A stretch of DNA of 63,885 nucleotides, the filler included, from Neoconidiobolus thromboides FSU 785 (lineage: Eukaryota; Fungi; Entomophthoromycota), in the NCBI GenBank assembly GCA_025603075.1. It is 9 parts of 9 records of this genome, joined end to end, with 100 filler letters (N's around TTAATTAATTAA, not from the genome) between each part and the next. Parts side by side here need not be neighbours in the genome. Positions count along the whole stretch, not along the records: positions 15,433 to 23,814 come from MU626689.1; 8 more parts are not named here. One strand, written 5' to 3'. The first letter of the stretch is position 1. Every line of letters starts with the position of its first letter. Both the position numbers and the translations under genes were made by a program. Below are positions 1 through 63,885 of this stretch, piece after piece. The notes under the pieces were generated by a model that saw nothing but the letters and a program-made list of their open reading frames with translations, was not told the DNA's origin and made no database searches.

Positions 1-348
1 CAAATTCATTAGGTTATTAGTTAGATATTTCTTTAATGGAATTAATGTTTCATCATATCATATAGTTACATAATTAACAATAAGATCTAAGAAATGTTTT
101 ATACGATGTATCTTAGGCTTTAGTAACACCTGAGTTCTCATAACGTTTTTTAATAAGTCACCATTGATAAGTTTATCTGTAAAATAGTTGGTTGGGCTAT
201 AACCTTGGGTAAATTTAATATTACTTTCAATGGTTACATAACTGACTTGCTGCCCTCATAATGTTAATTTTTTTCCAATTTTTAGTATGCCTTAGGTATA
301 TGAGCAACCAACTACACTTGAATGAAGCATTATATTCAATGGAATGTT
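1..348 (+). repeat. Arm of a near-perfect inverted duplication (partner 14985-15332)
   Basis: Hand alignment 347/348 (mismatch at 237); looser similarity continues to about 445. Confidence 0.95.
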
Positions 349-911
349 GGTTTTATAGAAATGAATTGGCTTTGAATAATCAAGTAATAAAAGCCAAAAA
401 GTAAAATAAAACTTCATTATACTAAAATCGCTATTTTTTATATCGATTTATCGATTCAAAAGTGACTTTTTATATACTCTTTCAATCTAGACACATAACT
501 CAACATCGTTGATTCAATTTTTGTTTTTTGTGATGTAGTAATACCAATCCACTTAATTCTTTATACTTAATATAAAAAATTATGCCTTAATTAGTAAGTA
601 CAGGTTGTAGATAAAAAATCATTATTTGATTTAACATTAGATTTGTGTCAGTTTCAGTTTTCAATTACTAAAATAAGTGATAAGTAGAAGTGAACCAATG
701 ATCACTTTAGGCATTTTTATTCTTATTGATTATAAACCATTGATTTTAATAAGCTTATTCTTATAACGCCTTATGAGCTTTATTAAGAGACTAACTTGAG
801 AATGCTGGATTTATAAAATGATAAGTTAACGCTCAGTCATGGTAATAAGATAAGGTAAGGAGAGCTTTTAACAAAACTTAGTTTTTGTGAAAATTATAGT
901 TAAAATGAACT

Positions 912-1018
912 ATCTGGGAATGTATTTTTGTATTTAAGAATTTTACTAACAATTTTTCCACTCAAATAGCGCTTAAAAGATGGAAAAAGTAATGAAGCCA
1001 AAAAAAACATCTCCATCT
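912..1018 (+). mobile_element. Family A MITE
   Basis: Full length; TSD ATCT/ATCT. Confidence 0.9.
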
Positions 1019-1194
1019 TCAAAATGATAAAAGCTGTGATGTTTAGTGAAAACCATAAGAGCATTTTGTAATAATAGGTTTTATTACACTATTTAGTTAT
1101 ATAAATTTTTGTTCTTGTATACCTGCTGCAATTTTACCATACTCAACTAACTGTTCATTGAGAGTAAAATTCTAAAAGCATGCTAAACTTAATG

Positions 1195-1298
1195 ATATAG
1201 GGATGTGCCTTTTTGCTTAAAAATTTTACTAATAATCTTCCCACTTAAATAACACTTGAAAAATGGAAAAGTAGTGAAATCAAAAAACATCCCTATAT
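1195..1298 (+). mobile_element. Family A MITE
   Basis: Full length; TSD ATAT/ATAT. Confidence 0.85.
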
Positions 1299-2400
1299 GA
1301 TTGTTTATTTTTTTATCTTATTAATTTTTTATATACTATAAATTAGAATTATCAAATAAATATTAAAAGAAAAAGACATCCCTACATACAGCTATTGCAG
1401 TTCTTTTGAGACTTAATTAAGCACTTATTTAGGAGAAATTTCTTTGTTAAAATTTGGCTAAGATATCTGAACCAGGGTTTAAAAAAGTTGTAGAGGAGTT
1501 ACAACAGCTGTAGAATGTTTTTTATTTGTTTGGTTAGGTTTAAAGTTAAAGAAATATTGCCCTCAATGTGTACATATTCTAAAGTTATCCTGGGCTTAAG
1601 ATAACTCCACAGCTTCAACCAACTAGAACCCAGTAGATAGAAAAATAAAATGGATTTAATAACCAAGCAAGTTTATTAAAATGAAAAACATAAGCTCAAA
1701 GTTCCTTATAATAAGTAAAATAAAGGCACGTGCTGTCATAAAATAAATTGATTTAATAAAAGAATTTTATTTTATTATTTAATAGTATTATGGTGAAATA
1801 TAAAAATGAAAATAATTTATTATCAGAATTAGCCTTAATTGAAATAGTGATAACATGATTTGTTAAAAAATAATGAAATTGTAAAACTTTAAATAGGTAA
1901 TAATTTTTTAAAACCTAATGTATGAATATAATTGATTACATAATATAAATGTTGAAAAATAAATCAAGATTCATGTACAACAATTTGTATAATAATATAG
2001 TAATAATAATAATGATTCTTCTATTACTACTATTATTAAGACCAGAGACCAGCTATGGTTTAATTGAGGTATAACCTTTTTTGATTTAGCCCGCTTTAGG
2101 GAGTGTTGTATTCAATAAACATTCAGGTATTTTAAAAATAACGAAACATAATAAAATCAAGATAATAGCTTTACTGTAGTATTAAAATAAACCAAGAAAC
2201 TAGTAATACTTTATGATTTATGATACAAATATGGGTGCCATAAGAAAATTCTATGAATTTTAAATGAATTAAAGAAAATTTTATACCTATTAGGAACATA
2301 ATACAATAGATTAAGCGGTAGATTCAATAGAATGAAAAAATAGTATAAAAACTTGGAATAGTGTCTTTTCAAAATAAATAATAATAATACAATAGATAAA

Positions 2401-3210
2401 ATGAAACTTAACATTATTTTAAATTTACTCACTTTAACTTTAATTTATGGTTCCCAAGAATGGAGTTATAAAGGCGAAAATGGTCCAGAAAGATGGGGCT
2501 TATTAAAAAAAGAGTATAGTGCATGTAGTGAAGGAAAAAGACAATCCCCAATTGCACTAAACCAAGGGTCCTATTTCACGAAGACAGAAAACTATGTAAA
2601 TCCATGGAAAGACAGTGATAAGTCATTCGGCTACGCTAATAACGGCCATTCATTGACTGTAGACTTAAAGGATTTAAAAGTACCATTTAAATTAGATTGC
2701 AAAAATTTAGAATTAAAACAGTTTCATGTCCATACACCTGCTGAACATACGGTAGATGGTAAAACATATGATTTGGAGGCCCATTTCGTTTTTACTAATA
2801 GTAAAAGTAATTTATTCCAAGTTTTTGGCGTTTTTTTCCAGCAAGATGATAAACTAACTGATAACAGCGGATTCTTTAATAGCGTATTAAATAAATCTAA
2901 TTCTACTATCAATATTAAAGATAGTAAAATTGATTTTAAAGGGTTGAACTTAGGTCAACTATATAACCAAGTTGATGGATTTAAATCAGGCTATGTTTAT
3001 CGTGGATCTTTAACTACCCCGCCATGTACTGAAGCAGTCCGATTTATTATTTCTGATAAGATATTACCAATTTCTAAAGCTCAATTAGATGTTTTTAAAT
3101 TGTCAGTTCATGACAATAACGCAAGACCAATTCAAAAACTTACTGAATTCCATCAGCCTTCTATCTTAGACTTTAAGAAATGTGAGAAATGCATAACTAA
3201 ACAAAGTTAG
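2401..3210 (+). CDS. Secreted alpha-class carbonic anhydrase (269 aa, intronless)
   Basis: Hydrophobic N-terminus; WSY..ENGP..W; NNGHS proton-shuttle His; zinc ligands QFHVH and LEAHFV; YRGSLTTPPCTE. Confidence 0.95.
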   Translation: MKLNIILNLLTLTLIYGSQEWSYKGENGPERWGLLKKEYSACSEGKRQSPIALNQGSYFTKTENYVNPWKDSDKSFGYANNGHSLTVDLKDLKVPFKLDCKNLELKQFHVHTPAEHTVDGKTYDLEAHFVFTNSKSNLFQVFGVFFQQDDKLTDNSGFFNSVLNKSNSTINIKDSKIDFKGLNLGQLYNQVDGFKSGYVYRGSLTTPPCTEAVRFIISDKILPISKAQLDVFKLSVHDNNARPIQKLTEFHQPSILDFKKCEKCITKQS

Positions 3211-4620
3211 TTAAAATTACTTTAAGCATTTATTAAATAAATAATCCATATTTCTATCTATAATAATTTCATACTTTCTCAATTTCTATCGAGCAATTTC
3301 AATATATCACTTTAATGAAAAAGCATTTGACTAAACTTTAGTACTCTTTGTACATAGACGCTTAATAATTCTTGTTAACTATAGTAACTTGTTCTATTTA
3401 GGACAAGCTTAGAAGGCATATATATAATATTTTAAGTAAGAGGATGATGTTCACAACAGCTTATATTTACTCTTGAATCATTCAATAATTCAATAGTTGA
3501 ATATTTACAAATTGCTTTTGTATGAGTTAAAATTCTAAAACTAAAGGAGAATAGTCTTTGGAAAAATCACATTTGCCACTCAATCTCTAGCTTTAGTAGT
3601 TTGAGCATGGTCTTCCCTGATTTTTTTTGAGGTTTTTTTAGCTCTCTTACCTTCCATTAAATTTTTATCTTGGTCGCCAGTCTTGGGACCATGGACTCTT
3701 TCTATCCCAAACTTTCAGCAGAGAAGCTACAGTTTCCATCTTACCCGATTTCCCTTTGTCTCACATTTGACTAAACTCTTGCAAAAAGAATATAAGTTTT
3801 CTAAATATGATTTTACCTATTCTAAATCCTATGCTTTTGAATTTAAGATTACTTCTAATTGTTTAGTAACTTACTTCTCTACTTTGCCTCTTCTTACTTC
3901 TTTAAATGCTCCCCCTCATACACGTTTCTTTTTCTTCTAGAAATAAAAGCACTTGAGGTTTAATTGCTTTACAAGATTTGAAAAAACGCATCAAAAAGTT
4001 GTAGTTGATACTAAATCTATCGATGCTCACATAATTATAAACTGAAAGCATGAAATTACAACATTTGTTAAAATTCGAATGAGTTGACTACAATTGTTTT
4101 TTTGGTTGATGATTTTCTAATTATTTAAAATGTACTGAGATAAAGGCTCAATCGTCATCAGGCTAATTAAAAATACTGGATCTAAGCCAAGTTATCAAAA
4201 TATATACAGTCAGTGAATAGCTTGGCTTTTAAGGATAAGATCCATAGTATAATAGGCTTAAAATTGCAACAAAAGAATACTAAATATATATAATCCATAG
4301 TTAATAGTAGCTATAAATACAAGATAAACATAATATTTATAACAGTTTTATACTATTTACCTGAAATCTCACACTACCAAAAAACCATAGGCATAAATTA
4401 CATTGACGAGTTGGATTCATCAAATGTTTCTGTAATTACAAAACTCCTTTTTGTTTGGAACAATTTTTTAAAAAAATCTGGATTCAGGTGATTAAAAAAA
4501 ATACAACCAATTAGAACTCAATAAGCTAAGATATCTCGGCATAGAATCAACTAAATTGAGATTAATTTTTTGGCTTGTTTAGTTTTTACAACCAGTTAGT
4601 TTAAATTTATTTAAGCAAAG

Positions 4621-7600
4621 ATGGATAATAATACAAATAAAAGTGGAAAGGATGATAATTATGACCCAATTAAACAGGATAGTTATAATCCAGTGAAGGA
4701 TAGTAGCTATAACCCAGTAAAAGAGGATAGTTATAATAAATCTAGTATAATGCCAAGTAAAGAAGATAGTTTAAGGGCTGAATACCAAAAAGAAGAGAGT
4801 GGTGATAGATCTCATAGAGAGGCTCGCGGGAATAGCAATCGAGATGATTATTATCGTCGTACAGAAGACAATGATAGGTACTCAAGAGAATCAAGGAATA
4901 AAGGTGAGGAAAGAAGTAATCGAGATTCAAAGTATAGTGGCGGTGAAGATAAGTATCATAGAGATTCAAGAAATAGTGACAAATATACTAGAGATTCAAA
5001 ATTAGATGATGGTGATAGATACCCCAGAGATTCGAAATATAGTAGTGGTGAAGATAAATATTATAAAGATTCAAGGAATGGTGGAAATGGAGATAAATAC
5101 ATTAAAGATTCTAAAACGGGTGACACTGATGATTATTATTCTAAAGAATCAAAAAACGGCGCTAGTGGAGATAGATACACTAGAGAATCAAGAAATGGTG
5201 ACAAATATACTAGAGATTCAAAAAATAGTGGAGGGGATGATTATTACACCAGAGATAGCAGAGTTCGTGAAAGTAGAGGATATGTTAGAGATGATTATGG
5301 TAGAAAAGATCATAGAAGTACTAAAGAATATGATGACGTTCCAAGAAGCTCTAGAGATGAACGTCGATACCCTGATAGAAGAGAAGATGAGAGAGCCAGA
5401 AGTAGGAGGGATGCAGGCAGAACCAGAGATACGTATACATCAGAAAGAGATAAATATCAAAGTATAATCGGGGAAAACAGCTTGAGTTATGGAAATATAG
5501 GAGGGAGTAATTTAATTAGCAATAATAAAGATGGAAATGAAAGCTCCGATTATGAATCTGCAATCGAAGATAAAAAACCGGAAATACTAAAAGAAGTACA
5601 AAAACCGGTTCCAGCTCCTCTTACTGGGTTTGAATTGGTCCTATCTCATAAAAGAGGGACTTTTCAACTTTCTGATTACTATAACTATGCAGTAATTTTT
5701 ATCAAATTTAGACTAAATACCTTTAATCAAATTTTGAATTTAGATGTATTATTTAAAAGGAGGCGAATTGTACGATGCAAAGGAAGCAGTCGTTTATGGT
5801 ATTTCAAAAGGTACTATTAAAGTAATTATACGGAAAAATAAAATAATGAATAAAATTATTTAGCTCGTCGTCAATTAATGGATGCTCAGCTTAATGATAA
5901 GCAAATAAATGACTCAGAAAATGTATTAAAATGTATATTCAACTTGCTATATGGCATCATAGCTATCATATGTCATCAAAAAACATTCATTCTCTACTAC
6001 GATGAATTACACAATGCAATGAATATTGGGTTGAGTGAAGCTGATCGACTTGTATCCGAAAAATTTGGTGGTAGAATTGAATATAGTATTATACGTGGTT
6101 ATTTTGCATTTTTCTCTCAAAAATACCCTTTATCCAGAGAATTTTTTGAAAGAGCTCTAACAATCAAAAGTGACAGTGCTACTGCACTTTACGGTATGGG
6201 TTTAGCATGCTACTTTGACAAGGATTATAAAATGGCATTGAAACATTTTTTAAAGGTATTGGTTATACAAGTTAAAGGTGAGTTAGATATTCCTTTTAAG
6301 GTTATTGATGTAAGGGTAGCTATTGCTCAGTGCCATCTCAAATTAAATAATATCAATAAGTTTTTTTTTGTCCTTAAAGGAGCTACTAAACAAGTAAGCT
6401 ATGTTAATTTTACTCCTATATAAACTTAACTGTTTTATTTAGTCTCCTAATGATGATAAGATGTTAGCCTATTATTTAGTGACATTATTAAATCAGTTTA
6501 AAAAAAATCCAAAGTTGATGATTAAATTAGATGATAAGACTATACATATTATTGATGAACTTCAAATTACTTGTGAAAATGCAATCTTACAATTTCCAGA
6601 AAATCAAGTGGTCAATATTGTTCAGGCTGAACTATATTTTTTTGAGAGAGACTTTGAAAAGGTATGAGTTATTCAATCAATCGACAAGAATTAAATTTAG
6701 TAAATTTCTATAGGCATTCGAATTTGCTAAAAAAGCAAGTATTGAGGTAGGTTCTTATGATCCATACGTTAATTCAGAAGCAGCAGCCATGTTAGGCAAA
6801 ATTTATTATTTTATGAAAGACTATGATAATGCAAAATTCTTTTTTGAACATGCGTTGAAGTACAATCCATATTGTTCATTGGCTAGCATTGGAGTTATTT
6901 TGGTGTCTGTAATCAAAGGTAAATTAATTTTTATATTTTAGTATATTAATTTAATATAATCTGTTTTAGGGGACTTTGTTGCTGCTAAAAAAGCAGGTGA
7001 GCATGCAATAAAAAACAATCTTTGGTCTCTTGATCCAAAAAGTACAGAAGATATCAAATTAACTTTGGTAAGACTCCTATTTATTTTATACATCTTATTG
7101 ATATTAAATTAACATTAGTTCTTCATTATTGTATCTTGTCAAGTTATGTATATTAATGGTCCAGGTGAAAGTGATGAATTTAGAATTGCAGCCCGTGTTG
7201 CAAAGAAGCATTTGGATTCTTTCATGTCTTCTATGGATATTAATTTAAAGGATGATATGTTTAATGCTTTTTCTGCTTATGGTAGAGCATACACTAAAAC
7301 AGATTCCCTTGCACCATTATCAATTAATGAATATAATTATGCCAATGCTATTTATTTAGAAAATGATGAGCCTTCTGCAAGAATCAAATTATCAAAAAAC
7401 TTTAATAATATTGGAGTATGCTACTTAACATTGGGTAATATTAAATTGATCTTAATATTAATAATATTTATTAAAATAAATTTAGGGCAAAATCAGGATG
7501 CATTTGAGAGCTTCCGAAAAGCAGTAAAAGCAATAAAATACATTGATAATGAAGAAAGTAAAATGGTCTGGATAACTTATTCATTTAACACAGCGGTAGC

Positions 7601-9277
7601 ATTTGAAAGTGCAGGTTTAATTAAATCGGCCAAAGAAATTTATAAAACACTTAATGAAGAATATCCTAGTTATTTCCAGGCACCATTAAGGTTAGGAATT
7701 ATTGCTTATAGAAATCGAGAATACTTCAAAGCAAGATCTTACTTTTATCAAGTGGTTGAAAGTTGTAAAGATTCCACTAAAGAAGAACATAAATTATTTT
7801 GTAAAGAAGCACATTTATTTTTGGCCCAAATTTACCATAATGTTAAAGTGTTTGATAAATCCATTGAAAAATTTAAGTGGATAATCGATCATTTGGATAA
7901 AGAAAATGTATATGCTCACTGTGCTATTGCTTATAATAATTATTGTATTGCTAGAACTTTAGATGGAGATAAAAGAAGAGTAATTTATATTCTATTAAAT
8001 TTTACTATTAGTTTAATACATTTATAGAGGATAGCTTATTTTAATGAATCTGTCAAATATTTTATATTAGCTCGTGAAATTGATCCTGGTAATCCATTTA
8101 TGTTAACTGGATTTGCTGCCCTTTTAAATGATAGACAAATATATGATATACCATTAAAAATATTTAATATAGTAAATTTAATACATAATGAAATATAAAT
8201 ATATTAATAAATTTTAATCTAGATAAAATCATCTTTACATTATGTTGAAATGGATAGAAATCTTGGTATTATTCAATATAGGAATGAATTATATGAAGAG
8301 TCATTAGCTAGTGTAATGCAGTCTATAAATAACAAAAAATTAATATTAATTTGATTTCTTAGCTTGAAAAAGTATTAAAACATGGTAAATATCATGATTA
8401 TCGTGTACTTCAAATGAAAGCTAGGGTACAACATGCTTTAAGTTTAAAAAAGAAAAACCTTCGAATGATGCTTAATTGTATCGATACAATGAGAGAAGTA
8501 AGTCATAAAAAATAACGACAGATTCATATTAATAAATTATTTAGGCTGTAAAACTAGAAGGTCAAAATGTGCTTAAATATGATTTAGGAATTGCACTTCA
8601 AAGTTATAGTGTAATGGTAGCTAATATGGATCCAAAAGAAGTAGGTAGAGCTATGGTCGATTTTGCACTGGAACATATTGAAGAAGCAAGAAAGTAAAGA
8701 ATCAACCGATTTTAAATATTGAAAAAATATTAATTAAATTAACATAGAGTATTTGACGAGTGCTCCAAAGCAACTGATGCAGGAATAATATATAGTTTAG
8801 ATACATGTAAAAATCGATTTGGATTTGCTACCACTATTAAAGCCAAGTTGGAAGTTTTGAAAGAGTTTGTTTATAAAAATACAAAACCAATCGTTCCTAT
8901 GCCAGCTAGTCAAGATTACTTAGAACATGTTGCTGAGTTTGAAGCTAAAGTAAAATTTAAAATTAATTTTAAAAAATTAATAATTAATAATTAATAATTA
9001 ATAGGAAAGGGAAGAAAGAGAAAAAGAAGAAGCTAAATTATTAGATAGAAAAAGAAAAAGAACCGAAAGAAAAGAAATTCGTAGAAAAAAGTATACACCA
9101 TTGGATTTATTATTCAAACAAGAAGAAAAGAAATTGAAGGATGAGATTACGAAAGCTAAAGAAGAAAATAATATCGAATTAGTGCAAAATTTGGAAAAAG
9201 AAGTGCAATTAGTTCAAGAGAAATACCAAGATGAAGAAGCTAAATTGGAAGAAATTCGTAAAGAATTTGAAAATTAA
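4621..9277 (+). CDS. CTR9: CTR9-like TPR protein (PAF1 complex) with ~350-aa charged repeat N-terminus; 14 exons, ~1330 aa
   Basis: 13 GT-AG introns traced by hand (5692-5743, 5811-5863, 6394-6442, 6662-6713, 6919-6969, 7068-7118, 7435-7485, 7980-8027, 8172-8222, 8313-8362, 8498-8544, 8694-8747, 8950-9004) give one 3993-nt frame. TYSFNTAVAFE...EEYPSYFQAPLRLG and DPGNPFMLTGFAALL parallel the CTR9 segments YNLARLYE...HPNYVDCYLRLG and DAKNLYAANGIGAVL; C-terminal coiled coil. Confidence 0.75.
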
Positions 9278-11720
9278 TAATAATTGATATCAAACTATTA
9301 AAATTGAAAGTATTCTTTATTAAATTCTAAAATTAAATTACGTTTCTTTATTTTATTTTATTTTATTTTAAACTCTATTCTTTTATTTTCAATGTTTTGT
9401 TACTTTGTTTTGATAATATTTTTTATTAATTAGATAATTATATAATTATATAATTGTATAATTGTTTTACTAATTAATCTTACAAATTGATATTAAAAAA
9501 GTTTGAATATTTCAAAGACTGACTAATCTTGTATAAAATTGTAGTTTATAAAAATCGAACTGAAATTAGTATATAAATTTGAAATTGACTATTTCAATTA
9601 AAAGCTATTATATTTTTTAAATAAATATAGATTTTAATGACTTCAAGCTTCACTTTAATATTCCTTTAGTTTCTAATTTATATTCATTGGAATATTATTA
9701 GTTATAAATCAAGTTTTAAAACTTTTAGAATGATAAATGATTCTTTAGAATTCTAGTTAAATAAATCTCAAAATTAAATTTAAGCTTCATTAAATACAAC
9801 CTAAGACAATCGAAGAAAAGATAAAAGATAAAGCTCAATGAAACAGATAAGTAGATGAACGTTATAATTCTATCAGACTATAAACTCAATGAAATATATC
9901 AATTATTTCACTTATCTTGTAAATTACAAACCCCCTAAATTCCAATAAAAGATCTCACTTTTTTTAAAAATTATGACAATATCGATTCTTTTAAATAAAA
10001 TAAAACTAAAATAGTAAAAAAGAGATCCTTAAAATAAATAGTTGTAGTTTTTTTTATCAGTAAATACTTGGATTCCGCCCTTAATTCCTTAAATTTAACA
10101 AGTTAAAGGGGAAAGCATATGGTAACAACCAGTTTTTAAAACATAAGTTTTATAAAATAAATCCATTATCTGTTAAAATTTGTTTTTTTACTGTTATTAT
10201 AATATCTTAAAGATGAGAGTAAAATTTAGTTTTATATTTTGATGTTTTAGTTAATATAGTATTAAAACAGATTAAAATAATTACATTTCTTTAGTATTTT
10301 GTAATAATTATTTTGAATTCAAACTATTTTACAAATATTTAAGGGATAAAAAAGTTAAATCTCAATCAATTATTATTGGCTGAATATTGAAAATAAGATA
10401 ATAATGTATAATTAAATAAAGACACTTAATTTTATAAAGAATTAACCTAAAATAATTCAATAGTTGAGAATAAACTTCAATTATTGAATTATTTTATTTT
10501 ATTTTTATTCTTATTTTTATTTTAGTTGAATCTATTATTAACTATTTGTTAGTTTATTGAATTTAGTTTTCAATAGTTTATTACCTTATTTTTAAATAGT
10601 ATTGAGGTATTGTTGATAATTCTAAAAAGTAGGTTTCCTTATTTAAAGTTGAATTTAAATTTGAATCTGAAGATTTAATTCTATCTTATTCAATTTAATA
10701 ATCATAATGATGAGTAAATTGCTTTCATAATAATAGTAATAAAGATAACATATATATATTAATTATTAAAATTCATTTAAAATTTAATAATATAAAAGCT
10801 AGATTCAAGTTTAAGTTCAAATAACGGAAATCACTATATTTGATAATAATAATAATAATGATAATAATATCAATCAACTAACTTTTAAAATTAATAAAGT
10901 TAAGGATAACTGAAGTTCAGTGAAATAATAGTTAGTTTAACAATAATTGATGGAAATATATATATCAAACAATTATTTGAAAAAACAAGTTAGCATAGAT
11001 TTAGCGAAGCTATGACCCCCAAAACAATATTGGAAACAATAGTGGCAAATAGAAAACATTCAACTAAAATCTGGAACTTAATTTACAAATGCAATAAAAT
11101 AAAATCATTGAAAATTTATTATAAAGAAATAAAACTAGCTTAAATAAGTTAAATTTCAATTGATTCGTTGTATTTCAATTTATAATACAGGTTTATAATT
11201 CATAACTATCCGGGGTTAATAAAATTCTTCAGTTGGGGTTTTACCAGATATTCAAATTATTAAGCATAAGCCAATATTTTCAAAAGTTATTCAATGTGGA
11301 GTTTATATTCTTAATTAAATACAGTTGTAATATGAAATTTCATTCATTCGAAGCCAATATTGTTGATACGTTTAAATAACAATTCAACTTTTATTAATTG
11401 TAAATAGAATAATGATGAAGGGATTAATAAATATAGGGGATAATGCTAAAATAGGTTAATGAAGGGATTAATCTTAAGTGGATGCTAAAGATCGAGTAAA
11501 ATAAAGTTAACTTAATGTAGGTTAAACTCAAGATAAATCAGCTGAAATTGGACAACAAATAATAATTTATACTTCAAGGAAAAATCAGATATAAAATGAG
11601 GATTTAAGGTATCAATTTGATTGTAAAATAATTTTATTTTTATATTTCATATTTTATATTTTATATATTTTATATATTTTATATTCTTTATCTTAGTTAA
11701 TAATTCAATTATAATTAAAA

Positions 11721-13406
11721 ATGAATCTATTTTTCTATTCATTTTTAACATGTATTTATTGTTATAATATATTATTACATTCTGGATATGGAGGTCGATC
11801 CCACATTAAAAGTGTATTAGAAATCAGTGATTTGTTAGTATTACGGGGACATCAAGTCAAATATTTAGGATTAGAAGATAACTTAGATTATTTAAAGGGA
11901 TATAATATAACTGGTCATTTATTGGGACCACCATTACAAAAAGATCAAAAACAAATACAACATGAAATGAAATTAACAATAATGAATAAAGAAAGTCGAA
12001 GTAACCCAATGAAAGCAATGGCTAATTCAGTATTCCCATTAATGGAATTAAATTATGATCAAACATATTTAAGTTTAAAACAATACATTTTAAATAATTT
12101 TGATTTAATAGATTTAATGATTTGTGACTTTATTGCTAATGCTTGTATTGATTTAGCTAAACAATATTCAATTCCATTAATTGTAACAATGCAAACAACA
12201 GATGGCTTAGGTATTACACATTCACCTTATGTAATTAATAACTTAGAATATGGACCATTATATACTAATGAATTAAGTTTATTGCAACGAATTAAAGCAT
12301 TAATTATTAATCCTATTAAAGGAATTTATTATTTAATGCCATTGATCAATAGATTAAATAAAATAAGAAAAAAATATAATGTATCCAAAAGTTACACAGT
12401 ATTTGGTGATAATGAGAATTATTCTCTGAATTTAGCTAATACATTTACTGGCTTTGAACCAGCTATTAATTTACAACCTAATCTTCATCATATTGGTCCA
12501 ATTTTATCTAAAAGTAATAATTCCAGTTATAAAAATAATATCAAAGTAATTACTGAAATTGAGAATTATTTGAATATTAAAAGTAAAGTATTATATGTAG
12601 GATTTGGTAGTTTATCAGTATTAAATGAAGAATTAAGTGAACAATTGATGTTGTTATTATTGAAATTAATCGATAATGAGATATTCGATGGCATTATTAT
12701 TAGTTTAGGAAAAACAGAACTAAAAGATATTAAAAAAGAGATATTATTTAATAATCAATATTATAATATACATAAAATGATTAAATTTAATAATAATGAT
12801 AATATTAAATTCTATTCTTGGACACCACAAACTAATATTTTAAATCATGATAATGTTAAATTGTTTTTATCTCATTGTGGTTTAGAATCTAGTTTCGAAA
12901 GTATAGCAGCAAAGAAACCGATCTTATGTATGCCTTTATTTGGTGATCAATTTCGTAATACTCGAAAGTTAAGTGATTTAGGTATTAGTAAATACGTGGA
13001 TAAAGACAATATCAATTTCCAATTAATAATTCAAGATATTTTATATTTATTAAATGATAATTTAGTACAAATGAATTTATTAAAAACAAATCAAATGATT
13101 GGTAATACTGAAGATAAAATTCAATATGCAGCTACTTTAATTGAACAACATATTAATCTTGCTAAACTTTGTCGTCCATTACAACCTTATAAAAAGAATG
13201 AAATACCGTGTGAATTAAGTCATTTAATACCTAAAAAAAATAAGTATTTTTATCAGTTATATAATATGGATATTTATTTTTTATTCTTATTTTTCATCTT
13301 CTCAAGTCTACTAATACTGATTTATTATTTGTTATCCCTCACTTATTTTTATTTAAAATATACCAATTTTTTAGTCCAAGATAGTCCAAAGATTAAACTC
13401 TTTTAA
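11721..13406 (+). CDS. UDP-glycosyltransferase (GT1/UGT), type I membrane, 561 aa, intronless
   Basis: Signal peptide; GGRSH catalytic His; UGT signature WTPQTNILNH...FLSHCGLESSFESI...PLFGDQ; C-terminal TM helix and KIKLF tail. Confidence 0.93.
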   Translation: MNLFFYSFLTCIYCYNILLHSGYGGRSHIKSVLEISDLLVLRGHQVKYLGLEDNLDYLKGYNITGHLLGPPLQKDQKQIQHEMKLTIMNKESRSNPMKAMANSVFPLMELNYDQTYLSLKQYILNNFDLIDLMICDFIANACIDLAKQYSIPLIVTMQTTDGLGITHSPYVINNLEYGPLYTNELSLLQRIKALIINPIKGIYYLMPLINRLNKIRKKYNVSKSYTVFGDNENYSLNLANTFTGFEPAINLQPNLHHIGPILSKSNNSSYKNNIKVITEIENYLNIKSKVLYVGFGSLSVLNEELSEQLMLLLLKLIDNEIFDGIIISLGKTELKDIKKEILFNNQYYNIHKMIKFNNNDNIKFYSWTPQTNILNHDNVKLFLSHCGLESSFESIAAKKPILCMPLFGDQFRNTRKLSDLGISKYVDKDNINFQLIIQDILYLLNDNLVQMNLLKTNQMIGNTEDKIQYAATLIEQHINLAKLCRPLQPYKKNEIPCELSHLIPKKNKYFYQLYNMDIYFLFLFFIFSSLLILIYYLLSLTYFYLKYTNFLVQDSPKIKLF

Positions 13407-13762
13407 TTCTATTATATTATTCCATCTATTCCAATTGGCTACTTTTTCCCTATTAATTCTTATTTGTATATTCTTTCTATAATACATTCTATTAACATAT
13501 AATAAAATGAAGCATGTAAATTCATAATAGTATTTTAACTTGAATATTTTAATGTCTTCAAACTTAATCCAAATATAGTGAGTGGCATAATTTAGTTAAC
13601 TAATTTATGTTAACAACACTCCTTTTTAATTATTGATTTAGTTTAGTTTAGTTTAATTTAATTTAGCTCAAGCTATGGATACAAAAGTTTTTAAATATCA
13701 CTAATAGATGATTTTTTTAGTATAATAAATATTTTAATAGTTAGACTTCTTAATAAGAAGTT

Positions 13763-13835
13763 GCCTTCTTGGCTCAGTTGGCAGAGCGTCCGCCTAGTAA
13801 GCGGAAGGTCATTGGTTCGATTCCGATAGAAGGCA
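13763..13835 (+). tRNA. tRNA-Thr, anticodon AGT (13796-13798), intronless
   Basis: Full cloverleaf: GCCTTCT/AGAAGGC, GCTC/GAGC, TCCGC/GCGGA, ATTGG-TTCGATT-CCGAT; no encoded CCA; T-run at about 13868-13873. Confidence 0.97.
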
Positions 13836-13938
13836 TTATTAATAACAGCTAGAGCTGATTCAATAAATTTTTTATTACCCTGTAAATAATAGTAATGTGT
13901 TTTAATATTAAATTATCTCTGATTTTTTTGAAACAAAT

Positions 13939-14043
13939 ATATGTGGATGTATTTTTGTGTTTAAGAATTTTACTAATAACTTCTCCATTCAAATAGCGCT
14001 TAAAAGATAGAAAAGTGATGAAGCCAAAAAAACATCTTGATAT
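13939..14043 (+). mobile_element. Family A MITE
   Basis: Full length; TSD ATAT/ATAT; about 100 bp downstream of the tRNA. Confidence 0.9.
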
Positions 14044-14400
14044 TGTATTTATTTTTTCAAAAGTGTTGGTTGATAATTTGCTATAATTTCTGTAAAATTA
14101 GTATATTGAGTAATATTTGATTTTTTTGATAATAACAGGTGTTTTAATGTTCAGTTATTTTAATCGGAAGTTTTGAATTCAAATAGAAAGTTTAATGCCC
14201 TATCAAGTTTTGTATAAGTTTTTTTGTTTTACTTCTGATAAACCTTTGATTTTCAATTTATTAAAATTCACAAATGTTTCTAAAATAATAGTTTTATATT
14301 TTGATATTTTTTTTATAAAGTTACTATTAAAATATCTTACCTTGCATTATTCCATAATTTGACCATTAAATTTAATAACATTTGTAAATGCAGCATTTTC

Positions 14401-14539
14401 GTTAATATGACCCAATTGAAATGTGGATTGGGCATTTTCGATTTTGTATTTGCTAAGTAGAAAACTAGAAATAGTCGTGATAAAACTCAGATAATACTAA
14501 ATTAAAAATACCCAATTCACATTTCATTGGCCCAGTAAC
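14401..14539. repeat. Diverged inverted repeat
   Basis: Arms about 14401-14450 and 14493-14539, roughly 80% complementary. Confidence 0.7.
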
Positions 14540-14984
14540 AACCTGTTGATAACAGAAGATTTCTAAGCTATTACAAAATAGACTTACTTCCGTGCTAGTG
14601 ATAAATAATATTCAAAATATCCAAAGTGATCATTAATTTATCTAATTCTACTTGAACTTACATTAATAGTTAAAAAGTTAAATTTGCTTAAAAGTCAATG
14701 TCAAGTGAAATAACAATTTTCTATTTACAATTAATGTTTAGTAACCCAAGCCTAAATTTTTCTGCTAATGCAAAAGAATTAGATAGATAAATATTAATAC
14801 ATTATGAAAGCTAAAAGTTGTATTATTGTTAATAATTTGTATTTTCGTATTATAGATATATAAAAAGCAAGGCTTTAACAGATTGATTATAGTCAAAAAA
14901 ATATTGATTTTTACGATGAGTTCTTATTTTACTCTTTATATTCTATTACTTGGCTATTTAAACTCAATTCATTCCTATAAAACT

Positions 14985-15332
14985 AACATTCCATTGAATA
15001 TAATGCTTCATTCAAGTGTAGTTGGTTGCTCATATACCTAAGGCATACTAAAAATTGGAAAAAAATTAACATTATGAGGGCAGCAAGTCAGTTATATAAC
15101 CATTGAAAGTAATATTAAATTTACCCAAGGTTATAGCCCAACCAACTATTTTACAGATAAACTTATCAATGGTGACTTATTAAAAAACGTTATGAGAACT
15201 CAGGTGTTACTAAAGCCTAAGATACATCGTATAAAACATTTCTTAGATCTTATTGTTAATTATGTAACTATATGATATGATGAAACATTAATTCCATTAA
15301 AGAAATATCTAACTAATAACCTAATGAATTTG
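14985..15332 (-). repeat. Arm of inverted duplication (partner 1-348), ends at gap
   Basis: Reverse complement of 1-348. Confidence 0.95.
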
Positions 15333-15432
15333 NNNNNNNNNNNNNNNNNNNNNNNNNNNNNNNNNNNNNNNNNNNNTTAATTAATTAANNNNNNNNNNNN
15401 NNNNNNNNNNNNNNNNNNNNNNNNNNNNNNNN
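15333..15432. other. 100-bp unsized gap with TTAATTAATTAA linker (also 23815-23914, 29767-29866, 31925-32024, 33988-34087, 55489-55588, 59158-59257, 61970-62069)
   Basis: Same N/linker/N layout each time; the linker has stops in all six frames. Confidence 0.98.
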
Positions 15433-15861
15433 AATTTTCAAAAATTCCATTTCGAAGTTTAGTTATGAAAGTTTGCATTTTATTTTTATTTCAACAAAAA
15501 ATAAAGTCAAATAACTGTATTTGTATAATTATATAATCATATAGTTATATATTATGTATCTGTTAAACATCTAACAGAACTAACATAAAACATATAATTA
15601 GGAAAATTAGTTATTTAAGAAAAGGAAACAATTAAAATAAGTTTTAAATAGAGACATTTAATTTAAGCTTTTTAGATTTAACCGTCATATTAGACACGAA
15701 TTTAAAATTTTAAAATTTGGATTAATTTCTAAATTCTGAAACCAATTAGGACAGCCCCATATCTTATTTATTTATATTGAATAAGTTAAAATTTTATTGA
15801 TTTATTATTTATTTGAGAATAATAATTAAAGTATTATATCGGATCCTAACTTCAGAAGTAG

Positions 15862-15993
15862 AAAATAATTTTAAAAGTTAGAAAGATATAAATCTAATGC
15901 TATTAGGCTGTGCCATCCACGCTGACAATGGTTCATATAATTTGATGGCTCTATGAATTAGATTTACATCTCTCTAACTTTCAGAATTATTTT
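15862..15993. repeat. Long inverted repeat (hairpin)
   Basis: 37-bp arms 15862-15898 and 15957-15993 with 4 transition mismatches; inner GCCATC/GATGGC pair. Confidence 0.85.
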
Positions 15994-16096
15994 ATATATT
16001 CAGTTCGCAATATAAGCTATAGGAAGCTCAAACATAAAAAGATATTAATTCAAAAATTATTTAATAATTGAGTAAATGCTAATAAAACTAGACAAA

Positions 16097-16196
16097 ATAG
16101 GGTATTTTCAGTACGTATTTAAATACTAGAAAATATTTTCACTCAAACAATGCTTAAAATGAAAAAAGTGATGAAATCAAAAAAACATCTCTACAT
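16097..16196 (+). mobile_element. Family A MITE (degenerate)
   Basis: Right two-thirds match the consensus. Confidence 0.65.
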
Positions 16197-16756
16197 GTTG
16201 AAGATAAAAGCCTAGAATTTAAACATATGTCACTACTATTATTTCATTACCAAATGTCATTTAAAGTGTGTTAACAAATTTTATAATATAAATAGGCGAT
16301 TTTATGTTTATAGATTCCTAAATAAACAATTGTTTTGGAACTTACACACTTGAATTATATTTAGAAAGACTATAAACTATTGAGTTATTTAGCTATCCAA
16401 TTCCCTTAACCCTTTAAGTATTAAACATCTCAAAAAATTATGTTTGATTGGACCATACTTTCTAATCGATTTAATCCCAACTGGATCAGTATTCTTTGAA
16501 GCTCTCAATACCTAAAGAGTTAATTCATTTAAACCGTGCAAGCAATGCTTGTGATAATACAATTTTGATTAACAGAAATTTGACACAATTTTCATCTATA
16601 GTACTTGTAGTTAAATAATTTTTGTTACTATCTTTGTAATGATAATAATAATTTTAATTCGATAACTTATTTTAACTACAAAGTAAAAAAATAAAGGCAC
16701 TTAAATGCAATCAGTTTTAATTAGATTTTAAAATAAGTTTTTCCATAAGGGTAATA

Positions 16757-16858
16757 ATTTGGGGATGTATCGTGTTCAGGAATTTTACTACCAATCTTTC
16801 CACTCAAATACCGCTTAAAAAATGAAAAAAGTGATGAACCCAAGAAAATATCCCATTT
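16757..16858 (+). mobile_element. Family A MITE
   Basis: Full length; TSD ATTT/ATTT. Confidence 0.9.
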
Positions 16859-17185
16859 ATTCTTTTAGTTTTAATAAACATTCCTTCAGGTATATAATTT
16901 TAAAAAAAAATCTTTGGAAAATTCAATTTTTGTGTTTTTAAATTTAGTAGCCATGGTTTTAAAATACCAAGTTGTAAAATATAAAAGTATTATGTTATAT
17001 CGTATAAACAATATAACATATTTTTATTTACAACTTTTTGTTTTATTGTTCGATTTCCAAAAATGATTCCAGAAGGTTATACATTTTGTATATTGAATTT
17101 TTAGCTAAAGACAATAAACTATTTACAACGATAAAGCCAATAAAGTTCTACCAATTGTTTTTAAAAAATTAAAGTTATTTATTAA

Positions 17186-17818
17186 TTAGCAGTAAGGGGG
17201 TAAGGGTATTAATCCATTTAAAGGTGCCAAATGCATAGCTAATGACACTGGGAAGTTTTCTTTATAACCACAATTTGGATCTTCATCATACTCCTGGCTA
17301 CATTCAATTAGTTCGGTTCTACCAAATCCAATATATCTTTCATGAATTTCTGGTGCAGCATGGACAAAGCCGCCAGACCTTGGTCCAAGTTGAGGAACAA
17401 CATCATTCCTATTAGAGTATCTAGTTATTGGTACATTCAAATCTGCAATATATTGGGCAAATCCTTCATTTCCTGGACGAGGAGAAGCGTAAGCATAGGC
17501 TTCTATCTTTCTATGATCATACCTTGATTTAAGAAGAGAAACCCAATCTGGAAGAGAGATCGTTGCAGTTGAAGCTCCTAGACTATATCCAGTTATATGT
17601 AGCGTAAAATTTTTGTATATAGGATTATCAAGTAATTCAATAACAGCATTACGTACAGGGAAATAGCTGGAAAGGTAATTGGAATAAAACCCATGATGTA
17701 CTTTCACACCCTCTTTTGCAGTAGGTAAATCAACCATAGGATATTCGAAATTAGTAACCCAATTTTGAGCAGTTAATGAAGCACGATAAGAAACAAGAGT
17801 TAGTTTGTTTGGTTTCAA
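17186..17818 (-). CDS. Class 3 (fungal) lipase catalytic domain; 5' end not resolved
   Basis: VSYRAS lid entry; VHHGFY; ITGYSLG nucleophile; YASPRPGN; NRNDVVP Asp; MHL His. The frame has no in-frame ATG and is closed by TGA at about 17858-17860. Confidence 0.85.
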   Translation of the reverse strand: MKPNKLTLVSYRASLTAQNWVTNFEYPMVDLPTAKEGVKVHHGFYSNYLSSYFPVRNAVIELLDNPIYKNFTLHITGYSLGASTATISLPDWVSLLKSRYDHRKIEAYAYASPRPGNEGFAQYIADLNVPITRYSNRNDVVPQLGPRSGGFVHAAPEIHERYIGFGRTELIECSQEYDEDPNCGYKENFPVSLAMHLAPLNGLIPLPPYC

Positions 17819-18970
17819 AAGAAACCCCGGGTTTAATACTAAGGATATATAAGGTATTCATATTTTAAGTCCTCATGGGAATGTTTTTCAAATAATAGAG
17901 GTATAGCTTAAGTTTATTGCACAAGAGGTGAAGAAAAGGGGTCCATAAAAGTTTATGAGTATTTTTATAGTAGCATTGTTAAAGCTCTAAGATAAAAGAA
18001 ATATAACATTCGATAAAGTATCACTTAATAAGATAAAAAATAGAAGAAGAGATTGAATGGTAGGTTATTTAGCTTAAAATTAGACGATAGCATATCAATA
18101 GGCAAATGTACTCCTATATTAAAGTCATCTTTATTACTTTAGCATCAAAAATGTGCAAAATTCCCTTATGGATATTAATAATTTCTATATTGTGATAAAT
18201 ATTTTATGCCTTAACTATTTATATAGTATCCTTATTGTTTATATAATAAGATCTAAGGTTATCAAATCATATTATAATATTGCCACTTTCAATGGTTTTA
18301 TGTAAATTACCAATGGTATTGAATAAAATGAAGTCAATCAAAATATATGAGTTTATTATAAAATGAGATAGAATTATATGGACATTAGTTTCTAAAGTTA
18401 GCTCACCACCCTCTGCTACATCTATGCGTCTAATTAAATAACAGCAACCAATTATTATTCAATAATAAAAATATATGGTAAGTAGTTTTGAAGGAGCCAG
18501 AAGAATTAGTTGTTCAACACTATAATATATAGCGCATATTGAGCTACTTATTTATTCACTAATGCTATTAGCAAGTTAAACATTGTATATGCTTATGTTT
18601 TTCCCGGTAGCCTCTAAAATTAACGAGCGAAATTGAAATAGAAGTTTTTAGCTATATTATGGTTTTCTTTTCTATACCATAAGGTTTTTTTAATTGATTG
18701 TTATTATTTGTAGATAGTATTTTTCCAAAAATCAACCAAACAAAGGAATAGTAGATTACTACTTAATTTTTATAAAATATATTTTGTAAAACAAATAAAG
18801 CATTTTTAATCGTATTAATAATTCATAAGGCCTTTCATAGTATCATTCAAATTAAAATATAAAAAGTTGAGCTTTACTTTTTTAATTATATAAAAAATGG
18901 AAGTATGAGATTGCTGAAGCTATAATTAATACCACTGACTACTTTTAAAGCACAGAAATAACACCATGAT

Positions 18971-19008
18971 ACTATAATACTATAATACTATAATACTATA
19001 ATACTATT
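18971..19008. repeat. Tandem 8-mer (TACTATAA)~5
   Basis: Direct reading. Confidence 0.85.
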
Positions 19009-19075
19009 TCAAATAATACTGGTTAGTTACTTCACAAAGTTTAATAAAGAATTAGCGCATATAGCTTTGTTTTAT

Positions 19076-20509
19076 TTATTTTAGAATATTTCTGATAAAG
19101 TCAAGAATCTTCTCTTTTGCTTCTGCAACATATTTTGTATCAGTTGGATATGGATAAGTCAAATCAGCGCAATGCGCAGCCCCTTTAATAACTATGGAGG
19201 ATAACTTGACTGTTGAATTAGTGATAGAAAGCGGAGTCCATGGATCAAGTTCGCCATTAACAAATAATAAGTTATCAATTTCGATATTTTTTCCAAGATA
19301 TTTGTTATTAGTTTCATCAATATCTGGATGTTCAGGTCCTCCAGGTCCAAAAATATCATTGCAAAGTGATTTTTCGTTAAAAGCAACATCTAAAAGGCGG
19401 GATTTCATAGTTGGAAAGTTTTTTGGTGGGGCCACTTGCCAGTAACCAAACTCATTGCAAGATTGATAAAGCCATTGACGATTATACTCAGTAGGAGCTG
19501 GTTGCTCAGTAGAACTAAAATAGGAATAATCGCTAAAGTCTTTACATGTACTATTTCCAAGGTATTTTTTGAAATTTGTTGCAAAATCATTTAATCTTTC
19601 AGCTTTTGTTCCATTTAAATACAATGATTCACAATGCTTTGCAATTTTTAAGTTAGTGTTATCATTATCTTGAACAATACCAACAATATAACCTAAACTA
19701 TTAGCAAAGTATTTATCATCAACATCACCACAATTAAACATAGCTTTTAAAGCTTCAGATTTAACTTTATCACCACTAAATAGTACATCATCAATTGCTT
19801 TGATGTTTTCTAGATAATAATCTAAACATCCTTGTCCACCGTTTATAGCGAATGACTTTTGAGCTTGTAAGTCATACTCATAAAAATCTTCTTTTGCTTC
19901 AACTGGTGCAGAAGATGCAACTGCCCCATAAAACACATCTGGGTACTTCAAACGCGCCCAAGCAGCAAGGTTTCCAGGATAGCTTCCTCCGCCAATGATC
20001 CATTTTGTAGGAGATCTATCAGTCTTATTGGAATTAGATTGAGGCAATTCAATGTTTAAAGCAAATCGAGCTAAGTCACCAAGAGCTAAATCTGAAGTAA
20101 GATATTTTAAGCTATCAAGGGTCAAATCAGGCTTAGGGTACGATTTGCCATAAAATCGATGCTCTAAAGCATACACAATACCATTATGCTCTTCAGCTGA
20201 TTTAGCTAAAAGCGAATATTGAGCCCAGCTCTCGGTCAATTCACTTTCACCACCAACAAAAAGAAAAGCAGGCCCGCCTGGTTTATAGTATTGATCATTT
20301 ACAAAGTATCTTTGCTTCCAAAATTGGTTACTATCTGGGTCACCATGATGAGTTAATGTTTGATTAAACCAATATTCAGTTGAGCCAGCATCACTTCTCG
20401 AGATTCGGAATTTGTTTAATACATTGTCATCAAGTTTTAAGGAGCCATAATATGGCTCAGCCATTGTGGAAATAAGTAGTGTAGAAATTTGAAATAATCT
20501 AATATTCAT
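19076..20509 (-). CDS. Secreted serine peptidase family S28 (477 aa, intronless)
   Basis: Signal peptide; FNQTLTH, QRYFVN, LEHRFYGKS, GGSYPG (Ser), NGELDPW (Asp), GAAHCADL (His). Confidence 0.96.
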   Translation of the reverse strand: MNIRLFQISTLLISTMAEPYYGSLKLDDNVLNKFRISRSDAGSTEYWFNQTLTHHGDPDSNQFWKQRYFVNDQYYKPGGPAFLFVGGESELTESWAQYSLLAKSAEEHNGIVYALEHRFYGKSYPKPDLTLDSLKYLTSDLALGDLARFALNIELPQSNSNKTDRSPTKWIIGGGSYPGNLAAWARLKYPDVFYGAVASSAPVEAKEDFYEYDLQAQKSFAINGGQGCLDYYLENIKAIDDVLFSGDKVKSEALKAMFNCGDVDDKYFANSLGYIVGIVQDNDNTNLKIAKHCESLYLNGTKAERLNDFATNFKKYLGNSTCKDFSDYSYFSSTEQPAPTEYNRQWLYQSCNEFGYWQVAPPKNFPTMKSRLLDVAFNEKSLCNDIFGPGGPEHPDIDETNNKYLGKNIEIDNLLFVNGELDPWTPLSITNSTVKLSSIVIKGAAHCADLTYPYPTDTKYVAEAKEKILDFIRNILK

Positions 20510-20857
20510 TTTTTTAGTTTGATCTTTAAATTTTCATCCACTTTAAATATTTTTTTATTTAAAAGTAGTTACTTAAAAGTATATTGTTAATTACATCAAA
20601 AAAATTTGAATATTCTATATAGATCAATTTATTTTGTTTATTAGAATAAAGGTTCTTTTAAATTTATCAATCTTAATATTTTTTTACTCAATATTACGCT
20701 GTATACTATATTTAGAAATTTTATTTTTAGAAAATAAGGCAGAATCAATATTGACTTATTTTTACAATAACATAGTTTAGTTATAAATTTATTATTAGCT
20801 TAATATATTATAATATGTAAGTTTTAAAGCACTGCCATTAAAAAAAGTTCAATTTAA

Positions 20858-20957
20858 CATTGGGAATATTTTTTTGCTTCATTACTTTTTCCATCCTTTA
20901 AGCACTATGTAAGCGGGAAAATTGTAAATTTCTTAAACACGAAAATACACTCCCATT
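20858..20957 (-). mobile_element. Family A MITE
   Basis: Reverse orientation, near full length. Confidence 0.85.
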
Positions 20958-21637
20958 TGTAAATCTGTTTTTTTATTATAAGTTTTTTAAACTTGAGTTC
21001 AATTGAAAATGAATAGAATATCTAGATGAGAAAAAGTGCTTACATTTGTTCAACTAATAATTGTAAAAGTCCAAAGAGTTCATAATTGAATCTAAATAAT
21101 TATGTTATATTTGAATTTACGTGTCTCACCTTGCTTTTCATCACATTGATAGATATTAAAATTACGTATAAACTTGACTAAATAACCTACAACGTCCCTT
21201 TAGTCAAATTAATATTCTTTTATTTCCACGAAACTTAGATTCTAATTGCTATAACCAAAATCTCACTATGACTCACTGCTCAACTCATTAGTCTTCTTTT
21301 TTAAAGGATTTTAATTCCCATATTATGAGCATTTTAAATGTTTTGCAAAAATTGGATTCTAATTAATTTGATAAAAAATAGAAGTCAAAGGTATTGAAAT
21401 CTGAAAATATATTCAAAATAATTTTACAATGAGCTATGTTATTATGGCCATCATACTTTAAAACCTAATAGCGATATGCGATTATAAACTCAATTATGTT
21501 TATTATTATAAAATGCCTAAATTTTATAATTACTTCACAGAACTTGCAAAGTTTTTTCTTTATTTTTTTAAAAGATATAGCAATAATTCAATATTTTTAC
21601 GTTCAATATAATTTTGGGTTATTTTAGCTTGTTCTCG

Positions 21638-22330
21638 ATATGGAGTTGTCTGAATTAGTTTCATTATTTTATCCAATTTTTAAAAAAAATTGTATTTTAA
21701 AAACTTCGCTTAAAATTCTATAAAATCAAATTTTTTATTAAAACAAAAGTACCCAGACACAGCTCTAAATCATTCTATTATAGTTTATAATGTAAGCTAG
21801 TTGAATTTCTACTAGATCTTAAATACATGTTCTTATAAAGCTTAATTGAGAAATATTTATTATCAACTGCTTTATAACCAACATTGTAGATTTATTATCA
21901 AATAAATAAACTATTTTAATCTTATAATTACATTATCAATATATTTCCAAGTTAATAAATAGCTGCATGGGAGGGAGTGGTTAGCCCCAAAACTATACTT
22001 AACTATCCCTATATAGTACAAGTAATAATAGTTTTTACATATTATTACATTTACTTGTTCTTTGACTATTTATTAACTTAACTATTAATAACTTAAGTAA
22101 TCTTAACATTTAAAGATCTATTTCTATCATTTAACAAACTACTTACTTGCTTATTAAATATCGAAATTTTTAAATTCCCTGTTATCTTTGTGAGGTAAGT
22201 TGGGATTGATCTTTTAATTTTTGTATTTTCTATAGACTCTATAACTTTAATTGGAACTATATCGCTTTTTTTTTATGTATCAGATACTGGATAGCAGTGT
22301 AGTTTATTGTTATGTTTAATAAAGTGTAAA
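21638..22330 (+). mobile_element. Family C copy 1: downstream terminus of the Sola2-like element
   Basis: ATAT|GGAGTTGTCTGAATTAG...; lies 3' of the transposase frame; similar by eye to 28644, 39476 and 55317. Confidence 0.75.
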
Positions 22331-22484
22331 TACTTCTCAATACCTTGCATCTCTATTATTCTTTTTGTGTTTTTGTTTCTTTTATACTTTTTAAAAGTTA
22401 TATCTGTTTCCCCATTATTAATAGTCGAGTTATTAATTTTATTATGCTCGCAAATAAAAGCCTCAAATCTTGAAATTAATTGAT

Positions 22485-22939
22485 NNNNNNNNNNNNNNNN
22501 NNNNNNNNNNNNNNNNNNNNNNNNNNNNNNNNNNNNNNNNNNNNNNNNNNNNNNNNNNNNNNNNNNNNNNNNNNNNNNNNNNNNNNNNNNNNNNNNNNNN
22601 NNNNNNNNNNNNNNNNNNNNNNNNNNNNNNNNNNNNNNNNNNNNNNNNNNNNNNNNNNNNNNNNNNNNNNNNNNNNNNNNNNNNNNNNNNNNNNNNNNNN
22701 NNNNNNNNNNNNNNNNNNNNNNNNNNNNNNNNNNNNNNNNNNNNNNNNNNNNNNNNNNNNNNNNNNNNNNNNNNNNNNNNNNNNNNNNNNNNNNNNNNNN
22801 NNNNNNNNNNNNNNNNNNNNNNNNNNNNNNNNNNNNNNNNNNNNNNNNNNNNNNNNNNNNNNNNNNNNNNNNNNNNNNNNNNNNNNNNNNNNNNNNNNNN
22901 NNNNNNNNNNNNNNNNNNNNNNNNNNNNNNNNNNNNNNN
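22485..22939. other. Sized assembly gap (455 N)
   Basis: N run. Confidence 1.
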
Positions 22940-23735
22940 CCCCATATGCTGAATCACGATTCAATATTTCAGATAAATAATCAAAGTAAACTTTGCCTAT
23001 TGTTTTATCATCTTTTAAATACAAAATACCAAAACCTAATACTGATACAGCTTGTTTACTATAATGGTCTAAATTCATTAAATCTGGTCTTGTTCCTATT
23101 TCCATATTTTGTTTAAAATCTAAAATTATTATACAACTTTTATTATTTGATTTTTTAATAGCTTCATTAAATGTGTTTTTTTGAGTATCAACACAGAATT
23201 TATATAATTTGTATAATTTTTCTTCTTCATTGAAAATTTCTTTTATCTCTGCTTTGTTTTTTATTACTATATTTATTTTATTTCAAATAATTTTTTTCTA
23301 ACTGTATACTGGACATATATATTACATAGATCTGTTTTTCTTGCTGCATTTTTGAAATTACTTGGTATATATTTAAAGAACGTTGACCTAGCTACCACTT
23401 TATCTTTTAGATCACTCAGATATTTACTATATATCACTCTTCTACTTTTATTTAATATATATATATTATCTGATGAATATTTACTATCATTATTTTTTTT
23501 ATTAAATCTTGATGAAATAGTTGAATTATTTAGCAAATATTGTATAATAGTTTCAATTTGCTCATCTTTAATTTTTTTTGTATTTTTAATAATAAGTTGT
23601 AATGTTGATATTTTATTATTATTACTTATTTTTGAATAATCATATTGATTTCTGTTTATATTAAACTCAAAACTCTTACGTTCACCAAAAGAATATACTG
23701 AAGCTATAGTTGATAATAACGGTACTTGTTGATTT

Positions 23736-23764
23736 TTGTTTCCTGTTTCCTGTTTCCTGTTTCC
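23736..23764. repeat. Tandem 7-mer (TTTCCTG)~4 inside the transposase relic
   Basis: Direct reading; removing two units restores the transposase frame. Confidence 0.85.
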
Positions 23765-23914
23765 CTCAAAGCACTAATTTTATACATTGCTTGATTAAGT
23801 TTATTATTATCGATNNNNNNNNNNNNNNNNNNNNNNNNNNNNNNNNNNNNNNNNNNNNTTAATTAATTAANNNNNNNNNNNNNNNNNNNNNNNNNNNNNN
23901 NNNNNNNNNNNNNN

Positions 23915-24462
23915 AGCATAACAATATAAGGATTTTTTTGTTTTTTAAATGCTATTTAAGCAGAAAAATTCTTAGTAAAATTCTTAAATAAAAAAACATA
24001 TCTTCATATTTGACTAATTAAAATATTTATATTTTAAAATAAAAAATGTTGATATTCTATATGTCAAATATCGCTTTGTCAGCTCCATTATTGATTATAG
24101 CATAATAGTCATTTAAATTGTGTTCTCGAATTTGGAGACAATCAATTACAGGCTCTTATTTTGATTTTTTGTGAGGATTTCTGTCATGTAATTCCAAAGG
24201 ACATTATCTTCCCATTTTGATATTCATACTTGTTGGAGTATAAAAAAGATTTTGGAATATAACAACTCAAGGCTTTATAATTGAACTATCCCTTGATACC
24301 ATACATTTAATAAGGCCAATAAATCCTTCTGGTAGTATTTTACGTAGATTTTACATTAGTATTGTCTATTCTATTTGCCTTACATAGTCCGTAATATATT
24401 ACATACTATTCATCATAATCCAAGTCTACCTTAGTTACATAAACTAAGACCTTTCGACTTAC
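23915..24462 (+). repeat. Arm of a 548-bp inverted duplication (partner 29219-29766)
   Basis: No mismatch found by hand; starts at gap edge. Confidence 0.95.
23924..24009 (-). mobile_element. Family A MITE (internal deletion)
   Basis: Inside the inverted arm. Confidence 0.7.
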
Positions 24463-24524
24463 AGTGTAGTCTCAATCAGGTAACAGCTGCTTTTGACTCC
24501 AATCACTGAGTACCAGATTTCACA
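24062..24524 (-). mobile_element. Family B copy
   Basis: Reverse complement of family B; 3' 400 bp identical to the 29160 copy. Confidence 0.75.
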
Positions 24525-24684
24525 GTTTATAACTAATTTTTAAGCTTATTCCATTTTTTGCTATAGTCATACCTGTTTTATAAAGCTTTATGAAAATCAC
24601 GCTTACTTCTATACTATCATGTTAAAATTAATGAAAAAAGTAATAAAATTCTTTATAGAAAACTGGTGCTATTTTGTAAAGATT

Positions 24685-24787
24685 AACGGGGATGTATTCT
24701 TTTGCCTAAGAGTTTTACTAACAATTTTTCCACTCAAACAGTGTTTAAAAAATGGAAAAGTAATGAAACCAAAAAAAACATCCGCAA
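24685..24787 (+). mobile_element. Family A MITE
   Basis: Full length. Confidence 0.85.
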
Positions 24788-25248
24788 ATTATTAAAATTA
24801 CTATTTATTAGGTACCCTTTTATTTTAGCACCTAAACTTAAGTATTTAACAGTTTTATCTTAGCAAAGTTATGATTTATATGTCAATTATTTATATCAAC
24901 CTAATAAATCACTATCTAAGACTGCATCACTTCTGCTTAAGAGCGCTTTCATTAGTAAATAGAGATCTTTGCGCTGGTTTTTGGTCAATTGTTTATTAGA
25001 TAAAATTTAATTGCTACAAAATTATATGTTCTATTTTCTATACTAAAACAATCCATCTAAAGTTAATGCAAAAAGTTCTGTTTATTAATAGAAGCCCTCT
25101 ATTTGTTAAAAAGAACAGTATAATAAAATTGATTGGATGAAAATGTAGAAGGATTTAATCATTGGTTTAAAAGTTAATATGGCTAACTCACAAAGCCACC
25201 AAAAAAGAGAAGGAAATAAATTAATCTTAAAGTAATTACAATATTAAA

Positions 25249-26824
25249 ATGATCTCTACCTCTCCATCTGCATTATGTGGTATAGCAAACTTACCGAATC
25301 AAGTACATAAAATTGCTATAAAAAAGGGAAAGAACTATACAGTTTTAGTAGTTGGTAGATATTTTATATGTTAGTTTAATCAGATACTAATGAAAATTGC
25401 AGGAGAATCTGGTTTAGGGAAAACTACTTTTATTAATACTCTTTTAGCTTCTACCATATCAAAATATAAGGACCCATCTAAAAGACATCGCTTAGTAGAA
25501 AAAACCACTCAAATTAGTTTAACTAAAGCTAGTAACTTGAAACTTTTTATTAAATGTGGATATTAAATTAATTAAATTAGCATTTGAGGAAAGTTTGTTT
25601 AAAACAAAATTAACGTTGGTTGATACACCTGGATTCGGAGATTTTATTAACAATAATGAAAGTTGGATACCTATCTTAAACTATATTGAAACCCAATACC
25701 AAAGTTATTTCTTTCAGGAACAGCAGCCGGATCGTACTCAATTAAATGATTTACGTATCTCTGTTTGCATTTACTTCATTCGTCCTTCTGGTCATGGGTA
25801 TGTACTATATATAATATTTTTGATTATTTGATGTTCTATTTTAGATTATCTCAACTTGATATTAAAGCTATGAAAGCACTTGGCAGCAGAACCAATCTTA
25901 TACCAGTTATAGCTAAATCTGATACACTTTCACCCAGTGCTTTAAATGATTTTAAAAAAAGGGTATTATTAAATTTATTATATCGGTTAATATTAACATT
26001 ATTTTAGATCAGTGAATGCATAGAATCAAATAAAATCAATGTCTTCAAGTGTCCTGTTGATAACTCAGACCAGTTAGACTTACAATTGGCTAAAGATTTT
26101 AATGTAAATAAATTCTTTACTTTAATTATTTTGTACTAATTATTACAGGAAACTATGCCATTTGCAGTTATAGGAAGTGAAAAAATTATTAAAAATAAAG
26201 ACGGAAAAGAAGTGTTGGGACGTGAGTATCCATGGGGTATTGTAGAAGGTAAATAAACTACTCTATTTTTTCAAAAATATTGACAAGCATTTAGTTGAAA
26301 ACGAAAATCATTGTGATTTTATCAAACTCCGTAATATTTTAATCCGGTAAGGTTTAAATATAGATACTAAAATATTAATTTATCCTTTTAAATTACATAG
26401 TACTCACATGCTCGATTTGATTGAGACTACTGACCAAACCCATTATGATAGTTTCAAAAAGGAAGTTATCCAAAAGGGGTTAAGTGAGCTTAGGTATAAA
26501 AATACAAAATACTATATAAGATTTATTTATCTAAAAAAAACTACAGAAAAAAGAAAGAAAATCCAAAGTTTAAAGAGGAAGAAGATAACTTACGTCATAA
26601 ATTTACTGAACAAGTTAGAATTGAAGAATCTCGTTTTCGTCAATGGGAGCTTAAGGTACGTTAATTAAAATTATACTGCATTAGTCTAATTGTTGTTTTA
26701 GCTTATTGCTGAAAGAGATCGACTTAATAAAGATTTAGAAGCTGAGCACTTGATAGTTCGTCAGTTAGAAGGTGAAATAGAAAACCTTACTATTTCTCAA
26801 CAAAACAAAGCATATCGTAAATAA
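25249..26824 (+). CDS. CDC12: Septin, Cdc12/Spn4 group; 10 exons, 380 aa
   Basis: 9 introns (25355-25402, 25532-25580, 25798-25844, 25963-26007, 26104-26148, 26249-26294, 26347-26400, 26494-26546, 26656-26701); [53 protein letters not shown]...[11 protein letters not shown]. Confidence 0.93.
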
Positions 26825-27070
26825 TTAAAGTTTTATTAATATATTGTCCAAAGTCAAAGGTAAAGGGATGGTTTGAATTTGTTGGGTTTTTCTCAGCTTA
26901 TCCTTTTGATTGTGCTTTTCTAAATAAAACTTTAGCCTCAATTTTGTCATATTATAAACTTTAACTTTAATTTATATTATTAACAACTTCATCTTTTAAA
27001 TAACAAAAAACATGCTAAAAAATAACTTTACAATTTTTATTTAAGATGTTTATTTTACTCAAAATTTCTT

Positions 27071-28151
27071 TTATTCATAAACTATATCATAATGACCTGG
27101 ACGATAAAGTAATGTAATTGGAGAGGATACATACCCCTTTTCAGTTGCAGATTTGGTTGTGTAATCTAAGAAATTAACGTGAGGAGATTCAGCAACTGAA
27201 GAATGACCATCAAGGTAGGCAACCTTGATAGGGAGTGATAAGAAGGTAGCTAGAATTGTTATATGTATTTCATCACTTTCTTTACCCATAGCTTCTACAT
27301 TTAAATTACAAAAATGGTCCATCTCAGTGTTACTGCCATTATATGATTGTAAGCAAGGATCATCTAAGATAAATGGCAAATAATCATCTGAATTCAATTT
27401 TAAAAAGGCAGAGGTTAAGAAACGGAAGTAAACAACAATTGCGTTTGAAATTTCATCAGTTTGAAATACCGATAATAATATTTGCTTTCGCTCAGGATCT
27501 TTGGCTTTAGGATGACCAGGACTAAAGTTCTTAAGTTGTTCAATTGTAATATCATAAAAATCTTCAATCACGATGCTTTGAAACCCGGCTTTTTTTAAGA
27601 TAGAAGGGCTATTTTTGATGAATTCATAAAAACTTAAATATGCTTCCATAGTGCCATCAAGAATTTTTTCATATATAGAAAAGGTTAAAGCTATATTTAT
27701 AAATTATTCGGTTGTTTAATATTAGTAAGAATATATACCTCTATAAAAACAGTTTCCTAAATAAAGCATTAAAGCTATTAATCTTGAAATAAAATTTAAA
27801 AGTACCATCACCACGGCATCTACGAAATTTTGAGTGGGTTTTAGATAAATTCTAAAAGAACTTAATTTAGTTTATAGTATTAATTTGTTTAAAACTTACA
27901 TCAATTTTTTGTATAAAAATCTTTGAGCCATTAATATACTCTGATATAAGGTTTGATAAAGGTTCTTCGATACTTACAAGAGGATGGCTATTTGCTTCTT
28001 CATCTTTTATTTTTTGTTCAAAATTAACCATATCCATATCATTAAAATTTCTCAGATCTGAGCCCGGATTTAAAACATTTTCAGGGATGTCATTTTTATC
28101 TTTTACTTCTCCTTGGCCTTTATTTAATACCTCTGAGTTCTGGTTATTCAT
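27071..28151 (-). CDS. Otubain (OTUB, peptidase C65) deubiquitinase; 4 exons, apparent 1-nt frameshift in exon 2
   Basis: Introns 27899-27852, 27806-27757, 27738-27691; catalytic RRCRGDG|NCFYR; KESDEIHI; LLYRPGHYDI. Spliced length is 935 nt, one short of a codon multiple. Confidence 0.88.
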
Positions 28152-28643
28152 TTTTAAAATAATCTAGTAAAAGAGTAAATTTAATTGAAAACTCTGTATT
28201 TATGCACTCGCGTCATCTTTTAGCCTATTATTTTGATAAAGAATAATTAAGTTTATTTTTAGAACGAATTAATTTAATTATATAGCATTTATATAGACCA
28301 CTAGTTTTATACTGGAAGTTGATTTATATAGATTGACTGTTCTATAAATTAAATGTTGCTTAGTAATTATGGTTTTATTAACTACATAGCAACATCAGTT
28401 TATGAAACAATCAAATTCTAAATTAATCCCCAGTATAAAATTAAATCTTTTAATCTAATATTTTTATATAATTTAAAAAATAAATAACAAAATTATAGTA
28501 ATTATAAATTAAACTTTGTTTTAATATTTTATTTTGTAAATTAATTTAACTAAAGTTATTGATTTTAATCAAAATTGGAGTAAAGCTGTTTTGGTTAATT
28601 ATTTAGCTTTATTTTGATAATAATTAGCTTTATGTAAAAAAAC

Positions 28644-29157
28644 AAATGGGGGATGTCTATATTAGTTTCATTTTTTTATCTAATTTCTAAAATTCTGTAA
28701 AATTAAACTTTTCATTAAAAATCAAAAGTACTTAATACAGTTTTAAATTGTTCCATTATAGATTATATAAGTTAGTGGAATTTTTATTAAATTTGATAGA
28801 AACTCCCAAATTAGTAAGACTTTTACTAATATGACCTATATATTGATATTGATATTGATATTGATATTGATTAGAGTTCTAATATGTGATAAAACATACT
28901 GTTATAAAACTTTATTGAGAAGTATTTATTGTTGACTGCTTTATAGTCAATATTGTAGGTTTACTATTAAATAAATATATTATTTTAATATTACAATTAC
29001 ATTACTGGTATATCACTAAGTTAATAAATAGGCTGCATGGGAGGGAATGATTAGCTCCAAAACTATAATTAACCATTCCTATATATTAAAAGTAATATAA
29101 AAATAGCTTTTGCTTATTATTATAATTACTTGTTCTTTGACTATTTATTAACTTAAT
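28644..29157 (+). mobile_element. Family C copy 2 (Sola-like terminus fragment), cut by a family B copy
   Basis: AAAT|GGGGGATGTC...; shares the GCTGCATGGGAGGGA...TTAGC.CCAAAACTATA block with copy 1. Confidence 0.75.
28843..28870. repeat. (ATATTG)n microsatellite; a similar array lies at about 52395-52424
   Basis: Direct reading. Confidence 0.8.
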
Positions 29158-29159
29158 CG

Positions 29160-29619
29160 TATGAAATCTGGTACTCAGTAGTTGGAGTCAAAAAGACTTT
29201 TTGCTTGATTAACTAGTCGTAAGTCGAAAGGTCTTAGTTTATGTAACTAAGGTAGACTTGGATTATGATGAATAGTATGTAATATATTACGGACTATGTA
29301 AGGCAAATAGAATAGACAATACTAATGTAAAATCTACGTAAAATACTACCAGAAGGATTTATTGGCCTTATTAAATGTATGGTATCAAGGGATAGTTCAA
29401 TTATAAAGCCTTGAGTTGTTATATTCCAAAATCTTTTTTATACTCCAACAAGTATGAATATCAAAATGGGAAGATAATGTCCTTTGGAATTACATGACAG
29501 AAATCCTCACAAAAAATCAAAATAAGAGCCTGTAATTGATTGTCTCCAAATTCGAGAACACAATTTAAATGACTATTATGCTATAATCAATAATGGAGCT
29601 GACAAAGCGATATTTGACA
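29160..29619 (+). mobile_element. Family B copy
   Basis: TATGAAATCTGGTACTCAG...GATATTTGACA, collinear with 54684-55144; flanks do not match as a TSD. Confidence 0.75.
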
Positions 29620-29766
29620 TATAGAATATCAACATTTTTTATTTTAAAATATAAATATTTTAATTAGTCAAATATGAAGATATGTTTTTTTATTTAAGAA
29701 TTTTACTAAGAATTTTTCTGCTTAAATAGCATTTAAAAAACAAAAAAATCCTTATATTGTTATGCT
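29219..29766 (-). repeat. Arm of a 548-bp inverted duplication (partner 23915-24462)
   Basis: Reverse complement of 23915-24462; ends at gap edge. Confidence 0.95.
29672..29757 (+). mobile_element. Family A MITE (internal deletion)
   Basis: Identical inverted partner of 23924-24009. Confidence 0.7.
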
Positions 29767-29866
29767 NNNNNNNNNNNNNNNNNNNNNNNNNNNNNNNNNN
29801 NNNNNNNNNNTTAATTAATTAANNNNNNNNNNNNNNNNNNNNNNNNNNNNNNNNNNNNNNNNNNNN

Positions 29867-30006
29867 TTTTTGATATTAGGTGTATCGATTTCTTTATAAA
29901 AATTACCAGCTCCATCTAAACCAATGAAGACTACTCTTTCAATCTCTTGACTGTTGATGGAATCTAAGCATAATAAACCGGAAACTAGTAAGCTAAACAC
30001 TTTCAT
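29867..30006 (-). CDS. 5' fragment of a secreted alkaline-phosphatase-superfamily (nucleotide pyrophosphatase-like) gene, cut by gap
   Basis: Signal peptide followed by VVFIGLDG....IDTPNI. Confidence 0.7.
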
Positions 30007-30482
30007 TTTTTAGTAATTGTTTTAATAAAACTTTTGATTGTTGTTAATTGTAAGCCTACTTCCATTTACCTCTTTTATATCTATTAAACTACACGTGGGA
30101 TGTTAGCTATATTCTTATAGTATAATAATATTGCTATTGTACAATTTTATTTTTAAAGTATTGTAATTGCTATTTCCATTGTTTTAATTACAACAAGCCC
30201 CTCATCTTGCAGTTTATTCTTAAATGATGTAAAGTTTAATAAAGTTTTTTATTTTTCAAAATTTAATCGTTTTTGGTAAAACAAAATATAATTTTGATAG
30301 TAGTTGAATTTTACATTTTTACTATACTATTTCTTCACTCTTTTCTAACATACATCGAAATAGTATATAGTCAATGTTATTTATTAAGAAAAATAAAAAA
30401 TAAAAAAACAAAAATAAAAATAAAAATAAAAAATAAAGAATAGCATTTAGTGACCCAACAAATTAGATTCTTGATTTTCATC

Positions 30483-30586
30483 ATATGGGGATGTATTTTT
30501 GTGTCTAAGAATTTTACAATAACTTTTCCACTCAAATAGCGCTTAAAAAATAGAAAAAGCGATGAAGCTAAAAAACATCACCGTAT
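30483..30586 (+). mobile_element. Family A MITE
   Basis: Full length. Confidence 0.9.
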
Positions 30587-31120
30587 GCTAAAAAACCAAA
30601 CTATATAATCATGAGGTTTGTGTAAGTATTCTAACTAGAAGTTTAGTAAAGAACCCAACTATATTACACTAAACGGAAATTACAAAAGCATAAATTGAGC
30701 ATATCATTTGATTGTACTTTGTTTTTATTTATTCTGTTTTCTTTTTTTGATATGTTTCTAATTGATAGTTTATAAGAAAGGAATATCATGTCTATTTTAA
30801 TAATGGTTTAATTTGATAGCTTTGATGAATAATAATTAGTATAATTCGCTTTTTGTTAGATGATAATAGCACATTTTAGGGGTAATCCTTTATGCTAATT
30901 AAATTTCAATTTCAATTTATTTGTAGATTTATACGACTTCATCAATACCTCCTTAGAGGTACAATAAAGATAGTTGATAGTAAATAAATCTTTTAGATTT
31001 TCGAAGAGCATTAAAAAAATCGTATACTCTAATTACACCTGATTTTCTCGCCGATGCTTTTGTTCTGTAAAGTAAATAATTTCATAACAAACTTCTGAAA
31101 TTTTTAGGGCACTTGCAATT

Positions 31121-31221
31121 ACATGTGAGTGTTTTTTTTGATTTCACTTTTCTATTTTTAAGCGTTATTTGTGTGGAAAGATTGTTAACAAAATTCCTAA
31201 GCAAAAAAATAATCCATATAT
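31121..31221 (-). mobile_element. Family A MITE
   Basis: Diverged, reverse orientation. Confidence 0.75.
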
Positions 31222-31660
31222 TATGAAATTGCAATTAGTAAGTCCAAATGGTCTAACACCATTATAACTTTACAAAAAGAGCTTATCATTGTGCCATTGT
31301 AACTATTTTTGTTTTTTATTTGTCCATTAAGGATAAACAAGACAATCACAAGTATTTAAATTATGAGTTTATATTGAACTCTATAAAATCTTCATGTGTT
31401 GTAAATTTTTAATCTATTAGTTTCTATAATCGAAGTTAAGTTGGAAACTGGATTTTATTTTATTTGCTTTGTTGACAATGTAGGAACTTGCAATAATATT
31501 TTTTGCATTTTACTTCATCTCTTGGCTTATTTAATACCTAGGGTGTAATTAGTTATAAATTATTTTAGATATTGTTGTATGTTACATATATAAATGGAAA
31601 CTTATTTTGAAAATGTTAATAAAAGAATTAACTAAAGCTTTTAAATGTATTATATATAGG

Positions 31661-31766
31661 ATATGAGGATGTATTTTTGTATTTAAGAATTTTACTAACA
31701 ATTTTTTCACTCAAATAGTGCTTAAAAGATAGAAAAATCAATGAAGCCAAAAAAACATCCCCATAT
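31661..31766 (+). mobile_element. Family A MITE
   Basis: Full length; TSD ATAT/ATAT. Confidence 0.92.
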
Positions 31767-31831
31767 ATCGTGCATGGTATGTTTGTTTTTTAAATGTTAC
31801 TAGAAACACTTACATAATAAAACTCTATCTT

Positions 31832-31924
31832 TTATTTAATCAAAAAGATTAGCTGGTACTTTGGAATCAATATAAGAAGGTAGTGGAATATTTAAAGCTT
31901 TTAAAGTGATAGCAAAGATGTCCA
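31832..31924 (-). CDS. 3' fragment of a gene, probably the same phosphodiesterase family, cut by gap
   Basis: DIFAITLKALNIPLPSYIDSKVPANLLIK* resembles the family C-terminal D(I)APT..L.I..P...DG motif. Confidence 0.5.
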
Positions 31925-32800
31925 NNNNNNNNNNNNNNNNNNNNNNNNNNNNNNNNNNNNNNNNNNNNTTAATTAATTAANNNNNNNNNNNNNNNNNNNN
32001 NNNNNNNNNNNNNNNNNNNNNNNNCATTTTTTTTGTATTTTATTGATATATTTTGTTTCTGTTTATATACTCTTTATAATGCTACAAGCACTCAATATAA
32101 TATAAATTCTAAATATAAATAAGCTTATAATTATCATTTAGTCTATTAATGAATGTGCCATCAAATAGTAAATAGAAGGGTTCTCTCAAACATTCAATAT
32201 CTTAATATACGCATGAAGATGCCAAAATAGTAGAGGTAATCGTACGCTATAAATACTTTTATTAAAGTAGTAGAACCTTCATTTTTCATATATTTATGTA
32301 TGTAAATCTTCATCCAATTGTTTTAATTTGATTTAACAAATACATAATCCATTGGAGTTCAAGGCTTTTAATTTATTTCCTACCCTGTTGAACTTTTATT
32401 TATACTATTTTGGTTCTATATGCTAAAAAGATTGAGACTTCAAACTTTAGCTACAGTTACTAAACAAATAGCTCGGGTAGTTTGAAAATTTCCATATTCT
32501 TGATTATTACTTTTTATATAATTAATATAAATAAAAACAAGTCATATATCCAAAAATTAAGTTGGATGATACTTAAATCTATACCGTAAAAACATAATGC
32601 TTACAATGTAATCATGAAATTGATACTGTTTATACTCAGTTGCTTAAAAAGAGTAATTTTTGCATTTTTTGTTAGGATAAAAATTTGATATTTATAAACT
32701 ATGTCTAAAAATAAACAACTTTATTGATTCGAAATATTTTTAATTTACCAATAACGATATTTGAGCCTGTAATGAGCTTGTTATCAAAAGTTGGAAAGGT

Positions 32801-32900
32801 ATATGGGGATGTGTTTTTTCGTTTAAAATTTTGTTACAATCTTTTCACTCAAATAGGGCTTAAAAAATGAAAAAATAATGAAACTAAAACAGCTCTATAT
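32801..32900 (+). mobile_element. Family A MITE
   Basis: TSD ATAT/ATAT. Confidence 0.85.
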
Positions 32901-33616
32901 CTTTCTTTGAGATGATCAAGTCAAAAAAAATTACAGTAAAAATTCAAGAGTTTATTAAATACTTTAATAAATGTTTATATACAATTAATAAAAAGTACTT
33001 TATAAAGCTTTTAAAACGGATTAGTTTAAACTAAACCTACCTTTTTATTGTTAAAACATAAAAAATATAAAAAATATAAAAAATACTATGAAATGCTATA
33101 ATACTAATATAATCTGATTGATAAAACTTGAATATATATACACATTTTTGAAAAAATTCTTTATTATAAAAGTAAGATGCTTTATCTATTAGGTTGAATT
33201 TTTCTAAAAAGTTTGGAAATAAATTTCTATACTTTATTGCTTTTATTAACAACTTTATTATTTTTTATTATTTTTATCAAAGCAAATCGCGAAAGTGTTG
33301 TGATGTCAATCATTAATCATACTAATTACATTTCTCTGTTTTGATGCATCTTAATTATAACTCCCTAAAGCTTTCATATAAATCCCTATACATTTGTATA
33401 ACTACTCAATGGAGTTAATAAACCCTTTCTCACCTTGTATATTAATTTTAACCTTAAATTATATTGAACGAACATTGTGCAAGACGTTGAAGTACTATCT
33501 ATTGAATAAATTTAACCTTATATTTTAATGTATTATTTAAATGAATAAATTTAGTTAAAATTAATTGAGTATAAAAATTGTAGCAACACACTTTTATTTA
33601 ACGGTGTATGTTTACA

Positions 33617-33722
33617 ATATGGGGCTGTATTTTTTTGTTTAAAAGTTTTACTAACAAACTTTCCGCTTAAATAGCGTTTAAAAATGGAAAAAATAATGAA
33701 GTCAAAAAAAACACTCCCATAT
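33617..33722 (+). mobile_element. Family A MITE (subfamily alpha)
   Basis: TSD ATAT/ATAT. Confidence 0.9.
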
Positions 33723-33812
33723 ATTTGCAATATGATCGAGTCCAAAACTTTATGGCTATTTTAGCAAAATAAGTTTGTAATATATGTATATGTTTATTCT
33801 AAAAGTATAAGA

Positions 33813-33986
33813 TTAAAATAATTTTTTGATAGATTTAACGATATCATCCCAATTGTCTTTAACATAGCCTTTTGCAAGTTCACTACTTTCTTTTAAGACT
33901 TGTTGACGAACCCCTCTAAGGACAGCTGCCTTTTCATCATATTGAGCTCCTTTATATTCATTTAAGATCATTTCATCTGCAGTAGG
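33813..33986 (-). CDS. 3' end of an unidentified gene, cut by gap
   Basis: 57 sense codons, coding-like composition, PTADEMILNEY...DNWDDIVKSIKKLF*, running out of the gap. Confidence 0.6.
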   Translation of the reverse strand, partial: PTADEMILNEYKGAQYDEKAAVLRGVRQQVLKESSELAKGYVKDNWDDIVKSIKKLF

Positions 33987-34087
33987 ANNNNNNNNNNNNN
34001 NNNNNNNNNNNNNNNNNNNNNNNNNNNNNNNTTAATTAATTAANNNNNNNNNNNNNNNNNNNNNNNNNNNNNNNNNNNNNNNNNNNN

Positions 34088-34430
34088 AATCCCTAACTTC
34101 ATATCATGAAGAATATTATCTCCCCATTTTGATATTCATACTTAGAGTATAAAAGATCTTCTTCAACATAATAACTTGAGGCTTTTTAGTTGAATCATTC
34201 CCCAGTAATATACTTTTAATAAAGCTATTAAATCTTTATAATAGTGTTTTACATAGATTTTACAGTAATACTATTTATTATATTTGTCTTACATAGTCTA
34301 TAGTCTATTACATGTTATTATTCATAATTCAAGTCTATCTTAGTTACATGAACTAAGACCTTTCGACTTACGACTAGCTGATCAACCAAAAACTGCTTTT
34401 GACTCTAACCACTGAGTACCAGATTCCACA
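34088..34430 (-). mobile_element. Family B copy, truncated by gap
   Basis: ...AACTAAGACCTTTCGACTTAC...CACTGAGTACCAGATTCCACA. Confidence 0.75.
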
Positions 34431-34581
34431 TTTTATATCATAAAAATATCTAAGTTATATATTTATGATATTTACTTTATTATTATTATTGATTATATTT
34501 CTTTAAGATAATTATATTTAATTATTAATTTTAAAAGATATCTAACTAGATAACCTTTGAAATTGTAATTATATAACTCTA

Positions 34582-34686
34582 ACATGGTGGCGTTTTTTTG
34601 GCTTCATCACTTTTTCCATCTTTTAGTGCTATTTGAGCAAAAAGATCGTTAGTAAAATCCTTAAACATAAAAATACATCCCCATAT
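34582..34686 (-). mobile_element. Family A MITE
   Basis: Full length, reverse orientation. Confidence 0.9.
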
Positions 34687-34917
34687 AATACATAAACTTA
34701 ATAAAAAGTATTAAAATAAAAACAAACTTAATAAACTGCTTAAAATTTATTTAATTATACCTGCAAATAATAATCTGTATAGTTTATTAAATAATAAAGA
34801 TAAACAACTGTATTGGTATTTTAAATTAGCTTAATAGCTTATTAAATGTAAGGATGTGGCTATTATATATAATTAAATCTATATTATGTTTTTTAAATCA
34901 ACAATGTAATTTAATAC

Positions 34918-35020
34918 ATATGGGAATATATTTTTGTGTTTAAGAATTTTACTAACAGTTTTTCCGCTTAAACAGCGCTTAAAAAGTGGAAATAATGAAG
35001 TCAAAAAAACACCCTTATAT
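34918..35020 (+). mobile_element. Family A MITE (subfamily alpha)
   Basis: TSD ATAT/ATAT. Confidence 0.9.
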
Positions 35021-35439
35021 AATTTATAATTATCTAAATTGTGATATAATTACTATTATATTTCTACAATTAATATGATTATAGTTTGTATAATAAACTC
35101 AATTTAGATTTATATAATTTTATTATTAAAATTAAACATATTTTTAAATTTGATATATTTAATTAAATTAAATTATTTTTTAATTATATTAATTATTAAT
35201 TTTTATATAATTTGCTTAACTATTATGTATTTTTTACAAGTTTATTTTAATCAAATGATAAAAATGTGCTATAATTTTAAATTTTAAATAAAATATAAAA
35301 ATTGAAGTCAGATTTAATAAATTTAAACTATTCCAATAGATAAGCTACATTAGTATTAAAATTTAGTGTTTTATATTTGAAATAATAATATAATAAACTA
35401 AGTAGCTATAATAATATATTAATAATGTAATTTTAATCA

Positions 35440-35488
35440 AAAATTTAAAAATTAGGAAAAAATGAAATCAATTCGGATATCCCTATCT
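35440..35488 (-). mobile_element. Family C short terminus remnant
   Basis: Reverse complement AGAT|AGGGATATCCGAATTGATTTCATTTTTTCC resembles the first ~45 bp of family C. Confidence 0.5.
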
Positions 35489-35631
35489 GTTTTTCAAATT
35501 ATCCCAGTTAAATGACATCTGTTATTATATAAGATTATTTATGGTAATAGCAATCCAAATTAGAACTATCTAAGAAAAAATTAGTCAATAGTCTAAATTT
35601 TGTCTTTCTTTCTTTTAATAAATTTGTCAAT

Positions 35632-36522
35632 ATGAGCTTTACAGTTGATGGAATAATTTTATTAGTTATGTCAATCATTTTGGCAATAACAAGTACTGCT
35701 ACTTTATATTTGATAACCAAAATAGAAAAAAGAACCAGAGATATAGTTTATCTTATCCTTCTATCAATAGTTGATTTGATACCAATAGTTGCATTAATAA
35801 TCTATATCATATTGTACTATTCATACGATAAATCTCCAATAAACGATCCAAGTATCAAGCAAGCAATTGGGTTTTTTAATATGGCATGGCCTTTTTTAAA
35901 TTGTACATTTACAAGTTGTTTAGCATCTACACGTTATCGTACTGTATGCAAGCTAAAAAACCCAAAAAAGTTACTATTAGTTCCTATAACCTTCTCAACT
36001 ATTTACTTTTCATTGCTTATTGCTACTGCTTTAAAAGGAGAACTTATAGCAAACGAGACTAGTATATTTGTACAAGCATATCCTTCCACTTCTATATTGT
36101 CAGCATGCTGCTTATATTTTTTAGTATTTTCTTTTGTGGTTGGTGGATTAGTATCAATTATATGTTATTCATTAATATTTCGAATGGCTAATCATTCTAC
36201 ACTGCCATTTCGATTTGAAAATTTAGAAGCTAATTATTCCAATACAGGGTTTAAAAGCTTTACGTCAATTCATTCTTTTACAAGTGTTTGGCTTATTTTG
36301 TTTATTTACATATTTATCAATCTCCCAGTTGTTTTATTACTAATAGTGGATGCAACTATTGAGCCTTTACCTTATGTTTCTGATATTACAAAAACTGTTA
36401 TAGCAGACCTTAAAGTTTTTCTAATCTATTTTGGTGGTATAGCATACGCCCTTGTTGTATTATTTAAGCACCCGTTGATATTTTCAAAATTCAAAGAAGC
36501 CCTTCATATAACTTGGTTATAG
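35632..36522 (+). CDS. Rhodopsin-like 7TM receptor candidate (296 aa, intronless)
   Basis: Seven hydrophobic segments; TM2 LSIVD; TM3 end STRYRTVC; TM5 end CY; TM6 Pro. Confidence 0.75.
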   Translation: MSFTVDGIILLVMSIILAITSTATLYLITKIEKRTRDIVYLILLSIVDLIPIVALIIYIILYYSYDKSPINDPSIKQAIGFFNMAWPFLNCTFTSCLASTRYRTVCKLKNPKKLLLVPITFSTIYFSLLIATALKGELIANETSIFVQAYPSTSILSACCLYFLVFSFVVGGLVSIICYSLIFRMANHSTLPFRFENLEANYSNTGFKSFTSIHSFTSVWLILFIYIFINLPVVLLLIVDATIEPLPYVSDITKTVIADLKVFLIYFGGIAYALVVLFKHPLIFSKFKEALHITWL

Positions 36523-37160
36523 TTTTTTTCAATAAATCTTTATATAAAATTAGCTATTGATTTACATTTAATAATATTCTATTCAAATGTTCATAAAACA
36601 AATTTTCAAAAAAAAAGTGGTAAAATATTTTATCCTATACTAAACATAAAGCTGTCACAAAAGTCATGTTTTTTTATAAAAGGAAGTAGCATTTTAAATC
36701 CTTGTTTATTCTTTTAAAAAATCGGATTTGATTTATAAGTAAAAATTAATTTTTGAATAAATCAATTTTTAGAAATCTTTCAAAACCTAGTAAAACCAAT
36801 TTTCCAAGTAAAATTAGCCAAAAGTCCAACACACTTGAAGAACATTGAGTAAAAAACTGGGAAAACCAAAGTTGGAGGCTTTTTTATAAAGCTTTTTCAG
36901 AGGGTTCTGATTTGATTTTACTATTTTTAAAGCAAAAACTTCTACTTTAAAAATACTTTTATCTATAATGAGTATTTTAATTAAGAAAATGCTAACCTGT
37001 AGTTCCTATTAAACTTTAGCTTTTAAATAACGCTTTGATTTTTTTATACAAAATTTCTATCATTTAACCTTTTTTATTATGTTATAAAAGTACCCCGTAA
37101 ATGAGAAATTTCAGCTTTAAAAGTAAAGATCAAACATAACAAGTTTATCTTATAAAAAAT

Positions 37161-37264
37161 ATATGGGGATGTTTTTTTGGTTTCATTACTTTTCCATCTT
37201 TTAAGCGCTACTTGAGCGGAAAATTGTTAGTAAAATTCTTAAACAAAAAAATACATCCCCATAT
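37161..37264 (-). mobile_element. Family A MITE (perfect TIRs)
   Basis: ATAT|GGGGATGT...ACATCCCC|ATAT. Confidence 0.95.
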
Positions 37265-37849
37265 TCTTATCAAGCATTCGGATAATATGGGCTATGAATT
37301 CATTCTAATTTTGAATTCAGTTTGTCTAAGATGAACAATTAGAAAATAAAAGGCTGGTGTAGAGCAGATAATAAAGTTCCAGATATTTTATTATAAAAAA
37401 AAGAAGTATGGTTATGACTGAGTTGTGGAAGAACGTATCGTGTGAAGCAACATTTCCGAAGTCAAGTGGTTTAAGGGTTGGAACAGCCACTCTCTTCATT
37501 ATCAAATGAGGCAGATTTAATGCTTTTAATCAATAGAATCTATCTCGATGAGTCGTACACATGCTTTTTAAATAGGCTATATATTAGTTGTAAAAACATA
37601 TTACCAAATCATTTCTAATATATTTGAATGATCAAAGTCAAATTACGTTTTTTGTTTAGTTCTGTAAAACAGCTTGGAGCAATTACTGTCATTTAAGCAA
37701 AAAGTATTCTAATGCCAAAAAATAAAATAAAGAAAATGGTTTATTTAATATAGTGCAAAGGTAAAAGTCAGAAATATCAAAAGAATAAATAAAAATCAAT
37801 CAGGCATTGCGTCTATTTAGCCTTTTTACCAATGAAATAGATTAAAAGT

Positions 37850-38950
37850 CATTTTAATAACAATAAAGTAGTTTCTGGCTCCTTTTTAGACTATATCTAA
37901 AATAAGGTATAGGTTTTATAAGAAATTATAAAAAAAAGTACTATAGTTGTGCCAGATGCTAACATAAAAACAAAAGTTCAAAATAAGGAACATGAAAAAT
38001 TCGGTTTTTTTATAAAGCATATGGTAGAAAGAACCTAAGGCCTTAGGTGTAGTGTATAGAGCTAATCCCATTATTATGCTTGGTTTTTTAACTAACATAT
38101 CTACCAGTCCAGATATAATACCTGCAAGGTAATAGATATTATTATTATTATTTATATCATATTTGGTTTACAAAGCATTTGTGTTGCATATCATGAACTG
38201 GTATGTTGGAACTAATACAGCTAGAAATCCACTTCAATGAATAGCTCCGTAAAAGTATTTCTTTAATATCTTTGAAGGACTAAAATGGTTATAATAAAAT
38301 GAAATAAAAATTAAAAGTATAATATCTTCTCTTAAAATTCTCAAAGCCTAAAAAGATAGCAGCGACAAGTCACCTTAAAAACCAAAATCAAGCGATTTGA
38401 TAACATATAATTACAGGATGTGACGTTGGGATGATACCCTTTACGTAGTAATGTAATAGGCTTATTATCTAAAGCTTCTAAAGTATTTAGATTTCCTGCA
38501 GCTATATTTATTCCTTCAACCAAATCAGCTAAATGATTAACATCGATTCCCCGATCCCTTGAAATTTTTCTATTAATTTGTAATATTGAGTGAGGAGTCA
38601 AGACACGTCTTACCGTAAATTTATAAATAGAAAGATCTAAAGTCATAAACTCCATTATATAAGAATATAGAATTTGAGCAGTTGAAAGCATAAATAAGAT
38701 CACATCGTTATAAGGTATTAATAAATTTCTTCAATACAAACTATGATATAAGCTTTAAGTAGCTTTAGGTGACTATTTAGTTCACTATATTTAAGCCCCT
38801 ATTTTGATCACCCCATGCTTAAGTGGTGTGAGAAGCTTATTCTACGATTCTTTCTTTCCCGTAAAACAAAAACTTCGAATAGAAAGCTTATATTGCAAGC
38901 TTATTACAAAGCCAAATGAAATCAATTATAGTACAGGATAAAAAATTTGC
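37850..38950 (-). pseudogene. TMEM135-like membrane protein pseudogene
   Basis: LFMLSTAQILYSY, HPNVTSC, SGFLA..YQFMIC, YLAGIISG, LALYTTPKAL; in-frame stops at 38731-33, 38234-36, 38168-70 and more upstream; boundaries approximate. Confidence 0.7.
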
Positions 38951-39475
38951 GCACTTTTTATCTTTTATATAAGGGGAAGACTCTAGATAATATATTTCAA
39001 GACAAGACAAAGTTTGAAAAAAATAGTCCAGAATTAAAAATATCTTTATACACATCTGACTACTTTAAACTATATACGCCTTAATATTTATCAAAGCTTA
39101 ATTCGTAAACGAGGTTTACCTTTTCCCTTTATCAATTAAGTTTTTTAATAGAATATTGAATGTCTCTCTTATTTCGATGACAATCAATAATACTTACTTT
39201 GTTAAAATATAGAAATAGTATATTAATTCATTTTAATATTAACTTCGTTCATAATATTATTTATAGAGTAAACCCCAGATTGTCTTAATATATTTGAAAC
39301 ATACTTCAAATCCGGTTTAATCATTTATTGTAATTGTTCAATTTTATTTACTTTTTTATTATTGTTTAGAGAGTAGCAAATTCAACACAGATGTTTGTTT
39401 TTATATATTAAATTAAATGACAATTTTCCGTAACTCAAACCGGGTAAATCTATTCCACTATATCTTTCAACTTGC

Positions 39476-40215
39476 ATATGGGGATGTCCAAATTGGTCTC
39501 ATTTTTCGTCCATTAAATACTCTATATACTTTAAAAACTTGCTTAAAATTCTATAAGAAATTTTTTTATTAGAAGGCAAAAGTATCTGACACAGTTTCAA
39601 ATTATTTTATTATAATTTGTATAAGTCAGCAGAATTTCTACTAAGTTTAGTAGAAATTCTTGGGTTAGCAAGGCTTTTAATAATATAACCTATATATTGA
39701 TATTAATCAAAGTTTTAGTATGTAAGTAAATACATATTTTCATAAAATTTTATTGAAAAAATATTTATTATTAGCTACTTTATAACCAACATTGCAGATT
39801 TGTTATTAAATAAATAAATTATCCTAATGTTATAATTACATTATTGGTATACTACTAAGTTAATAAATAACTATATAGAAAGGGATAATTGGCTCCAAAG
39901 TTATAATTAACTATACTTATATAATATAAGCAATATGATAATAACTTCTGTTTACTATTACAACTACTTGATTTTTAACTATCCATTAACTTAGCCATTA
40001 ACTTAGCCATTAATAATTGGCCTTTATCATTTAATAAACTACTTAGTAAATATCAAAACTTTCAAATTTTCTGCTATTTTTATAAGGTAAACTGGGATTA
40101 GTTTTTCAATTTTTTCGTTTTTTATAAACTCTATAATTTCAATTAGAATTATATTAAGTTTTGCTAATTTATCAGATACCGAATAATAATATAATTTATT
40201 ATTATGTTTGTAATA
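39476..40215 (+). mobile_element. Family C copy 3 (Sola-like terminus fragment)
   Basis: ATAT|GGGGATGTCC...; collinear with 21638-22325. Confidence 0.75.
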
Positions 40216-40371
40216 AAAATATCAAATTTTGAAATAAATTAACTAGTATTTTTTATTTTACTTAATGTTTCAAAGCTACTTTTTTATTATAAAAGATTTT
40301 AAAATGTCTATTGGTATATATTTTTTATAATACTCAGTAAAAAAATTTAAATTTAAACTACTATTTATTTT

Positions 40372-40472
40372 ATAGATTTTTTTTGGCTTCATTACTTTTT
40401 CCATCTTTTAAGTGCTACTTGAGTGAAAAAATTGTTGATAAAATTGTTAAACACAAAAACGCATCCTCATGT
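40372..40472 (-). mobile_element. Family A MITE
   Basis: One terminus eroded. Confidence 0.8.
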
Positions 40473-40859
40473 AATAAATTTAATTAACTTTGACTAGTTT
40501 CCTTATTGAGAGTTTTCATGTTTTCAAATTCAGTTATAAATAATTTAGAGTTTTTTATTTAGATTTGCTACGAGAATCTTTACATTTTGGTGTTTATATT
40601 TAGCAATTATAATAAAAAATAACTATCATCATGTTTTTTATATATACCTACCTAATTAAAGCATAATTTTTTTTAACATAGTAATTTAAAGCTTTTTAAG
40701 CTATTTCTTAATATTATACTTTTTAATAGTTATTGAATATTACTTAATATATTTTATATAAATTTTATAATAGTATTTTCTATTTTATTCATATTATATA
40801 GTTTGTAGTTTATTGTATATAATTTTTATTAATCTAAGTCTGTATTAGTTATGTAAATT

Positions 40860-40938
40860 AAAACTTTTCAATTTATAGTTAGCTGAATAAACAAAAACTG
40901 CTTCAAGCTCCAACCACTGGGCATTGACTTTCACACTT
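40860..40938 (-). mobile_element. Family B 5' remnant
   Basis: AAAACTGCTTCAAGCTCCAACCACTGGGCATTGACTTTCACA resembles the B 5' end. Confidence 0.45.
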
Positions 40939-41142
40939 ATAAATTAAAGTTTATTTTAATTATATAACTTAAAATTTATTAAATATTAGCTTCATTTAGG
41001 ACTATAATGCTGTATATAATAGTTCTCCTTATTTTAAAATATAATGTTTTATTATATGATTAAATTTTAAACTTTATTTTTATCTTCAGCTTTTTATTCC
41101 AAGATAATTTTTACTATTATTAGTATAGCTTTATGTTTTGTT

Positions 41143-41249
41143 ATATGGGGATGTATTTTTGTGTTTAAGAATTTTACCAACAAATTTTCCGCTTAAATGG
41201 CGCTTAAAAAATAGAAAAAATAATGAAGTCAAAAAAGACACTCTCATAT
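41143..41249 (+). mobile_element. Family A MITE (subfamily alpha)
   Basis: TSD ATAT/ATAT; right TSD shared with the next copy. Confidence 0.92.
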
Positions 41250-41351
41250 GGTGATATTTTTTTGGCTTTATCACTTTTTCCATCTTCTAAGTGCTATTTG
41301 AGTGGAAAAATTATTAATAAAATTCTCAAACATAAAAATACATTCCCATAT
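41246..41351 (-). mobile_element. Family A MITE
   Basis: Abuts the previous copy in the opposite orientation; TSD ATAT/ATAT. Confidence 0.92.
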
Positions 41352-41519
41352 TTTGTTGTTGTTTTTGCTTAATTTTTAATAATTATACTTTAGTGTGCTA
41401 TAATTTTATAAAATAATATATGAAATAAATAAACATATTTAAGTAATATATAGTTTACTTTCTAAAAAATAACATGTTTAAAATAGTTTAATAAAATACT
41501 TCAAAATAGAACAATTACT

Positions 41520-41625
41520 ATTAGAGGATGTATTTTTGTGTTTGAGAATTTTGTTAATAATTTTTCCACTCAAATAGCGCTTAAAGGATAGAAAGAGTAA
41601 AGAAGCCAAAAAAACATCTCTATTA
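41520..41625 (+). mobile_element. Family A MITE
   Basis: TSD ATTA/ATTA. Confidence 0.88.
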
Positions 41626-41797
41626 TTTAATTTTATTCAAGTTATTAATTATTATTTTTAACGTTTTTAAAATATGAATTTTATATTATTTATTTATTTC
41701 TATTTAATTAAATCCTACTTAAAAAGTTGAAATTCCAAGTTTAAGGTTAAATTTTAGAAAAAGATCAAAATTAGCTAATTGTTTTGTTTTGCTTAAA

Positions 41798-41882
41798 ATA
41801 TAGGATGTTTTCTTTGCTTTCATCATTTTTTCCATTTTTCAAGTACTATTTGAGTAGAATAATTATTAGTAAAAGTTTTAAT
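41798..41882 (-). mobile_element. Family A MITE (partial)
   Basis: One end missing. Confidence 0.65.
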
Positions 41883-43478
41883 ATATTTATAAAAAGCTAC
41901 TAAACAGTTTTAAACTTTTATAATACTATATTTAAAGCTACATGTTTTATTAAAGCTGGATATTTTTAAAAAAAATACATATTTTAAACAAAACAAGCTG
42001 TGTATTTATAAAAAACATGTTTAAATCTAGACAAGTTCTATAATATAATACTATCTTGTTACAAAATATAAATCAATGCTAAAAAATGCAACTAATAATA
42101 AAAATGTATCAAAATAGGTGCATGAATTACGACCAAAGATGTAAAAAGCCGTATGGTGAATGGTAACTATATTTTGAAAATTAACATCTTTTGATATTTT
42201 TCAATATTTGCTTAGTTTTTTATAAAGCTGTTTTAAATAGTTGTAATTAAATTATAGAAGCAACACAGTGCATATTTCTGTAAATTTACTATATTTATAT
42301 GCATTATATTATTTAATATTATAACGTAAAGAAGCCAAGAGTTTATTACTACTAGCTAATTAAAGTCAATCACATTCAAGGATAAAATATAATCGTCTGG
42401 CCTAAGTTTGTAAACATTTTTATAACTGGAACAAAAGGATAGCATAATTTAAAAGACTTCTATTTATAAATAGAAGTTTAAACAAAAACAAGTTAATAAA
42501 TTTAATATTATTGCACATTTTGTTCTATTAATCAGAATAAAATGTTTTTTGAGCAAGATTAGATTCCTGAAAGAGTTACTAAAAATAATAAATGAAATAT
42601 AATAAGTATTTGTTAACTTTGCATAGTGGTTAAGTTCTATGGTTGGTAAGTAACCTCGGGTTTATTTATAGCAATTTATCATTGTATTTCAATTAAAGTA
42701 TGAATTCAGTAGAAATCTAATCTATTTCATCAAATAAATAGTTCACAAAACCACAATTGAAACGTTAAACTAAATGTTTCCTTGTATCCATTACAATTAG
42801 GTTCTACTAAATCTGATATTTTATTTATATTGTATTAAATAGATTGATGTTGGAATTTATCGACCTAGGTTACTTATATATGAATTACAACTGTTATAAT
42901 AGCTTGAGTATATCTACTGAACCAAATGGCTGTTTATTCTTTTGGGATAAAAGTCATACTTAATATAAGGTTACGTTTACTTTAACTTTATTATTAGAAC
43001 TATTTTTAACTAAGGAATAAGATAGCAGTAAAAGTTGAATTTAATTGAAGCTTTGATAAATTTGATTGAATACAACAATATATAAAGCCTAATTTGCATA
43101 AACAATAGTCTTATTTTAAAGATACGTTACTAATATTCTCATAAACTAAGCTATAAAGTGCTAATTAAGGCAACACAATTTTAACGAAATATGTCCAATT
43201 AATTAGTATAGCTAAAAAGATAAAGATAGTAAATAGAAAAATCCCTGTTTATTTTTAGATCCTATCTTTTTATTGTACCTTATTTCTTAATATAAATTTA
43301 ATATAAAATGAATTCTAAATCTGGAATAATTTGATCAAGAACTATAGGCTTAATTAAAAAAGGTTCAAAAAACAAAAATATAATTTTAGAAAAAAAGAAA
43401 AAGGATTTGGAAAGAAACACATTTAGAAATAAGTTTAGAGAATTTATACAATAACATGACTTTTTAAAAGTTAGAAGT

Positions 43479-44690
43479 TTATAAAGGCCTTGTAATTTTA
43501 AATAAATGTGGATCGGAACCCTTGTAATTAGTATCTCTCTTAATAGTTGATAGGTCAGGCAATATAAGTTGTTGTTTATTTAGATTAGGTGATAGTAGCG
43601 TATGAAATGCAATCTCAACTCTAGATGCCTCACCAACTGACTTGAAACCGGTATTGAAATTAGAAGCACCAAAATGGTATGATGATTTCTCAACCTTAAC
43701 TTCCTTTTTTGTTGGATTTTCTTGTGCTTGATCTTCTAGCAAGATTTTATTACCCCCTAAAATCTTATTCTGCAATTGACTATTTATATCCCTAAGTTTA
43801 GAACCATTCGGCTCAACTTGATGATTTAATTGCTCTTCTTTTGGTGGATTGATTCCTATATTTTTAAACATTTCTTCACGGATATAGGAGTTTGTTATAT
43901 TAGGATTAGTAGATGAGGTTTTTTCAGCTGCTCTATTAGCGTGAAACCCATTAATTTGTGCATTATTCTCGAACCTTGTATTTTGAGGAACAAAGTTTAC
44001 AGCTGAAAGATTTGAACTTATGTTTCTATGATATGACTCTTGGAAATTATGGTTTTCATTTAGTTGAGGATTATTTAGAACTGGATATGGTTGTTGCTTA
44101 TTTATGTTACTTCCATTGGATACGTTTTCTCGTCCCAGATTGAGCCCTGTTATGTTATTATTGTGAAGTGCCCTAAAGTGGTTTACTGCATTTATAGGAT
44201 GACTGCTATGTTGCATATCATTTGGTATTTGTAGCCTGATATTATTTACGCTATTTAATGTTGAATATTGTGAGTGAACCGACACATTATTGTTAATTGA
44301 AGGATAAATAGGAGTACTGATATTATTAGTTGAAGGTTGAGTAGGAGTGTTAGTGTTATTCTTTGAAGGTGGGGTAGGGATACCTATATTACTATTTGAT
44401 TGATCTTGCTTAATACCAAGTGATCTCATCAAATTTTTATTAAAAGTGGTGTTCGGTCCAGTAGCTGATTTACTATCTTTTGTCTCACTACTTGCTTTTT
44501 TATCTTTTTTCCTCGGCTTACTATCTTTGTTTTTGGCTACAAACCAAGCTTTTACTGCCTTGGCAGTTAGTTTAATCTCAGAAGCTATACATTTTATTTT
44601 GTTGGCATCAGGCCGTGGATCAAAATTATGATATTTCTCAAGATAGCTTTGCTGATGATCGGCTAACTTATCTAAATTGTTTTCCACCAT
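43479..44690 (-). CDS. Protein with a divergent N-terminal homeodomain and an N/Q/P-rich tail (403 aa)
   Basis: LADHQQSYLEKYHNFDPRPD..KIKCIASEIKLTAKAVKAWF fits homeodomain spacing (LE, P, IA, L, V..WF). Confidence 0.7.
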   Translation of the reverse strand: MVENNLDKLADHQQSYLEKYHNFDPRPDANKIKCIASEIKLTAKAVKAWFVAKNKDSKPRKKDKKASSETKDSKSATGPNTTFNKNLMRSLGIKQDQSNSNIGIPTPPSKNNTNTPTQPSTNNISTPIYPSINNNVSVHSQYSTLNSVNNIRLQIPNDMQHSSHPINAVNHFRALHNNNITGLNLGRENVSNGSNINKQQPYPVLNNPQLNENHNFQESYHRNISSNLSAVNFVPQNTRFENNAQINGFHANRAAEKTSSTNPNITNSYIREEMFKNIGINPPKEEQLNHQVEPNGSKLRDINSQLQNKILGGNKILLEDQAQENPTKKEVKVEKSSYHFGASNFNTGFKSVGEASRVEIAFHTLLSPNLNKQQLILPDLSTIKRDTNYKGSDPHLFKITRPL

Positions 44691-45782
44691 TGAATATATT
44701 AAAAAGTAATATTTTGAGATTCAGTTTTATGAAATTTACTATTGATTTTTATGTTGATGTTCTGGATCAAGTAGGTTTTTATTGATCTTAAATAAGTAAT
44801 TGAAAAAAAATAAATGGAAATTAATAAGAATTACTTTATCATAGTTTTCAAAAATAATTTTTTAGTATAAATTTACATTTAAATAGAAATCATCTAGCTC
44901 TTATAGCGAATAATATAAATATAACCAAAATACTCTTAGATTATACCGCTGAAGCTCTATTGCGATCTAATTTGCGTTGCTTTTAGAGCCACACATTTGC
45001 TGATCTAGTTTTTAAGAGCCCAATCAATATATTTTCATAGAATTCTGACAAAAAGTTGTTCTTAAATATGTAATCATCTAGATCGCAATAGAGTTGCAGT
45101 AACTGTAATACCCAAAAATTCAATTGTAAATAAATTCGAAGAATAGACTTTAAAAAAATTAAAGAATAATTTTTCCACTTTATTAAAATAAAATGGCTAG
45201 AGAACAAGTAATAGTTTCGGATTTATTAAGTATCATAGCCATATTATGATAGAAACCTGAATAAAGTACATATTAAGATTTTGTAATAACATTTGGTAAG
45301 CAAAATAAACTGGTATTTAATTGGAGTATTCTATCGAAATTCAAACTTCAATTACTAATTCTATTTATTCATTCAATTATATACTTTTTTCAATTATATC
45401 CTAGTTAAACTTGCCTGAATACCTAATCTGATCAAATTATATATTTAGCTTATTTTCAAAAACTATCAATGTTAAAAATTTACAGTTTTATTTTTTTATA
45501 ATGTAATTGTTGTAAGTTAAATGTCATTAGTTTTTAAAAAATAACAAAATATTTAAAGTTACGCATTTAACTATATAGAGTTGAATTTATAAAATTTTAT
45601 AAAAAGTCCTGAATTTTAAATTACAGGTTATTATTTATTTAAAATAACTTTTTTTTATTAAAAATAGCTTTGTTAGCTGATACAAAAAATTAAATTGAAT
45701 TTCAATAATAATATAGTTAAAAATTAATAATTAATACTACAGTATAAAAGTTAACTATAAATATTTTTAACTTAATTTTTAT

Positions 45783-45889
45783 ATATGGGGATGCTTTTTT
45801 TGGCTTTATCACTTTTTCCATCTTCTAAGTGCTATTTGAGTGGAAAAATTATTAGTAAAATTCTTGAATACAAAAATACATTCACATAT
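45783..45889 (-). mobile_element. Family A MITE
   Basis: TSD ATAT/ATAT. Confidence 0.92.
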
Positions 45890-46162
45890 AGTTATTTGAC
45901 TTTATTTTTTATTAAAATAAAAATATCCATAAACACACCATCATATGTATTAATTAAATTTTTAATAATAAAATTAATTTTCTTAAAATAATAAAATTGT
46001 TTTTATGTAAAATATTTTATATGGGTTTAAAAAAATAGCTTGTATTACTAGTCTAAATAAAATATAGATTACTCTTCATAATCATCCTTTTATTTATTTT
46101 AAAAGTAAAAACATCTAGTAATAAATCAAATACTAAAATAAAAAAACAAAATAAAAAGCTTT

Positions 46163-46268
46163 ATATGGGAATGTATTTTTGTGTTTAAGAATTCTACTGG
46201 CAATCTTTCCACTCAAATAGCACTTAAAAATGTAAAAAGTGATAAAGCCAAAAAATACATCCCCATAT
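46163..46268 (+). mobile_element. Family A MITE
   Basis: TSD ATAT/ATAT. Confidence 0.92.
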
Positions 46269-46735
46269 GTTTAGGTTGATTTAGTATCACTAAAATAAAA
46301 AAGACAAGTATATATAATTATAACCGTAAGATCTTAAATTGTTGAAAAATACTTTTTATAAAAGCAAATCCTTTAAAACACTACTTTTTTAAAACATGAT
46401 ATTTTATTATATATAGCAATATTTCTTATATTATTTATTGTGGTTAATTCCCAATCTAAACTTGCAGATTTTTTGTTTTTAACCAATCGAAATGTCTCCC
46501 ATTAAGATCCAAATTTCCCAAAAAGTATTTGTCAGTGTGTTAGGAACATTATAAATGTTTCAGTGAAAATATTATAGGCTGATTGGTATTCCATTATTAT
46601 TTCTGAATATATACTTTAAATGTATATAAAATCAAAAATACGAAACATTGATATTATGATAAGATTTTGAATAAAATACTAAAAGGCTTGTGTCTAAACT
46701 AACCCTATAGGAAGCATGTGATTTGCTATAGCTAT

Positions 46736-49577
46736 TTATTTTTTAAATGAAAGATAAGTAAGATCAACCACCTCTACATTATTAGATGAAGGAGCAGAGC
46801 CATCTTCTGATTCGAGCTTTACACCGCTGCTTGATCCTTGGTCAAAACTAGTCTTGTAAAAGGCTGTTTTACCCTTTTTAAATGGCCTTTTATTGCTATC
46901 AAGTAGTGAGGAAGCACTAGCAAACCCAGGAAGGAATGAGGTATGATCAAGCTCCATGGGGCTCAATTCTCCGTCGTTTCCTTTAGAGCGAATTACCTTA
47001 ACAGATTGGGAATCCATAAACTTAGTATCATATTCAAGATTCAAAAATGTAGCCAAATTCATAAAAAACTTTTTATCAAAACTTGGAAACTTTTCATTAA
47101 AATCATTATTATCTAGTTTAGACAAAAATGGTGATGGTTCACCATATGAATCATCTCTAGAGTAATCTCTTCTTCTACAATACGACATTGCTAAAAGATA
47201 TTTACATCTAGTAATTCCTACATATAACAATCTTGCTTCTTCATCAGTACGTCCAGATATTGTAGAAAAATAGTGAGGTATTAGGTTACTATCTACGCCA
47301 ACTATATACACAATTGGCCATTCTAATCCTAATAGGTATTAATAAAATTAAAACCATTAATATATAATTTACCTTTAGAGGAATGTAAAGTCGCAATTTT
47401 GACTGTATCTCTACTTAAAAATGCCTTTTTCTTTTCATTATCAGTTAAAGCATCATCATTGTTATAGCCTAATCCTGCAGCTTGAAGAAGTGCAGTAAGT
47501 GTATCTTTAAGGCCCATATTCTCGATTCTCTGGTCAGGACTAATATTAAAATTGCTTAATAAAGCTACATTTGATTTATATGCTACTTACTCTTCATCTT
47601 CTTCAGGCTCATACGAATAACTAAGTGTTTCAGAAAACTTAATTAGGGCTTCTAATGGTGTTGCACCTTCTAAAGGATCATCTCCATCAAATGATGGATC
47701 TGGAGCTCCATCCTCCAATTTCGTTGCATCTTTATCATTAGTGTCATATTCTATAATCTCAATAAGTTCTTTAATAAATAAGTCTAAAGTAGGTTGTTTT
47801 TCATTGTTATCAACAAGTTCATATATTTGGTTAAATTGCTTTCTCAATTTCTGCACTCCTTCACATTCAATAAAAATTTTCATGTTTATGTCCTCTTCAT
47901 CCTGGTTTAAGGAATTTACAAAATCTTTAAAGGTGAACTCACTATTTATCAGCTCCAAAAGAGCCTTTTGAATCTTTAGGGTTATTTTTTTAGGAGGAAA
48001 TTTGAATATTCTAGCTAGTGAGATTTTATCACACGGGTTGTTTATGATGTTTAAATGAGCCAATATATCTACAACTGCTTTACGATTCCATAAACCAAAA
48101 TTCCCTATTCCTTCATATGGTATTCCATGATATAAAAATTCTTTTACTAATGGGGATATAATTCTTGTTGCTCTTACAAGTATTGAAATATCCCTATAGT
48201 TTACCCCTACTCTAAATCTATTTGCATTGTCTTTTATACTTTTAATACTATTTACGATGCGTTTTGCTTCTTCTTTTTCACTTGGAAAACAAATCAAAAC
48301 TGGCTTTGGATCCTTATCACTACCTTTATGATCAAAATCTTTGGTTAAACCAACATCCTTATTCCTTGATTTACGACTTCCATCATTGAATATGACCTTA
48401 TTTGCCGTGTTTATAATTGCAGGTGTTGATCTAAAATTTTTTGACAAAAATATGGTTTCCCAACCTCGTTCTTCTCTTTGATCTGAAATTGAAGATTCGA
48501 ATAAGCTTCTCCTATTTTTAGTATTTTTATCTTCGCCATTTAAGTAAAGAGGTTTGTGATCACGCCAACCAAAAATTGATTGATCTGGATCTCCAACCAC
48601 AGTCGAGTTCATTTTTGATTTTACCTTATCTGAGTATTCTTTTATTATTTGTAAAAAATGTAATTGTAGAGTATTCGAGTCTTGGTACTCATCAACATAT
48701 AAATTGTTTATTACTAGCTTATCAATTCTATTTAAATCTTTACTTAATTCTGGATTAGCCATAGCTTTCATATATATATAAATTGGCCATTGTAACAAGT
48801 CGTGAAAGTCTAAGCTATTGGTGAAATAGAGTTCTGAACAATATTCTTCATAAATTTCACAATATAATTCAAGAACTTTGCTTCTATCTGCTGAGTAGCC
48901 AATGTTATAATTCTTATCTAAAAATACTTTTGCAAAATGGTTGACATCAAAAATATACTTATTATCTATCAACTTGGGTCCTGATAATCGTGTTGATTGT
49001 TTATGCTCATAAAACACTTCAAAAAAATGTTTATCCTTAAATTCTTTATACACTTCTTTACTTTGTATTTTTTTAGCTTTGACCCTTGTTGCAATTTGGC
49101 TCAAAGTTTTCTTTGCATTATTATTGTCTATAATTGAAAACCCACTTCCCTTAAATGGGAGCAAATGAGAAAGCTTTCGTATCAGCTCAAAACCAAAAGC
49201 ATGAAATGTCCCTACAAAGATTCTACTTTTAAACTTGTATTGGCTAAGTGGTCTAACTAATGTATTATTAGTATGTTGCTTAATAAATTCATTTAATCTT
49301 TGCTTTAATTCCATTGCTGCTTTATTAGTGAAAGTAATAATCACTGTCCTATCACTCACCTTGCCATTTCCAATGGTTTCGTTAATGATAGGAAGAACCA
49401 CTTTTTCAAAAACTCTTGTAATCAAAACACGAGTTTTACCTATTTACTATTTTGAATACTTTGTTAGCTCATAATCTATGAATTACCTGATCCTGGTCCT
49501 GCTGATATAAATAAATTTACGCTATTACTGTGAACCGCTAAAGCTTGCTCCTCAGTTAAGCCTTCTAAATATCTCAT
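46736..49577 (-). CDS. SRS2: Srs2/UvrD-family SF1 DNA helicase; 4 exons, 899 aa
   Basis: Introns 49486-49440, 47590-47540, 47372-47329 give 2700 nt; AGPGSGKT, TFTNKAA, VDEYQD, VGDPDQSIFGWR, NFRST, TLHSSKGLEW, EEARLLYVGITR. Confidence 0.88.
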
Positions 49578-50118
49578 TGTTATCAAAATTTATAAATTCT
49601 AAACTTATTTTATTCTAACTTTCTCTATTTTATTTTATCCTTGTTTTCTCTATTTTATTTTTGTAGCCTTCACTGTTCGATGATGTCATCTGTATTTAGT
49701 TCATCTATTATTTGAGAGAAATTAACCCTTTGAGTACTATGTTAAGACAATTCTGTTCGACCGAATCAGATTTTTCGATCCCTCTTTTAATTATTGAACA
49801 TCATAGTTTCTGTTTAGCCAAGGGTGAAGATGAGCAATTTTAGCCAAGATTTAGTTTTGATTTAAAATCGTATGGGAATAATACTTATCATAACTTAATT
49901 TTAATTGATAAAATTTAGTAGACGTTGTTCGTTTACGGTACTCAAGTGGTTAAAAGAAAAATTGAATGAGTTATTTAATTGAAATCTGAGTCAATGTAAA
50001 TGGTATAAAAGAAGTATGGTAAATAAAAAAATCCGAATTTTGTATAAATGAAATTATTGGCAAATTAGAAAACTCAAAAAATGATAAACGTGTTAGTTCT
50101 ATTATTATGTAAAATAAT

Positions 50119-50226
50119 ATTTGGTGATGTGTTTTTTCATTTAAGAATTTTACTAACAATCTTTCCACTTAAATAGGGTTTAAAGGATGGAAAAAGTAAT
50201 AAAATAAAAAAAAAACAGTCCTATTT
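50119..50226 (+). mobile_element. Family A MITE
   Basis: TSD ATTT/ATTT. Confidence 0.85.
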
Positions 50227-50629
50227 ATTATATAGTTACACCGAGATGCCCAAATTCCTGTATAATAACTTTAGGTGACGTAAAGATATGTACAATGAAA
50301 TTCATAAGAATTTTTGGTAGTAAACATTAGTCTCCAATTAATAGTCTTAAAGCATATACCACTATTTCGAGTTTAGATTAATTTTCACTGACGAAATTGG
50401 GTAGAAATAAATTCAATATTGTCTCTGATATCCAGAGGTGAGCTATAACTGTGCTTTCATAGTATGGTGGTGTTTCTATTAGAACATCTGTTATTTTTCA
50501 TATATGCTAACATACTAAAATTATCAAAAAAGGCATTTAAATTCAAATTTAAAAGTAAGTCAAATAATAACTTTATATATTTATTCTAGTCAATATGAAA
50601 TAATAAAATGATGATATTAAGGGATAAAT

Positions 50630-52138
50630 TTAGTTCAATAACTTCTTGATTTGTTCTTCAACTCTCTGTCCATAGTCTTTATCAACTTTCTTAAAGATCT
50701 CAATTTGGCGACTTCTAATAAATGCTTTGGCATCTTTTAAATGATCTGAAATAGCCATAATTAATCTATCCTTTTGACCTTTATCAAGAGATTGATATAA
50801 ATCTCTGGCTTGCTTGAAATCATCTATCGTTACTTTATTCAAGTATCTTCCCATTTTACCATCATACTTAACATTAGCATAATTTGGTTTATTTGTTTGA
50901 CGTCCATAATTATAAGAATTTGGCTCATAGTTTGGTTTATTTCCAAAATTATGGAAAGCCATTTGGCCATCCCTTTGATGATTTAATACGGTACTGTTTG
51001 GACGATTGATAGGTAATTGTAAATAATTTGTACCAAGACGATGGCGGTGAGTATCAGTATATGAGAATATCCTACCCATTAATAATTTATCTTCTGAAAA
51101 ATCAAATCCTCGTACAATGTGGGCTGGGCAAAAAGCTACTTGTTCAGTTTCTGCAAAGAAATTTTCAGGATTTCGATTTAATACCATCCTTCCTACTTCC
51201 TGCAATGGAAATTGATCCTCTGGCCAGATTTTAGTAGCATCCACTGCGCTTTTACCAAATTTTTTAGCTTGCTCAGGGCTCATTACTTGCATCATTAATT
51301 TCCATGCTGGGAATTTACCGTCTTTGATAGTATTAAATAATCCTAAGCGATCTCTATCTTTTTGGCTTCCAGCATACTTTGCAGCATCTTCTACTGTTAA
51401 ATTCTTAATTCCTTGCTCAGTAACCCAGTGCCATTTTACATAATTCCAATCGCCATTATCTTTAACTAATTTGTAGGCATGTACACCAAACCCATTCATA
51501 TGAGGGTAACCATCAGGTAAAGCTAAGTCTCCAAATAAGAAAGTAACCATATGAATTGATTCCGGACTAAGAGATAAGAAATCCCAAAACATATCAGCAT
51601 CTCCGGCACCAGTTTGGGGGTGTCTTTTTTGAGTATGAACAAAGTCAGGAAATTTGGTAGCATCCCTAATAAAAAAAACAGGCAAATTGTTTCCAACTAA
51701 ATCCCAGTTTCCTTCCTCTGTGTAAAACTTCACTGCAAAGCCTCGGGGATCCCTTACTGTGTCACTTGATCCACTTTCTTGTCCAACTGTTGAAAATCTT
51801 GTAAATACAGGAGTACGCTTTCCTACTTTATTCATTAGATTAGCCATAGTGTATTTAGTAATATCTTTGGTGACTTCAAAGTACCCATGGGCACCCGATC
51901 CTTTAGCATGCACAACTCTTTCAGGGATACGTTCTCTATCAAAGTGAGCCATTTTTTCAACAAATTGAAAATCTTGTAATAAAGCTGGACCATCTTCACC
52001 AATAGTTAATAAGTTTTGATTATTGTCAACCGGTTGTCCATCATTCGTAGTTAAAAAGTTATCCCCAGATTCTATAGCATAGTCTCCTTTTACTATAGAT
52101 AAAGTTAAATAATAATATAAAATAGATATATAGTTCAT
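50630..52138 (-). CDS. Monofunctional small-subunit heme catalase with a putative signal peptide (502 aa, intronless)
   Basis: FDRERIPERVVHAKG (His), RFSTV, DLVGNN (Asn), RIFSYTDTH (Tyr); hydrophobic 18-aa leader; no PTS1. Confidence 0.97.
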   Translation of the reverse strand: MNYISILYYYLTLSIVKGDYAIESGDNFLTTNDGQPVDNNQNLLTIGEDGPALLQDFQFVEKMAHFDRERIPERVVHAKGSGAHGYFEVTKDITKYTMANLMNKVGKRTPVFTRFSTVGQESGSSDTVRDPRGFAVKFYTEEGNWDLVGNNLPVFFIRDATKFPDFVHTQKRHPQTGAGDADMFWDFLSLSPESIHMVTFLFGDLALPDGYPHMNGFGVHAYKLVKDNGDWNYVKWHWVTEQGIKNLTVEDAAKYAGSQKDRDRLGLFNTIKDGKFPAWKLMMQVMSPEQAKKFGKSAVDATKIWPEDQFPLQEVGRMVLNRNPENFFAETEQVAFCPAHIVRGFDFSEDKLLMGRIFSYTDTHRHRLGTNYLQLPINRPNSTVLNHQRDGQMAFHNFGNKPNYEPNSYNYGRQTNKPNYANVKYDGKMGRYLNKVTIDDFKQARDLYQSLDKGQKDRLIMAISDHLKDAKAFIRSRQIEIFKKVDKDYGQRVEEQIKKLLN

Positions 52139-52740
52139 TTTTATTTTTATTTTATTACTTTTTACTTTAATTTATACCTTTCTAATTTTGAGATAACTTG
52201 TTTTAGTATGATATCATGCTTCATAGATTCTACTTTTGGATCGCATTACATTTTATAGCCAAGTTATATAATTAAATAAAAAACAGAGGCTGGGTATTAT
52301 TATGTATTAAATAAAAAAGTGGTTAAATTTAAATATTTTATAAAGGTAGTTAAAAAGAGAGTATGCATGTATTACCTTTATTTGGTTTAAATTATATATT
52401 GATATTGATATTGATATTGATATTGAATTTATTTAATTTCGTTATTTCAAGGAAAAGTTTTGAAGTAATGATATAATTTTTATCAAGATAATCATTTAGA
52501 GAGATAATCTTCATAAATTTTGTTCTTAAACTTAGAAGACTATTTTTAGAATGTTCCGGTTTTATTATTAAACTTTATTTAATAAAAAAAATTAAAAATA
52601 CTCTTCCAATGTATATGATCAAACTAAGCGTAAAATGAGATTATTAAACTTTATTCTATGTTACTTTTAAGTTTATTAGTAATCATGAACGCTGTTTTAA
52701 AACTAAATTATAGACATTTAAGGCTTTACTTATAATTAAA

Positions 52741-52770
52741 ACGGGGATGTATTTTTTATGAAATTCTTGA
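52741..52770 (+). mobile_element. Family A left terminus only
   Basis: GGGGATGTATTTTTTATGAAATTCTT. Confidence 0.45.
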
Positions 52771-53273
52771 AAGAAAGGTGTTTCTTTGTCTCAATATTTA
52801 TTAGTAATTTTTTAATTTTATGTGCATAAAAATGGTAACTAATGAATAAGAAATCGTCATTATATGAATTAATTTAATCTTCTCGATATTGCTAATAAAG
52901 CTGACTTATTTTTATGAAAGTAAAGTTACGATGAGCTAGGCATGTCTGACATAGCTTTAGTTGAGTAAAAGAGCCCAATAATCAAAATTTCCTGAAAAAA
53001 CTCTAATTCAGCTGAGTCAGAATTTTTTCAAAAGAACTTGGTGTCCAAAAAGTCAAGGTCTCAAACAGTCAACCACTTAACCGTCATAATGAATTCCAGC
53101 TCTCAGGTACTGACTTACTGAGCCTTATTATTTAAAGTTTAATTATGTTTTCAGCTTTTTTACAATAATATTTTAATTCTTTTAATAAATTTACTTATAG
53201 TTAACCTTTGAATATTTGAAAATTAATTTCTCAGTGTTTCCACTGCTAATAATCTTTCTGACTATTGAGAATT

Positions 53274-53379
53274 ATATGGGGATGTATTTTTGTGTTTAAA
53301 AATTTTACTAACAAATTTTCCGCTTAAATAGCGCTTAAAAAATGGAAAAAATAATGAAGTCAAAAAAACACTCTCATGT
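53274..53379 (+). mobile_element. Family A MITE (subfamily alpha)
   Basis: Full length; flanks ATAT/ATGT. Confidence 0.92.
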
Positions 53380-53538
53380 ACTGATTGTGATAAAGTAAGG
53401 TGAGTAAAAAGCCAAATAATTTTTTTAATAAATAGTCATTTTGTAGCCTAATCCAAAGAAAACCTGATAAAAGCCTGAAGGAAATCTGATCAAACTCAAA
53501 TTGTAAGAACAATGGGAGGGTTCGATTGACCAAATTTG

Positions 53539-53644
53539 ATATGGGTCTGTTTTTTTTGGCTTCATCACTTTTCTATCTTTCAAGTGCTATTTAAGTGAGA
53601 AATTTTCGAATAAAATCCTTAAACACAAAACCATATCCCTATGT
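53539..53644 (-). mobile_element. Family A MITE
   Basis: Full length, diverged. Confidence 0.85.
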
Positions 53645-54683
53645 ATTGTATTTTTTAGGCTATGGCCTCCTTTTTAAATAGTCTTTTATAATCTTTTCTA
53701 CAGTAAAATTTTGCTTTTTCTGTTACATTGCTATTTCCTTATATAAAACCCAATTACTATCTTTTGTTTAAAAGTAGCTTAAAAAACTACTAGTATTTTT
53801 AAGCTTGTAAGCAGTTGTAAAAATTAAGCTATAGATTTAAAGATTATAATATATAAAGGCTATTTTAATTAAATATTTTTAAAAATAAACAATAAATAAT
53901 ATAAAGCTAATACAATTTTTAAGGTGAAAATGTTTTAAAATGGTAAAACATCAGGTATCGAAAAAGCCGCTAATATATTTACAGTTTTTTATGCCATATT
54001 ATTTTATACAACTATATGTCTGAAAAAAAGTTAATGATTAAAAGAAGGTTGCTAACTACGTTCTTAAATTAAAGGCTTAATATATACTTTTTAAACATTA
54101 TTGTATAAAAAACATAACTAACTGAATTTTATTTAATAAAAAAGTATTATTGATTAGCTAAAAGTAAGTTGATAGCTTTATTAGAAAACAATTTGAAATT
54201 TAATATTACTTTGATAAAAAGTATAATTATTAAAAAGTTAAAGATAAAAATTTTAGTATCATTTTAATTTATTTTAATTATATAAAGAATGTTATCATCA
54301 AATATGATTTAATAAAGCTAGGTTTATATTTAATAATGCATTAGCTAAAAAACAATAACAGCTTTTAATATTATTGGTAAAATTAAAATTTAATAAAGAA
54401 TTAATTTAAAAAAATAATACATTTATTTGTCATAATAAATGAGTCTCATTTAACTAGCTGGTATATTAAGCTTAAATTGCCAAATACTTGAGTTATTACA
54501 GTATTTAAAATAATTAAATAAATGATAATACTACAATATTAGTTACTGTTTTTTATCATTTTACTTTTTATATACTTTAGATTTTAAATATTAGTTGTTT
54601 TAGCTTATTTAAAACAGTTTATAAAAATCAAATTGAAAATTCAGTAAACCCATATATAACTTATGTACTAAAAATATATATGA

Positions 54684-55144
54684 TGTGAAATTTGGTACTC
54701 AGTGATTGGAGTCAAAAGCAGTCATTGCTTGATTAACTATACTGTAAGTCGAAAGGTCTTAGTTTATGCGACTAAGATAGACTTAGATTATGAATAATAA
54801 TAAGTAATATGCTACAGATTATATAAGACAAATAGAATAGACAATACTAATGTAAAATCCATGTAAAATACTATTAAGTAAATTTAGTAGCTTTATTAAA
54901 TATATGAGATACCAAGGAATAATTCAAAAACCTCGAGCTACTACGTTCTAAAATCTCTTTTATACTCCAACAAGTATGGGTATCAAAACAGGGAGATAAT
55001 ATCCTTCGGAGTCATATGACATAAATTCTCACAACAAATCAAGATAAGAGCATCGGGTTGGTTATCTCTAAACTCGAGAACACAACAACTTAAGTGATTA
55101 TAATGTTATAATCAACCATGGAGCTAATAAAACGATATTTCACA
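54684..55144 (+). mobile_element. Family B, 461 bp, complete solo-LTR-like copy
   Basis: TGTGAAAT...ATTTCACA ends, flanked by direct ATGA/ATGA; AATAAA about 15 bp before the 3' end. Confidence 0.7.
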
Positions 55145-55316
55145 ATGAATTTAATAAATTTAATAAATATAGTTATAGATAGGTTTAAACAAAATATAAA
55201 TAAACTGTTATACTAGCTTTTATTGATTAAAAGTAATATCAAAGAATTTAAAAACATAAATGATATATTAAATAAGTATTAAAAAATATTGAAAAACAGA
55301 TTTATACAAGTAAAGC

Positions 55317-55488
55317 ATTTGGGGTTGTCTGAATTAGTTTCATTATTTTATCCAATTTTTGAAAAATTTTGTATTTTAAAAACTTCGCTTAAAATTCTAT
55401 AAAATCACATCTTTTATTAAAACAAAAGTACCCAAACACAGTTCTAAATCATTCTATTATAGCTCATACTGTAAGTTAGTTGAATTTC
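55317..55488 (+). mobile_element. Family C copy 4, truncated by gap
   Basis: ATTT|GGGGTTGTCTGAATTAG...; highly similar to 21642-21808. Confidence 0.8.
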
Positions 55489-55622
55489 NNNNNNNNNNNN
55501 NNNNNNNNNNNNNNNNNNNNNNNNNNNNNNNNTTAATTAATTAANNNNNNNNNNNNNNNNNNNNNNNNNNNNNNNNNNNNNNNNNNNNGTTATTCATGTG
55601 AAATATTAAATCATGATTCAGC

Positions 55623-55728
55623 ATATGGGGGTGTATTTTTTCGTTTAAGGATTTTGCTAATAATCTTTCCACTCAAATAGTGCTTAGAAAGTGGAAAAAG
55701 TGATGAAGCCAAGAAAACATCTCCATGT
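55623..55728 (+). mobile_element. Family A MITE adjoining a transposase fragment (EILNHDSAY)
   Basis: Flanks ATAT/ATGT; left flank matches the reverse complement of 22940-22980. Confidence 0.9.
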
Positions 55729-55899
55729 AATAATTTGTTTTATTATTAGGAATATTATAGATATAAGTACATTACTTTGCTTTTATCACTGATAGTTATC
55801 AAATAATAGTTTTATTCAAAAAATTCAAATAAATTTTGTTTTTAGAATATAAACCAGTGGTTATTTATATTTTGCAGATTTTTCCAAACAGTATAGAAT

Positions 55900-55970
55900 A
55901 CGTGGAGATGTTTTTTCAGAGTGAAAAGATTGTTAGTAAAATTCTTAAACAAAAAAATATGTCCACATAT
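55900..55970 (-). mobile_element. Family A MITE (internal deletion)
   Basis: Both termini retained. Confidence 0.75.
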
Positions 55971-56050
55971 TAATATTCTGATAATTATGACTTTTTCAAA
56001 ATAAGCTACAATTGTAGCTAGCTTTTCTACCAGGTTAGGATTTTCTCAGC

Positions 56051-56122
56051 ATATAAGAGCGTCTTTTTTGGTTTCACCACCTTTTCCATTTTTTGAGTGA
56101 TTGAGTGGAAAAATGTTAGATT
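56051..56122 (-). mobile_element. Family A MITE (partial)
   Basis: About two-thirds of the consensus. Confidence 0.65.
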
Positions 56123-56259
56123 TCTTACTCAAAAATTAGCAAAATATAAAATATTTATGAAAAGCTAAAGTTAAAACTAAGTTAATAGTAGATAAATTTA
56201 TTTTAAAAAAGACTGCTTGAGGATTTTTGAATTAAATAATGATAAAAATGCAAAACAAT

Positions 56260-57660
56260 TTAAAGGATTTCCTGTAAAGTGACAGGTTCTTTAGGATTCA
56301 TTTTTTCATCCTTCTTTTCATCTATCTCCATCTCATCTAAGTTGAAATCTTCCTCAATGAATGGTTTTAATCCTCTAGCTATTTCATAATCAAAATCTCC
56401 TTCCCATACTGACATGACAATAGCAGCTAAGCAATTTCCAATTAAATTGACAGTGGTACGGCCCATATCCATCAAAGCGTCAACCCCGAGGATGACTGTG
56501 ATAGCTGCCATAGGCAAATTAAAGGAATGCACGGTACCAGTTAAAATAACTAAAGATGCACGTGGAACAGCAGCTACACCTTTACTAGTCAACATAAGAG
56601 AAAGCATCATAACAATTTGTTCGCCTATTGGCATACTAATACCACCTGCTTGAGCGCAAAATATTGAAGCTAATGAAAGGTAAAGTGTAGTACCATCTAA
56701 ATTAAAAGAATAACCAGTTGGCATAACAAAGGCTACAGTACCCTTTGGTACACCTAATCTTTCCATGTTTTCCATAGCTTTTGGTAAAGCTGCTTCAGAA
56801 GAGGCAGTCGAAAAGGCAATCAAAGCAGGCTCACCAATAGCTTTGAAGGTATTAATTAAAGGCAATCTACATATCAACATTATAGGCAAAAGAATAATTA
56901 ACATAAATATAACTAATGAACCATATAATGTCCCAATTAATTTGCCTAAATTGATCAAAACTTGACCACCAGCAGTGTTTATGGTGTAACATAAAGCACA
57001 TCCAATACCGATTGGAGCAAAGTTCATAACAAGTTCGGTCACTTTAAACATAATTTGTGATAATGATTCCAAAAAGGACACCATAGGCTTACGATACTTT
57101 GGTTTGGTTTTAATCATGGCTACAGAAAACATAATAGCACAGAAAACAATTTGTAAGACTTTGTTCTTAACTGCAGATTCAAAGAAGGAGGGAGTTACAA
57201 TTTCAAACATCTCATGGTGCCATGTAATGTTTTCAGAAGCCTCGGATAATTTCTTAATATCCTTATCAACTTCAACGTTTGACAGATCAATACCCCAGCC
57301 AGGACCAATTACATTGACAGCAATTAAACCAATGATCAATGCTAATGTAGTGACAACTTCGAAGTAAATCAAACTCTTTAATGCTAATCTACCAACTTTT
57401 GCTAAATCATCACCGTGTCCAGCAATACCAACAACTAGAGTTGAAAAGATCAAAGGAACAATCAAACATTTTACCAACTCCAAGAAAGCTTTTGAGAAAA
57501 AATTTAAATTATATGCAACTTCCTTTGATACAGTGAACCCTAATATTAAACCAATTACCATAAAAATAAAAATCCAAATAGTGACATTTGTTTTCCTTAA
57601 TAACCTCCAAACTGGGCCGAAGGGCCTAAAAATTGCACGAAAAAACCTTGCAGCAGACAT
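56260..57660 (-). CDS. Dicarboxylate/amino-acid:cation symporter (DAACS, GltP-like; 466 aa, intronless)
   Basis: IVPLIFSTLVVGIA; FSTASSEAALP; PTGYSFNLDGTTLY; GVDALMDMGRTTVN. Confidence 0.95.
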   Translation of the reverse strand: MSAARFFRAIFRPFGPVWRLLRKTNVTIWIFIFMVIGLILGFTVSKEVAYNLNFFSKAFLELVKCLIVPLIFSTLVVGIAGHGDDLAKVGRLALKSLIYFEVVTTLALIIGLIAVNVIGPGWGIDLSNVEVDKDIKKLSEASENITWHHEMFEIVTPSFFESAVKNKVLQIVFCAIMFSVAMIKTKPKYRKPMVSFLESLSQIMFKVTELVMNFAPIGIGCALCYTINTAGGQVLINLGKLIGTLYGSLVIFMLIILLPIMLICRLPLINTFKAIGEPALIAFSTASSEAALPKAMENMERLGVPKGTVAFVMPTGYSFNLDGTTLYLSLASIFCAQAGGISMPIGEQIVMMLSLMLTSKGVAAVPRASLVILTGTVHSFNLPMAAITVILGVDALMDMGRTTVNLIGNCLAAIVMSVWEGDFDYEIARGLKPFIEEDFNLDEMEIDEKKDEKMNPKEPVTLQEIL

Positions 57661-59062
57661 ATTAACTCTGAATTAAATCAATTGTAATTTCAAAGAGTAA
57701 CTTTCGGTTATGATAAATTTTGTTTATTTATATACTTTCAGTTTAAAACGTTGAATATTGTAATTTATATTGAAAATCATATTTCTAATCACATTATCAA
57801 ATATTCTATTTAAGTTATCTCACTTAAATCAACATGATCAACTATTATTCTAATAGCCAAATCATATTGTTTTCTTTATTTAAAATTCCAATTCCTTTAT
57901 TTGATCGAAGTTAAGCTTAATTTCCTAAATAATTTTGAAATGACAAAGCACATAAAATCAGCATAGGAAAATAGAAATACTAAAAAATAGGCATAAATTG
58001 AAAATAAAGTAAAAAATAACGCAATTTAACTAGTATATAGCATTATCATAATATTTGTAATTATTGAAGTTATAATTAATATAAAATGTACAATTTTATA
58101 TGAGTGATTAGATAGTTTAAAACCAACCATGGTACTTTATAATATTTCATTCAAAAAATGAGACTTCAATATTTCGAAGTTTATTAACTAATAAAGTAGA
58201 TTTGTTTTAAATGCTTTCTATTGATGAGCATACCTTTTATAACAAGAATAAAAGCAGAAAAAAAATGCCCTATAAATGACTTTTACCTTAGTTTTTTAAG
58301 GTTTATTCAAGTTATTTAAATAAGGAATTATAAAAGTATTGAAGCTAAGAAATCTTCATGACTTCTCTATTAACTTTGGTATTATATTATAGAATCTATT
58401 TAATGTTAACTCAAATATAAACTTAAGGCTATAATGTTTATAAATGTAAAGTATCTATAATTGGATAGAAACTTATAGCTAATACATTTTTGTTCGAGAA
58501 AAATATCATAAGAATATTCTTTATTTTAAGTGATTGTACTCGGAGTAAAACAATCGTTGAATTTGAAAAGGAGGTTATATCAGCAATAGGTTTTACCAAA
58601 TTAATTTCGATATTGTTTTATACCCAGAATAGATAATATTCTTCAACTAACATATAGCTTAGCTATGGTTTTATGTATTTGAATTCTTCACTCCTTTAAT
58701 TTAACCACAAATTTTAATACATTTGGGAAACTTGAGCGGAAAAAAATTGACATGTTGTTCTTAAGGTAATCTGAAATAACGATCATGTGCTATAAAATGC
58801 CTTAAAATGATTTTATGTTATTATTTTTCTCAAACTTAACTTTAAATGATTTAATAAGATTTCAATAATAGATACAATCAATGTATTGTTGTTGTTTACA
58901 AGGTTGGTTGTGTTGCTTTATATCAGATGTAGTAATAATACCCAAATTCCTTGATTGATTCGTTGTACTATCAAAACGTAAATCCATTTTATGAAAAGAT
59001 ATTTACAACATTTTTAACATATCACCCTTATTTTAAAAGAAAAAACTGACCTAAAAATAAGC

Positions 59063-59157
59063 ATATGGGAGTGTTTTTTTTAACTTCATTATTTTTTCCA
59101 TTTTTTAAGCGCTATTTAAGCGGAAAATTTGTTAGTAAAATTCTTAAACACAAAAAT
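59063..59157 (-). mobile_element. Family A MITE (subfamily alpha), cut by gap
   Basis: Runs into the N-gap. Confidence 0.88.
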
Positions 59158-59481
59158 NNNNNNNNNNNNNNNNNNNNNNNNNNNNNNNNNNNNNNNNNNN
59201 NTTAATTAATTAANNNNNNNNNNNNNNNNNNNNNNNNNNNNNNNNNNNNNNNNNNNNTACTACCACCTTGTATCACATTGGGTCACACTTTTGATTCTTA
59301 ACATTCATATGATTTATTAATATTGAATTATTTTATATCATGTACTATGAAAATCTAAAAATAAGTATTATCTTTTGCTATTATCAATATCTATTTTAAT
59401 TAATCAAACACTTGCCTATTAAATAAAGTTTTGGAATTTATGTTTTATGAAAGATTCTAAACGCAATAATTGAGCATCACG

Positions 59482-59588
59482 GTATAGGGGGTGTTTTTTT
59501 GACTTCATTACTTTTTCTATCTTTTAAGCACTATTTGAGTGGAAAAATTGCTATTAAAATTGTTAAACATAAAAATGCATCCCCATAT
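59482..59588 (-). mobile_element. Family A MITE
   Basis: Full length. Confidence 0.9.
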
Positions 59589-59976
59589 TATGAATTAGGC
59601 TTACCAACTACAAAACATTAATATATTTCTCTCTTTAAACTGATAAATTTGATTTGAATAAAATAGCTGTATACTGACATTCTAATCTTTATTGGATATA
59701 TTGATATGGGTCAAAATAACTATAAAGAATCATTGTTATTTTGGCTTGATTTTGAATAGTATTATAGAACGAGATTATATTTAAGTTTCTGCTGATGCCC
59801 TTCTAACCAAAGCTGCTAATAGCCTTCTTATACAACGTTCACGTAAAGATCTATATGGGAAGGTTTTTTATTCAAGCATTTAGTTAGCAATTTTTTTTAA
59901 TTTTGTGGCATAGAAGAACATAAAAGTGAAGAACATAAAAGTGAAGAACATTCCCATATTTTAAACAAAAAATAAA

Positions 59977-60081
59977 AAATAAGGTTGTCTTTTTGTGTTT
60001 AACAATTTTAATAACAGTTTTTTCGCTTAAATACTGCTTAAAGATAGAAAAAGTAATGAAGCCAAAAAAATACCCCTAAAT
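59977..60081 (+). mobile_element. Family A MITE
   Basis: TSD AAAT/AAAT. Confidence 0.82.
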
Positions 60082-60792
60082 ATATTTATTATATTAAGAA
60101 AGTAAACCAATCTGAGGATCAAGAAAAGATTATAACTCAAAAGTTGTTATTTGAGGATAAGTTCAAACGTTTTATTACGGATTTTATATAAGATCGATAT
60201 AATAATCGTCGACTAAAGTTGAATCTTATATAAACAAGCTAATGTTCAAATATAAATGGTACAAATCTACAAGTTGTAGAAAATAATTGAGTACTTAGTC
60301 TAGTTCACTTTAGCTGATGTGTTTTTTAGTAAAAGCTGTAAAAAATATATTGATAAAGTAAATCAGACCAAATATAACATAGCCAAAGTTATACTTTTTT
60401 CATTAATAACGTTACTATGTATAAGTGTAAATATGCTCGAAAGAATAGCAGGGATTAATTTTGATTATATTGTATTATGAAATAAAACCAGCTGGAAGGA
60501 TATCAACTATCAATTATATAAACGATATAATGTTTCTTAGTTAACTATCCCTAGCTTCAGATGCTTCAAATATTAGAAATGTAAGCCCCCAAAAAGGTAA
60601 TATTAGAAACCTATTGAAACAAAGATGAAATGTATAAATATCATATTAGATATGATTCTATTTTAATTTATGTTTTTCCTGAGTTTTCTGTAAACATATT
60701 TTTCCGTCTATTGAATATTAAAACAAAATTATTCAAACTATTCATTAAACAAAAATAAAGATAATAAGAAATGGTTTAAAATATAGAATAGT

Positions 60793-60896
60793 AAATGGGG
60801 ATGTATTTTTGTGTTTAAGAATTTTACTAACAAATTTTCCGCTCAAATAGCGCTTAAAAAATGGAAAAAATAATGAAGTCAAAAAAACATTCACTA
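60793..60896 (+). mobile_element. Family A MITE (subfamily alpha)
   Basis: Full length; immediately followed by a second copy. Confidence 0.92.
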
Positions 60897-60992
60897 TTTG
60901 GGAACGTTTTTGTTTAAAAATTTTGCTAACGATATTCCACTCAAATAGCGCTTAAAAAGTGATAGTGATAAAATCAAAAGAAACATTCCCAA
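60896..60992 (+). mobile_element. Family A MITE (diverged, tandem)
   Basis: Abuts the previous copy in the same orientation. Confidence 0.8.
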
Positions 60993-61816
60993 ACTTTAAT
61001 TATCATAGACAATTATACTTTTTGTATATCAACATTGTAGTACTTTTAAGTAAAACAACCCCAAGATAAACAATGGTCAATAGCAAATTACTAATAATGA
61101 GGGGTTTATAATTGCTACATAAAATTAACTTGAATGCTGTTTTATTGAAGAAATGGCTTTACTTTATAGTGATGTAGGCGATTTGATCTTATAATATTCA
61201 GGGATATTGTTTTATAATTGTATTATGAAGTAAAAATAATTGGTCAAAAATATGTTGATTCCAAAAAATAAACAATTTCTAAAATCAATATCGCCTTTAT
61301 TCCATCAAAACAAGATAGCTTTGAGTCATGTTATTAATAATAATCTTTTAAATTCCTATTAAAATTTTTGTACTATATATTTTTGAAAAATATTGGTGTA
61401 TCTTTGTTAATTATAGAATCCTGTTCATTAACAAAACACTATACTTTAAGCTTTATTATAGGAAACTCAATACATTATTAGTTTCGCCTTACTGAAATAC
61501 TTTTACTTGCGTAAAATGTCTTGATTAATAAAGATCTTAGCATCTGCCTTGGCTTCTACTTGGCTATTAACTATATTCTCATAACAAAAAAGTATATGAC
61601 TTCCCCATTAAAGAAACAGTGATTTTAAACAATTTTAAATCAGCCAGTTTATAAAGTGTGTAATAATAAAGTGTTTATGCAATATTTATACAATCACAAT
61701 AAACATATTTGTGATATAATATTGACTATAAAAAAAAGGTAAGTATAATCGACTTTAATGTATACTTTGAAAAAATCAAATAAATCACTAATAAAATAAA
61801 ATAAGACTCGTATTTA

Positions 61817-61969
61817 TTAGTATAAAAGTATTAGAATAACCAGTTTTCCAATAAGAGAGTTTGATAAATTCATATCATCATTATTAACCATAGACATTAC
61901 CCTATCCTCTTCTTTGAAGTGGTGCATCAAGTCCTCTTCTGCCATATGGTCTATAGGCTCCTCTTCTTT
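61817..61969 (-). CDS. Possible 3' end of a gene, cut by gap
   Basis: 50 sense codons from the gap edge, KEEEPIDHM...GKLVILILLY*. Confidence 0.4.
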   Translation of the reverse strand, partial: KEEEPIDHMAEEDLMHHFKEEDRVMSMVNNDDMNLSNSLIGKLVILILLY

Positions 61970-62468
61970 NNNNNNNNNNNNNNNNNNNNNNNNNNNNNNN
62001 NNNNNNNNNNNNNTTAATTAATTAANNNNNNNNNNNNNNNNNNNNNNNNNNNNNNNNNNNNNNNNNNNNTTGTGTTATATTATTTGGAACTCTTTATTGA
62101 AACTTAATTTAAATAACTATTTATTACTTTTATAAATATCAATATTTAGCATATTGACGTATCCACCTAAATAGCATAAGTTATCATCTGTCATCAGACA
62201 TCCAAAATAATAATGTTGATAGCATTAAAAATTTAATAAAGTACATAATGAAATATAAATAAATTATTACTATTATACTATTTAATAGGTATGGTAAAAA
62301 AATTTAAAAGATCAAGGTTATTAACTTGCCATTTTGAGGTTTAAGCTTTAATTTTACAGATAGAGTATAACCTAACTCTAATAACGTTATCTATTCTCTT
62401 TTCACTAGCTTATTGATTATAATAGTCTATACATTGTTTTTTGATATAATGGCAGATAAATTGAAACC

Positions 62469-62575
62469 ATTTGAGAAGGTTTTTTTTGGTTCCATTACTT
62501 TTTCTATCTTTTAAACACTATTTGAGTGGAAAAATTATTAGTAAAATTCTTAAACACAAAAATACATCCCCATTT
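62469..62575 (-). mobile_element. Family A MITE
   Basis: TSD ATTT/ATTT. Confidence 0.9.
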
Positions 62576-62659
62576 ATTGTTTATTTTGATATTGAAAAAT
62601 GAATGGTGTAATAAATTTTTCTTAAGCGAATTAACTGATGTTAGTTAATATAAAAAAGA

Positions 62660-63670
62660 TGGCCCTTGAAAATATTTTTCTGAATTACTATATATTGCAA
62701 GATGAAAAAGACCTGAATTAATTTTATATATCTGGACGTATATATAGTAAGGAATTAATGGAAGTGAAATCAATTCAATTAGAACCATTTAACATAAAAA
62801 CAAAACAAATAAAGACAATGCACAAGCTAATAAAAAGAAAAAAAATTCTAAATTTATTTATATTAAACAAAAAATCATATTATTTCGAATATCTATTGGA
62901 GGAGGGCATAAGGATGGAATATCCTTACAGGAGCTTATATGAATTAGATTTAAAAACAAAGGAAATAACATTATACACTTTAAACTCAATATAAGCGATA
63001 AAGGGTGTAAAATTCATCAAGTTGATTAAGGAAGTTTATTTTATTACAAGTACTAAAAATTATTTATACATCGAAATTTATAAATTAAATTTTTATCCAT
63101 TCTCAATTAAAAAAATAGAAAAAGAGCTTATATTCAATAATTGGGGATGTTTTACCAGCTATAAAAATTAATCAATTTCTTTGGGCCACAAACTTCTAAA
63201 CCTAATGTTCAACAAGAAGAAGAGATTACAAACAGAACATTAATATTAAACACTGGTAGTTAAGAAATTATTGATGATCTATCTCTATTGATCAAAGTTA
63301 GGAAAGATAATAATAAAGTAAGCAGCAAAGAAAGCAAAGAGTCAAATAGTAACAGCAATGATAGTAGCAGTAATAATTTTCTAGGAGGTATTGTTAGTGG
63401 AATAAGTATAGTTATATTAATATTAGTAGTTATAATATCTATACTATATATGATAAAACAAAGAAAGAAAAACCTCCAAATGTTATCTTTGAATCTATTT
63501 TGATTATGCCTATAAATCCATTAAAAGTAAATAATAACTATTACAACACTGAACTATTCAGTCATTCACATGAAATTGATGGTGATGGTGATATTAATAT
63601 TACAGTGCCTGAGAAATTACATCCTAAAGCCACAAGAGGAGTGAGTATGATGAAAGAAAAAAAGAATGAT
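62660..63670 (+). pseudogene. Degenerate single-pass membrane protein gene, possibly Kelch/beta-propeller type
   Basis: Broken frames with YELDLKTKEIT and WGCFTSYK, an S/N-rich stalk, TM GGIVSGISIVILILVVIISILY and basic KQRKK; stops and frameshifts between the pieces. Confidence 0.45.
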
Positions 63671-63885
63671 TGAATTGAGTTTTATTACTTTTAAAAACCA
63701 AGAAAATTATATGTTATTGTTTTATTATTTTGTTATCTTTACTGTATATAAAAGTTATGATTTATAGTATATAAATCAAGCTTATAATAATTTACTCTTT
63801 TCAGTTATTAGAAACTCAATCTATTAAAAAAACTTAAATTAAAAACAACAAAGTACTTTAATCTATTCAATATCATAGTTCAATT

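Follow-up and report, generated by a model that had tools for sequence, protein, structure and literature searches.

The window analysed here is a stretch of 63,885 nucleotides from Neoconidiobolus thromboides FSU 785, and the element described below occupies the right end of its piece at positions 15433–23814. One transposase ORF lies there on the minus strand of 22096–23814, broken into pieces A, B, and C as the sequence-only reading had proposed, and these pieces are collinear with other copies in N. thromboides FSU 785. The segment 21638–23814 is very probably the 3' four fifths of a dead, compact, intronless Sola2 element of this fungus. A search of the piece for further long-element termini found just two partial copies, this one and a second at the left edge, and the piece also contains three copies of a ~99-bp MITE. 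The window copy adjoins host hydrolase genes. The features are, in order of position:

15433–15758, minus strand: 5' end of the second family copy, continuing past the left edge of the piece (blastn, 85% over 333 bp)
15737–15758: TIR of the second copy
15759–15762: ATAT flank of the second copy
16140–16192, plus strand: third MITE copy, 3' half, at a depth peak
16761–16854, plus strand: full MITE copy (GGGGATGTA...ATCCC), with ATTT at 16757–16760 and 16855–16858
20862–20954, minus strand: second MITE copy, more diverged, at a depth peak
21638–21641: ATAT flank of the 3' end, read as a 4-bp TSD whose partner lies beyond the piece edge
21642–21663, minus strand: 3' TIR, reading GGAGTTGTCTGAATTAGTTTCA on the plus strand and pairing with the consensus 5' TIR
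21664–22092, minus strand: 3' untranslated/subterminal region of the element, by alignment with five other copies
22093–22095, minus strand: natural stop of the transposase ORF, after ...NVKIT
22096–22272, minus strand: C-terminal 59 codons in the frame of piece C, severed by the premature stop and fitting the consensus tail
22273–22275, minus strand: premature TAA, a serine codon in the consensus and in copy L002
22276–22482, minus strand: ORF piece C, 69 aa, QLISRFEAF...HCYPVSDT
22485–22939: assembly gap of 455 N, equivalent to ~267–272 bp in other copies
22941–23273, minus strand: ORF piece B, 111 aa, with the first catalytic Asp in LDFKQN (codon 23120–23118)
23274–23276, minus strand: site of a 1-bp deletion (consensus position 1017), which puts pieces A and B in different frames
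23276–23773, minus strand: ORF piece A, 166 aa, holding RSTFFKYIPS and TDLCNIY
23737–23764, minus strand: four copies of GGAAACA, 14 bp more than the consensus
23765–23814, minus strand: upstream part of the ORF, ...NKLNQAMYKISALRE, reaching the piece edge

The ORF is broken by four lesions, namely a 14-bp microsatellite expansion, a 1-bp deletion, the N gap, and a premature TAA. The 7-mer slippage noticed earlier is real, as GGAAACA stands four times at 23737–23764 and twice in the family, and the resulting 14-bp expansion causes a frameshift. The frameshift placed near 23275 corresponds to the 1-bp deletion relative to the consensus, and P0002, the annotated protein of another copy, is uninterrupted there. 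The sequence-only reading had overlooked the in-frame TAA at 22275–22273, after which the frame continues to the natural stop at 22095–22093. It had also overlooked that the start of the ORF is outside the piece: about 70 further residues (MQTF...) are present in P0003, P0004, and the consensus, and the first ~70 codons, the 5' UTR, and the 5' TIR of the window copy lie beyond the piece edge. Within the sequenced parts, TDLCNIY in piece A is the CxxC motif minus its second Cys, and piece B reads LNRD where the family has LNHD. With its frameshifts and premature stop the window copy is dead, as had been said of it, and for the window itself it is an ordinary dead transposon copy.

Where the window copy has 455 N, two other copies have 269 and 272 bp and the six-copy consensus has 267 bp, a true gap size that had previously been missed. 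Because 267 is a multiple of three, pieces B and C fall in one frame, and the apparent frame change between them stems from 188 surplus letters (2 mod 3) in the written 455. In other copies this stretch holds the second and third catalytic Asp, in WADTGNHF and HHGKSIVDG, in agreement with the SD(N/G)G-like and HGKS..D motifs that had been predicted for the gap. In the window copy both residues fall within the N gap, and the first Asp alone is sequenced. Contigs of the source strain extend from a loose end at 22484 into the gap, and their translation, EALGKIEDIN, equals the consensus there. The continuity of the window copy across the gap rests on homology because its own gap letters were not recovered. 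In addition, ATAT GGGG directly precedes the gap in this copy and could mark either a variant like that of L004 or the beginning of a nested MITE, an ambiguity that leaves the continuity not proven.

As a reference for the family, we took the majority of six N. thromboides copies as a consensus. The consensus element is 2,442 bp long and contains one intact 568-aa ORF with a catalytic triad at D290/D374/D416, bounded by 22-bp imperfect TIRs (GGGGTTGTCC...) with ATAT on both flanks. The TIRs read GGGGTTGTCCAAATTGGTTTCA and GGGGTTGTCTGAATTAGTTTCA, the former being the left TIR that the sequence-only reading had wished to locate and that, for the window copy itself, lies beyond the piece edge. 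Termini of the family begin 5'-GGG/GGA (GGGG/GGAG). For the window copy, the terminus GGAGTTGTC at 21642 with ATAT at 21638–21641 was confirmed, and both the depth and the loose contig ends mark a sharp repeat boundary at 21638.

Among the long-element ends sampled, nine of ten have ATAT, which in one case, the 5' end of L005, reads ATAC, and none is present at the 5' end of L003a. Both ends were seen in two copies, L001 (ATAT/ATAT) and L005 (ATAC/ATAT). Because ATAT is palindromic and stands at nearly all ends, the status of these flanks as TSDs of the long element rests on L001, L005, and the empty sites of the MITE. Two nested MITE insertions in L005, compared with the empty sites in other copies, prove 4-bp duplications of ATAT and ATTT, and perfect 4-bp TSDs flank 9 of the 18 MITE copies in fixed alignment columns and 12 of 18 after register correction. 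These filled and empty sites of a related MITE support the 4-bp TSDs claimed earlier, with the target AWWT. We also considered ATAT as part of the TIR with another TSD outside it; outside the ATAT, L001 shows ATT on both sides but L005 shows nothing of the kind, and the MITE empty sites, where ATAT is target DNA, ruled this out.

N. thromboides carries very many copies of the family. Thousands of contig pieces match the window stretch, in three runs, and the copies sit in unrelated genomic contexts. Those sampled are 5–10% diverged from the consensus and all carry frameshifts and stops, and no intact copy was found among the six. Public annotation has gene models on several copies, labelled "hypothetical proteins." A fragment of L004 (3251–2943) is 77% identical to the family, which suggests that diverged subfamilies exist.

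To place the transposase, we aligned the consensus manually with the published Sola2_DFa-2 and Sola2_PPa-1 (PMC3627910 supplement), a comparison that carries no E-value. Five collinear ungapped blocks contain 53 of 114 residues identical by eye. The published proteins carry RSTFYKFVPS/TD.CP.C, DFKEN, LNH, W.D...HF, and YHGKS..D.HF (PMC3627910), and all 16 residues that are near-invariant in the family alignment, D, D, D, and HGK among them, occur in both. By this manual alignment, the predicted transposase is similar to established Sola2, and the motif set and spacing, again judged by eye, support the Sola2 DDD identity assigned in the sequence-only reading. A word-indexed protein search with a broad alignment for dictyostelid Sola2 returned fungal and metagenomic relatives only, and of the short published-Sola2 strings sought in 202 fetched proteins, only YHGKSECD was found, in four unnamed proteins.

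A search with the family profile returned 2,028 proteins at E ≤ 1e-3, of which 183 reach E ≤ 1e-30. The named relatives are proteins of Smittium angustum, S. culicis, and Calcarisporiella thermophila, with E values of 1e-80 to 1e-127 against family profiles, and in alignments of 34 and of 86 relatives the columns of D290/D374/D416 show conservation of at least 90%. The AlphaFold model of the relative P0005 (pLDDT 93.4) has an RNase H-like transposase fold in the order beta1-3, helix, beta4, helix, beta5, helix, and its three Asp occupy the canonical places, one on beta1, one after beta4, and one where the following helix begins. On this model, the transposase is predicted to hold a DDD triad in an RNase H-like core. 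Pfam contains no Sola model (PMC5751038), and Pfam scans of the window pieces, the 276-aa piece of L002, P0001, and P0002 gave no match, DUF7869 included. DUF7869 (PF25273) was the sole Pfam family with any signal and spans the LNH motif to the second Asp; it matches 13 of 86 relatives at E < 0.01 (best 1.7e-7), and P0013, the best named relative, reaches 20 bits against a gathering threshold of 26. An ESM Atlas search with piece B yielded only eukaryotic clusters without names and a faint hint of DUF7869. These matches suggest that what DUF7869 describes is the core of a distantly related transposase, probably of Sola type: a distant relative family and not the N. thromboides family itself.

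Could the ORF instead belong to another or a new DDE/D superfamily that is Sola2-like in a few short motifs only? We regard this as very improbable. The lack of an E-value against a curated Sola2 model and of a Pfam match leans that way, as do the weak and generic fold matches in the PDB, but the five collinear blocks with their 53 of 114 identities, the agreement of 16 of 16 near-invariant residues with both published proteins at nearly the same spacing, and a TSD length and AWWT target as published for Sola2 all argue for Sola2. It is barely conceivable that the locus is no mobile element but a host gene in decay or what remains of a domesticated transposase. Gene models on several copies in the public annotation would fit such an origin; thousands of matching contig pieces in unrelated contexts, TIRs, target duplications, and frameshifts and stops in every sampled copy would not, and it was rejected on copy number, TIRs, and TSDs.

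The relationship between this Sola2 element and the ~99-bp MITE calls for closer weighing. There are 18 MITE copies in the ~47 kb sampled, three of them in the piece 15433–23814; the depth peak at 16761–16854 reaches ~436,000 against ~450–500 in unique DNA, and the MITE is far more numerous than the long element. When the 3' 54 nt of the MITE were aligned with the 3' end of the element, none of 2,000 shuffles reached the score, and the last ~42 nt of the two are about three quarters identical. The sequence-only reading had cast the element as a candidate autonomous driver of the MITE swarm. The resemblance of the ends and the shared TSD length and target agree with that role; the TIRs, GGGGATGTATTTTT of the MITE and GGGGTTGTCCAAAT of the element, differ at position 5 and positions 9–13, six positions within the first 14 nt. 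In view of these differences, the MITE could in fact stem from, or be moved by, a sibling family. That the 99-bp MITEs belong to a sibling Sola2 family with a TIR of exactly GGGGATGTATTTT, and that the family described here is neither their parent nor their mobiliser, seems to us rather unlikely. Besides the TIRs, it draws on the 5' ends, whose similarity is moderately significant only (19 of 2,000 shuffles reach the score), and on the diverged subfamilies to which the 77%-identical L004 fragment points, whereas the close match of the 3' ends, the common TSD length and target, and the lack of a second autonomous candidate in the ~47 kb of genome sampled weigh against it. Judged from the sequences, the N. 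thromboides Sola2 family or a close sibling is the most likely source and mobiliser of the MITE, though this is not proven.

The ancestral element would have measured ~2.44 kb, with 22-bp imperfect TIRs beginning GGGG/GGAG and a single gene for a 568-aa transposase. The N-terminal RSTF.K..P...TD.C..C motif presumably binds DNA or zinc. In the catalytic core, strand 1 would bear DFKQN, WADTGNHF would follow strand 4, and HGKS.VD would open the next helix. If it acts as other DDE/D enzymes do, the transposase would bind the TIRs and excise the element, which would then insert at A(A/T)(A/T)T, mostly ATAT, and duplicate 4 bp; the duplication and its target are seen in the copies, and the chemistry is what we infer.

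To our knowledge, Sola is among the least studied cut-and-paste superfamilies, and we know of no member with a solved structure or a demonstrated transposition assay. Sola1 and Sola3 also encode DDD transposases, generate 4-bp TSDs, and fall under the same superfamily concept. The superfamily was reportedly defined by Bao et al. in 2009, where Sola1 and Sola3 are said to show extremely low identity to Sola2 and different termini and targets. A fungus-wide survey recorded Sola2 in fungi once only, in Aspergillus flavus, and none in Zoopagomycota (PMC5751038). Judged against the searchable literature, the superfamily is seldom reported from fungi, and the present Sola2 family, very abundant in its entomophthoralean host and with TIRs and target defined, would give it a further fungal lineage. 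The family also brings a consensus transposase with an intact 568-aa ORF and a matching MITE, and it has relatives in Smittium and Calcarisporiella; together these would widen the known host range. For repeat annotators it is a missing library entry whose copies now appear as "hypothetical proteins," and it provides experimenters with a Sola2 element of unusually small size. We put forward tentatively, and short of thinking it probable, that a compact Sola2 lineage (~2.4 kb, intronless, ~570 aa, near-strict ATAT) is resident in early-diverging fungi (Entomophthoromycotina, Harpellales, and Calcarisporiella) and not a sporadic, horizontally acquired guest, and that the 99-bp MITE burst makes up a noticeable share of the N. 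thromboides genome. If this is true, the easily recovered intact consensus could be the first Sola transposon amenable to functional reconstruction.

Compared with enzymes of solved structure, the best PDB matches to the P0005 model were IS21 IstA, retroviral integrases, Hermes, and Mos1/SETMAR, which share the catalytic-core fold and the placement of the acidic residues at Foldseek E values of 1e-4 to 5e-3 and TM ~0.3, without sequence similarity. The N. thromboides transposase differs from them in having Asp as the third residue, 42 positions past the second, and in containing no large insertion domain. The closest named sequence relatives are the Smittium and Calcarisporiella proteins, which are uncharacterised, ~30–40% identical, and in no case annotated as transposases. 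The S. culicis (Harpellales) relative lies between inverted ends (GGGAGATT...) with ATAT beside each, in an element of ~6.1 kb as against 2.44 kb in N. thromboides.

The dictyostelid Sola2 elements of Dictyostelium fasciculatum and Polysphondylium pallidum are 10–15 kb long and encode an 888-aa transposase, whereas the N. thromboides element has 2.44 kb and 568 aa. Unlike them, it is intronless, lacks a Fanzor passenger gene, lives in a zoopagomycete fungal host, and is accompanied by a very abundant 99-bp MITE. Its protein is between about one third and one half identical to the dictyostelid ones, in the conserved blocks only. The 5'-GRG termini that the earlier reading ascribed to Sola2 hold for the N. 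thromboides family, for the window copy (GGAG), and for DFa-2, which begins GAG, but not for P. pallidum elements, which begin GTT, so that 5'-GRG is not universal in Sola2 (PMC3627910). Dictyostelid Sola2 elements have short imperfect TIRs and 4-bp AT-rich AWWT TSDs, including ATAT, AAAT, and ATTT (Bao & Jurka 2013, PMC3627910). Common to both are RSTF.K.VP, TD.C..C, DFKEN/DFKQN, LNH, W.D...HF, and HGKS..D.HF in collinear order, and the DDD spacing is 87/43 in DFa-2 (D326, D413, and D456) and 84/42 in the N. thromboides consensus.

Translation of the minus strand from 21400 to 23814 recovered all three transposase ORF pieces (A, B, and C) that a sequence-only reading of this DNA had claimed, within a region of 21–25% G+C. 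The three pieces gave no match in a Pfam scan. The features of this copy and of the host segment beside it are as follows.

Features of the window copy and its surroundings
23773–23276, minus strand: ORF piece A, 166 aa
23737–23764: 14-bp insertion relative to the consensus (two extra GGAAACA)
near 23275: 1-bp deletion relative to the consensus
23273–22941, minus strand: ORF piece B, 111 aa
22482–22276, minus strand: ORF piece C, 69 aa
22275–22273, minus strand: premature TAA ending piece C
22095–22093, minus strand: stop codon closing the frame of piece C, 59 further codons past the premature TAA
20862–20954, minus strand: MITE copy
19076–20509, minus strand: host gene, S28 serine carboxypeptidase (PF05577, E 1e-91)
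17186–17818, minus strand: host gene, class 3 lipase fragment (PF01764, E 1e-23)
16761–16854: MITE copy with ATTT on each side
about 16140–16192: 3' half of a MITE
15759–15762: ATAT flank of the second copy
15433–15758, minus strand: 5' end of a second copy of the same family, with its TIR at 15737–15758, running off the left edge

The majority consensus of six copies, taken as the ancestral element, is 2,442 bp long, has the TIRs GGGGTTGTCCAAATTGGTTTCA and GGGGTTGTCTGAATTAGTTTCA, and carries a single uninterrupted ORF (nt 286–1992, 568 aa). ATAT (once ATAC) lies next to 9 of the 10 sampled element ends, the sole exception being the 5' end of copy L003a. The window copy is 95.4% and 93.6% identical to this consensus, one figure per side of the gap. 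Its frameshifting indels and premature TAA bear out the earlier description of it as dead; in addition, the second Cys of the CxxC motif is lost (NIY versus NIC), and the His of LNHD is replaced by Arg. The piece stops within the ORF, so that its opening ~70 codons, together with the 5' UTR and 5' TIR, fall outside it. Because the same repeat stands at left and right, the contig is bounded by it on both sides, which probably accounts for the assembly break there. The lipase and carboxypeptidase ORFs between the two transposon copies are ordinary host genes. The copy L005 likewise adjoins a Lipase_3 gene.

Counted between the closing codon of B and the opening codon of C, the two pieces share a frame if the gap, written as 455 N, has a length divisible by three. 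In blastn comparisons with two other copies, L001 and L002, the matching stretch measured 269 and 272 bp, and in the six-copy alignment the gap corresponds to consensus positions 1362–1628, or 267 bp. As 267 is divisible by three, B and C fall in one frame, and the written length, 188 too long (2 mod 3), explains the apparent frame change. Fourteen contigs of run X1 extend from 22484 into the gap, where their consensus translates as EALGKIEDIN before QLISRFEAF, identical to the family consensus. In L002, a 276-aa frame (L002:317–1144) is open across the whole equivalent stretch and includes WADTGNHF and HHGKSIVDG, the two motifs that had been predicted inside the gap. The four bases preceding the gap stand in an ATAT GGGG context (22940–22946), which may be a variant like that of L004 (AYGGDC) or mark where a nested MITE begins, as the same ATAT in L005 holds a 98-bp MITE (L005:3816–3936). 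Since this context fits both readings, the continuity of the window copy itself is inferred from homology.

Piece B matches two annotated "hypothetical proteins" of Neoconidiobolus thromboides FSU 785 at 83–87% identity; P0002 reads uninterrupted through the A/B joint, and P0001 extends past the point where the window gap starts. The contigs of these and three further proteins (GCA_025603075.1) supplied the copies L001–L005. In three DNA runs, 1,785 to 3,658 contig pieces fall on the 2.2-kb stretch at ≥85% identity; run X1 covers the host segment 15736–21667 with zero differences and is therefore the window's own strain. Numerous contigs link parts of the element that lie far apart (e.g., 22400>23136, 23160>23567, and 22311>23564). 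They are internal-deletion derivatives typical of cut-and-paste transposons, and some joints recur across the runs from organisms A, B, and C. Copies are 89.5–95.4% identical to the consensus, with transitions making up 66%–90% of substitutions, mostly about three quarters to four fifths (126 of 155 in L001). Across the six copies, this excess hints at deaminated methylated cytosines or a RIP-like process in this zoopagomycete. L005 also carries a 466-bp insertion (L005:2298–2763) at consensus position 289, in the 5' UTR, with ATTTT on each side. Related to neither the MITE nor the Sola2 family, this insertion probably represents a further small transposon whose duplication differs in length.

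Contig depth rose very high at three places along the host segment (16101–16300, 16701–16900, and 20701–21100), reaching a summed ~436,000 versus 450–500 in unique DNA. The element responsible is a MITE of ~99 bp, GGGGATGTATTTTT...AAAAAACATCCCC, present 18 times in about 47 kb of sampled sequence. Two are nested in the long element of L005, and comparison with the clean empty sites of other copies gave 4-bp duplications, ATAT and ATTT. Perfect 4-bp repeats flank 9 of the 18 copies if the alignment columns are kept fixed and 12 once the register is corrected (ATAT, AAAT, ATTT, and one TAAT). The 3' 54 nt of the MITE aligned to the 3' end of the element (...TGGA.AAA.TAATGAAAC...ACA.CCCC) with a score above all 2,000 shuffles, whereas the score between the 5' ends was reached by 19 of 2,000. 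Given this similarity, the MITE most likely derives from the N. thromboides Sola2 family or a close sibling. To that extent, the proposal that the element drives the MITE swarm is a likely one; the two TIRs differ at position 5 and positions 9–13, which leaves room for a parent in a sibling family rather than in that of the long element, although we consider such a parent rather unlikely.

A profile (A2) combining the family pieces with four distant hits was searched against 1.84 billion representative proteins and gave 2,028 matches at E ≤ 1e-3, 820 at 1e-10, and 183 at 1e-30, including proteins of Smittium angustum, S. culicis, and Calcarisporiella thermophila. When 34 and 86 relatives are aligned, near-invariant residues fall in five motifs: TD.C, DFKEN, S..L.H, W.D...HF, and HGK...D..F. 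P0005, a relative sharing 37% identity with the L002 piece, has an AlphaFold model (mean pLDDT 93.4) that runs beta-beta-beta-helix-beta-helix-beta-helix, with D97 on the first strand, D179 straight after the fourth, and D220 opening the next helix, a predicted RNase H-like transposase core. A Foldseek search of the PDB returned IstA of IS21, retroviral integrases, Hermes, and Mos1/SETMAR (E 1e-4 to 5e-3). The only Pfam signal was a weak one to DUF7869 (PF25273) in 13 of the 86 relatives (best E 1.7e-7); it spans the LNH motif to the second catalytic Asp, and what this family describes is probably the core of a related transposase of Sola type. Among distant relatives, the metagenomic protein P0136 and its cluster (1,099–1,144 aa) end in a ubiquitin carboxyl-terminal hydrolase domain (PF00443, E 1e-24) at the C-terminus. 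Protease fusions of this kind occur in other DNA transposon superfamilies; we know of none from Sola.

The supplement of Bao & Jurka 2013 (PMC3627910) gives the dictyostelid Sola2 transposases Sola2_DFa-2 and Sola2_PPa-1, in which all near-invariant residues of the N. thromboides family are present in unchanged order.

Conserved blocks of the N. thromboides consensus and Sola2_DFa-2
Block 1: consensus RSTFFKYIPS...TDLCNIC; DFa-2 RSTFYKFVPS...TDTCPYC
Block 2: consensus LDFKQN; DFa-2 MDFKEN
Block 3: consensus SEILNHDS; DFa-2 SDVLNHCS
Block 4: consensus WADTGNHFRS; DFa-2 WSDGAKHFKS
Block 5: consensus HHGKSIVDGHF; DFa-2 YHGKSDVDRHF

Counted by eye over five ungapped blocks, 53 of 114 residues are identical between the consensus and published Sola2. 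The aspartates lie at 326, 413, and 456 in DFa-2 (spacing 87/43) and at 290, 374, and 416 in the consensus (84/42). The TIRs of dictyostelid Sola2 elements are short and imperfect, their 4-bp TSDs are AT-rich (AWWT, with ATAT, AAAT, and ATTT among them; PMC3627910), and the N. thromboides element matches them in both. The element is thus a Sola2 transposon, as the sequence-only reading had proposed, on the basis of a manual, unambiguous by-eye alignment and structural features rather than a computed score.

In S. culicis, another zoopagomycete, inverted ends GGGAGATT... enclose the homologous gene; they stand 6.1 kb from each other, each with ATAT beside it, which supports the same element anatomy there. 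A fungal survey recorded Sola2 once, in Aspergillus flavus, and no Sola in Zoopagomycota (PMC5751038); searches of the accessible literature gave no Sola record for Entomophthorales or Zoopagomycota. N. thromboides harbours a compact Sola2 family accompanied by a MITE, and the window contains a dead copy of that family's element.
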